Assembly: GCF_004010195.1 (NCBI RefSeq)
Contig: NC_057718.1
Span: 46,603,823-46,667,822 of the forward strand
Reading direction: 5' to 3'
Source: Chiloscyllium plagiosum
Lineage: Eukaryota
DNA: 64,000 nucleotides
How positions within the stretch are numbered: the first letter of the stretch is position 1; every line of letters begins with the position of its first letter. Shown here in pieces: positions 1-64,000 of this stretch. The notes under the pieces are model-generated. The model was given only the letters and a program-made list of their open reading frames with translations. It was not told the origin of the DNA and ran no database searches. The position numbers and the translations under genes were made by a program.

Positions 1-780
1 TTCCCTTCCAATTTAGGTGCAATCCATCCTTCTTGTACCCCTAAGGAGATTCCAATGATCCAAAAATGTGAATCCTTCTCCCATACACCAGCTCCTCAGC
101 CATGCATTCATCTGCTCGACCCTCCTATTCCTGCCCTCACTAGCTCGTAGCACTGGGAGTAATCCAGATATTGCTACACTTGATGACCTCCTTTTTAAAT
201 TTCTGCTTAACTCTCTGTAATCTCCCTTCTCAACCTTTTCCCTTCCTATAACGTTGGTTCCAATGTGGACAGTGACCTCCTGCTGGCCCCTCTCCCCCGG
301 GAGAACATTCTGCATCCTCTCTCAGACATCCTTGATCCTGGGACCAGGGAAACAACACACCATTCTGCTTTTTCTCTGCTGGCCACAGAAACGTCTGTCT
401 GTACCTCTGACTACAGAATCCCCTAACACAATTGATGTCTTGGAAGCCGATGTACCGCTCGTTGCATTTGAGCCAATCTCAATACCAGAAACTTGGGCTT
501 TTCATGCTATGTTCCCCGGAGAATCCATCACCCCCTACATTTTTCAAAACAGCATACTGTTTGAAATGGGTATATCCACAAAAGACTCCTGCCCTAGATG
601 CCGACCTCTCTCACCCTTCCTGGAGTTAACCCATCTATGTGATTGTATCTGAGACTTTCCCCCCTTACTATAACTGCCATCCATCACATACTGTTGCTGT
701 TGCAAATTCCTCATTGCTTCTATCTGTCTCTCCAACCGATCCACTCGATCTGATAAGATTCTGATCATTCGGGACATCTT
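1..780 (-). mobile_element. CR1-type LINE ORF1 fragment (coiled coil plus SGNH-esterase-like region), degenerate
   Basis: Minus ORFs 13..315 (VTVHIGTNVIG...ISGLLPVLRASEGRNRRVEQMNAWLRSWC..EGFTFLDHW) and 544..777 (LSDRVDRLERQIEAMRNL) resemble CR1 ORF1 esterase and coiled-coil segments; split across frames. Confidence 0.8.
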
Positions 781-1734
781 GCAAACTCAGTCCAGGGAGT
801 GTTCCACAGTCAAATGGAATATCATATAAATTCAGTCCGCAGAATAGGTCAGAGATAAACAGGGTGTTTGACGAGTCCATCCATGGCATTATTGAGGCTA
901 CAATCAGCTCTATTTTAGGGATTGGCATAGTTATATTATTTAAGTGAGGGAATAATTAGAGTTAGATGGGGCAATTATATGCAGTGGGGTAGGATCTAGT
1001 AAGTTATGGGAGGAGGGTATATAGTCTTGACAAGAGGAAGTGAATGAATGAAACTCAGGGTCTCTCTGGTCTTGATATGGGGAGAGCCAGCATGAGCATT
1101 GTCACCTTATGAAGAGCTCAAGGACCAAAACAGGGATATTGATTGCAATATAGGAAACCTCAACTGGAACAAGTGGACAGTGAAGGGTCACGGATGAAAC
1201 AGGTTACAAAAGAGCTGGGAACGTGAAGAATGGAAGATAATGAGGATCACAGGGGAAGCCTGCAACTCACTGCAGCAAAACTAATTTCTGAAACTCACTG
1301 GCTTTATCCAATAATCAACTGCACATTAAGCTTTCAATTTTGAGAAGGTTATGCCCAAAGTGGGAGGAGTAATTGTAATTTTTCCAGAAAGGCCCAGAGT
1401 TGATGGCTGGAATGTTTGGCCAACTGAAGGGCCACTCCAGTAATCAAGAGTCCAGTGATCATTCAATGCTAACCAACTGCCTCAATTTCCAGTGTGTCAT
1501 ACCATCCAACTATAAGTTAATCTATGAAGAGATGTTTGATTGCCAGCATGTAATACCTCAGGTCTAACAAAAATTAATTACTACTACAACTAATGAGAGT
1601 GATAGATGACACATCAGTCCCCTTCAAATTCAGAGCATTCTCCCAATTTTCCTCATCCTATACTGCATGACATCTTCAGATTGGGTAGAACATGCCCAAC
1701 ATTAACACTTTCAGAACTGTTCCCTTATACAGGG

Positions 1735-1830
1735 AAAAAGTGAGGACTGCAGATGCTAAAGATCAGAGTCGAGAGGGGGGTGCTGGAAAGGCACAGCAGG
1801 TTAGGCAGCGTTCAAGGATCAGGAGAAACC
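1735..1830 (-). mobile_element. Penelope-like element terminal fragment
   Basis: ACTGCAGATGCT..GATCAGAGTCGAGAG..GTGCTGGAAAGGCACAGCAGG: same terminal sequence as at 7631 and 62135. Confidence 0.6.
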
Positions 1831-2845
1831 TTCTAATTCTCATTTATGTGCTGTGCAACAACAGCATCTGAAAATACAGCAGATACGCAGTGATGACATC
1901 CAGCTCCATCAGATCGTGACTGGTTTTACCAGTAGTCAATCTAATATTCATGCAAAGTCATCACGCATGCTGCATCTAAGTCTGTCCCTTTAAGTTACTA
2001 TGTGCCCTCAAAATAAAGCTTTGAGGAAATTTATCACCACATCACTTGATTGTCCACAATTTCAGTGTTGTTAGATTATCAATATGAGAAGGTTTGAAGC
2101 TATTGTTTTCAGCCTATCCTTCAAACTCTTGTTATCTAACTATCAACTTCAACTCCCTTCCTGGCGACTGTCTCAAACGTAACCAGCAACCTTGACATCC
2201 TATTTGACCCTGAGCTGAAATTCCAATCCTATAAATCTCCAGCACCAAGACTGTGTTCTTTCACTGCTGTGGCCTACCCCTGCCTCAGCCCATCTGAGCA
2301 CCATCTAAATTTGTAAATAGTTCATTTACACATTCAGACATCTGGACCATATTGCAGGTAGATCTTAATAATTCTGAAGACAGTCCTACTAAATGTAGAC
2401 TACTGCACTTCAATTTTAGTTGGAGCTGCTGAATGCTTAAAGAAAGTCTTATCTGGAGAAGGTACATGGTAATAGTTGAATTTTGAAAAAAAAAATTAAA
2501 TGAAAAGTCAATAACACAATAAACTCCATGCTTTTGCTATCTCCAGCTTTAACTATTTTCATGCTGCTTTTCTCTATCTTGTACCTGCTACAAACTGGAG
2601 TTCATGCAAAACTCTGCTCCCTGTCCTGGAAACCCATTCCCCCTTTTGCTCACTGAATGTCACAGAGCCTGTCCTGGAACTCCATGATTTTAAAATTCTT
2701 ACACATGTTTAAGTTTATCCATGTTGTTAACTCTTCCTGCAGTCCAATAATCCTCAGAGATATCTTTTGATTCCTCCCCACTTGTCCATCTCAAACGTCT
2801 TTCACCTTGCCTTCTGGTAGTAATATCTGTAGCTATATGGGCCGA

Positions 2846-3008
2846 AGAGTTTGGTGCTGGAAAAGCACAGCCAGTCAGGCAGCATCCGAGGAGCAGGAGA
2901 ATCGACGTTTCGGACATAATTCCTGATGAAGGGCTTATGCCTGAAACGTTGATTCTCCTGTTCCTTGGATGCTGCCTGACCTGCTGTGCTTTTCCAGCAC
3001 CCCACTCT
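2846..3008. mobile_element. Palindromic mini-element made of two inverted Penelope-like termini, with a hammerhead-like core
   Basis: Left arm AGAGTTTGGTGCTGGAAAAGCACAG...GACGTTTCGGACATAA is the near reverse complement of right arm TTATGCCTGAAACGTTG...CTTTTCCAGCACCCCACTCT; CTGATGA at 2923-2929 and GAAA at 2943-2946. Confidence 0.8.
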
Positions 3009-3819
3009 TAACACTGCAAGGGCTCATCAGTTCATCAATGTTCACTTTGATGTAGGGAGATGGTGGGGATATAGCAGAGGAATGACTTGAGGAAGAGTGC
3101 TGTGTAGGGGCTTCAGGACACTGTGGGAATGAGCACGCACATCATTGAGCATAAGTCTGTATGTAGGCAAAGTTAAAACACTCATGTCTTTTTTCCCCTC
3201 ATTCTAAACATTGATTAAGATTAATGTACATTCTCTACTGAATTATTTAGATTAGTCATTTTCACAAGATTTACTGTGGCATAGCAACAGCACATGCACA
3301 AGCACATCTTGACAAAGAAGGCCATGTCTCTGCAAAGTAATGTCACCACTCTGTCAGGGTACATATTGTACTGCTTTTCAATTGCCACATCTTGGTAACT
3401 CTGTCATACTCGCCAAAGAGGGCAACTAGAGATCAATTCAACATCAGGGAACCACACACATAGTTGGGAATTGGACTCAAGGAACTATAAATAACTCTCA
3501 GGGAAATTAATGTTAATAATAAAGTTTAAGGGAGGATCTTGGATCTGGGATGTCTGATTGCGGGACACCGATAATGTGTCATATGAGACTGATAACAGAG
3601 TGTGTCAGTAGGTTCAAAACAAGAAAACATTTGTCAGGGGCTCTCAAAGCCATGCAAGAAAATCTAAGAGGATGAGGTTAGAAATGGCAATATTACATAT
3701 CAAGGTCTCATAATTTTCAACTTGAATGGAAAGAACAAAATTTTGTAAGCCAAGATATGGAAGCTAAGGCATTGCAAAGATATAGTGAAGGTTAGTTGCA
3801 TTCTGCAATACCACCGGGA

Positions 3820-4750
3820 TAGACAATAGACAATAGACAATAGGCAGGAGTAGATCATTCTGCCCTTCGAGCCTGCACCACCATTCAATATGATCATGGC
3901 TGATCATCCTTAATCAGTATCCTGTTCCTGCCTTATCTCCATAACCCTTGATTCCACTATCCTTGAGAGCTCTACCCAACTCTTTCTTAAATGAACCCAG
4001 AGACTGGGCCTCCACTGCCCTCTGGGGAAGAGCATTCCACACAGCCACCACTCTCTGGGTGAACAAGTTTCTAATAGCCAGAATGTCTTTCCTCAAATTT
4101 GGAGACCAGAACTGCACACAGTACTCCAGGTGTGGACTCACCAGGGCTCTGTACAGCTGCAGAAGAACCTCTTTGATTCTATACTCAATCCCTCTTGTTA
4201 TGAAGGCCAGCATGCTATTAGCTTTCTTCACTACCTGCTGTACCTGCATGCTTACCTTTACCTAAATTGATTCCACTTAGGTAGTAATCTGCCTTCCTGT
4301 CCTTGCCACCAAAGTGGATAACCATACATTTATCCACATTAAATTGCATCTGCCATGCATCTGACTACTCACCTAACCTGTCCAGGTCACCCTGTAATCT
4401 CCTAACATCCTCCTCACATTTCACCCTGCCACCCAGCTTAGTATCATCAGCAAATTTGCTAATGTTATTACTAATACCATCTTCTATATCATTAACATAT
4501 ATTGTAAAAAGCTGCGGTCCCAGCACTGATCCCTGCCGCACCCCACTGGTCATTGACTGCCATTCCGAAATGGAGCCGTTTATCACTACTCTTTGTTTCC
4601 TATCAGCCAACCAACTTTCAATCCAAGATAGTACTTTGCCCCCAATACCATGTGCCCTAATTTTGCTCCCTAACTCCTATGTGGGACTTTATCAAAAGCT
4701 TTCTGAAAGTCCAGGTACACTACATCTACTGGATCTCCCTCGTCCATCTT
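3820..4750 (-). mobile_element. CR1/HER1-type LINE 3' end (RT C-terminus plus tail), with internal deletions
   Basis: ORFs 4365..4610 (SGVRQGSVLGPQLFTIYVND...ISKFADDTKLGG) and 3914..4249 (QLYRALVSPHLEYCVQFWSP); tandem AGACAAT tail at ~3820-3843. Confidence 0.92.
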
Positions 4751-4844
4751 CAGAGAGAGTGTGAAACGCACGAGAAGACATCTGAGGACATGTACAGCTC
4801 AGTAGTAATCACCAGGAGTAGATTTTCCATTGTGACATACGTTG

Positions 4845-6005
4845 TTGATATCGGGACCATTTTCGTGCAAACATCGAGGTGATGTGGTTGCAGAAATGTT
4901 TGATGTATTGCAGATGTTGTCATGCTGACATTGTTAGTCCAGATAAGGTTTGTACATGTACTTTAGATTTTGTGAAGCTGATGACATTAGACAATAGACA
5001 ATAGCAATAGGTGCAGGAGTAGGCCATTCGACCCTTCGAGCCAGCACCACCATTCATGATCACGGCTGATCATTCACGATCATAATGAATGGTGGTGCTA
5101 GCTCGAAGGGCCGAATGAGATCAGAACCAGAGTAAAAATGATAAGTCACCATTTTATTGTGAAAACGATAACCTATCTCAAACAAAGAGTTAAATACAGC
5201 AAACATAAGCTTGAGAGCAACTGTATAAATGCAGCATAATATGAACAGAAAAGTCTGTCTTTCCTGTGTCGAATTTGTACAGCCCACTACATTTCCCAAG
5301 TTTTTAAACGCATGGACAACAGAAACCCGTTAATCTGACAGACCACTCACAGTAAAGCAGCCCATACGGTGAAGCTGGCCCCCTTTCCAGTCAGTATTTA
5401 TAGCAACTGGGAGACAAGAAAGGGTCTCAGTAAAATCAGAAGCAATTTCTTGACAACAAACAACCTCTGAAGAACTCCTTTCAAAGTTCTAAATTTCACA
5501 TTAAAATGCTTTTAATGATCATAATAGCAGGAGGTGAAATGTCTGTCAATTTCAGTAAGCTAATGGTCAGGAATTTGGCTGTGCCCTGCACTCAGGTTAT
5601 ATGGGCAATGCCAGCTTTGCTCCAGACACTGCCAAGCTGTATGTGTGTGTGTGTGTGTTCATGTGCATGTCACTGTGCCACCTAGTGGTGGCCTTCACAA
5701 TAATCACAGCCTTTTCTGTTCATGTTATGCTTGCATTGACACAATTGGTCTCAGGCCTCTGTTTGTTATATTTAACATTCCTCTTTGAGATGGGTATTTA
5801 CTTGCTTTATCTATTCAAAAAACAAATGGTGTTTTATCATTTTAAATCTTGTTCTGATCTCACCAGCTCCTGTAAAATGTAAAGTGCATGTACAAACCTT
5901 GCCCTTGACCAATGTCAGCGCCACAACATCTATAATATATTGAACACTTCTTTAACCACATCATCCTGGATGTTTACATTGAAATGGGTCCTTGCATCAA
6001 AGATG
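4845..6005. repeat. Old element or inverted duplication with ~280-bp imperfect inverted arms
   Basis: 4845-4985 plus 5116-5255 is the diverged reverse complement of ~5710-6005 (e.g. AAGGTTTGTACATG/CATGTACAAACCTT, TGAGATCAGAAC/GTTCTGATCTCA, ATGAACAGAAAAG/CTTTTCTGTTCAT). Confidence 0.65.
4986..5115 (-). mobile_element. Short CR1/HER1 3'-tail insertion with an inverted segment
   Basis: AGACAAT tail repeats; CATTCGACCCTTCGAGCCAGCACCACCATTCAT followed by its inverse ATGAATGGTGGTGCTAGCTCGAAGGGCCGAATG. Confidence 0.7.
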
Positions 6006-6089
6006 CTTCAAAAACCCCAGAGATGGGTAGATCTGTTGGAGTCTGTCAAAGCATGATACATTATGCCATCATAGATTATCTCATAGATA

Positions 6090-7424
6090 AAGAGCTCCAT
6101 GCCCAGATTGGCCCAGGGTCGATCAGGAAATTCTGTATAAATACGAGGTGCCTGTCATTCGTTTCTGTGTTTATCAAGTGTATTACAATTGATCACTCAT
6201 TCCACTAACTGTTTCAGAATCACTGGCCATAAATATTTCCATAAGCTCTCGCTTTGCAATTGGTTATGTTAAAGTGTCCTTGGTGAATCCGCTGAAAAAT
6301 GTCAACAATGAATGAGGAGTTACCAGTGGATCATCAAAAAAAAACCCATGAAATTGTGAACAGTAGAGAATGCTGTTTGTCTTTGAAGTAAACCTTCATG
6401 GTACAATCCGTTAGCTTAGCTCCAGGCTATCATTGGATGCAATATGTGCACGCAACAATGTATTCTTTTCACCTTCTTTGGTTAGGTCAAATATTTTGGT
6501 TGTCTGAGCATAAGACAGTACTTTAATACCAAAAGCATTGTTATCATGTATCAGTGCATCAACTCTGGGTCTAGAAAGAGCAACTGTCAATGTCTGCTCC
6601 TTGGCTTGGACGTATAGAGTCTTGTGTGAGAATCTCGTAAGTATGAGACAACAGGACATGGGGGAATTTTCATTAATTTTTTTTCATCTAGCTTGGACTG
6701 AACATTTATGTTCAGTCTCAATCATGACTTTGAGGTCCAGAGTATAATCAGAATTTGTTTAACTGCCTGTGTATCCACTAAAACCTCCTTGTCAATGAAA
6801 GCATACTGGGTTTTCATATTTGATAACATCCTAGAAGCATTATTAAGTGAGTTTTCAACATCTTTCCAGCTGTACCTGAAAAAGAATTTCCCCAATGCAT
6901 GTGACTGAGGCATTCACAGGAATAAGTGTGTGATATGATGGACGAAGACAGCAGTGGAGGTCAGCATGTCCTTAATCATCTGAAAGACCGTGAGTTACTC
7001 TGCGTCCCAATACAATGCTTGACACTTCCTTAGGAGATTTCTTACAGGTTCCATCACAAAGGCAAGGTATGGTAACAATGTAGCCAATTGATTCAGCAAA
7101 CCCAGAAGCCGTTATGGATTGTGCACCAATTTTGGAGTTGAGAAGTCTTTGACCACCTTGATTTTCTGGGGATTGGCTAGTACCCCAGCCTTGCTGAAAT
7201 TAATGGAACCCCTAACATTCACATATTATCCAGCATAAAGGCCGAGTCTTTTCATAGAGCTGGGTAATTTCAGCATTTGTCAGTATAGAATCTATGTGGC
7301 ATACCATATCATCTACTCCCTGTGAAATGTAGGATATTCTGTATTGAAAAATCTCTTGGCCAGAAGCAATACCAAAGGGTAATCTACTTAAGTGATATCA
7401 ACTGAATAGGGAAATTAAGATAGC
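6090..7424 (-). mobile_element. Decayed Ty3/Gypsy pol: RT C-terminal half, RNase H and integrase Zn-finger region
   Basis: Minus-strand translations with stops and frameshifts: RLPFGIASGQEIFQ..GVDDMVCHIDSIL (RT), GVLANPQKIKVVKDFSTP..LLGLLNQL, ASRMLSNMKTQYAFIDKEVL and LYVQAKEQTLTVALSR (RNase H), HQGHFNITNCKARA and PWANLGMELF (IN). Confidence 0.82.
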
Positions 7425-7615
7425 TAGGTAAAAACAATGACTGCAGATGCTGGAAACCCACCCCCACCCCCACCCCCACCCTCCTCTAGCTTATCTCTCC
7501 ACGCTTCAGGCTCTCTGCCTTTATTCCTGATGAAGGGCTTTTGCCCGAAACATCGATTTTACTGCTCCTCGGATGCTGCCTGAACTGCTGTGCTCTTCCA
7601 GCACCACTAATCCAC
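7425..7615 (+). mobile_element. Short Penelope-like terminal insertion flanked by a 12-bp TSD
   Basis: AATTAAGATAGC at 7413-7424 and 7616-7627; contains CTGATGAAGGGCTTTTGCCCGAAAC (7527-7551) and a (CACCCC)n tract. Confidence 0.75.
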
Positions 7616-7627
7616 AATTAAGATAGC

Positions 7628-9095
7628 ATTGAGAGTGTGGTGCTGGAAAAGCACAGAAAGTCAGGCAGCATCCGAGGAGCAGGAAAGTTGACGTTTCAGG
7701 TCGGAACCCTTCATCAAGAATGAGACTGGGAGCCTTGGGAGTGGAGAGATAAATGGGAGGGGAGGGTGGAACTGGGGAGAAGATACCTGAGAGTGCAATA
7801 GGTGGTTGGAGGTGGGGGTAAAGGTGATAGGTCGGAAAGGAGGGTGGAGCGGATAGGTAAGAAGGAAGATTGACAGGTGGGACAGGTCATGAGGGCAGTG
7901 TTGAGCTGAAAGATTGGAACTGGGGTAAGGTGGGGGGAGGGGAAATGAGGAACCTTGTGAAGTTCACATTGATGCCTTAGGGTTGAAGGATCCCGAAGCG
8001 GAAGATGAGGTGTTATTCCTTCAGGCATCGGGTGGTGAAGAGAGTGGCGATGGAGGAGGCCCAGGACCTGCATGTGGCAGAGTGGGGGGGAGTTGAAATG
8101 TTCACCACAGGGAGGTGGGTTTGATTGGTGCAGGTATCTCGGAGAAGTTCTCTAAAGTGCTCTGCAAGAAGGCATCCAGTCTACCCAAATGTAGAGGAGA
8201 CCGCATCGGGAGCAATGGATACAATAAATGATATTTATTGGTGGATGTGCAGGTGAAACTTTGATGGATATGGAAGGCTCCTTTGGGGCCTTAGACAGAG
8301 GTAAGGGAGGAGATGTGGACGCAGGTTTTGCAATTCCTGCGGTGGCAGGGGAAGGTGCCTGGATGAAGGGTGGCTTGTTGGGGGCGTGGACCTGACCAGG
8401 TAATCGTGGAGGGAACTGTCTTTGTGGAAAGGGGATGGGGTGGGGAGGGAAATATATCCCTGGTGTTGGGGTCCATTTGTAGGTGGTGGAAATGTTGGCG
8501 GATGATGCGATTTCTGAGGAGGTTGGTGGGGTGGAAGATGAGGACCAGGGGGTTTCTGTCCTTGTTGTAGTTGGAGGGGTGGGGTTCGAGGGCGGAGGTG
8601 CAGGACATGGATGGGATATGTTGGAGGGCATCTTCAACCATGTGAGGGGAAATTTCAGTCTTTAAAGAAGGAGGCCATCTGCTGCGTTCTATGGTGGAAC
8701 TGGTCCTCCTGGGAGCAGATGTGGTGGAGGAATTGGGAATAAGGGATAGCATTTTTTGCAGGAGGTAGGTTTGGGAGGAGGTGTAATCCAGGTAGCTGTG
8801 GGATTCAGTTGGTTTGTAGAAAATATCAGTGTTGAGTCGGTCATTGTTGATGGAGATGGAGAGGTCCAGGAAGGGGAGGGATGGTCCAGGTGAAATTAAG
8901 GTCGGGGTGGAATGTGCCGGTGAAGTTGATGAACTGTTCGACCTCCCACATCAATGTAGTGGAGGAAGAGGCGGGGAGCGGTGCCGATGTAACTCTGGAA
9001 GATGGACTGTTCTACGTAGCCGACAAAGAGATAGGCATAGCTGGGGCCCATGCGGGTTCTTATGGCTACTCCTTTTGTCTGGAGGAAATGGGAGA
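7628..9095 (-). mobile_element. Penelope-like retroelement (RT C-terminus plus GIY-YIG endonuclease), left arm of an inverted structure
   Basis: NIIYCIHCSRCGLLYI (ORF 8152..8637) and NKDRNPLVLIFHPT..GTFPCHRRNCKTC (ORF 8291..8752); terminal repeat at 7631-7722. Confidence 0.88.
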
Positions 9096-9964
9096 AATGC
9101 TATCTCGTATTCCCAATTCCTCCGCCTCCGCCACATCTGTTCCTCCATGACTACCTAGTCAGGTCCACGCCCCCAAACAAGCCACCCTCCCTCCTGGCAC
9201 CTTCCCCTGCCACCGCAGGAATTGCAAAATCTGCGCCCACACCTTCCTACTTACCTCTGTCCAAGGCCCGAAAGGAGCCTTCCACATCCATCAAAGTTTC
9301 ACCTGCACTTCCACACATGTCATTCACTGTATCCATTGCTCCCGATGCGGTCTCCTCTACACTGGGGAGACTGGACGCCTCCTCGCAGAGCACTTTAGAG
9401 AACATCTCCGGGACACCCGCACCAATCAACCCTACCACCCCATGGCTGAACATTTCAACTCCTCCTTCCCACTCTGCTGAGGACATACAGGTCCTGGGCC
9501 TCCTCCATCACCACTCCCTCACCACCCGACACCTGGAGGAAGAACGCCTTATTCTCTGCCTCGGGACCCTTCAGCCCCAGGGCATCAATGTGGATTTCAC
9601 CAGTTTCCTCATTTCCCCTCCCCTCACTTTACCCCAGTTCCAACCTTCCAGCTCAGAACTGCTCTCATGACCTGTCCCACCTGTCCATCTTCCTTCTTAC
9701 CTATCCACTCGACCCTCCTCTCTGACCTATCACCTTTGCCCATACCTCCATCCACCTATTGCACTCACAGCTACCTTCTCCCCAGCCTCACCCCTGTCCC
9801 ATTTATCTCTCCACCCCCAAGGCTCCCAGCGTCATTCCTGATGAAGGGCTCCAAATCGAAACGTCAATTTTTCCTGCTCCTTGGATGCTGCCTGACCTGC
9901 TGTGCTTTTCCAACAACACACTCTCAACTCCGATCTCTCGCATCTGCCGATCTCACTGCCTCCT
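9096..9964 (+). mobile_element. Penelope-like retroelement GIY-YIG region plus terminus, right (inverted) arm
   Basis: Reads VIHCIHCSRCGLLYTGETGRLLAEHFREHLRD (~9319-9415); reverse complement of 8757 to 7630 with an internal deletion; followed by AATTAAGGTAGC at 9965-9976. Confidence 0.88.
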
Positions 9965-10570
9965 AATTAAGGTAGCGAGCAGTTGGGATTTTTCATCCAG
10001 AGGGACATACCAAAATCAATATTAGCATACAACCTTGTAAATATTCTACTGGACCATGTCCTCTGATTGTTCTTTTTACATTTTCTGTTAGTGGGTGAGG
10101 GATTTTCCTAGATGTAAAGAGACATACAGACTTGGTGTCAGTCTTATAAGGAGCTTCTAGCTTTCTCAGTCCAGCAAACAATTTGGGATATTGTGGTTGG
10201 AAAGCACTTTTGATAGCGTTTGTGTGAGTTCCTAAACTCTGTGCAGGAGATTGAGGGAAATGCATATCTCAATAAAGAAGATTGCTGTTAGCTGTTAATG
10301 TATGCTTTCTCCTCATATGTGTGATCTTTGAGTTTCAGTATGATATGAAATGTGTCTTTAACCATAGGAATCATACCTCTGGCTGCACACAGCTTTAAGT
10401 CAGGTGGTATAATGTTCATCTCCACCATGAGGTATCAACTAAGATGAACATGACATTGGCAGGAATAAACAGTTTAGACATGATGGTTTAAGCTTTCACA
10501 TGAGTGACTTCTGTCAAATCTACATCAGGTGACTGTTTAATTTCTCCTGTGGATCGGAATGTAGTTTTCC
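9965..10570 (-). mobile_element. Decayed Ty3/Gypsy pol, continued (protease region plus RT N-terminus)
   Basis: Minus translation SRIFTRLYAN..FWYVPLDEKSQLLATLI joins the 7424 side (matches the TKLDANSGFWQVPLD..SRLLTTFITPF motif); YPKLFAGLRKL..VCLFTSRKIPHPL in ORF 9993..10265. Confidence 0.78.
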
Positions 10571-10584
10571 TAAATAGCTGCACT

Positions 10585-12560
10585 TTGGTAAAACAAACAA
10601 GGGCAGGACTTATACAATTAAAGGTAGGGCCTTGGGTGGTGTTGTAGAACAGAGAGACCTAGGCATTCAGGTACATAATTCTTTGAAGCTTGCGTCATAT
10701 GTAGAAAGGGTGATTAAGAAGGCATTTAGCACACTTGCCTTCATTGCACAGACTTTTGAGTAGTATTCCAGCAGTGGTCTGACAAGTGCCTTGTATAATT
10801 TTAGCAAAACTTCCCTATTTTGTATTCCATTCCTATAGACTTAAAGGCCACCATCTATTTTACCTCAGCACTGATCCCTGTGGCACTCCATGAGTTACAG
10901 GTTGTGATCCTAAACTTTATCCCAACTCTCTGTCTTCTACTAGTTAGTTAATCCTCTATCCACACTAATATATCACACCCAAAACCATGGGCTCTTATCT
11001 TGTTAAGTGGCCTTATATGCGATGCCCTACATACAAAGGTTTCTTTTGGAAATCAAAATATATGTTACATCTAATGGCTCTCTTTACATCTAGTGGCTCC
11101 CTGCTTGTTTACCTCAAAGAACTCTAATAAATTATTCAGACATGATTTCCTCTTCGCTGAGTCATACTGACCCTGCTTGAACATATTATGTGTTTCTAAA
11201 TGCTGTTCTAGTACATCTTTTGTAGTGACTCTAACATTTTTCCAAAGACTAAGCTAACTGGGCCTATAGTTTCTGTGTTTTGTCGCCATCTCTTTTTGAA
11301 AAAGGGTGTTATGTTGGCAGTTTCCAGCCCTCATGGACTTTTCCAGAACTTAAGAACTCTTGGAAGGTTATTACCAGTACATTCTACTATATACAACCCA
11401 TTAAGATCAGGGGACTTATCAGCCTCAGGCCCATTATTCTCTCCCTAAGATTTTTTTCTCCAGTGGTGGTTATTTTATTTATTTCCTCTTCCACCCCTCT
11501 TTTGTCCTTAAATATTTAGAATCTCTAGAATGCTATTGATGTCATCTTCCTTGAAGACCGATGCAAAGTATTTGTTCAACTCTTCTGTCATTTCCTGGCT
11601 CATCATTATTTCCCCAGCCTCATTTTCTAAAGGGCCTATGTTTACTGTTGCCTCTCTCACTTTTTAAATATATTTAAACAAGATCTGACTGTCTGTTTTT
11701 ATGTCACTTGCTAGTTTGCCCTCATACTTTATTTTCTCCCTTTGTATTAATATTTTCAGTCATCTCATCCTTGCTTTTAAAATTTTCCCAAACCTCTGAT
11801 AAGCCTGCCTGGAGTGGAGGCTGGCACAGGGCAGCAGTTCTGGAGCAGAGGCTGGTGCAGGGAAAGGGATCCCAGAGTGGAGGCCGGTGCAGAGGAAGCA
11901 AGCCATGGAGTGGAAGCTGGTGCAGGGAGACGTCCCAGAGTGCAAGCCAGCACAGGGAAGCGAGTCCCGTAGAAAAACATATCTTGGAGCAGCTGAGAAC
12001 TGGTGCAGAGTGGACTGGAGGCTTGGACTGAAACACGGACAGTTGTTGGACTGAGTCTGGCACGGGTGGTCAGACCATGTGTGAAAGGCCCTGCACTGAG
12101 CTATTGCAATGTAATGTTTATTTGTAATTTGTTTATCTGACAATAATATCTATCCTTTTAACTATGTCATGTTTCTTAATTATACTATGATTCACTATAA
12201 AGTAATGTAACCACTTTTTTATTCCTCTTTTTGTATCTAAAATGTGTACCAAGGTACTTTGTACCTAAGATAGTGCCATAAGTGACATTGGAAGCTTTTC
12301 ACATTGCGCCTGTATTTCTGTATTTGTATTTCTACATCTGTATTTCTGTACTTGAGTGTAAGGGACAATAAGGGATATTCTATTTTGAATTCAAATTCTA
12401 TACCACTGATCTTTGCCACATTGTATTTTTCTTTTCCTTTTAAATTGATTTTGTACTTAACTTCCCTGGTTAACTATGATCAGTTTATCTACTTCCTAAA
12501 TTTCTTCTTCCTCAGTTGGATATATCTTTGCTGTAAACCATGAACCATTTTGTTTTAAAT
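10585..12560. mobile_element. Cluster of CR1 LINE fragments (short + piece, longer - pieces) with another repeat inserted at ~11805-12400
   Basis: CR1 RT-type nucleotide motifs (GAACAGAGAGACCTAGG, CAGCACTGATCCCTGTGGCACTCCA, GATGCAAAGTATTTGTTCA); boundaries approximate. Confidence 0.6.
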
Positions 12561-12569
12561 GCCAGCCAA

Positions 12570-13600
12570 AATCTTCTTGAAAAGAAGTTTGTTCCCTTGC
12601 TATATTGAACTATTCTTAAAGGCTTTATTCCAAGACATGAATGTATGTATTTTGCTGGAAATTATTTGATTTCTTGCTTAGTCTATTCTTCAAACTTTAG
12701 CACATTTTCAAGAGGTGAAATTATGCTACAATGAGTACATCATTGGTGGAAGTTTGGACAGTTTTGTCTTCACTAATTTGCACTTTTAGAACCACACCTG
12801 TGGTGTGAGATTGCTAAGGATTTCACGTTGACCTTGCGGCGTGTGATATATTGGTCAGATGAGACGTTTGCTTCCTCTGGTCAGATGGTTTATTGGAATT
12901 TAAGTAGTCAATACACTGTGTATAACGCTCTGCATTAAATGGAATCTTCACTGTATAATCCTTCTTGAACGGTTTTCCCAACTCTGAATTTAACCTAGTA
13001 TCCAGTCTAGAAGTTGTTCAAAATCTGAGGACTCATGTTTTCCATGACTGCCAATTCACTGAAAGCTTAAAATTTTCTCCAGGATAGATTGGTCTCGGTA
13101 AATGTTGATGCATTGTTTTAGCCTTGACAGGTACTTAAGTTGTTGATTATTTTCTTAATTTGTTAGGATGTTGTAAGGATGCTGTCCCCCTTGTATGAAA
13201 CTCATTTAGTTGTCTTGTCAAATTCTTAGCTGATTTAAGGTTTTGTTGAATCTATTGATGTTAACATTGTTATTGCAGTACTAAAACAGTAAACTGTTAA
13301 AGTTATGATTTTTAAAATGTAAAGTTCAGGTTTCCTTTACCAATATGGTGTCTTCATAGAAATGAATGAAGATATCCCTTTTCCAAGATGGTTGAAGGAA
13401 TCCCAAAGATCAATAGGTGGAAACTTGATCAAACTTGCTTCACTCAAAAAAAAATCAATGATTTCTTTCATTGCATCAAAGATGGCTGTTGTGATGTCAT
13501 TGGCATTAAATTTTTCTGTCCATGGTATTTTCATGCTAAATTTGACACCATGTGATCAGATTCACAATCTTTCTCTTTATCTGATTTTTTTTGTAGTTTA
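12570..13600 (-). mobile_element. Probable decayed Gypsy gag region
   Basis: Degenerate double Zn-knuckle-like reading on the minus strand at ~12700-12810 (HRCGSK...CP...CTHC), in the correct order and orientation upstream of the pol remnants. Confidence 0.5.
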
Positions 13601-13654
13601 ATTAATAAAATTGATAAAACCGGGAGTTGCCAAATAAAACTTTTTACAAAAACA

Positions 13655-13797
13655 AAATAATATGAATAGGAAGGGTTTGGAGGGATTTGGGCCGGGTGCT
13701 GGCAGGTGGGACTAGATTGGGTTGGGATATCTGGTCGGCATGGATGAGTTGGACTGAAGAGTCTGTTTCCATGCTGTACATCTCTATGACTCTATAA
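13655..13797 (+). mobile_element. HER1/CR1-type LINE 3' tail
   Basis: GGCAGGTGGGACTAGATTGGGTTGGGATATCTGGTCGGCATGG...CTGTACATCTCTATGACTCTAT; related copies at 19798-19912 (-), 42452-42510 and 43370-43490. Confidence 0.75.
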
Positions 13798-14232
13798 TTG
13801 TGGATACAGGAAATCAGAAACAATACCAATGCTGAAAAACTCAGAAGGTCTGGCAGCGAAATCAGAGTTAACGTTTTGGGTCTCGTGACCTTTCTTCAGA
13901 GTAGACTGATTTCTCTTCATAGGTGCTGCCAGACCTGCAAAACTTTGTGTTTGTCAAACCACTGAAATAATAATTATTTTACTGCCTTCACTGTTTAGGC
14001 TTTATGATTTTTATTCACCATTTATTTTCCGTTTCACTTGATTTTCTTTAAGCATATACCTGAAGAATTATCTTAACTTGCTATTGTTAATTTTTTCATC
14101 AAGTAAATGGTTTCAGACATTTCTTAACTCACTGTTAGAATTCTTAACTATGCTCCACAGCCTAGACTTAGAGTAAAAATAAAGCTGTATTGTTTCTTCC
14201 CTTAAGGGATCAAATTTGCTCTGGATGTCTAG

Positions 14233-14548
14233 TAGATTAGATTACATTAGATTAGATTACATTACATTACATTACAGTGTGGAAACAGGCCCTTCGGCCC
14301 AACAAGTCCACACCGACCTGCCGAAGCGCAACCCACCCATACCCCCACCCTAACACTACGGGCAATTTAGCATGGCCAATTCACCTGACCTGCACATCTT
14401 TGGACTGTGGGAGGAAACCAGAGCACCCGGAGGAAACCCACGCAGACACAGGGAGAACGTGCAAACTCCACACAGTCAGTCACCTGAGGCGGGAATTGAA
14501 CCCGGGTCTCTGGCGCTGTGAGGCAACAGTGCTAACCACTGTGCCACC
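14233..14548 (-). mobile_element. HE1-like V-SINE, full length
   Basis: tRNA-like head GGTGGCACAGTGGTTAGCAC...GGTTCAATTCC, V-domain-type GGGTTTCCTC(C/T)GGGTGCTC, simple-repeat tail (TAGAT/TACAT)n. Confidence 0.88.
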
Positions 14549-15060
14549 CACTAATTAGCTTTTCATCTATACTTCATTTGATTTTCTCCACTTAACTGTA
14601 AATGGGCTTATACTGCTCTCATCACTTTTTAAAAGGTTTGTTTCCCTTATTAATGGCTGTTTTAGTCTTTTTGAGATTTACAGTGTCCTAATTGTTCTCT
14701 GGAGCATTTTCTGTTCCATGATATTTTCCTCACAGCAGCTGTTCTGCTCTGTGTTGTTTTTTGGCTGTGAGTTAGTGTTAAACCTATCAAAAAAAAATTG
14801 AATTTTTGTCTTCTCCAGGTGAACTTTGGTCTGTTTCTTGTTCTTCACTGCTGCCATGATTTTTCAAAGCTGTCAATTCCATAACTGGCATCATCTTTTA
14901 TTGTGTTCTTTGATGCCAAATAGTGAGTTTGAGTTCTTGACAGACTGGTCAAGGAGAAGGCAAAATCAAGAAATGTCTTCAAGCTTAGACTTCAAATTAA
15001 TATTATTTATTAGATTTTTATGCTCATTCTCTCATACATCATCTCAGGGTTGCTCCAGCG

Positions 15061-15751
15061 TCCTGAAGCTCTTACACAATGCAAGTTCCTATCCTAATTC
15101 TTAACATTAACATCAGTGTTCCTGCGACTAATCTGAAGCAGCTTGATTCCAATGCCCAGGTAGTACACCTGCAGTTCCCCACTGATGAGCCAATCTCTAG
15201 TCACCTACTTTGCGATTATGAGAGAGGTAGCAGGGTGTAATAACTGAAAAGTAGCACTTCCTTTTGATGGTTACGTTCCACAACTTTCATTTTCAATAAC
15301 CTTCCCAGCTCCTATTTGTATAATAAGACTAGAACCCACATTAGAGCAGTGCAATTCAGTATTTTTAATAAATGTGCGGAGTGTATAGCTTCAATCCATG
15401 TGCTACTGATTTGCTGTTAGAAGTTTTCTTTTCCTTTCCTTCATTCCAGCTACCCCAACATTTCCAGCTAGGTGGAGGGAGTCTAGAGAGCGATGTGCCC
15501 TGAAGGCTTTGAAAACTTCAGTGCGTGACTTCCAGGTGATCTTTGAGTTGAGAATGATGGTGGGGGGGTTCTTACCAGACCCGAACTGGTAAGCCCCACT
15601 AACGGGAGTGAGGGACATGGGAGCCAACAGTGGCATGTGGGAGTGGAAGACCCTTAAATAAGTCAGCCTATATTGGGCCAAGGATGCCCAGGCTCCTGGA
15701 GCTCTTACACAATACGAGTTCCTATCCTAAATGTTAACGTTAACTTCAGTG
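15061..15751. repeat. ~58-bp dispersed direct repeat (15061-15118 and 15694-15751)
   Basis: TCCTGAAGCTCTTACACAATGCAAGTTCCTATCCTAATTCTTAACATTAACATCAGTG versus TCCTGGAGCTCTTACACAATACGAGTTCCTATCCTAAATGTTAACGTTAACTTCAGTG. Confidence 0.8.
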
Positions 15752-17463
15752 ACTGGCAATAGGCAAGGGCCCTTGCCTATTACCAGTTCAACAATGCAAG
15801 TTCAGGCCTGCATCTCTCTGACCACTGGTTAAATCAATTGACCCAAAGCCTTCCACCACTCCCCACAACTAGAAAGATGGAGTTTCCAGCAGGAATGGGT
15901 AGGTGGGTGGGAGGGTCAGCACACGTGGCACTTTTGCAAACCGTTCAATGTGTTGTAGTTTGCTGCCACCAGCCTCTTTCTGTGACTGGGACTAAGGGCC
16001 TACTTGGTTCCCAGTGTTAAAGAAAAATGCCACTGAATCTTAACAAGAGACTGGACATAAACCAGATCCATGTTTAACCCTTGGGAGGATACATTTTGAA
16101 ACTAAGACGATTGGGAAACTGAGAATAACATGCCTATCTTCTTCAAGATCCTGAGTTGTTCTGTCTTTCTCCACCCAAGTCCCTATGACATAATTAGATT
16201 GGGTAGAACTTAATGCAGTCTCCAACATTAATCCATTCAAAATTATTAGGTTATATAACAACAACCAATTCTGAAGGGCAGCAAAATTTAGCCGTCAGGC
16301 TGGGATTTTGCATTTTGGAATAAAATATGGTGCTCAATAATCCTTAAAGATCGCCACTTCCACTATGACCCAGGGCGGGTTATCTTGTATGACTACATGC
16401 TTTTCATTGTGATATTGAATAGGTGACCCTTGGTGAGACCTGCCAGGATATATATAGGTTTTAATGCAATATTCAAAGGAGACTGCTCTTGCACTACCAC
16501 CCCCAGCCCAAACAGAAAGCAGAGCTTGTCATGGGGGCTATAAGTAGGTGAAAATGGGTTAGCTGAGCTGAAGGTACAGTGTCAGAACAGGACGAGGGTA
16601 AAGGATTATTTCCTCTGCTTAGGTATTCCAAGAGAAGGGACAGAAAATTGAATTTACTAGACCATTGAGAAACAAAATACTATTTCATGGGAGGTAAGGC
16701 TAGGGAAGTCAGCAAAGCATTGTAGATGTGTGAATTGTAGGACAAAACAAAAGGACAAACCTTTCAGAAGTAGCATTATACCTCCAACAAAGTAACTGGT
16801 AATTTACCAATTATTCATTACCTTTGGAGCACATAATCTGAAAAACAAAATTTTCCTGTTATTTGCTAGTTGGTTCATTGGCATAAGAAAAAAAATTACT
16901 GGTTTTGCTTCACTTGGCCTTTGTCATGCTTTGTATGACTTCACTGATCTTTGTTACACATCATTACAGGATGTGATTGTAGTGTTATGTGCATACAATG
17001 CGCTGGTTGAAATATATCAAAACATCTTACTGGGCTTATTTAATAATGCAAATCAGAACTCAAATCACGTACATTTGATTGTAATAGTCAGTCGGCATTC
17101 GTTTGGAATGTAAAGTACAAATTAATGTAAGTCATTTAGGCACGTTTTTAAAGTGGCTAACATAATTTGCGGAAAAAAAACATGCTAGCGTGAGTATTTG
17201 ATTTAAAAGAAATATAATGTAATGATGACTAAGCCTGCACGGAAACGAACATAGGGCAAGTTCCTCAGTGATAAGCCCGCCCTTCTAACAGAAGGCACCT
17301 TTTCAACAGACCTGGGATTTCTTGGGAATTTAGTATTGGTTAACGTGATACAGGAAAGACTCATTCAAATTTCATCAATCGTGGAACGATCAACATCATT
17401 ACATTAACATTTATTCAGCCAATATGTACTTGCACGTGTAAGTTAATTTTAAAATGATATCTT

Positions 17464-18090
17464 CATTTAGATTCTGATTCTTAACTTTAAGTAAGAATCT
17501 TCCTGATAATGGTTTGTAAAAATTTCTTTTTGTTTCGATGAATAACGGAATGCGCTGCGATTTGTTTTCCGCTATGTTGAACCTTGTGGTTTGCCGTAGG
17601 AATGATCGGTGGATTGGTGTTAATACGTAGGTTGTAGTGTTTAGGAGGGCATCGCCCTATTGCCCGGAAGCGGCTTTGTGGGATTGTTGAACTACAACTC
17701 CCAGAAGGCCGCACGCGCGGTCGTTGTGCGACCCCTGGGCGGAGGTGGGAGGCTGAGACCTGGAACCGGCCGCATTTAAATTCTGATTCTTAAGTTTAAA
17801 AAAAAATCGCTCTGATAGTGGTTTGTACAAAGGCCTGACCTTTTTTAGTGTTTTGATGTATAACGGAGTGCGCTGCGATTTGCTTTCCGCTTTTTTGAAC
17901 CTTGAGGTTTACCGTAGGAATGTTTGGTGGAGTAGTGAGCACGCGTAGGTTGTAGTTTTTTAGGATGGCATTGTCCTATAGCCCGAAGCGGTGGTGCGGG
18001 ATTGTTAAACTACAACTCCCAGAAGGCCTCACGCGCGGTCGTTGTGCGACCCCCGGACGGAGGTGGAAGCTGAGGCCTGGAGCCGGCAGC
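17464..18090 (+). promoter_or_regulatory. CpG-rich putative ANGEL2 promoter, present as two tandem ~310-bp copies
   Basis: Most CpG-dense non-transposon region in the window; copy 1 17464-17772, copy 2 17773-~18090; each has ACTACAACTCCCAGAAGGCC (17691-17710 and 18009-18028; ZNF143/THAP11-type motif); ETS-type CCGGAAG at 17664-17670 in copy 1 only. Confidence 0.8.
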
Positions 18091-18192
18091 AGTGGGATCG
18101 ACCAGGGTTTTAATCAGTATTCTGAATTAGTTAATTAGTCACCATTAATATGGGGTTTGATTCGAATATATTAGTTTCCTGTTGGTGACACC
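18030..18192 (+). other. ANGEL2: Putative non-coding first exon of ANGEL2 (start uncertain)
   Basis: Consensus donor GTAAGT at 18193-18198 just downstream of the promoter; the ATG exon at 19562 has its own splice acceptor, which implies an upstream exon. Confidence 0.45.
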
Positions 18193-18249
18193 GTAAGTGG
18201 TGGTTTATATGTTCTTAAATTTATGATCCTTATTACGCCATTGAATGGT

Positions 18250-18550
18250 GTCAGCTGTGTTCAGGTGGCAGTGTTGTGGTCTCTGACACACAAGGTTCTC
18301 GTTCAAATCCCAAACCCTGGGGGCTTGAGCAAAAAAAAATCAAAGCTGATACACCAATGCAGTGCTGGGGGAGCAGCGGGGATATTCGTGACACTCACGC
18401 CCTAAATCAACATTAATGTTTGGGAGAATGTTGTGTTTCCTGTATTATATCAGTGACTGGCTGCACTTCAGAAGATGTTCATTAGTTCCATAGTGGTTTT
18501 AAGATTTTCAATGGTAATGGAAAGTACTCTTATCAATTGCAAGTCTTTCA
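18250..18550 (+). mobile_element. Old tRNA-derived SINE (Deu-domain/SacSINE-like)
   Basis: Degenerate A/B boxes (GTTCAGGTGGCAG...GTTCAAATCC) followed by AAGCTGATACACC..GCAGTGCTGGGGGAGC. Confidence 0.5.
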
Positions 18551-19601
18551 TTGCCGGCCTATCACATTAATCCAGTCTTGAAATGTTACAGCAGAGGATC
18601 AAATGATCTTTTGAAAAACTAAATGGAAGAGCAAGAATTTTTTTTTTCGCACAAGCGTTGTTCTAGTTCTTGAGGGTCTTGCCTCCTGATCGCTGAGTAG
18701 TATCCTCAAGCGACATATATAAACAATTCTTTCAAATGGAAAGAGATGCTTCTCGCCCCTTTTTGGACTATGGTTAATTGCCGAATTGGTTTTACTAGAA
18801 CCAGCTAACTACTATTCATAGAGTCAGACTAAGATAATGATTTTTGTTAGATCATATCTTTGATGTATTTTTCACTAATAAATGTAGCTTGATTTGAGTT
18901 TACTTTCCTAACATTTTGTCTTGGTAAATCTTATTCAGAGTTACATGGTCCTTCCAATAATGGAGGCTAATGAATTTGAAGTGGGATGATGGTATATTTT
19001 GATATGCGTTAGTAATTCAGAGGCCCAGGGAATGCTGGTTTAAATCTGGTTAAATGGCAGTTGGTGCATTTTAAATTAATTGAACAGATCTAGAAGTGAA
19101 AGCTAGCCTCAGTAAATGGTGACCATAAAATCATCCATTTGATTAGGTGCGTTAGACAATAAAAACTGGTTCCATGTCTGGTTTGGTCGTATGTGACTCC
19201 AGAGCTACAACTTTGCGGTTGACTTTTGACTGCTCTCTGAAATGGACTGGAGACAAAAAAAACTGCAGATGCTGCAATCCAAACAGGCCTGCCTGTCTAC
19301 TCTGAAATGAACTAGCAAGCCACTCTGTATCAAGCAAAAGGGAAAAGTCCAAACAGCACTGCAGGTATACCTGCACTAAATGGACTACAGCAGACCAGAA
19401 GGCCACCTGCCCTATTCCTTCCAAAGGGCAATTAAAGTTTGACAATAAATGGCAGTGATACCAATATCCCATGAAAGAATAAATGAAATAAATATTTACT
19501 ATGACTTGTTTTTTTTTTGTTTTAATTGATTTGTGTATATTGTCTTGTGGGTTTGATTCAGTAGCATCTGGAAGAACAGTTTCTGCTGCAGTTCTTGAAG
19601 A

Positions 19602-19666
19602 ATGAATATCAACCGCTTCACACCTTTTGGGTACTCTGCTAGGCTGAATACACAGAATTTAAGAGG
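19602..19666 (+). CDS. ANGEL2: ANGEL2 coding exon 1 (MNINRFTPFGYSARLNTQNLRG); exon begins at 19562 or 19565
   Basis: T-rich tract then CAG/TAG acceptor; ATG at 19602 with A at -3; donor GTAGGA at 19667; phase 2 matches the next exon; length similar to the short first coding exon of mammalian ANGEL2. Confidence 0.7.
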
Positions 19667-22045
19667 GTAGGAACTTGCTTAGTGTTAATATCCACATTAG
19701 TATAATCTTTAGAGTGGAAAGGCCTTACAAATTAGCATAAACGGTGGCACTTTATGGTGCCTGCCATTATGTTTTTCTTCCTCTTGCTAGTCATCTTAGA
19801 GTCATAGAGATGTACAGCATGGAAACAGACCCTTCATGGTCCAACCCGTCCATGCCAACCAGATATTCCAACCCAATCTAGTCCCACCTTCCAGCACCCA
19901 GCCCATATCCCTCTGAAATTGTTGAGCTAACGGGGTGCAGCTAACCCTGAGTGTTTCTGGGCAGTGAGTGACAGTAAACTAATGTGAGGCTGAGATATCA
20001 TTGATACACTTTAGCTTAAGTGCTTAAAATCAAAGAGAATGGGAATCCCAGCTAATATTTCTTTCTCAATACAATTTTGGACAATGTAATTTTTCCTCCC
20101 ATGCAGTTTGGTGTGGACAGCATACCAATCCTTTATTAAACTAATACACAGAAAAGGGTGAAATTACAAAAGTAATCTGATTATGCAATTAGAATGACTG
20201 GTTAATACAACATACATATTATGTGGTTTTCACTAATCCATATTTGTTTTTTTTTTGTTTATTTTATACTATAAGCAAGTGCTCCCTATTTAAACATAGA
20301 TATAGAATGTAGAAATAAGAACAAAACAATGACTCAGCACGTCCGATAGCATTTGTGGATTGAGAACCTGTTAATATTTTGGCTGAATATTGCTTTACCA
20401 GTATGGTAGATTTTGATTATGTTCATCAATTTCAAGTTATATATTGGTATTATATAAATAATATACTAGTTGAAACATCTTTTAATCTCAGTTACATTTT
20501 AGCTGTGTCGACGTGATAAAAATACAGAATTTCCTACAGAATTTAACATCTATCTGGCCAGTTTAAACGACTAAATTAGTAGTCTGCCCTGCTAGTAACA
20601 TGAGATCCTTGTCAAAATGAAAGTTAAATGGCCTGAGTTTAGTAGACTCTGCTAAACTGAGTTACATGATAGCTAAAAATAACTTGGATTTTGAGAAGTG
20701 TATTATACATCCCTGGGCATTTTTAAGGCTTTAACATTGTTAAAGAAAGCACTTGCATTTACACAGTCCTTTCTACAGCCTCAAAATATCCCACAGTACT
20801 TTGGGATCGATCAAGTACTCTTGAAATTAAGTCACTGTTTAGGGTGTAAGAAATGTAGTGACAGTCAGTTGCACACATCAAGATCTCACACACAGCAGTA
20901 TGATAAACAGATTTTATTTTTAAGTTTTAATTGTTTAGAAGCACATGCTAAGATTGGATTAAAGCAAAGCCTCAGATTTGATCATGACTTGCAATATATT
21001 TTTCTTCAAATCAATTATTTTTGGTTGTGCAGTAAGCTCCACGCATATTGCGTTTTCATGTTTGCATGTTCACTCTGTAAACCTCTTACAAAGGTCATAA
21101 ATGAGTTCTGTGAATAGCATAGGCATCAGAGTTCTTTCCTTTGAGGTATAGGCAGTATTGGGGTGGTAAATTTCATATCCTCCCATGTCTTAAATAAACA
21201 CCAATTTAATTTAAGGAGTGTAGATAATCACCCAACACTTACATTGCGGTTTTCAAAAGGGATAAAAATTGACAAAATTTCATTTAAATTAGCTGCTTGG
21301 AGAAATGTCAAACCTGTAAAGATGTAGACAGATTTGCACTAACTTCTTACTTATGTTGAGCCTGCCACCAGCAGTAAGAAGAGGATTTTTAAAAGATTTT
21401 TGAGGAGAATTTATGGCACAAAAAGGGCAAGAAAACACTATTCTATCCATTAGTGTTGCCCCTATCTTTGCTACCATGCTCAGACGTCCACAATGCATGC
21501 TCCAGGAAAAGATAAGAATAATTTGTGGTACTTTTGGAAAGAAGTGAGGCATATCAATTCCAGTGCTGTAATGCAAACATACATTGGCAGCACCATATTT
21601 TAATTTGATTCCCTGCATATGGAGTTTTTTTTTGCAGTCCCCCATCCTTTCATAACGTTTATATTTTCTTTAATTACATCTTCAAGATCAATGTATGCCC
21701 TCTAATTTGATATTTCCTTCATTCCTGCACTGATTAAAGTATCAAGTTTTGAAGGTAAATTTAGAAATTAGATCTTCAAAATTGATTTATACTGCACACT
21801 GCCCTACAAATTCTTATAATAATTAAATAGATTAACCATTAATACAATGATATAAAGGCCTCTGGATGTATTTAAACATTACAGTATTTATCTATTTGAA
21901 AGTTGACTAACTTTGTTATAACTTATTAATTTTAGAAGTATGATAAAATCCATTAATGTGTTTTAATAAGGTATTGCACCTAGTATAAGTTATGTTGTTT
22001 ATTAGTTTTTCATGAAACATTAAGGGGGTAATTTGTGTTTTCCAG

Positions 22046-22557
22046 GCACCACATGCTTACTCATCATCTACAGAGCTTTGGCAGGAGTTGCATTGCCCGC
22101 TCAGAGATCCCGCATTGGTTCCATAGGACCTCGTTCTTTCCCTGTCCTCGGTGGCCATCCAGTTTTGCTCCTGAAACTTTAAGCCTGCATGGTTTTGGAA
22201 ATTACTTCCCATTCCACTGGAGACCACCTTTTCATTGGAGACCACTTTGTCATAGTAACCCACTGGTCACCTTTCACAGTGATTCATGGACAGGAGGCAG
22301 ATCTTTACACCAAGGCTTGAGTTCTTACTCAATAAATCAATCACCTGGTTGTTCCATGGAGCTAGTTGACAGTCAACCTCAAACTAAACGAAGAAAGTAT
22401 TCCCAACCAAATCAGGAAGAACGGAGCCCTACAGAATCAGAAAATGGAAGTCGTGCAACTTACAAAAATACTGGCTGTGTTACTTTTCCTGGAAATGAAT
22501 TGGAAAATTCATATGTCTCCAACGTGATTGAAGATCAAGAAACTCAGTGCACAAAAG
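22046..22557 (+). CDS. ANGEL2: ANGEL2 coding exon 2 (N-terminal region)
   Basis: Acceptor TTTTCCAG; HHMLTHHLQSFGRS..CPRWP..HWRPP..QPQTKRRK resembles human MFPHHSRSLGRD..CMRWP..NWRPP..EPSSKRRK; donor AAG|GTAATA, phase 1. Confidence 0.9.
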
Positions 22558-22674
22558 GTAATACTGTTTATAAAGTTTAATCCAGAGAATTAGATTTGAT
22601 TTAAATTATGAAGGCAAGTAATAAATTATAGCATCTATAAAGGTAATCGTAATTCCATTTGAAGTATATTTGCC

Positions 22675-23499
22675 TGTTATAGCAAAAGAGTTTCATTGTC
22701 CCGTGGTCTACAATAGAAGCTGGTGTGACCAATTAAAATAACTTGGTAAGTTACTATCCCCTTTTTGGATTGGGGGTTTTCTCTGCATATCAACACAGCA
22801 AGGATGCCAAATAATTATTTGTACATAACACACTTACTCAGAACACAAATAGAATCTTATACTCAATAAGATTTATACTCCAGTGACCACGTGTTTGGGG
22901 TTGCCTGGGCTTGTATGCAGGTCAGATTGAGGGAATGATCAGTTCCATTCCTCTGGTCTCCAAGTAGTGATCAGCCTATTTAATCCTGAGCCAGTGAGTT
23001 ATCATATTGGACCATAATTCCTTATACCTGGCTCTGTGCTTTCCACAATACGATCATAGGTCAAACCTGTCTTCTTGAGACTTAGCAATCAGCCACTTAC
23101 CAGATTGGCGTAGCGATTGGCTATACATCTATTGATCTTACATAACTAGTTCCCTGTTTTCAACCATCACTCTAACAAAACAATAATCTTATCTCTACCA
23201 ACTTCTCAGTTTCAAAACAATCAGCCTGTATAGTGCACTCGTTACAAATTTAACAACAATTTTAATCATATCAAGTCAATAATGAACCTTGTCTAGAGCA
23301 CTGTCTTGCAGGTGTTTGTCCATTCAGGTACTTTAACAATAGCACAATTACACCATGTTAATCGTGTTACAGGCTTGGAATCAAGATAGTCAGACCATGG
23401 GATTTAAAGATCACTTAAACTTTGATCACAGCAAACAAGCATCATGGGAATCATTACAAGTTAATGTGATCAGTTGAACTTGATATTCAAGATTTAACA
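22675..23499. mobile_element. Possible solo LTR
   Basis: TGTTA...TAACA termini and non-coding composition; no convincing TSD. Confidence 0.3.
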
Positions 23500-24660
23500 T
23501 GTTCTCTCCCCCATGCCTTAAAAAATGAAGCTCTCTTCATACTTTTATTTCTTTGTTTAAGTTGCATGTTATTTGTGTACATCACTTTCTCCTTCACGTG
23601 TCAAAACATGCACAGGGGCAATAGAAAAAGGGGGGAATCACTTACACAGGGCACAGATCTATTTCCAAAAACTCCACCTGATAGTTATTTTTTGATTTCG
23701 AGGGACACATTTTAGTTTTTGAGACTATTTTTTAAGTCTTATTAACTCCTTTATTAGGTGACACAGCCACATAATAATGTTACTTGCTGTCTATGTGTTG
23801 ATGGTATGATGCATTTGAATTCTCAGAGAAGCAGAATTAGAAGAGTTCATCAATATCATCAATAATTATCAATCCTCCGTTAAGTGTGAAGCCATAGCAT
23901 GCAGGAGGAAGGCATTGTTTTACTAGAGTTAAATTCATGCAGATATGTTAGCAACAAATTATTTTTGCAGAGTGACTGACATACACTTCTACACACAAAA
24001 AGCCATCACCGTAAACATTGCAGATTGGTGAAATCGCAGCAAATGCATTTCTATCATATGCTTAGATGGAGGAAATTTCTGCTCATTCATTATTGGATGT
24101 TGGACTAGCAGTGTGACAAATAGAAACATTGGGAGGTTCCAGGAGAGGTCGCAGTGAGTTGGAGTTGATTGTCATCTGTATGTGTGGAGCCTGATGTTTA
24201 TTCAGTCTATATCACCAGTTGGCAGCATGTGAATAAGAAAGCACGTTGCCCTGTGATAGATCATTCAGGGACTCCAAAAATAATGACAGAGAATTGAGAA
24301 GAGAAGCTTTTGCATGTTATTCTCTAGCTATAGTTTGAAAGATGAGAACAGAATCTAGCAAAGGCGGTTCCACCTAGCTGAACAATAGAGTTGGAGAATA
24401 CTGTGGTTCACTGTATCACAAGGATAAGGCGGGATAGTTTACCATGGTCATAATTACAAATGTGTAATTTGTGCTTTGATAAAGACCATTTCAGTAACAA
24501 GGTCATTGCTAATGATTATTGATTATCATTAAAAGATTTCTTGTGCTTGAAGTGACAACATAACTTCCTGTGCAAGTTAATTTATATCTACCATACAGAT
24601 GCAATAGCTTTCTAACAGTTGATGCATTCCAACCATGAGGCAGATATTCTCATTGCACTA

Positions 24661-25192
24661 TGTATAGGGTATAAACAGGCAGGGAAAGAGTTAAGTTCTG
24701 GGTTTTGTGAAACAAGATGTTCAGCTGAGCATGACTCAGGTCAGATAAGAATGGGGTGCTGGAGGCAAGGGTAATGGGTTAAAAAAGTGGAAAAGCATTC
24801 ATTGTGTAGAGCCACTTAACAAGATGAGGGAGCATTCAGTCTGTCACATCAGTTAACAAGGTGAAAAGTATTCATTATGTGAAGCCAGTTATTCATTGTG
24901 TAACAACAGATGGCTTAATCTTTCGATTGATATTCGTTGATTGTAATGGTCACCCAATTAATATGTATGTTGCCTTATCTGGATGCTCCTCCCTGTAAAA
25001 TGACTATGTACTTCATTGAGAAACTGCTGTTCCAGAGAAGACCGTAAACTCATGCCCCTGTGCACATGGGCGATCGTTCTCTCTTCCCTCAAGGGCCCGG
25101 AATAAAAATACAGGAGGTAAAACTATACTGTGTCTCTGAGCATTTTGCTTTGACTGGGGGGTGGCAGGGCGTGGAGGGGGAACGGGACAACA
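24661..25192 (+). mobile_element. Possible solo LTR
   Basis: TG...CA ends, internal direct repeats (AAAAG(C/T)ATTCATT(G/A)TGT), AATAAA at 25101; no TSD found. Confidence 0.4.
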
Positions 25193-25883
25193 AAATGCTA
25201 ATGGGAAAGATGCAGCAATTTAGATAGTGAGCTTTGATGTAGGCATTTAATCTTGCCTGAAGTTGCTGAACTATTTACACATAATTAACAGAATAGCACT
25301 AACCTCACCAGTAATTTCATCATTACCTGGCTTACTCTATCTGCCAATACATTTTTGAAGTAAATGTTTCTTGACTGCCATGATAACTATGAAGATTCAT
25401 TCCTGTTAACAAATGTTTTTGTCCTCTTGGTTGTTGAGATTCAGTAATCTTACGAGTTTATAGTATTCAGATTCTGAGCAGAATCATTTTTTTTTCTTTT
25501 TCCCCCTGCTTCCCAATCTCAAACTATGAGAGAAAATCTGACTCACAAAACATGGTGACCCAGACCACACCTTTTCAGTTGGTATATTTATGGCAAGTGA
25601 ACTTGTAGTGTCTTTCTGAAAACTCCCATCTTCGGGCTAAACAAAGTTGCACCCCAAAAATGTGCTTTTGCTTAATGTTTATAAAATTCTGGCAAGGTTG
25701 TGAGAGCACTTTTTCAACTAACTGACCAACGAGTCACCAAAATTATAGTTACAAATCTTTAATTGTGCAATTGCTACTGAAAAAACTTCTGTGAACAGTA
25801 TTTGTAAGTGAAGACTAAGAAATCAGATTGAATAGCTGTCAAAGTTGATTTGGCTACCAGTCCCTAGATCAATTACTTTGGTG

Positions 25884-26533
25884 AGTTTTGAGAAGGTTTG
25901 TATCTCAGTTGAGGTTCTGGATGTAGGTTTGCTCACTGGGCTGGAAGGTTCATCTTCAGATGTTTCGTCACCATACTAGGTAACATCCTCAGTGAGCCTC
26001 TGGACTAAGCACTGTGGATGTTTCCTGCTTTCTGTTTACATGTTTGGGTTTCTTTGGGTTGGTGATGTCATTTCCTGTGCTGGTCATTTTGTGTTCTTTT
26101 TCTCAGGGAGTTGTAATTGGAGTCCAAGTCAATGTGTTTGTTGGTAGAGTTCTGGTTGGAAGGCCATTCTCTCTCACTAGTATCCTTACATACAGATAAG
26201 GAAGGACACCATTTTAACTGAGACAACACATCCATCCTAGGACAAGCCAAACAGAGACATGCACGTGAATTCCTGGAATCATGGCATTCCAACCGGAAGT
26301 TATTCAACAAACACATTGACTTGGATTCCATTTACCATCCCCTGAGAAAAAGAACAGGAAATTACATCACCATTGGAAATGGCATCACCAACCCAAAAAA
26401 ACCCAGACAAATAAATAGAAAGCAGGAACATCAGCAGTGCTTCGTCCAGAGGCTCACTGATGATGTTACCTAGTATGGTGACAAAATGTCTGAAAATGAA
26501 CCTTCCAGCTCAGCGAGCAAACCTACACCCAGG
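25884..26533. mobile_element. Truncated Penelope-like element with inverted termini and an 11-bp TSD
   Basis: TTACTTTGGTG at 25873-25883 and 26534-26544; GIY-YIG C-terminal reading HTDKEGHHFN*DNTSILGQAKQRHAREFLESWHS on +; inverted copy of the 3' end at ~25917-26165. Confidence 0.88.
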
Positions 26534-27603
26534 TTACTTTGGTGTGGGTTATAGTGTCCATTTTGAATGTAGTTCAAAATAAATTTCGTTTCTTAAGGGG
26601 TTGGAGTACCTAAATGTATTGGGCTTCGTGACATAATGTGAGTAAAGGAACCCAAGTTGTTGTTTGGGTGGATATGTTTGCCCTCCTTTCCATTCTCTCT
26701 GCTGCTGTATGCCATTGGGTGCAACTGCTTCTGTAATAAGGATGCTGTGCTTTGCCAACTTTGCCTTTGAGGTCTTCAAAAATGTCTTATAACTATCAAA
26801 AGTACAAGTACCTTTGAAGGAAACCACAGTGTTCAGTTAAGTATAACAATACTATGCAGTTCAGTAATGCCACATATACTTAGCCGTTGCGTCTCCAATG
26901 CATGTACCATCACTTGCTGCAGTGTACTAACATGCCTGCATCTAATTTTGATTTTGAGCATTTTAATGTAATGTCAAGAAATATGGAAAAGGGCTTAGCT
27001 AAATGTTTGCGATTGTGTATGGCTCAGTTAACAAACATGTTGGTAACATGATGTGAGAGTCTTAACCTGCAACCTAGGTTGTCTATCTTTTTGGATTTCT
27101 ATTTGGGTACCCCATGGTTAGTGGAGTGAATAGTGGGCCTCCATTATTGACTCAGGACCTGGGACTTTGCTTGTGATGTGATGATAGTCATTAATCTAGG
27201 TATGATTTACCAGGTTTATTTAGGAATGGCACTTGGTTTTCTGTGAGCAGTTCATACATCAATTGTTATGCCATTTGGGGAGGTACGTATAAGGAATCCC
27301 TCAGAACTTTTAAGTTGTACCTAGTTATACATTTAATGGAATGATGTTATGTGTGCGCTACAAGTGTCCAGAAAGGATGATATCAAGTCTTGGTGTTGCT
27401 TAGACATTTTATGCCTTTTAAATTTAGAGCTTTTAACAAAGTAATCCAACAATAGTTCACAATGCACAATGCAAATAAACACCAGATAGGGTTTGGACAT
27501 TTTAAGAACTATGATTGAAAAGAGAGATTTTGTAATGGCTTTAAAGACAGACTGTGATGTGAATGCATTCCAAGAACAGGACCAGTTCTTCTGAAGGCTA
27601 CAG

Positions 27604-28244
27604 TGTTAGGTTCTTTTCTCAAGGTTTCACACACGAGATGCAATTCCCACACACCAACTTATGCAAACAGTTAAAAGTTATTAAAGCTTGTACAGGCTAG
27701 ATGACCTCTTTGACCCTCTTTGCAGGCATGCAAACTCGAGTCAAAGAGAGACCCCGAACAAAGAACACATCCTTTTATACAGGTCAGTTGGCAATGCTTT
27801 CAGATACTCTGGCCACTCCCCCATAGTCACATGCCACTCAAAACAACTCCCAGCCACTCCCTCACAGTCACACATTACCCCAAGTACATTGGTTAGATGA
27901 GATCATTTTTGGAGATAATGTAAATATAAATGCCCTTATCTTGGAAAATCATTATGCAGATGATTTCCTGACTCTGTTTCCCCAAGACAATGCAGGCACG
28001 ACACAACTAGCTTTGGGGGATGGCTATGAAGGCATTTCTGAATGGAAGGCACTGAATGATAGTTTAATTTGATAATAGTAAGGGAGTAGTGGCAAATTTC
28101 TGTCTAAATTGAATGGGAGTCATCCACATTCCTGCATGAATGTCATCCCCACACACTTTCAGAATGTTCAGTCAGTGCAGTTTAACCCTTTGATATTACA
28201 TTAATGTCCAGAGAGATATTACAAGTTAATCTTTTAACATAACA
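27604..28244 (-). repeat. 3' LTR
   Basis: Clearly homologous to 30867-31460, with an extra ~38-bp internal duplication; preceded on the minus strand by the polypurine tract AAAAGGGTGGAA (28245-28256). Confidence 0.92.
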
Positions 28245-28598
28245 TTCCACCCTTTTGTCATTCCATGATAACCACCTCGATGACACTACCAGCTTTCATA
28301 AGACTCTGACAGCCAGTATTTAAGCAAGTTATTGATATACAACATGCAATCTTTATAACAACAAAAATTACTCACCCATGCAGTAAATAGAACTTGGAGA
28401 ATCCTCCCACGTGGAAAAAAAGTTCACCAATAAAGTTCTTAATCCACAGTCCATAGTGACCAGTCCGTCCCCTTCGAGTCGAGTGGCAATGAGCCAGTTA
28501 TCCAAAACTTTCTTCAGTAAAGTCCACCCTGAAAACAAAATTCAGTCTATCTTTGCCCACCACTCCTTAATTCTTGGTAAAGGGCAGTTAAATGGTGA

Positions 28599-28923
28599 AC
28601 AAAACTAATGGACTTCCATCATTGCAGAGATGCTTCACATGGAGGATACTTCAGATGGAGTGTGAAATGCAGCAGCTGCAACTGCAGCAACAGCCTGGGT
28701 GAATGCATCATTCTTTCGCTGCGTCTGCTCCCACTCTGCTGTTAAGTGTAACAAAGCCAACTGGCTGTTGTGATGTTAGCTTCATCAGTGAACCGTCATA
28801 TTCCTTAAATGATTGAAAGACAAGGTAAAGCTCATGTGCTTTAATGTCCATAGGAAGGCCACTGACAAAAAGCGTACAGACCGCCTCTTCACCATCGTTA
28901 GTTTCTTCACTTTTCATGCTCAT
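28599..28923 (-). pseudogene. RBPMS2: Processed, internally deleted RBPMS2-like (RRM) retrocopy inside the LTR element
   Basis: [59 protein letters not shown] matches the RBPMS/RBPMS2 RRM; downstream shifted frames give AFTQAVAAVAAAAFH and YPPCEASLQ*WKS..FC, the family C-terminus; no introns. RBPMS2 versus RBPMS is less certain than the family call. Confidence 0.88.
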
Positions 28924-30845
28924 GATGGTGGAGCTGATTGGATCAGGTTGTGGAGGGGAGGGTGGTAGTCTGAAGGTGTGCTTTACCAGTGAATGGAGAA
29001 ACTCTAGAGACGATGTTAGCTACTGAAAGTATCTTTGCATTTCCTCTCTCATTCCTTCCTTTCCAAGGTGGTTATCAGTGTGATAACAGTCACACGTTTA
29101 ACTACACTCAATTATGTCTGCCTATTCCAACATTCTCAGTTGTCTTGAAGTTTGTTACTCGTTCACTATTTATGACATTATCAAGTTTTATACAATCCAT
29201 AGACTTCAAAATTTTACTGCTTAAACAATTCAGTCATTTATAAACAACAGTCAATGATCCTAAAATCAAGCTTTCGGATATCCCATTCAGGTTATTCAAA
29301 TTTTTTTTCTTTTTAACAAATTAATACTTGGCTAATGTGAAAGCTGTCAGGAAAAGTAGTTCAATAAGCTAGAATAGCAAGAAAACAACAAAATGTTTCC
29401 TGTGCTTAAGCCATTTAAGAGGCAGTTTCAGTTCAGTTTTAAATCTCAACTATTCATGGGAAACAAGTGCAGAATATATTAAGATATGTTCTCCAAATAA
29501 AACTTTCCAAATAAAATAGTCAGAATTACAGTGGCAACTCTAGTAGAGATTAATATTCTTTGAATTTACAATATGAAGGGGGCCAATGAAGTCTTAACAA
29601 TAATAGAAAGAACTTAAACAGCTCAGCTTAAGTTCTAATATTCTCTAAAATCTTAGCAAAACATCAAAATTAAAATGCCGTCTTCTTTTTGTGAACATTC
29701 TGCATTTTAAAAATAAGCAAAGATAATTTAATACAATAATCTCATCTGGCTAAGGCATGACCACTGACACAATTGTTTTTTAAACAGGCATTCTAGAATT
29801 TCAGACAAATCAGGGGCTCAAAGACCTCAATCAATTTATTTTAAGGTTTCAAGTTTGATCATTTAAAAAGGACATAATATTGTACAATTTTATTTAAAAA
29901 CAAAATCTGCCCTGTTATATAGCCCACATGACACACTGAATTGAGATTCTGATTCAAACAAGGCTAAACAGTCAATTAAAAGGATTTTCTAAACCAGGAT
30001 TTTAACAAACCAAAATATTTAAATATCAAACACTTCCAGTATGCCATAATTTATATTGAAACTTCCTTTTTTCAACCCAAGTGCTAGTACAACCTTAATT
30101 TCAGTGTTTCTCTTTTTTTTCCATTCTCTCAATGAAATTACACTTTTATAAAAAGAGAAATCCCTTGCAGTTGACCACATGGCACCGCAGTCCAAGCTCT
30201 CTTCCCCCCCAGAACAAAGACACATCGAGTTGAGTCCACAGCTCAGAAACTGAGACTCTCACAACAAAAGCCTGGACAAAGCTTCCCGTCAGTTAACGCA
30301 CTTCATTGTCAGGATCCGAGCAGACCGGCTCCACTTTCTCCCACATTTGCCAGTGACACATGCTGTCCTAACAGTACTTCTCAGGGGAGGTATGGGGGAT
30401 AAAGGCAATAACTCTAAGAAAGGGGGTGTGTGGAGAATAAAGGCGATAACTTCAAGACGTACCAGATTCTAACAATTTTTATTCCTGCTCTGGAGCCTCA
30501 AACCTCATGTTTGTAGAGGACTTTAAACTCCTTTTTTCCCTTGAGGACTTAATCCCTTTCTCACTTTACTTTTCATGGGGACTCGAACCCCATTTTTAGT
30601 CTTTATGTCAGGAGACTCTAACCCCAATCACAACCCAGGTTTGTGCAAAGCAACTTTGTGTGCAAGCGTGTGAGTGACCTCAAAGATTCCGTCACTACCA
30701 AGTCCCAGCAGACGAGGGGTCGATTGAGTATTAAATTTAGAGAGAGAGATCAAGGTGAAGCTTATCTTGTGGGCGCATCCATCTTACGCAACCAATACTC
30801 CGATGAACGATTATTCAATCTACCTGGAAGCTCCGTGTATGTTGG

Positions 30846-30864
30846 AATCCCACCACTGCCACCA
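30846..30864 (-). other. Primer-binding site complementary to the tRNA-Leu 3' end
   Basis: Minus strand TGGTGGCAGTGGTGGGATT, 2 nt from the 5' LTR; the plus strand equals the vertebrate tRNA-Leu(UAG/AAG-type) 3' end AATCCCACCACTGCCA plus CCA. Confidence 0.88.
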
Positions 30865-30866
30865 TA

Positions 30867-31460
30867 TGTTAGGTTCTTTTCCCGAGGTTTTACACACGAG
30901 ATGCAATTTGCACACACCAACTTCTGCAAACAGTTAAAAATTTATTAAAGCCTGAACACGCTGTGTGACCCTTTAACCCTCTTTGCAGGCATGCAAAGTC
31001 GAGTCAAAGAGAGATCCTGAACAAAGAAAACACATCACCTTTATACAAATCAGTTGGCAATGCTTACAGATACTCTGGCCACTCCCTCACAGTCACATGT
31101 TGCCCCAAGTACATTGGTAAAATGAGATCATCCTTGGAGATAACGCAAATATAAATGCCCTAATCTTGGGGAATTGTTATGCAGACGATTTCCTGACTCA
31201 GTGATCCCCCAAGACAATGCAGGTGTGACATACCTAGCTTTGGGGATGGCTATGATGGCATTTCTGAATGGAAGGCACTGAATGATAATAGTAGGGGAGT
31301 AGTGGCAAATGTCTGTCTAAATGGAGTGGGAGTCATCCACATTGCTGCATGAATGTTGTCCCCGCACACTTTCAGAATGTTCAGTCAGTGTAGTTTTAAC
31401 CCTTTAATATTACATTCATGTCCAGAGAGAGATATTCCCATTTAATCTTTTAACATTACA
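30867..31460 (-). repeat. 5' LTR
   Basis: Homologous to 27604-28244; on the minus strand TATAAA (~31039-31044) precedes AATAAA (30941-30946); outer end is either 31455 or 31460. Confidence 0.92.
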
Positions 31461-32589
31461 GTAATACCCACCAACAGGATCAAGAGATGGAGGAGGACTT
31501 AATGACTTAAATATTGGAATCAAATCGATTAAATATTTGAACGTTGTAGAGATGGAGGAGTGTAAGGAGTTCAGGTTTCATAAAGGCCATTGAGGGCATT
31601 TTGAGTTTTTTTTTAAATGAGGACCTGGATTTTTGTTGAGTTGGGTCAACTTCAGAGACTTTTACAAACGGTGGATAGGACGGATTCTGAGATTCCCATC
31701 TTCATTTCAATTTCGGATAGCTTGCCTGTACACTGCGCCCACAAACTGGCTGCTTCCATTGCAGGGGTAAGCACCTTGGGCATTATATGCACTCCCACAA
31801 TTTTATTGGACACTAGGCAGTTTCTATAGGATATGATGTTCATGACCTGTGAACCAATTCTGGATTCAGAAACCTATTAATAAGTAAGAGTAAAACGTCT
31901 TACACTACCCCTTGAAATGTTGTATGTCTTCTTACATACTCGTGTGCCACCCCCACCCCTAGCTGCAGCCCAATGCTCCATGCCCATTCAATTAGTATGC
32001 TTTATTTACTGAAAGGTAGCCATATAACAATAGTGACAAGTGTTTAAAATACCTAGTGAAATGAAAAGTGTCTGGAGTTGCGCTATTGCTCTTACAATCC
32101 TATAAAACCAGACACAGCTATTCACAGTATCAGTAACAGAAGCTTTACTCTTTCTCATACTGCTTATTTTTGTCCAAATAAGCCCACATATTGAAACATT
32201 ATATCTAAGGAAGAAAAATTTACTTTCACTGCATGAAGATGTCAGTCATCAAAGCTAACGCTGTCATTTTAAATTGTGCAAATAGACCGTTGCTGAGCTG
32301 ATTATGCTAGTGGTTCTTGGAACTCTGCCAAGCATTCACGACAAGGCTATTTGGCAACTGCATTAATAAAAACAGATGGCCAGATATCTCGTTCGTGAAG
32401 TGGCCTCATAATTTTCAAAAGAATTACTCCTTTTTTGAAATGGTTAATCACTTTCAAAGAATTCAACAAGACTTAACTTTGAGAATCAGTAACGTGTATG
32501 ACATTTTTACCTTGACCTTCACCACTACCTCTCTTGGGTCCTCCGTTATTTGTGGATTATCATGCTGCTTATTTGATATTCAGCACTGG

Positions 32590-33580
32590 ATGAGCAAAAA
32601 ATGAAAGTATCATAAAGAATGAAGCTACTGTTTTTGGCCCCACTGCAAACCTTGTTCCTTGGATACCAACTCAATTTCTATCCCTGGCAACAATCTGAGA
32701 TTGTTTGTTCACAGTTTTGGTTTTGTATTTGACCCCAAAATGACATTGCAATCACAGGTTTGCATCATTATTACGGCACCTATTTCCCCCTCCATAACAT
32801 TGTATAATTTTGCTTCTGTCTTATCTCACCTGCTTGTGAAACCATCAATATATATTATTCCAAAACACCCAAGGATTGTCTCCCACATTCTATCCTGTGT
32901 AAACTTAAGTTTATTCAAATTCTGCTGTCTTTGTAATAATTCAGACTAGGATCCATTCACCAGTGATCCCATTGCTCACTTTTTAAAAACATTTGATCAT
33001 GAAACAATATTGTTACTGGCTAGGGCAGCACTAACTGCCATCCCCTAATTGCAATAGCGAAAGTGAAAGTGAGCTGCTTTCTTGAACTACTGCAGTTCTT
33101 AGGATGTAAGGTTCTTAGTCCTGTTAGGTAGGGAGTGCGAGTAATTTGGTCTAGTGACAGTGAAAGGACAGTAATTTAATTCAAAATCATGTCAAGCAGT
33201 GTCTTGATTTTTATAAGTTTCACTCTTGTTTCCAAATATCTCCATATCTCTTCCGTACCACTATATTTTCCAGCTCCAGTGACCACTGAGGTATCTGTTC
33301 TTAGCTAATTCTAGCCTCTTAGACATCCAGGAATTGAACCTTTCCACTATTTGTGGCAATCCCCTTCAGTTTCCTCAGCACAAAGCTTTTGGAATTCCCT
33401 ACCTTAAACTGCTCCATCTCTTCACCTTCCTTTCTTCTTCAAATTACTCTTCACAATTTATGCTTTGATCAAGCTTTTTGACATCTGATGCCTCCTCATG
33501 TAGCTCAGTGTTATATTTTGCTTTATGATATTCCGGTGAATTGTCTTGGCATTTTATTATGTTAAAGTTCAGTGTAACTA
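32590..33580 (+). mobile_element. Old L2-like LINE 3' fragments
   Basis: FGFVFDPKMTLQSQV-type RT C-terminal reading and an L2-like tail; a related fragment lies at ~55300-56430. Confidence 0.5.
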
Positions 33581-34077
33581 TGTTATCAGTTATGTGATAA
33601 TATGATAGTAAACTAACTGTGCCAAGTTATTTCCTTATTTAAGCTGCTGTGGTTCATCCAAACTTAAGCTCCAGGGACTAGAATTCAATGAGATTAATGT
33701 TAATTTATTAGGTTTTATATTTACAAGACTTTTTCATTATTTCTCCAGCAATTGCCTTTTTCATCCAAGAGTAGATCTGTTCTCAGGTTAAGAGATGTGT
33801 GCATAATGCCCAAGGTGGGTGCATGTTTCTCCTTTCTCTCTCTGTGGGAAATGAGAAGTTGTTGGCTTCCCCTATTTATTGCAACGTGCCTGAAACCACA
33901 GTGATATATATTCTTTAAGAATTCATCACTACAAATTGAAGTGTTCTCAACTATGCCGATTAAGGTATCATGTAATAACTAGGATCGCAATGAAACATTG
34001 GCATATAACATTGTTGTCTAATTCTAATATAAAATTCTGTGATATCGTTTTTCTCAATTGTAATCTCTTTCCAGTAG

Positions 34078-34328
34078 GGGCAGTGCATAGGAAATGGGAG
34101 GATTTTACTTCATTATACAAGAGCGACCAAGGTACTAGTGAATCAAAAGATGCTTCGAATGGAAAACAGAAGGAAGGTTTTGATTTTTCAGTGATGTCGT
34201 ACAATATTCTGGCACAGGATTTGTTGGAAGACAATAGTCATTTGTATAAACATTGCAGTCAGTCCTTGTTGCAATGGGGATTCCGATTTCCCAACATCCT
34301 TAAGGAACTGAAACAGTTGGATGCAGAT
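34078..34328 (+). CDS. ANGEL2: ANGEL2 coding exon 3 (start of EEP domain); alternative start at 34075
   Basis: CAGTAG tandem acceptor; FDFSVMSYNILAQDLLEDNSHLYKHC...WGFRFPNILKELKQLDAD; donor GTAAGT at 34329, phase 0. Confidence 0.96.
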
Positions 34329-35567
34329 GTAAGTAGTTCAATTAAATGCATTCCTATACATCTTCCTAAAGGCTTAATGTATGTGAATTTCATGGTGATG
34401 TACCATACAAACCAGAAAATTCCTAAAGCTGATGTCTGCTCAGTCAACAGGAAGGAGGGAAAGCTAATTTGCCTCCATTTCCCAAACCTAAACAAGATTC
34501 TTGCTCATTTCTGATCACTCATCCAGACTGAAAAGGTGCAAAAATGTAGCTACAGGTAAGGACAGGGTTGATTGGGCTTTTGAGTACCCCCAGATGATGC
34601 AGGAAATTGGAATTTACATTAAAAATAAAAGTTACTCAAGTAGGCAAAGGACACCTGTGAACTTGCCTGTATATCCAAATAAAAGTAACAGATTAAAGGA
34701 GACAACAAATAAAGAAAGGAAAAATGGTTGTGAGTAGGATATGTAGACAGAGACACTTGCAGATGTTCTGTAGAGTGCACTGCACTATTGACTGAGAAAG
34801 TATTATTTTAACTAACATGCTCAGACATATTCTACACACCGCTGAAACAAGTGGAACTTGAACCTGGCCCTTAGAGCCTGAATATAATAAAACACTGAAT
34901 TCTGGTTGCTGAAAATGTGAAACAAAAGCAGAAATAGTTTGATAAGCTCAGTAGTCTTATAGTGCCTGTGGAGAACAAACAGAAATAGCGTTAAAATGTC
35001 CAGTGACCGTTCTTCAAGACTGGCCTGAAGGCAGAAACACTACCACTGCTCTACAAGAGCCCTGACTGGTAGAATTATGCCCCTTCACATTTATTGACTT
35101 CTTATTCTTAAACGTGAATATTTATTTAGGGAAGAGGAGCAGGTGTTATTTGTGCCAGTGTTATAACTTGATTTGGAAACTGTTTAATGAGGACAGAAAC
35201 ATGGGAATCGAGTCCAAGACTAGATCAGGATCATATGGTCTGTTCATCCCTTTTTTTAAATATTATTATCATTTTTCACAAACGGAAAGCAAATGCTTAA
35301 AATATTGGGTGAAATGTGTATCTTGCAACAAAAAACAGAAATTGCCAAAGAAACTCAGCAAGTCTGGCAAAATCTGTGGAGAGAAAGCAAAGTTAACATT
35401 TTGAGTCCAATGACCCTGAAGATCACTACACCACAAGAACCCTGGCTGGCAGTCTTATCCCCATTCATATTCATTCTGTTCCTATTCTTAAACTTCAATT
35501 TTCCTTAAGAGAAGGAGAGCAGATGTAAATTGAGCTGTTACTTGTGCCAGTTGTATAGAGTATTCTC

Positions 35568-35604
35568 AGTTCTGAAGAAGGGTCAGTAGACCGAAACGTT
35601 AACT
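35568..35604 (+). ncRNA. Minimal type-I hammerhead ribozyme-like motif in a Penelope-like terminus
   Basis: AGTT-CTGAAGA-AG-GGTC(AGTA)GACC-GAAA-CGTT-AACT: helix I AGTT/AACT, helix II GGTC/GACC, palindromic ACGT helix III; activity unknown. Confidence 0.6.
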
Positions 35605-38199
35605 CTGCTTTCTCTCCACAGTTGTTGCCAGACCTGTTAATTTTCTCCAGCAATTTGTCTTTTGTTTCAGATCTACTCTTTGTTTTATTTTTGTGTAATT
35701 TGCAAATTGTTTTCTAGGTGCAAGATGCATGCCAGTTTAAAAGTGAGAGGAGCAAACAGATAAATGGATCAATACTTTAAAAGTTAAAGGTTTAATTGTT
35801 CAATGCCTTGTATTTGCACACATAAAAGCAACAAATCAAGTATTAGATGTGTGTAACAAATCTTTCAGTATCGCAGCTTATGTAACGTCAAATGGATATG
35901 TCAATATTTTGTTTACAGATGCTTTTATCAGAAATGGAAACTAAATAAATTCGATCCTTTTTTATGAAGACCATAACAGAATGGGGAGCTCATGTATGCC
36001 AACTAAGAACTATAGAATGATACATTACGAAATGAGGCTAATTGATTGTCATATCTGCACTAATGCTTTGAAAGAGCTATTCAGTTAGTCCACTTCCCTG
36101 CTCTTTTTCCGTACAATTTTTTCAGCTTTAAATGTTGAACCAATTAACTTTTACAATGTATTGTTGAATCTGTTTTTACCATCCTTTCAGGCAGTGCAGT
36201 CCAATTCATAAAATCTTTCTTTTTATCTTCTTGTTGTTTGTGGTCTTTTTGCCTGTTATCTTACACCTGTGCCCTCTGGCTGTTGATCCTTCTACCACGG
36301 GAAACAGTTTCAACTTATTTACTGTTTTCAAACTCTTTCCTAATTTCAAACAGCTGTATCAAGTCTTAACCTTCTTCTAGGACTTCTTCACGTAATTGAA
36401 ATCATCCATCCCTTGTACCAAAGTTGTATGTCTCTTGCACTCCTTTTCTAAGACTTGATGTCATTTCTGAATTGTGATGCCCAGAATTTGATACACTGAG
36501 GGGCATTTGAATATGGTAATATGCTACAGTAAGACTGAATGCAAAGGGGGCTTGCATCAGATTGTAATGCATCTATCAGTGGGTTTTTAACCAGCCACTG
36601 AATTTGCATTCGATTTCCAGATTTCCCAAAGGACACTTGGTGGATTGGAGCAGTTGGGGAGCAAAGGGATTGTCATTGTGGAGTCACAACATGCAGGTCT
36701 TTGCCTCACTGTACTGATTTGTCTTTAGATCTAATGCCTATGGGAGGGAAAAAATAACCCTGCTAATGAAATCATAAAGATGTACCTGGAGACTGATAGG
36801 AAAAATGCAATTTTACGCATAGCCTATGACTTACCCTCCTCTTAATATCACTTCTCTTCCTGGTAGTCCTGCTAATCAGATGTTCACCATTTGTCCATTC
36901 AGTGTGTGCCATTACCTTCTCTTGTAATTTCCTTGTTCCCTCCTTTCAGATAAAGAGAGCACAGAACAAACTAGATAGAGAATCAGTATTGTTTCTCCAG
37001 TAATCTCGATATTTCTGTAGGCGAGAAGAAGCCTGAAATTAGCAGTTTTGACAGGCAGGCCAGGAGCTGGCATTCAGAGATGGCGACCTCCCAACTAGTT
37101 GATGATAAAATTAAGTAACGGCTACATGGCATACAAAGCTCACCTATGATCACTCTTATGAAATACATTCTTTCACATATTTAACAAAAGAAATTGCTGG
37201 AGAAACTGGCAGTGTATGCGGGGAGAAAACAGTCTCAATGTTTCAAGTCTGGTGACTTTTCAGAAGAACAGATCTTGTCAAAGCTCCTGAAATGCAGCTT
37301 CAACATACCAACTGTTGGTGCACATCTTGTCATATTGAACTCCTGCTTGTGTTGCAGTGGAAACTGTGACTTTGACCAGTTTGACATGCCAAAAAATTCT
37401 AATCAAAGCCCTGAGCCATTGGTGTTGGAATCATCCATGCTTCTTGACAGTGATTCCATGCTTTCTAATAAACATGCGCCAAAAATCTGTGTATATCCTT
37501 TCAGTATTCTCCAGTATGCCATCTTTTCACCGATTTCATCTGTGACGGAACATCTACAGATCCTGCCTCTAAGCTACCCGCTAGATTACATACAGTGTCA
37601 GTTAAGAGTGAATGACAGGATTTCTTCATTCTCAACTTTCTTTCACTCTCCTAATTTCTACTCCTGCACGATTACCTGGTCAGCTTACGATTCTTATGTA
37701 TCTGAAAGGAGAAAGGCTTAAAGGCAGCATTTTGATGAGGCAGTTAGGTTGTGACAAAAGCAGATTATCACAATTGCAGCTATTAAATTAGATTAAGTGT
37801 GGGTTCCCAGGGGACCTGGGTTGAATGGGACTTCTCTAGTTCCATTTCAGCTGTTCACAGTCCTAGCTGGAAATCAACAACTTTCCAAACCCAGTGTGAA
37901 TGAAAATCATTGGCATGAGCTCTGACAAATATACCCCTTCGTACCCAAAAGCTGCATTTGTTAAATCTCTGTGACTTTCTGAGAATATTCATGGATGAAG
38001 TAGTTATCACCAGAATCTGATCTCTGTTGGAATGCAGTTTCCAAGATAGGAGGAAGTACCCTGAGCTCGAGTACCAACTGACTAGCAACTTCACATCCAC
38101 GTATATTTCACACAATGCTGGTCACTGATTCTGAACAGAGAGGCCTTGCGAAAACTATTCAAGGCAGTAGTCAGGTCACTGCTGGAAAACTGTGAACAG

Positions 38200-38715
38200 A
38201 TTTAGTTCCCTTATCGATGGAAAGATATACTGGCATTGCAGGCAGTCCAGAGACGTTTCACTGGGCTGATCCCACATATGAAGGACTATCTTCTGAGGAT
38301 AAGGTTATAAGGTTGAGCCTGTACTCACTAGAGTTTAAAAGAATGGAGGCAACCTTATTGAAACATTCCGGATTCTTGGAGAACTTAACAGGGTAGCTGC
38401 AGAAAGATTGTTTCCTCCTGTGGACGAGTCTATCTAGGACCAGGGACGTAATCTCAGGATATGGGGTTTAAGACAGAGATGAGGAGGAATTTCTTCTCCC
38501 AGAGTGTGGTGAATCTGTGGGATTCTTTAATGCAGAATATTGGGTGTCTAGTTCATTAAGTATATTCAAGGCTGAGATGGACTTAATCAGTAAAGGTTAT
38601 AAGGAAAAGGCAGGAAAGCAGATTTGAGGATTGTCCAATCAGCCATTACCTTACTGAATGGTAGAGCTGAGTTGATGGGGCTGAAAGGTTTACTTTTGCT
38701 TCTTTGTCTTATGAT
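38200..38715 (+). mobile_element. CR1 LINE 3' fragment
   Basis: GCAGTCCAGAGACGTTTCACT..., GAGATGAGGAGGAATTTCTTCTCCCAGAGTGTGGTGAATCTGTGG typical of the CR1 RT C-terminus; further fragments at ~39375-39610 (-) and ~47040-47670 (+). Confidence 0.75.
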
Positions 38716-41539
38716 TTTATTTGACATTAATTGTGGCATTATTGCTTAGATTCCTTATGAACGCTATAAACCATATTTATACTGGTTAGTTCTTGTTTGC
38801 AACAGCCAGGTGCAATATGTTTTTTACGGTTTAAAAAGCTCTGAGAAAGTGAACAGACACAGGGCAAGTGCGTCATGGCCACTCCCTGGGAATTTGCACA
38901 CTTGTGTAAACATGTTTTTGTGGTTGCATCCCAGCTGAAAAATCTTGAACTGCAAGCCCTTATACTTAATGAACACACCTGAATAATCTGAAATATCCTG
39001 ATTATCACAACCAGGCAGAAAAGAAGACCAGACTACCGACTCACTTGACTGGCATTGTCACTTTTAGTTTATAGAATTGCCAACCCTGGCAAACATAGCA
39101 ATTGTCACGTGTGTAATGCATTTGTAAGCAGCTGACTGTGAAATCAAACAATTCCTGGAAGAAACTTTAAAGAAACTGAGGATTGTATCACTTTACCAGC
39201 CTCTGGGAAAGTATGGCCACCAGTTTCACTTGGCAGCACATCTTCGTTCAGTCAGTTACAGATCTCTGCCAAGAACCTTTTGTTGAGCCCTGAGCTTCCT
39301 GAGAAACTGATGATCAGACATGTCCAGGAAACTTAAGCTCTGCCTGTACCCGTATGCCTATATCTCTCTGATTATCATAAGACATAGGAGTGGAAGTAAG
39401 GCCATTTGGCCCATCGAGTCCACTCCGCCATTTAATCATGGCTGATGGGCATTTCAACTCCACTAACCCACATTCTACCCGATTGACCCCCTCTAATTTT
39501 AAGGCTGTGCCCACGGGTCCTAGTCTCCCCGCCTAACGGAAACAATTTCTTAGCGTCCACCCTTTCCAAGCCATGTATTATCTTGTAAGTTTCTATTAGA
39601 TCTCCCCATCATCTCCTACTGTTGCGACTAGTCCCCAGGCGAGGTTCCCAATTTGTTGTAGTTCTAGATGAGGTACCTCTAACTGTTTATGACTTGATTG
39701 AGAAGGGGTCATCTGGCTCCTCTTGATCATCCACCTGTGCCCTTGCTTGGTTGCAACAAGTTAATTTTTTAAAAAGATCCTTTTTCTGATGGATACCTAT
39801 CTTCCAGACCCAAATGAATTTCTTAAAATAAGCAAAGTACTGCAAATGTTGAAGATCTGAAACGAAAAGAGAAAGTGCCGGAGAAACTCAACATTCCGGC
39901 AGTAGAGAAACTGTTAACACTTTGAGTCGAGCATGAATCATATCGGATTCAAATCATTAACTTTCTTTCTCCATCGATATTGCCAGATCTGCTGAGTTTC
40001 TCTAGTGCTTTTTTTTCATTCCAAATGATCTTAAGCTTTAAAAGGAGCAAATCTAATTAGCTTTATTGTATTAACAAAAAAATGAGTTTAAGTATCAAAC
40101 ACAAAACTAAAAAGTAATGCAGCACATATATAGATATTAGAAATACAAATCAGTCTGAGAATTTATTCGTGAAGAGCAGATAGTTAAACATCTGGTCCTT
40201 CGATTGGCTGTCATTTAGTGTCAATATTGGTAGTTAAACAGTCAGTTTTGAGGTTCGTGGCTTTGTAGGTTGATTGAAATTTTTTTTGCCCTGATTCTTT
40301 TTGACAGTAACGTACTGTCAGCACTGAGTGAGAGAGAGTCTTTTCTCTTTCTTTACCATCAGCACAGCAGTTGGCTGTTTTCAGTGTTATAACCTCAAAG
40401 CACATTAGTCCTCACATTGGGACGTCAGGTCACTAATGCATCCAGATTAATGCTGCTGTTGGTTTTTAACCCTAGTTCGGAAGGCCAAAACATGCGCACT
40501 CTGCAAGGGTGGCTTTCTGCTGAAAAGAGAGGGATGGATAATCAGCCTACTTGTTCTGTCACCCTGTTCGTTTCCCTCTCTGGTTTAAGTGTTTATAGCA
40601 GTCTACAGATGCCATTCTTTCCCAGATGCTGCTAAAGTGAAACCATCTTCAACTTCACATTCCTTACAGAGACATTCCATGGGTCACAAACAAAACTTTA
40701 CCAGACAGCAGTTGAACTTACATGTGCAGATTTTTTTTTGGCTGTAGCAGACTTTGTTTGCAATACAAATTTTGGATTTAAAAGTAACAATGTCTGTCGT
40801 GCTTTGGGATTTTGATGTATCATTATGACGCTGTAAAACAGCATCTTTAGGGAGAATACTGCTGCTGCTAGTGGTGCAACCAGTGTAAGTCTCTCTGGTG
40901 CTGCTTTTGCTGGCCATCAGGGTACTCCTCTGAAACCCAAACTAAAACAGCAAGTATAAACAGCATCCATGCTAGCTTGGAATGTCACAGATACAGAATG
41001 GAAACCAAACCCACCAAATGGTAAAAGTCACCATCAAACCATTAGAAAAGTAGAGAAAGTAAGTCTTAGAGCAAGTACTACGCACAAAAGATTTTTGTGC
41101 AATGAAGCAAGGAAGCAGCTGAGAGGTATTGAGACTAATGGGAATATTTCCTTGTGGTTTCTTAAGCACCTCAAATAAGTTCAGTTGTCTTGTTTCCACA
41201 AGTGAATTATAAGAAACCTTAGAAACTAGTTATAGATTAAAGTCCCATTGAAAAATGATCTGTTAACATATTGAACTTGTTAACCTGCCTCTTCAAGATG
41301 CTGTGGTTTATCTTTCAAAACCCAATATGTTGTAGTTAAATGCAGAAATAAATGCTAATCTCACTCTTAAAACCAGCTCCTCAAGCATTCAGGCTAAATG
41401 ACTGACAAAACAATTACAACAAACTGGATACTATATCCAGATACCAAAAGATTTAAACCTCAGTTCTAAAATGGCCAACGTTTCAGGGAGGATGAACAAA
41501 ACAATTCAGTCATCCTGTGGCATTCTCCTTGAATCCCAC

Positions 41540-42037
41540 ACTTACCCCATCACACTCACTTAACCAAGCATACACACACGCACACACTCACATGCACACT
41601 CAATCACCTACATGCACACACATATAAGCCTATGGGGTGAATTTGTTTTTGCAGAATTACATTTTATTTTGCTCAAAAACTGCATGAAGCCATGTAAAAC
41701 TCTGTAAAACTATATAGAGGGTTTGTCAGTCTCTCATAGCATTGGGACACAGATAGACTCAAGCTAAGCTATCTTGAGAATGTAATTTAAAAGGAGTTCT
41801 GGGATTTACATATCAAAGAACAGAAACCAGCATATCCCATTATAAAAGATGACAGTTTTAATCTGAGATTGTTTACTGTATCATATCTCCATATACACTG
41901 GATGCCTTTGGCTATAAATTCTGTGAGTGTGATCTTATCCTCCACAACCGCCTGATGAAGGAGCTGCGCTCAGAAAGCTAGTGCTTCCAAATAAACCTGT
42001 TAGACTATAGCGTGGTGTTGTGTGATTTTTAACTTTC
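41540..42037 (+). mobile_element. Penelope-like 3' terminal fragment (another family) with a hammerhead-like motif
   Basis: CA-rich tract, then CGC-CTGATGA-AGGAGCTGCGCTCA-GAAA-GCTA-GTG at 41949-41983 and the tail TGCTTCCAAATAAACCTGTT.GACTATA. Confidence 0.6.
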
Positions 42038-43519
42038 TAGTCATCATGCATTTATAACAGTAGGTGGCTCTGTTTACCCACAAGCTTTAGTGTCTTTTCA
42101 TTTGCTCCACCCCTACACAAGCCATTAATCCTCTTTCAGGATGTATCATTCAACAATTTTCTGCAATAAGCTGCATTTGCTACTTAACTTCTGTACCTAT
42201 CTAATCTGTGCCTACTTGTAGTCTGTCTATCATTAAAACTTTATAGCAGCAAAAGCAATTTATCATTGCTCAGTAAGATCAATTCACTTCATCCCATTTA
42301 TCTGCTCATAAACCATTGCAGCAATAATAACTTCATTTTGTATAGCACTCTTTAGTTCTGTTACAGAAAGCCACTGGAACACGATAGCATTGGAGCTAAT
42401 CTTTACTCAGTTTTAGATTTATTTACAGAATGAAAGATTACTATCATATACATGGACGGGTTGGACTGAAAGGTCTGTTTCCGTGCTGTACATCTCTATG
42501 ACTCTATGACCTCCTAATTTGGCCACATTGCAGTTTCAATAAGTATTACTTTTTATATGTGAAACTAAAATGAATGCCCTACATCTACATGTGATTAACA
42601 GAGATATCCCTTGATATCTCTCCAAACTGGGACAGGAAGTTGGTGTCATTGACTCCGTTGATGTGCACCTGGAACCAGAAATTGACACCCATTCTGATCT
42701 TAGGCTCATGCAGTTTGTGTGCCAGATTAGAGGGCAGGGATTGGATTGGAGGGATTAGAGAATTGGAGGAACATTGAGTTGTGGGATGGTTTTAATACTG
42801 CAGGTCCTCACAAATATAAGGGTGAAGCCATAGAAGCCTGTGATTATTAAAGGGCTGGGTGTTTCCCTCCTGTAATCTCTAACTCTCGTCTGACTATTGT
42901 AATTCTTTCTCTCTAATGTTTCTAACCTCACGCTCTGAGACAAAACTGCTGAAGAGGGAAGCAGACAATTAGTGAGAGACTGGAAGGCTGGGGTCTAAGT
43001 GGCTGCATGTGGATAAGATGCAGATAGGGATGGAGTGCCTGGTGAGCAGCAGTATTTCTCTGTTACATATTCTATGTTAATCTAAACTATAAGGTTGCTT
43101 GTCTAACTTCAGTCATGGATGCACTGCATTTTTTTTTTAATAATTGTTTTTGAGATCCGAATGATGCTGGTTCAGCCACCATTTATTTTCCATCCCTAAT
43201 TGCCTTGGTGAAGGTGGTAATAAGCTGCCATCTTGAACTGCTGCTGTCATTGGGATGTAAAGACACCCGCAGTGCTGTTAGGAAGAGCATTACAAGATTT
43301 TGTCCCAACAAAAATGAAGGAATGTTGTTTAGAGTTTCATGTCAGGATGATTAAGAGACTCCTATGTAAGTACATGAATAGGAATATGCCAGGAACAGGC
43401 AGGTGGGACTAATTTAATTTGTGTTTATGTTTGACATGGACTGGTTGGACCAAAGGGTCTGTTCCTGTGCTGTATGCCTCTGACTCTATGTGTACCTTGG
43501 TGGGTCAACTTGCAGATGA

Positions 43520-45120
43520 TCATGTTCCCATGTACCTATCTACCCTTGTCCTTCTAGTTGTTATAAGTTGTGGGTTTGAAAGGTGATGTGAAAGGAACCT
43601 TGGTGAGTTACTGCAGTGCTTTTTATAGTTGTACTGCATGTACCGCTGCCACCAGGCTGTGGCGTCAAAGGTTGTGGTACTAATTAAGTGGGTTGCCTTT
43701 TCCTGGATAGTGTCAAGTTTCTTGAGAATTGTTGGAGCTGCACCCAACCAGGCAAATGGAGAGTATTCCATTACATTCCTAATTTGTGCTTTGTAAACAG
43801 TATCAGGCATTGGGAAGGCAGAATGTGAGTTACCCACCACAGAATTTCTAGCCTCCAACCTTATCTTGTAGCCACACCGTTTATGGGGCTGGTCTATGCT
43901 AGGCGCTAGGGAATGGTAACCCCCAGGATATGCTTAATGGGTGATTTGATTATGGTAATGCCATTGTATATCAAGGGGCAATGGTTAGATTCTCATTGTT
44001 GAAGATGGCCATTGTGTGATGTCAGTATTGCTTGCCATTGGTCAGCACAAGCCTGGATATAGTACAAGTCCTGCTTCAGGTGGATGCAGACTACTCCAGT
44101 ATCTGAGGAGTCCTGAATGGTGCAGAATGTTGTACAATCACAGCAAACATCCCTACCTCTGACCTTCTGATGGAGGGAAGGTCATTGATAAAGCAACTGT
44201 AGATGATTGGGCCCAGAACATTACTCTGACAAACTGCTACAGTGACATCTTAGAGCTGAAATGATATTCCTTTTCAATTTCCTTTGCAAGTTATTCCTTT
44301 GCAATTTCCACTTGATTGCACTGTCAATGAACCCTTCCATCACTTTGCTTATAATCATGGTAATTGACCAGGTGGTATTATCCTGCTTTTTGCATACAGA
44401 ATATACATGGGCAATTTTGCCACATTACTAGGTAGACAGCAGTATTATAGGTGTGCTGGAACTGGCTAGGGGCATGCCTGGATCTGTAGCAAAACTTTCA
44501 TTACTATTACCAGAATTTGTTAAGGCCCATAGCCTTTGCAGTATCATATCTTCAATTTTTTTTTAATATCACATGGAGTGAATCGAATCGTCTGAAGACT
44601 GGCACCTACAATGCTGGGGCCTCAAGAAAGAGTTGAAATGTATCAACTCGCTGAAGGTGAATGTAAATACTTCACCCTCGAATTTTGCACTGATGTGCTG
44701 GCCTCCTCCATTGTTGAGAATGGAGATATGTGTGGAGCCTTCACCACCTATTTGTCGTGGATGTGGCAGAACTGCACATCTTAGATCTGATCCGAAGGTT
44801 TTGGGATCATGTAGCCCTGTCTATTGCAAACCAAACAGCAGAAGCAGCCTTCAAGTACCCTTGTGTTGTAACTTCACAAAACGGACTTCTCATTTTTAGG
44901 TATACCTGGTGCTGGTCCTGGCATGCCCAACTGCATTCTTCATCAAACTAGCTTAACAGTAGTGGTAGAGTACTGGATATGAGATTCATAAATTGCAGAT
45001 TGTGGTTGAATACAATTCTGTTATTGTTGATGACCCATAACACCTAATAGATGTCCAGTTTGAGTTGCTAGACCCATTCAAAGTCTATCTCACTTAGCAC
45101 TGTGGTAGCCAATAACATGG
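43520..45120 (-). mobile_element. Old CR1/L2-superfamily LINE RT fragment
   Basis: ORF 43520..43858: YKAQIRNVMEYSPFAWLGAAPTILKKLDTIQEKA; decayed RT-like sequence upstream on the minus strand. Confidence 0.75.
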
Positions 45121-47984
45121 GCAATATTGGGCTTTACACTCTTGGAAGTAATGGCAAGTATCTGAAGAGAGTGAAAAAACTTCACAATAGGCAATATCAA
45201 GAGTAAGAACTTTCAGTATTCTGCCCTAGTTTTAAAGAAAAGTCCCATTGGACTTGAAACATTAACTTTTTCTCCAGATGCTGCCAGACTTGCTGAGTTT
45301 CTCTAGTCCTTTCTGTTTTTATTTCAGATTTCAAGTTTTGCTTTCATTCTGCCTGAATATTTATACATATAAATTATATGACCCAGATCAGTATTAATTT
45401 TGTATTTGATAACACTCACGTGAAGCAACTTATGTTAGGGGTGCTGTATCAATATTGTGCAGAGTTGCCTTTACCACCTTCAGCTGTTGCTCCAAGCAGT
45501 GTTTGATGCAGAGGGGGTGGGACAATCAGATAGCAATCAGCAAGAGGTTTCCTTGCAAATGTTTGACTTGATGCTAATAGATTTAATGGGATAAAGAGTT
45601 CCTCAAGCTACATGATTGGGAGATTGAAGCCATAATTTGTGCTTCCAATGTTGTGCTTCACATCCATGCCTTAGTGAGCTACAGATTTTACTATTCCAAT
45701 GTGCCATGAACTGTTTTGGAATCTTCGAGCCCCTAAACTTCAGTTCATTCAAACCTCTACTGACCATATCCTTTTGCATGTGACACCTTGCTTGCTAATT
45801 GCCCCGTATACTCTATCGTGCATTGGTTCCCAGTCATCTGATGCCTCAAATATAGAACTTTTGGCCAGTTATTTAAATCACTGTCTTGTTACACTCTACA
45901 TTTAAACTCAAATCCCATCTTAGATTTTCTCTCCTCTGTTTCTGACTTCCTTCCTCAGCTCACTATTAATAGTCAGGCCTTCATCTACCTAGATCTACGA
46001 TCTACAAATTCCTCCTTAAACCTCCACATTTCCTCTAGTAAACTGTTTTATCATTCCATTCTTTTGACTTGCTTTTTACCTCCTTTCTGAATAGCTCATG
46101 GATTGGTATCCATATTATTTGATTATGCTTCTTTCAAAACCTAGAGACCATTTCTACATTAGAAGTGCAATGTAAATGCAATTTGGTTTTAAAATCTCTG
46201 GATAGTTTGTACTGGTCTGTTCTTGTTGGGACAAACAGTAAATAAGAGAGAATTAAAGTTAATGCTTCTCACCAGACTCAGGGCGATATTAAGTGAAAAG
46301 CTTTGCTCTTTAGATTATAAATCATAAAACTGCATCCATTCTTTTTGGTTCCACTTGGCACCTGTTTGCCCTTTGCTCCAGCTACTCCAGCTTGTTTCGG
46401 CTAAACCAGATGTTGCACAACCTTGCTACTGCCATAACATGAGCTTTACATCCAGTCAGTTTACTACTGCAATTTCCACTTGGAAGCCTCCTCTGCTTGC
46501 ACCTGTTCTCTTCCTTTCACCACACCCCGCCCTCACTACTTGCTCAAACCTTAATTTGTAAGTATTTATGATGAATGGCTCTTGCTATGCCCGGACCTTT
46601 TTAGAATTTTCTTTCAAAGTCGGTGTACTAGACTTCCATCAAGAAAACCTTTCCTTTGAAGAACCAGAAATCTGTTTTCATTTTTTTAAATCCCCATGTC
46701 TAAATACTAGCATATTTTGTATTAATGCTGAGTATTGGAATTTTGAATGATCTTGTGTCTTTTATCAATTGGAAGACAGGAATTATAATTCTGGCAACTT
46801 GCTTTATACGAGCTGAAGTCACACACTACTTAACCATTAAATTTACAATGGTCTGAAGTAGTTTAATTTAATTTATTTAAAATCCAGCACTGTGGGTGAT
46901 TTACAAGGTTTCTCAATATGCAACATTATTTCTCAGTGAAATAAATTAATCTTTCTTTATTTACCATAGGAAAAAAAAATGCAATTATGAGGTAGGTACT
47001 CTAAGTGGAAATGTGAGACCCATGGGTAATGCCAAAAGAATCTGCAGAGAGATGTAGACAGGTTAAGTGAGTCGACAAAAACTTAGCAGATTGAATATTT
47101 ATGTGGGAAAAATGTAAGGTTGCACACTTTGGAAGAAAGAATAGAGGAGCTGAATTTTACTTAAATGGAGAAAATCTGCAGAAAGCTACGGAAAGGAGGA
47201 ATTTGGGAATATTTGTGCATGAATCAGAAAAAGCTAGCATTCCGAGTTCAGTGGGTCATAGGAAAAGCAGTTGGAATGTTGACCTTTATTGCAAAAGTAA
47301 TCTCTGGCTTTTGTAGTGCAGTGGTAATGTCCCTACATCTGAGCCAGGCCTGGGTTCAAGTCCCAACTGCTGCTAAGGTGTGTAATAACATCTCTCAACA
47401 AGTTAATTAGAATATGTTTAAAAGTCAGGAGGTTTTACTAAACCTACACAAGGCACAATCCAGAGCACAGCTGGAATATTGGAAATGGTTTTGATCCCCT
47501 TATCTAAGGAATGATATGTTTACATTACTGGCAGTCCAGACAAGGTTCACAGGCTAATACCAGGTATTGAGGGACTGTTTTAATAGGAGATATTGATTAG
47601 GGTGCCTATAGTCATTGGGATTTGGAAGAGTGAAAGGCAACCTTACTGAAACATACAAGTTTCTTGGGGGGTGGGGTGAAAATGTTGGGGACCATGAGGA
47701 CATCAGGCTGAGGCTGGAAGTTATTGGCAGAGGAGTCCTCTACATCACCTTCCATCATGCTAGAAATCAAAAGGGTGGAATGTGAAAGAAAATAGCTGCA
47801 GCCCTGGGAGGGTTTTTAAAAAGATAAAGGCATAGGTCATAGGCCCATGTATGTGCAGCACACAGGGTGCCTACTCCTTTGAGATCCCCTCTCACTGGCC
47901 CTCTGTGTGTTGTGCCTCCTGGCACAGCACTGTTGGACAACTCTTTGACATGGATACCTTTTGCACACAAATGGAGCCAAATAT

Positions 47985-48480
47985 TAGGCATGTTTGGTAA
48001 AAATGACCCTCAACTTCCTGTTGCCTACCACTTCAATACACCACTATGTTCCCTGGCCAACATATCTGTCTCAGGGTTGCTCCAGTGAAGCTCAGGGCAA
48101 GCTAGATGGACGGCATCTCATTTTTCTCTGGTGGACCTGCAGCCTTTAGCACTCAATATCGAGTTCAAAAAGTTTAGAGCCTGAGCAGCTGCTCCCATAT
48201 TCTTAGCCCAATCCCCGCATACCAGACCTTGTCATTACTTAGGCTGCCATCACAAACAACCTATTGTCAACCACTAATGTCCCCATTAGCAACTATTGTC
48301 TCTCTCAGGCTCACCCTTACCCATTCCTTTGTCTGCCCAACTGTTTTCTGTCTCTCTCCCTCTTTCTGCGCTCCATCTCTACCTATCATTTACTCACCTC
48401 TTCCCCACCACCATCCTTCCCCAAAATCTTCAGTATCTGTACCAATCTTTTTCTGGCTACAATCAGTTCTCAAGATGTCC
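47985..48480 (+). mobile_element. Penelope-like GIY-YIG C-terminal fragment
   Basis: KNDPQLPVAYHFNTPLCSLANISVSGLLQ resembles the 9420-9600 region. Confidence 0.65.
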
Positions 48481-51392
48481 TCCAGCAACTTCTGAGGGGG
48501 CTTGGCCTGGCTTTCCATGGCAGGCCATTGCAAGATTTGCTGCATCAATGCAGCCTCTGGTCAATGAAGGGCGATTGCATCTCATGTGTCCACCTGCCTC
48601 TGATGCTCAGCCCTGTGCATTTGGATGCGGTCTCTAAACGCCGACTCAACAGAGTCCTCTCCTGCTTTTGTTTGAGCAGGTGGCTCATCTCTTCCAGTCC
48701 AAGTGCCAGCAGCCTAGGCCATGTCTTCCTCAACCAGCTGCTGAGCCGTCACTGTGAGGTGCTCCCCACATTGTGTACCCACACTCTACGTCTACAGTTG
48801 TCACCAAGGTATCTGTATCTGGGCTGGTAGAGATTGCAGAAAGCAGCTTTGTTGGTGCTTCCCCTGAGGCCTGTGTACTCTTGTCTTGCGAGATTGAAGA
48901 TGGTGCTTTTGCTGGAGCTGGTGTTTCCTTGTGGAGGTCCAGGGCAGGCTGGCAGAAACCGCAAGATGAATTGAGAAAAGGCATTGCTGCCAGTGCTTAG
49001 AAGTGATGTGCAATGATTAAATCGACAGTGGGGTTAATATTGAAAGTAGCAGTGGAATGTAGAGTGTAACACACTCATTTGGTAGAATATGAACGTTTCT
49101 GCATCCCCACAGAGCAGTCCCAATCTCCTTGAGGAAGAGCCAGGGTTCACCCCTTGTAGGTGGTCAATCACTCCTCCACCTGTCCAGCGGCTTTCTGCCC
49201 TGTTGTAGACTGTCCTCTCCTGTGATGAGAAAAAAGGGACCAATGAGTGAGATTACATTGGGTGCCATATCTATTAATGTTAGGCGTGGGTGAAAGCCTG
49301 AGGACGCAGCACCGTGGGAATGCAGGGATAATGTAGGAGGGTGGAGGAGGCAAACAAAAGCAAGTGAGGGAATGCTGCGTTCAATAGTGAGAGTGGCAGA
49401 GCTTGATAGACACCATAGCAGTGATAGTGTGTGTGAGATGTAGCAGAGAGAAGAGTCTGGGAGTCATCCTGATGGAAAAGAGAAAGCAGAAGAGACAAGA
49501 CTTTCTTTCTACATTGCTAACCATTCCTCTCCACTTGGAATTAGCACTGACCCAAGTAGCAAACTCTGACCAGGTTGGCAGGGCCTGGCGACACAGCCTT
49601 TTCTGCTGGCCAGAGCCACACTGTCCACCATGACCTCTTGGTCCCTGTTAACCAAGTGCCACCTTTCCCTCCTCCATCATGTTCTGACTCTATCAGTCAA
49701 CAAGCAGGGTGGCTTCAGAATGCCAATGCTTACCTGGGTGCCCAGTGGCCTTTTAAAAATGGCATAGATGCAAAGGTTGCCAGTCTTGGGGAAGACATCT
49801 GCTGAGAGGTGAATTGTTGAGGAATCGGCACATGGTAAGACTAGGATGAAACTAGACATGAGAAACTCTATAGGGACGGGGTAGAGAATTAATGCACAAG
49901 CTTGATAATATATTATGAGAAAACTTGCTAGGCCTTGCTGTGAGAAACCTTCCACTACTGCCGCAATTCTGATTTTGCCAGAAAAGTGTAAGATTTGGCC
50001 TCAAGAGTGTCTCCTGTATCTTGTCTCAGGCTCAATGGTGAGCTGCCTGTAGAAATTCATGGCCACATGGAAAAGTACCACAATGCTTATCTGAGAGGTC
50101 TGTTCCATATTGCCATATGGGAATGCTTCCTGGTTTCAGTTTCAAGGGAAAACTTATTAAAAGGTATTCTTAACATGCCATGGACAATTTCAAAACATTT
50201 AAAATTTGAAGAAATACCTGGTCTGGACAGTCACCTATTTTTATATAAAGTACTTGGAAATTGTGCACTTGTTGTAGACTTTAAAACTAAGAGTTTGTAC
50301 TTACTGTTCAAAACAACTTGTTCGGTGTCAGTTTAAATGGATACACTTGTTCATATTAGCTTTAGCTTGCATAGTTTGTGAACTGTAAGCCATTTTTGCA
50401 GATCAGTTTCCATTGGAGTAGGAATTCTAAAAGGTGGTACATGAAGTTATTCAGAAAGTTTACAGAAATCTTGCCCCTGTGGATTGATTTTACATGGATC
50501 AGTAGATTCTTGTCAACTACAAAGTGTCCATCTGTGATTTGTTGTCAAAACTAAAATGGTTCTAAAACTGAGATGTGAGAGAGACAGTTTTGAGAATCGA
50601 AAACCTGGACGAAGAAATTTAAAGGTAGGATTTGGTTACCATTTTGTAAAGTATCTCCCAGCCACAAACAGTCTGAATGAAAGACTGTAGCAGCCAACCA
50701 CAATCAAGGACACTTAAAGAGGAAAAGAAAGATTAAATGTCAGGGGTGACACAGAGATTTTGAATGGAAAATGAGGCATTGATGCTACATTTTTGAGGAG
50801 ATGCATAAGTTGCAGTGGTTGGGGAGTAGTGACGAAAGCTAGGAGAGTAAGGGGTCAGGAGTGACATCAGTGGATTGGGGCAGGAGGACGGATACGTATT
50901 GTAGTTGTATGAAGGTGGGGAAGGACACGTGCAGGGTTGGTGACAGGAGTAATGCATTAAAAAAAACTCAAGTGATCAGGTGGTCCAATTGTTATGGGGA
51001 GCAGTTTTGATTGCCCAAGGACATCTGACTAGCCACTGTTTGCTGGAACAGAGGATAAATGCAGCTTGAATTAAAATATAAAATGCGAAGGAGCTGCCTC
51101 CTAGGAGCATGTTGCTAACACACACTGCCATTAAAACTGAAAGTGAATTAGGTCAAAGAGGGTTGCTATGGATTTGAAATCTTTTGCATTTTACTTCCTA
51201 CTTGATTCAAACCTATTTGTTTTTCGAGATTAAAATGCCTCCCATTCTTTTTACTGAATGCTTATTGAATCCTTTCCTTTGTGCCTCATGGAGGAATACT
51301 TGTTTTCTATGGTCACAGATGTGAATTTAGATGGCAAGCTACTGTTAGGTAACTGTGCAAAATGCTTCCAAATAAACCTGTTGGACTATAAC

Positions 51393-51620
51393 GTGGAGTT
51401 TGCACGTTCTCCCCGTGTCTGCGTGGGTTTCCTCCGGGTGCTCCGGTTTCCTCCCACAGTCCAAAGATGTGCAGGTCAGATGAATTGGCCATGCTAAATT
51501 GCCCGTAGTGTTAGGTAAGGGGTAAATGTAGGGGTATGGGTGGGTTACGCTTCGGCGGGTCGGTGTGGACTTGTTGGGCCGAAGGGCCTGTTTCCACACT
51601 GTAAAGTAATCTAAATCTAA
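51393..51620 (+). mobile_element. HE1-like V-SINE, 5'-truncated
   Basis: Near-identical to the reverse complement of 14275-14470. Confidence 0.88.
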
Positions 51621-53149
51621 ACTTTCAATAGCAGTCTGGTTAAAGGCTGTTCATTCATTGCCTCCTAGCATCTTTTAATCAGATTTCAATTTCTAACTTC
51701 ATATCGATAGCTTCATATACTTAAATATTTAGTAAGTAATGTTGTATAGACTTCATTTCAGCACATGATCAGCACCTCGAACTGTACAGCATTGTCCCTC
51801 CTCTTGTGTATAGAAAATACTTATTGAGCAAGAAAGCTTGATTACTCGCATTGTTAATTCATAAGTCTTCGCATATACTCCCTGTGTTTCCCCCCCCTAC
51901 TCAGCACACACATTGTGAAATAAACAATGGGAATCTTCTGGTTTGTGAGTTATTAATTGGTGCATTTTCTTTGTGTTTGAAATTAATAATTTTCATTATA
52001 ATTCTAAATTAATATTTATGTAGCCATGGTGATATATTTTAAAACAGTTTTGAGGCCTCGGCTTAGAGTGAATAGATTTTGTGTACCACAAATGGACTTC
52101 TGTTTGTTTTGCGATCCAGGATGATAAATAATGGTACCTCAGGGTTTGTTAGAGACTTTGAGAACCTGTTATTTTTAAACACACATAGCTTAGAGAGGGA
52201 GTGTTTTGGCTGACAGTTTTTACTTTGAGAGGAACAGTGCCATGCGTCCTTGGGATAGATGGCTGTATAGACTGCTACCTCAGAGTAAAAAGTTAGTTTT
52301 TGTTAGTCTGGAAAGTGTTAAGACTAAAGCTCTGAAGAGGTTACTTCAAGCTGTGTATATTTAAGCTAGTGTAAGGTAGCTTCTTCCTGGCCCTGTGATT
52401 CTAGTCTAAAACCTGAAGTCACAAGTGACTTACACCTACCAAGGTGCTAGATGCAGGAATAGTGGTTTGAGTATGGTATGAGTAGTGTTTTGGGTACTAT
52501 ACAAAAGCTTTTTTGTTTATTTCAGTGTATAATCGATTGTTTTGGTATTAATGGGATTATATTATACTCTATCATTTTTCTTTTGTTAATAAACTTCTGT
52601 TTCATTGTTAAAATAAAATCTACAGCTGTGTGCCTGTGTTTCTGCAAGAGACCACTTTGTTAAAGCCAAAACAAATCAATATAAGAGTTTGATATCATAT
52701 GAAATTATGTGATCCTGGGCTTTATACACCATTCAAATGGGGAATTATATATGACACTACTCATCAACAGCACATGATATCCATATTCTGTGTGAGCTTA
52801 ACAGTTGGCTAAACTAGGCTTCCTAAACATATTTAAAGAATCCAAATCATTTAAAGATTAAAATTTCTGAAGAGAATCTAATTTTATTGACGGGTATTGC
52901 AAATTAAAATTGCATAGTGCAAATGCTAACCAATTATTTCTACTGGTGTGACAAGAAGTCAGTAAAGTTTTTGAGCAACAGCCTCTGAATCAGTTGTGCT
53001 GAAGCTTTGAAAAGTAACTGGTAATGTTCCTTTCTTTTAAAAAGTCAGTTGCTGTGTGCATCAATGTTAACTGCCTTTGGCTATCTCGTTATGATAAACA
53101 AACTTCTTACGGGATGTCACTCTTTCTTGCATTGACTGATCCCTTCTAG

Positions 53150-53219
53150 ATCTTATGTTTACAAGAAGTTCAGAACAACCACTACAGGCAACAGTTGAAA
53201 CCAATACTGGAATCACTGG
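53150..53219 (+). CDS. ANGEL2: ANGEL2 coding exon 4 (ILCLQEVQNNHYRQQLKPILESLG)
   Basis: Acceptor CCCTTCTAG; metal-binding LQEV motif; donor G|GTAAGA; 70 nt, phase 0 to 1; too short for the ORF track. Confidence 0.96.
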
Positions 53220-53420
53220 GTAAGATTGGTTGATTGTTTCACAGAAATCTTCAAGATAAACACTTTGATGTTCTGCTTAATAGCCTTCAATTTATCTAGT
53301 TACATAATTCTAAGCCTAATACAAATGAGTCTATATGGATAAACTTTAAAAAAAACTTGGTATGATTAAAGAACGTTGAAAAAATATTCTGTGATTCTTT
53401 TGCTTTTAGAAATTCAATAT

Positions 53421-54107
53421 TGTTATGATCCCTGTAAGGACTGATAACTTTAGAAAGTTATTTGAATTTCCAGTGGCTGACTGAAAAGATTACACAAGAT
53501 TTCAAGTGTTAAGACTTTTGCTGTAATAAATAATCCAAAAGCAACATTGTCTAAACGTCATTAAGCAGGGACCTTATACTCTAAACTATAGAAAATAATT
53601 CTCCTTTTATCTTTTAAACTGAAAGAAAATCCCACTTCACATTTGTATTTTACTCTATTCCTCGAGTGGACACTTCACTGTCCAGGAACCAGCTCCTGAA
53701 ATTTTACTTCCTTTTCCTTTTCCAAATTGATAATTCCTCATACCCAAACTGACTTCCACAGTGAGAAGCAAATTGAAGTTTATTCTCTCTAGACAAGCTA
53801 CACACGTTTCAGTCTTAGTTAGATCCTCACACAATGTCTCCTCAATCCAAGTGCAAACTCCTGTGCACATTTTGCACAGTTACCTAATAGGCCAGCATTT
53901 GTTCTGCTTCAGGTGCAGGACTAATTGCACTCTTTCTTTTCTCTCCCTCTCCCCCAGGATTTTGCAGAATGCCCTGCCTGTGAGGGTAAGGGAGATTTTT
54001 CTTTTAAAACTGTTGTTATCTCTGGCTTGTTTCCCTATCAAAGTCCATCACCGTGGCAGTGTGAATCAGATAGGCCTTGTATCCAACTAGAAATGCTGAT
54101 GTAACTA
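53421..54107. mobile_element. Possible Gypsy-type solo LTR
   Basis: Begins TGTTATGA and ends near GTAAC; weak support only. Confidence 0.3.
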
Positions 54108-54272
54108 CTTTCTAAACTCCCAACTCCATTTTATTTTCTTCATAAAAGGGTGGTATATCTTAAAGCAATCAGCTATATATACTTAGTATTCTGAAATGAA
54201 TCCAGCAGGTGCTAGTAGACAGTTGTCAGTTTTGATCATGAAAATGCTTTTTGTCTTGTATTTGTTCTACAG

Positions 54273-54691
54273 GTTATCATTGTGAATACAAAATGCGAAC
54301 AGGAAACAAGAGGGACGGCTGCGCTATTTGCTTTAAAAGATCAAAGTTTTTGCTCGTCTCGGCTAGTCCAGTAGAATTCTATCGCCCTAAGATTCAAGTA
54401 CTAGACAGAGACAATGTAGGACTGGTACTACTGCTGCAACCAGTTCTTCCACAATCTGCTGCCTTTCTGTGTGTGGCAAACACTCATCTCTTGTATAACC
54501 CACGACGGGGAGATGTCAAGCTGGCGCAGCTTGCAGTACTCTTAGCTGAAATTAACAAATTGGCAGCTGATGGGAAAGGTGGATATTGGCCGATAATCCT
54601 GTGTGGAGACTTTAACGCCGTGCCTGATTCTCCATTATACAACTTCATTAGGAATGGGAAGCTGGTTTATGATGGACTTCCAATTGGAAAG
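54273..54691 (+). CDS. ANGEL2: ANGEL2 coding exon 5
   Basis: YHCEYKMRTG..DGCAICFK..DRDNVGLVLLLQP..CVANTHLLYNPRRGDVKLAQL..CGDFNAVP..GLPIGK; acceptor TTCTACAG, donor AAG|GTACTG, phase 0. Confidence 0.97.
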
Positions 54692-57600
54692 GTACTGCCA
54701 ATAATTTCAAAACATTAACATGGGAAGATGCTTAGTCCTTGGTTGATACTATTTTTAATTAAGAAAAATAGCCAATCTTTTTATTTAATGAAATTTAAGA
54801 TTCTAAAGTTCTCTTGTGTTTAACCATCACACTACAATGGAAATATAAGATTTTATTGAAGAAAAACTTTGCAATCACTGACGATGTTCTTACTTTATAG
54901 GATCCAAGTAGGTTAATTTGATATCTAATAGAAAGTGTTGCTCTAGAAAACGTAATGGATAATTTCTGATAAGATGCTCAGAGATGAAGATTTTGTGGTT
55001 TGTGGTCTTGAACACTAGATAGTTCCTGAAAGCCTTCATCCTGTTGGACAGATCCGTTACATTTATGTGAAAAATCAGGGCCATATAAAAACACACCCAA
55101 AATATTAACTTCTCTGCACCAATTTTATTTGGAAGTATTGAGAAAATAACTTTTTAAAAAGCCAAGTGCAAAGTTCCAATAAAATGAACCTGTCTCTCTC
55201 ACTTTGGTTGAGAGATAGTTTTTACCTCCTTTAAATTCAAAGGACACAGAGTTGGAAGGATATTGTGGACAACTTTCTCAGCAATCTGTTGCTACCAAAT
55301 TGGGTCACTTAAAATACTGTTGTATGCATTTGCTAAAACTGTGCACTTTTCCAGGATGTCCTGGAGTGAAAAGTTAACTCCAAACTTGTTTTCTGTTCTG
55401 CAAACTACCTTAAACCTCTTTCCCCTGTTCTATCCACTCTCACCTCCAACAAGTGCAAAGAGTTCAGGGATGTTTTTGTCACTAAGATCAAGACCATTCG
55501 ATCACCTGCCTGTGCTATTTCTCTCCATCCTATTAACCCTCAGGGCCAAACTTCCTCAATGCATTCCCCTGCCCTCGATCTGAACATTTTGTATAATTTT
55601 TCTTCTGTCTCCCAACATTCCCATTCAAAGTTAACCTTGTCTGTGAGACCCATCATCTCTTCCTTCAAGCCTATATGTATTGTTGATCATGCATCATCTC
55701 CTCCTGACTTCTGTGTTCCCCAATATTATGAATGGTTCTACCTTTTAACCCTTGGTGTTACAGTGATCCTGAGTTAAGCTTCCAGCCTCCTATTCATACC
55801 ATCAGACAGATGACTTATTTCCTCCTCCATAACTGTCCACTTGTAACTGTCTCAGCTCATTTGCTGTGGAAACCCTCATTTGTGCCTCAAGTTCCTTCAA
55901 GACTCAGCTGTTATAATGCATGCTTGGTTGGTCTCCCACATTCTACCTCAATTAACATTATCATATACAACCCTATTGCCTGTGAATTAATTCACAGAAA
56001 ATCCTGTTCCCTGATCCCTCCTACGCTAAACTCCAGTCAACATCTGATTTTAGATTTGCCATACTTGGTTTCAAATCTTTTCTTGAACTTACCTCTCCCA
56101 ATATCTGTAATCTCCTTGATCCTTGCAACTCTCAATGATATCTGATCTCATTTATTGTGCTTCCCTAGTTTAATTGCTTCACCATTGGTGGTCATGCTTA
56201 TATTTGTCCAGGCCTCTAGCTTTGTAATACCCTCTTTATACCTTTTCTTCTACCACATTTCTTCCTTTTAGATACTCATTGAAACCAAGCTTGTTTCAGC
56301 TTTTGATCACCTGACCGAATATCTCCAAATGTGGCTCAATGTTTTGGTGTCACTCTTTGGCTTTGTTTGATGATACGCCTACAAAGTGCCTTGGGATGCT
56401 TCATTACATTAAAGCCACTATATTCTTTTAAATTGTTGCTGTTGTAAGTTCAAATAAAAACACAGGCTGTATTTTCTAATATTATTGCTGTTTGCATGGA
56501 TTTGCCCTTGTGACAACTAATGGGCATTTTATTTTATTCCAGTAAATTTCAGAAAAAGTGTCACGTTTTTAACCACTGGTCAGTTGGATTTTTCGCAAGT
56601 AATTTAAACTATGTTTTGTCATTCCTTTAGACAACTAAAACACGGTCTCAGAATAATGGGTAGGCCACTTAAGACTGAGATGAGGCAGTTTTTTTTAACT
56701 CATTTTTGGAATTCAATGCCCCAGAGAGCTGTAGAAACTTAATCATTGAATACATTCAAGACAGAAATTGATTTCTACGTATGAATGACTTTGAGAGTTT
56801 CATTTAATTGTTCAATATAATTGACAATAGTAGAGGTTTATTGTAATAACAATATATAGAATTTGTATTTGTTCACTCAAATTTTACAGCTGAATTTTAT
56901 TGGCATTATTGCAACTTTGGTTATCATTGTCATTTGTCACCTGATGGTTGAATTTTCATGAGAACAATGATTGTTGCTTATTGTGTTTCAACAACATTCT
57001 GCCTATACTGTTATGTAACAAAACCAACAAGACTTCAAATCGGTCAATTTGCTAGTTAAAATTTTCTTCTGATTTTACTCCCAGGTATAGATTAGAACAT
57101 TTACCATATATCATCCTGGCTGTCTTCAATTCACCAGTTCAGGGAAACAAAATGAGATTAGGTATCAGTATTTAGTCTGACCCCCGAATAGCAAATATTA
57201 TTCATGTAGTCTTACCGAGAAAACAAAGACATTTTGTCAAAGTTTTTGCCTTGTTCTCATCAGGACATTTGCAAGAATATCAGTGTAAAGGCAACTGCAC
57301 TTTATACTATGAGAGCAAAGTGTGCTGATTGGCTGGCAAGTGAATTCTGGTCAGTAGAGGGTCCAGGTGCGCATTTTTTTTGTGAGAGCATTATTTTAGT
57401 TTATTATTGTCTATAAAACTCTTACACCATTAGCTCCCCATATTCATGAAATCAAAACTAACCTTCTTTATCCTTAATTAATATATCCATCACTTATTCC
57501 CATGTTCCATTAGGTCTCAACCATCCTTTCAAACCTTATTAGATAACAATACTGATCAAGTTTCATTTCTTTTCGTGGAATGAACTAAGGAATAATTGTC

Positions 57601-58866
57601 GCCCTTTTTTAAAATTAGAACAGGTGTAATGTGCGTACATGTTTTTGTTTGCAAATAATAGGATCATATGTATTAATGTTGGTGGCTTAAATGACGTACA
57701 AATGTGTCACACTGCATGCCGAATTGGTGATTTTAAATTGGATGTAAATGTAATTCTTAGCATGTTCAGGATTATTTAGCAGTGGTCATACAATTGTGGA
57801 ATTATCTTTAAAGTGAGTTGTTGTGCTTTGAGTTTGGCAGGAACAGGCAGGCTGCATACATTCAGTATGAAAAAGATGAATGAACATGTTGTTTGATATG
57901 ATATGATCTGCCAGTCATTGAGGTGTATGGCTTATGTAACTAGCATCACGCCGGCACTGGAATACAGAAATCCTATCACTCATCTACAAGATGGCAACAT
58001 CCTAGCAAACACCTCTCGTATTGCTATTGCATTGTAGCAGCATGAAACAACTAGCTTCACCTATTACTATTTATTGCGCAAACTCAGAATCACCATAAGA
58101 TTGCCAATTTCTGTCCTGTAGAGTGCCCAGTGTACCGCAGATTATGCTGGAAAGGTAAAGTATCTGAAAAATATGCGCAACAGATTAAGTCAGCTGTTTC
58201 ATGCTGCAGCTATACATACAATATAAGATGTTGTTCCTCTTTACAGTAGTTTCTTGCGAATGTCCTGACGAATACAAAACAAAGGCTTTGTCAAAATGTG
58301 GCATTTTTTTCAGCAATACTCAAGTTCTGTGCTATCAAACAAATAGTTATATTCTTTCAATGCATACTCACTATCGGCCTGAACTTCCACATATAAGTGA
58401 ATGGAAATATAGCCTTTTATACTAAGGTGCACTTCATTTGAACTCAGCTAATTCATATAATTTTTACAGATTTAGATGAGAGGAAGCTATATATCACATG
58501 TCCTTTATGTGATATGACCAACCTGACACCTGTATTGAAAGTGCCACTTGATATTCCAAAAAATGATCAAAAGCACCATGTTGAAATACTAGCCTTTGTA
58601 TCAACTAGCATTTAAAAATCCATTCGCAGTTGCCTGGCTTATTTCAGTCAGAATAATCCATTTACCTGATTGTAAAGCGTTGGGACTATTTAATTGCAAG
58701 TCCTGCACCTTGTTCTTGTTGCAGATTTTATACATCCTCTCTCTCTTGTATTCTTCAATTGTAAATCAATGACAGAACTTTCCAGTGAAATCAGAATTGG
58801 GAGGGAAAGTAGTCAACAATGTGAGAACCTTTTTTGGTACACTGTATAACTTGCAATATTTTATAG

Positions 58867-58996
58867 GTATCAGGTCAGGAGCAAAGTCACAGGGGCCAGA
58901 GAGCTTTGCCAAAGCCACTTTGGCCTCCAAGTCTTGGAATTTCGCCAGCCTGTCAATATGAAACATTGAAATGTCAACAAATGCTAAAAGACACAG
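58867..58996 (+). CDS. ANGEL2: ANGEL2 coding exon 6 (VSGQEQSHRGQRALPKPLWPPSLGISPACQYE...)
   Basis: Acceptor TTTTATAG; matches human VSGQEQSSRGQRILSIPIWPPNLGISQNCVYE; donor CAG|GTATGA, phase 1. Confidence 0.95.
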
Positions 58997-59247
58997 GTAT
59001 GATTTCTGATTTTTTTTGTAAATGTTAAATTGCCATTGAGAGATATGATAATAAGCCCATCAGTATTTTTGATATTTTGTGCGATGAGATGCCTCTTTTA
59101 AATGGTTTTCATAGGAATTTTGGTTTTATCATTGACTTTACAGTAGTTTAAGAAATTTGCTGCCACATTTGGCAAATTTGTTATGCATTAGCATGGTTCT
59201 TGACTCCAATAACATTTCCTATGTAATTTAAATGCTGTGTAATTTAG

Positions 59248-59314
59248 ATGCTGTGGACAATTCAGAAGAATTAAAGGATGCCACAAGTCGGAAGAATTTT
59301 CATTTGGATGAAAA
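59248..59314 (+). CDS. ANGEL2: ANGEL2 coding exon 7 (DAVDNSEELKDATSRKNFHLDEK), poorly conserved linker
   Basis: AATTTAG acceptor and GTAAGT donor; 67 nt, converting phase 1 to phase 2 exactly as needed to join exons 6 and 8. Confidence 0.88.
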
Positions 59315-60037
59315 GTAAGTTAATTCAAGAAATTAGAATTAATCAGTGTTGAATATTTTCACATGAAACCCATTATTCAACATTTTATTAACATTCAGTC
59401 TACTTAATGTAATACCAGCAAAGAAAACTTACTCTGTATTTCAGAATTTTTTTTAACTGTGTCCACGCTGATTTTAAAATCCGATTTGAAAATAAATTGT
59501 TTTTGATGCTGATTTTAAAGGAGGGTCAGGCGCAGTGCAAATGAGTTCTGAAACAGGCTGCACTCTTAGCCTGAGAATGTGAGGCTATGGTGTTTCTAAA
59601 GATCCAGGCATCATTGGCATTACCTGAGCAGAGGTACCTATTCACAGTGTCAAATAACATGGAAATAAGGACAGGAAGTTTTAGTTTCATGTAAGTAGAG
59701 TCAAGGGGCAAGAGTTCTAGTTTCTTGTACAAGCTGGGTTTGGGAGGATGTGAGGGAGTTAGGAAAGCAACTGGAAAAGGAAAGGGATCAAAAATAGGAA
59801 AGTGGGGATCTTTGAGGGAGATTTCTCTTGGTTGACAAGGCTGAAGTGATTGATTGTCTCATTGATCTCTTCAGACTTTCCTAGAGGTGAATATTAAGTA
59901 GACAATGTTTAATGCTACAGTTATCAATGGGGAAACAAGAGCTGGGTTATTTTTGTCTGGGCTGTTTACGATTAATGTACTGCCCTTTAAGAAATCAGAC
60001 AATTTAAACCAACAGTGCGTTCTATTGATTTTCGCAG

Positions 60038-60201
60038 GATTCCCTCTGCCATCCAACACAACTTCCGGCTAATGTCTGTGTACTCCCATTATGTAACAGA
60101 CAGTGGTAAAGCTGAAGTCACCACCTGTCATTCCAGATCTGCTGTCACTGTGGATTATATTTTTTATTCAGCAACAAAACACAATGCCTCTGCAAACTCA
60201 G
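60038..60201 (+). CDS. ANGEL2: ANGEL2 coding exon 8 (IPSAIQHNFRLMSVYSHY...EVTTCHSRSAVTVDYIFYSA...)
   Basis: Acceptor TTTTCGCAG, conserved TVDYIFY motif, donor CAG|GTAACT; the final SDH-containing exon is not in the window. Confidence 0.96.
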
Positions 60202-60833
60202 GTAACTGAAACCAGCAACTAAAGTTAATATTTTCCAAAATGTGTTACAAAGCTACATGAAAAAGAAGCCAACCAATACCTGTGTTAACTTAAGTTGGTA
60301 ATAGAGCTGAGATCTCTTAAATTGAATTGGTTTAATTTGTTTGTTGCAAATGTCTTCCCAAAGGAAAGGAGCAGAGAATCAGCTAATTCTGCTTAAAGAA
60401 ACATTGTGCACAAGAAGTTTTTTTTTCATAGCCCTTTCTTTTAATAACTATCATATTACCACAAATTAAACAGTAACATCAAGCATTGACCTGAGGACAC
60501 TAATGGTGTAATGATACTGTCCCTACCTCTGAACCAAGAAGTCAAGGTTCGAGTCCTACCTCCTTTAAAATTGTGTAAGAACATCTCTGAGCAGATTGAT
60601 TAGAAAATATTTAAATCCTTATTAGCCAAGAACATATACTTGAAAGACTGCAAGATCAATGGGAACATTTATATGCAAAAGTATTGTCCATATTTCCCTT
60701 TAAGTGATTAGCTTAAATATATTTATGATAAAAGAATATTGTATTAATGTCACTTGCAGAACCTTATTTTCAGTTGTTAGGTTTATGATTATAACTCATG
60801 TTTCCACTTTCACAATGGAAACTGCCTATGATT

Positions 60834-60962
60834 TCAGGTGAAAATGGGTACTGCAGATGCTGGAGATTAGATCAAGATTAGAATGATGCTGGAAACATTG
60901 ATTTTCCTGCTCCTCGGATGCTGCCTGACCTGCTTTGCTTTTCCAGCACCACACTAAGCTTG
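60834..60962. mobile_element. Penelope-terminus mini-insertion with a 13-bp TSD
   Basis: ACTGCCTATGATT at 60821-60833 and 60963-60975; interior consists of two opposed terminal fragments. Confidence 0.8.
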
Positions 60963-62134
60963 ACTGCCTATGATTCAGTCTAGGTACCTTTGTTAACAAT
61001 TTGGAGGAGTAGTATGGTATTTAATAGAAAACTAGTACAGAGTAATGTGAATCTACATAGCACTTTTTGATTTGAAAATATCACAAAACAGATTAATTTA
61101 ACAAAAATGAGCACTAACCATAGTTATGAGAAGATCCTAGTTAAACAGTTAGAATTCATTTTGAAGAGCAGAAGGATTTGAGGAAAACTCAGCAGAAGGT
61201 AGACCCTAAGCAACTAAAGACATGATTGCCAAGAAGTGGAACAAGGGGAAGGGGGGATGGACATCAGGTCAGGGTCAGTGTAGCAGAATGTTTGGGGTGG
61301 GGGCATTGTAGGCAGAGATAGGATGGAGCAGGCCATGAGATGATTTAAGTATGATAATTTCAAATTTCATATGATAGGCCAGAAATCAGTGTAAATCAGC
61401 AAATATGTGGATGATAATTGAACAAGAAAATGTGAGAGAGCGTATAGACACCAGAGTTTTAAATTATATTTACGATTCATGGAGGATTGTGGCAGGAGAA
61501 CCAGGAGAGCAGTTGTGCCTGGAGGTGACAAAAGTAAAGATGGGATTTTCTATAGCAGGTAGGCTGAGATGAAGCTGAAGAAAAGCAGTGTTTCAGAGGT
61601 GATGGTGGGGTGAGCGATATGAGAGTGGAGGTGAGAATACATTACAAAACATAATAGTTTGATTTTTCTTTCATGGTTTATGAACTTTACTGGCTAGGTT
61701 ATCACCTACTGCCCATAAACCGCTGCAGTTCATTTGCTTTGCAGCGTTGCCCTTTTTGCTGGGGAGGAAGTGGAATTGGTGACAAAGATAGGAGTTTATG
61801 CGAGCGGCTGTGACAACAACTTTGGTGGTTCCATTCCTTAACTAGGGCTTGATATCAGACAAACAGTTTGTGCACAAGTAGTCTTCAGAACCAGGAGAAA
61901 AGTAGGGAAATGGACCTGACTGTCATCAGTGTTGAAATGGAAGTTAGCCCCATGCCAATGAATGGTGTTGGTAAGAGCAACATGTAGGTGAAGAAGTGGG
62001 AAGTAGCCATGGTTGAATCCTTGGAGGACTCCAGGCATAACAGGGCTAAGGATGGGGGAATATCTTGCTGGTGATGCCTTGACTGTGATCAGATTTAAGA
62101 AGAATGGAGCCGAATAAAAACAATATCATTAACC

Positions 62135-62330
62135 GTGGTATTGGAAAAGCACAGCCTTCCGGCAGCATCCGAGGAGGAGAGTCCACGTTTCAAGCATAAG
62201 CTCATTCCTGATGAAGAGCTTATGCTCAAAACGTCAAGTCTCCTGCTCCCTGGATGCTGCCTGACTGCTGTGCTTTTCCAGCACCACACCTTTTGACTCT
62301 GATCTCTAGCATCTGCAGTCCTCACTTTCT
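62135..62330. mobile_element. Palindromic Penelope-terminus mini-element
   Basis: Same architecture as 2846-3008; CTGATGA at 62208-62214 followed by the GAGC-TTAT-GCTC hairpin. Confidence 0.75.
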
Positions 62331-62441
62331 CCCAGTATCATTCAGCTCTGATATTGGGGAAGTTTTGGTTTAGAGTAATGTGGTTAATTCAAAACTTAGA
62401 AGGAGCAAGAGGAGGGATAATGCACAACAGTTATAATCATA

Positions 62442-62773
62442 GCAACACAGTGGTTCAGTGATTAGCATTGCTGCCTCACAGCGCTAGGGACCTGGATTCG
62501 ATTCCAGTCTCGGGCGACTGTCTGTGTGGAGTTTGCATATTCTCCCTGGGTCTGAGTGGGTTTCCTCCGGGTGCTCCGGTTTCCTCCCACAATCTAAAGA
62601 TGTGCAGGTTAGGTGAATTGGTCATACTAAATTGCCCATTGTGTTCAGGGATGTAGGTTAGGCACATTAGGATGATAGGGTAGGGGAATGGGTCTGGGTG
62701 GGTTACTCTTTGGAGGTTTGATGTGGACTTGTTGGGCTGTAGGGCCTGTTTCCACATTGTAGGGATTTTATGA
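62442..62773 (+). mobile_element. HE1-like V-SINE
   Basis: tRNA-like head with B box GGATTCGATTCC, GGGTTTCCTCCGGGTGCTCCGGTTTCCTCCCAC core, LINE-like tail. Confidence 0.85.
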
Positions 62774-63112
62774 AGATGACATTTGTCAGTTTGATTAAGG
62801 CAATTGCAGTGCTTGTTCAAGGATGAAAATCTGATCAGTAAGATTAAACATATTGCGGGAAATTTCAAATGATGGACCAGAAATCAAGTAAATCAGCATT
62901 GGATGATAAGTGAACAAAACAATGTGAGAGAGCGTATAGTTTTAGTAAAAAGAACATGCTCAAAGGCAATGAGAGGAAAGGGAGCCTGAATATGTGGTGA
63001 TATTTGACAATTTGCAAACAAGAAAACAGGAATCAGGGCTGAGTCTATTGAGGGATAGGATATTAGCTGTTTTTAAAGGAAGGGCACTGCATCTGAAGAG
63101 AGGTTTCAAGTC

Positions 63113-63422
63113 GTGGTGGCTCCGTGGTTAGTACTGCTGCCTCACAGTGCCATGGATCCAGATCAGTGCCACCCTCGTGTGACTGTTTGTTTGTCTGCGT
63201 GGGTGCTCCGGTTTCCTCTCACAGTCCAAAGATGCGTAGGTTAGGTGGATTGACCATGCTAAATTGGTCTGTAGTGTCCAGGGATGAGCAGACTAGGTGG
63301 ATTAGCCATGGGAAATGCAGGGTTACAAGGATAGGATAGGGGCTGGGTCTCAATGGGATGCTGTTTGGAAATGTCAGGACTTGATGGTCTGAATGGCCTG
63401 CTTCCACACTTATGGATTCTAA
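63113..63422 (+). mobile_element. HE1-like V-SINE, more diverged
   Basis: GTGGTGGCTCCGTGGTTAGTACTGCTGCCTCACAG...GGGTGCTCCGGTTTCCTC. Confidence 0.8.
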
Positions 63423-64000
63423 GATAACTGAGTGCATACGGTGAGAGTGGGCTTTTTCATGTCATTTTATAGTGGTAGCCTCCATTGTCACCTTTCTTTT
63501 CTCCTTGTTTAGTACCAATGGTTTATGTTTGGAGAAAAGTAACTGCTGCAGCGGCAGTTACATGAGCTCTCATGCTACACAGACAATACTAGAGAAATTG
63601 AGTTTTAAAGAGACCCAAACGTCTCACAATGGTGAGCTTAGTGGGAGCATGAGGGTGCTCAGAAAATAACTATTGAAAGGCACTGAGGGAAAGAATCTCA
63701 AAGGCGTTTAGTGGGCATGACAAATAAGGATCAAAGTTCTGAGAATATTCATCTGCCAACAGAAGATACAAGCATTGTCATTATTGTGGCCCAGTAGGCT
63801 AGCTTGCCATAGGAGTGCTGCTCCTTCCAAACTTCCACCAAATGTTAAAGGTTTTTAAGGTAAACACAGTACTCCAATTTACCTGATTTCTACTGCAAGG
63901 TTAACAGAAAGCATGGACCAAGTTTGTGTACCTAATAAGAACTAATTAAAATGTTAAATCTGTCACGCTCTCCCCCTCCTTTCCAAACACATACACACAA

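Follow-up and report, generated by a model that had tools for sequence, protein, structure and literature searches.

An endogenous retrovirus family of the bamboo shark Chiloscyllium plagiosum that probably captured a spliced RBPMS2 mRNA and amplified it as a passenger

How does an intronless piece of a host messenger come to lie between two LTRs, and did the element profit from carrying it? The question is raised by an element at positions 31460-27604, minus strand, of a 64,000-nucleotide stretch of Chiloscyllium plagiosum contig NC_057718.1 (46,603,823 to 46,667,822; hereafter the window). It lies antisense within an intron of ANGEL2, a plus-strand gene marked around the element by an ANGEL2_N domain (22032-22577, plus) and an EEP exon (54242-54715, plus). 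An initial annotation had described two homologous LTRs, a tRNA-Leu primer binding site (PBS) and a polypurine tract (PPT), and all of these were confirmed. The 5' LTR (31460-30867, minus, 594 nt) and the 3' LTR (28244-27604, minus, 641 nt) both run from TG to CA and are 89.9% identical, with 526 matches and 59 mismatches in the aligned columns; the PBS (30864-30847, minus) agrees at 17 of 18 positions with the CCA-extended 3' end of the tRNA-Leu (AAG/TAG) genes in this genome, and the PPT (28256-28245, minus) abuts the 3' LTR. The window copy has no clean target site duplication (TSD), its flanks TTAC and CTGT being different, though CTGT may be a cryptic duplication that reaches into the start of the LTR.

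The interior, said to lack retroviral ORFs, indeed holds none, but it does contain integrase and env relics, all on the minus strand. The PBS is followed by a retroviral leader (30846-30663) that is ~71% like the leader of longer family members and partly matches an RT-bearing relative (L165). Two fused integrase remnants, an N-terminal HTDxHLGKEG piece and a C-terminal piece, occupy 29092-28961 with 76-86% identity to endogenous retrovirus (ERV) relatives free of RBPMS2, and make up most of what had been taken for a putative 5'UTR. A putative env splice acceptor, suggested by its motif, lies near 28988 and is altered in the window copy. The membrane anchor and tail region of env is left at 28401-28257 and is 81% identical to an RBPMS2-free relative across 28388-28295. 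No match was returned by a six-frame Pfam search of the interior (the RRM_1 match given below came via the RBPMS-like reading frame), by an Rfam search of 26500-32500 or by a homologous-protein search for longer proteins.

The captured mRNA occupies 28944-28402 on the minus strand, where seven of the eight exons of host RBPMS2 are represented without introns. From its 5' end it consists of an exon 1 remnant with ~20 nt of 5'UTR and an ATG at 28923 (28944-28882), a spliced run of exons 2 and 3 and the greater part of exon 4, encoding a truncated RRM (28881-28709), the 3' end of exon 6 fused with exon 7 after an exon 4-to-6 deletion and carrying the C-terminal motif (28707-28589), and the first ~208 nt of a longer 3'UTR exon, exon 8 (28588-28402), which ends at the 3' capture junction. 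Identity to host exons 1, 2, 3, 4, 6, 7 and 8 is 79-92%, with five precise splice joins. The intronless RBPMS-family segment with its ATG and C-terminal motif had thus been recognized rightly, the frame matching solved (PDB) RBPMS/RBPMS2 RRMs at E about 4e-21; compared with the stretch assigned to it, 28599-28970, the insert is longer and includes exon 8. The RRM, which had been called uninterrupted, is not: the deletion took exon 5 and the bulk of exon 6, an extra base sits at the deletion joint, and the frame covers positions 1-57 of 70 of the Pfam RRM_1 profile and stops at 28708. The host gene was located through P0001, a protein annotated as bamboo-shark RBPMS2, which its exons match at 100%; it extends over 106 kb of contig C40 in eight exons with AG/GT borders and encodes a 194-aa protein. 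UTR identity indicates that RBPMS2, not RBPMS, is the parent.

A multi-copy, non-autonomous family had been proposed, and we found hundreds of loci with the same element-RBPMS2 junctions. Searching the genome with the insert gave 580 first-look candidates, and the 40 that were scored were all full length at 81-84% (the window itself aside). Three structural classes were distinguished. Twenty longer copies were fetched, seven of class A, with all eight exons and all seven splice joins of the host mRNA (two of the seven are cut short by later insertions), and 13 of class B, which lack the stretch from the end of exon 6 to the start of exon 8. Two more deletions produced class C, to which the window copy belongs: one took out the RT piece along with the greater part of the 5'UTR, and the other is the exon 4-to-6 deletion, found in all 30 class C loci fetched, whose joint has a short shared TGC-containing motif. 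Classes A/B and C share the 3' junction, the PPT and the integrase remnant, and exons 1-4 and part of exon 8 are retained in all three. A further segment, AT-rich (30220-29100, minus), is common to class C copies and was unmatched in the four class A/B copies tested; it matched neither Pfam nor Rfam, and a search for a single-copy host source yielded none, only 79-85% matches among the 40 scored of 627 candidates.

To count the classes we used short probes. A 19-nt probe across the deletion joint, which recovers 27 of the 30 fetched class C loci, had 452 matches, dispersed in the genome, as against 10 for its reversed control; a probe for the RT/5'UTR junction of class A/B had 20 matches and one for the exon 4/5 join 19, the control giving 0 in both cases. 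The window type is therefore commoner than intact-RRM copies by ~20 to 1, and we estimate the whole family at about 450-600 copies. The same joint is present in a gene model of Hemiscyllium (P0014) and in one of Chiloscyllium (P0002), the latter perhaps derived from this very genome, so class C is common to two genera. Among 14 elements whose two ends were placed by hand, an exact 4-bp TSD was seen in seven, three of four matching bases in five and two of four in two, and 10 of 30 solo-type LTR matches had an exact 4-bp TSD. Duplications of 4 bp are typical of class I ERVs.

To place the insert in its viral context we examined relatives without RBPMS2. A search with the integrase core that class A copy L085 keeps (rve, E=1.5e-7), gave 20 loci, 15 of them without RBPMS2 within 1.5 kb. 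In the RBPMS2-free relatives examined, RT, RNase H and integrase are present, as is an integrase C-terminal domain of MLV type, with env-like sequence after it; RVT_1, RNase_H and rve were over cut-off in the order RT-RNase H-IN, MLVIN_C was below cut-off in L146 and L156 and over it in L169, and TLV_coat appeared in L169 only (E=0.007, below cut-off), with none in L146, L152 or L158. The env call on these relatives follows ISD-, CX6C- and anchor-like motifs judged by eye, which we take to be those of env. One of 10 Gag_p30 loci (L141) shares a short segment with class A/B and none of the 10 with the window copy; no intact helper provirus was identified. What had been called an LTR retroelement is indeed an LTR element, but more exactly a non-autonomous derivative of a class I-like (gamma/epsilon-like) endogenous retrovirus.

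In class A/B the left flank of the insert is RT and the right flank is the env membrane-anchor region and, as read from these flanks, the captured mRNA replaced an interval that starts inside RT and stops shortly ahead of the membrane anchor of env. Both junctions fall on microhomology. Since the 5' insert junction of the window copy is a secondary deletion, the primary 5' microhomology was taken from class A/B copies: CCCCTC(C), 6-7 nt, is common to the host 5'UTR and the RT of L153, L156, L160 and L163. At the 3' junction the 7-nt TGGGAGG is common to the host 3'UTR and the env of L146. The chance of a shared run of at least 7 at a random position pair is 5e-4, and ~7 nt of microhomology at both ends is as expected from template switching. 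In the family the RT piece is located downstream of the integrase piece, which leaves at least one rearrangement unaccounted for in detail.

These junctions bear on how the mRNA entered the virus. If a LINE had made a processed pseudogene that inserted into an existing provirus, which then amplified, the insert should betray it, and LINE retrocopies are common in cartilaginous fishes according to a preprint (bioRxiv 10.64898/2026.06.26.734816). Instead, neither poly(A) nor a TSD is found at the insert edges, as the initial annotation had noted for this copy; the match breaks off within a 3'UTR exon whose sequence goes on in the host, the flanks are non-adjacent viral parts (RT and the end of env) with microhomology, and the annotation's own counter-case, a one-off insertion, is opposed by the other family members, which carry the RBPMS2 segment as well. 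We consider the LINE origin highly improbable, and the annotation's preference for capture by an LTR element is upheld by the microhomology that the junctions show with the pol and env sequences of relatives free of RBPMS2. The capture could also have begun in DNA, from a provirus at or upstream of RBPMS2 exon 1, by deletion or read-through, the hybrid transcript being spliced and only the 3' junction made by switching, with the same subsequent history as under template switching at both ends. Provirus integration followed by deletion or read-through is an established route in acutely transforming retroviruses, the 5' junction here lies near the transcript start, and microhomology also marks DNA deletions. 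However, 200 kb around host RBPMS2, including 66 kb on the upstream side of exon 1, contain no family LTR or interior relic, although such an allele could have been somatic or lost, and in Tan et al. 2016 (PMC5131818) captures usually involve two switches, each with microsimilarity. This route we regard as unlikely, though not negligible. Retroviral capture of spliced RBPMS2 mRNA by template switching, then amplification as a passenger and decay, is very probably the best explanation overall.

The ends of the element had a history of their own. After the PPT, 21 of the 30 class C loci carry a majority LTR type that does not align to the window LTR, five carry the class B type, three the window type and one none. 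The majority LTR, PBS and leader are 73-78% like those of an RBPMS2-free, env-bearing provirus on contig C2 (rve, MLVIN_C, env-like), while identity between the C2 integrase and the family remnant is only about 69%; together these values suggest that co-packaged RNAs of the family and of a second helper lineage recombined. Two further PBS types, the second and the third, are presumably for tRNA-Ser, and matching multi-copy sequences were found in the genome.

Next, we asked whether the captured coding sequence had been kept by selection, counting variants against the host gene with a fixed transition bias. In the first 71 codons of 30 class C copies, private variants comprised 82 nonsynonymous changes plus three stops against 31 synonymous ones, a ratio of 1.07; variants in at least four copies comprised 18 against six, a ratio of 1.17, or 0.86 without CpG sites. 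The private ratio in class A/B was 1.41 (20 copies, picked by protein similarity). Thus, dN/dS is about 1, as a check proposed at the outset now shows, and no purifying selection was detected, the power on replicating branches being low. A tree of 50 rows (L026, a near-duplicate, being omitted) was star-like and had almost no internal length; good support fell on 3 of its 47 inner branches, too few to sort out how the classes are related, so that selection during the replicating phase was tested with little power. The alignment is short, and on it class C did not form one clade but required 4 changes; it may nevertheless have a single origin. Near-fixed differences from the host (1-3 nonsynonymous, 3 synonymous) are silent-rich but confounded with host evolution and, being few, together with the star-like tree they leave a brief early function in class A possible. 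In the 21 of 40 long loci where it could be measured, divergence between the paired LTRs has a median of 12.6%; the median tip length, 0.069, is about half of that, and the host branch is 0.036. On these values the burst followed soon after the capture, and both are old. Neutral decay after insertion is expected of any dead provirus.

Protein search showed that intronless copies with a complete RRM, which the initial annotation had proposed to look for, also exist, but none of the 20 class A/B copies has an ORF free of stops and frameshifts. In the 30 class C copies the Tyr codon of FTYP is a stop in 17, one step from that stop in 10, Tyr in two and Cys in one; the shared stop indicates that most class C copies were amplified from a template whose ORF had already ended. 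The suggestion that the family spreads an RRM module is therefore not supported, its dominant form lacking the end of the RRM and bearing this stop, with coding sites changing as fast as silent ones. Of four runs examined for expression, X8 gave 0 reads, X7 gave 60 that were nearly all partial and 90-95% alike, i.e. from other copies, and X1 and X2 gave short contigs, mostly of other copies; neither strand nor start was visible.

Could the cargo have driven the expansion, as full or truncated RBPMS2 protein made from the env splice acceptor, or as a signal carrying element RNA into oocyte germ-plasm granules? Its ORF lies in sense behind the putative env acceptor, and every class keeps exons 1-4 and some of exon 8, but this retention pattern depends on only two deletion events. 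Zebrafish rbpms2a mRNA localizes to the Balbiani body (PMC6049948), and purifying selection is described for crocodilian ERV captures (PMC4299795). Against such a benefit speak the ratios near 1 for private and shared variants alike, the ~20 to 1 excess of the deletion class over intact-RRM copies, the premature stop common to 17 of 30 class C copies, and runs whose reads, mostly from other copies, revealed no locus-specific expression. We therefore hold a useful cargo to be quite unlikely. It is similarly doubtful that the fragment of an oocyte mRNA served as an RNA address for germ-plasm granules, by which the element would have out-replicated its relatives despite a broken ORF, switching helper lineages by LTR/PBS exchange. 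Equally doubtful is the broader idea that ERV-borne captures account for several of the most 'retrocopied' shark genes now ascribed to LINEs.

Under the preferred explanation, template-switching capture and passenger amplification, a spliced RBPMS2 mRNA would have been co-packaged by a class I-like retrovirus in a carpet-shark ancestor. Such germ-line co-packaging is plausible, since in zebrafish oocytes RBPMS2 mRNA is maternal and abundant, with rbpms2a RNA in the Balbiani body (PMC6049948). RT would have switched from env to the 3'UTR and then from the 5'UTR to RT, at the cost of the last part of pol and almost the whole of env. The defective provirus, with its LTRs, PBS, leader and PPT, would then have been copied in the germ line by helper proviruses. 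Further recombination put an RNase H-integrase piece upstream and gave the two internal deletion classes, the AT-rich insertion and the LTR/PBS swaps with other ERV lineages; these structures are seen in the copies themselves, while their order is partly conjectural. The shortest, ORF-broken class amplified most, the RBPMS2 sequence being probably a passenger, now in neutral decay, and the window copy is one such fossil, antisense in an ANGEL2 intron.

Capture of this kind has precedents. Tan et al. 2016 (PMC5131818) describe the mechanism of LTR-mediated retrocopies and cite HERV-K/FAM8A1 and maize Bs1; the main passages do not name sharks among the species. Like those retrocopies, the shark family has its internal ORFs replaced, microsimilarity at the switch points (median 6 bp theirs), no poly(A), both LTRs kept and further non-autonomous rounds. 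Features that it has in common with LTR retrocopies are an intronless mRNA between LTRs, replaced ORFs, microsimilarity at both ends and re-transposition. Most of the retrocopies in that study are partial, recent and present in few copies, whereas the shark family took up a full CDS, is old, and adds stepwise deletion classes and LTR exchange.

Closer in copy number is ERV-GA.a-Lle of megophryid frogs, in which OGFr is present in 2331 of 4552 copies (bioRxiv 10.1101/2021.11.23.469661). Both are anamniote ERVs with an intronless host gene at high copy number, and the frog ERV has a gamma-type env and an OGFr highly expressed in ovary; there, however, OGFr lies within the pol ORF, env is mostly kept and the spread is ascribed to reinfection. 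In the shark a whole mRNA with its UTRs replaces the pol end and env, the element is non-autonomous and its commonest form lacks the ORF. The crocodilian CrocERV29 (KIT ligand) and CrocERV31 (nectin3), with nine and six copies and ORFs reported to be under purifying selection, likewise carry along captured host mRNA, nectin3 replacing env (PMC4299795); in contrast, the shark family has hundreds of copies, 0 of 20 intact and dN/dS about 1.

Neither RBPMS nor an RRM appears in the main text of the frog-ERV study, which covers Chiloscyllium ERVs (bioRxiv 10.1101/2021.11.23.469661), and a retrocopy preprint on 244 genomes, whose main text does not mention RBPMS, gives different genes as the leading parents in cartilaginous fishes (bioRxiv 10.64898/2026.06.26.734816); the supplement of either could list the family. 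A full-text literature search for endogenous retrovirus, shark and RBPMS2 returned no papers, and no title on the family turned up in related literature listings. The RBPMS2 capture is thus apparently new for gene and lineage, of a process already known.

In summary, one cartilaginous-fish genome holds an unusually complete fossil series, with the donor, uncaptured relatives, junctions, three classes and a helper/LTR switch. A captured gene can thus reach very many copies without its protein having a function, which calls for caution in adaptive readings of OGFr-like cases. Several hundred decayed RBPMS2 copies inflate the number of retrocopies counted and mislead annotation, P0002 and P0014 being gene models of this sort. 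The junction and LTR test used here is applicable to other shark genes with many retrocopies.

The provirus in the window lies within an intron of ANGEL2, a plus-strand gene recognised across window positions 22032-54715, and is antisense to it. Located 1 kb outside its 3' LTR is a near-palindrome of 616 nt (25917-26532), the arms of which are 85-90% complementary, and further palindromic repeats occur in the window at 2845-3009, 7468-7777 and 62135-62287.

Copies with the exon 4-to-6 deletion (class C) carry a 55-57-nt tandem repeat in their leader (L033:4897-5261; L034:3142-4672, where it has grown to about 1.5 kb), and the window copy retains a relic of this repeat near 30575-30635. Window positions 29100-30220 form a 1.1-kb AT-rich segment that is specific to class C, having no match in the four class A/B copies compared, and at locus L048 its counterpart splits the integrase N-terminal region. 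This segment is possibly a second captured host sequence; a search for a single-copy host source found none, yielding only 79-85% matches among the 40 of 627 candidates scored.

Among the copies having all eight RBPMS2 exons (class A), the least damaged are L098:5969-7006 and L085:5931-6897, each with one frameshift and one stop, and with ATG-ORFs of 240 and 181 codons, respectively, in these regions. Three class A copies lie within 112 kb on G000:C26, at 40839585 (L086), 40889378 (L097) and 40951690 (L090); two of the three share an insertion at an identical 3'UTR position, which suggests local segmental duplication.

In Hemiscyllium, the gene model P0014 (332 aa) bears the name of an astacin-type protein, low choriolytic enzyme-like, but its first ~100 residues are a class C RBPMS2 fragment. 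P0014 is either an annotation chimera or the product of an ERV copy exonised into a hatching-enzyme gene.

A preprint names MIPOL1, SUDS3, SDF2L1, SLU7 and ZNF276, none of them housekeeping, as top retrocopy parents in cartilaginous fishes (bioRxiv 10.64898/2026.06.26.734816). By analogy with the RBPMS2 family, their retrocopies may likewise be ERV-amplified captures.
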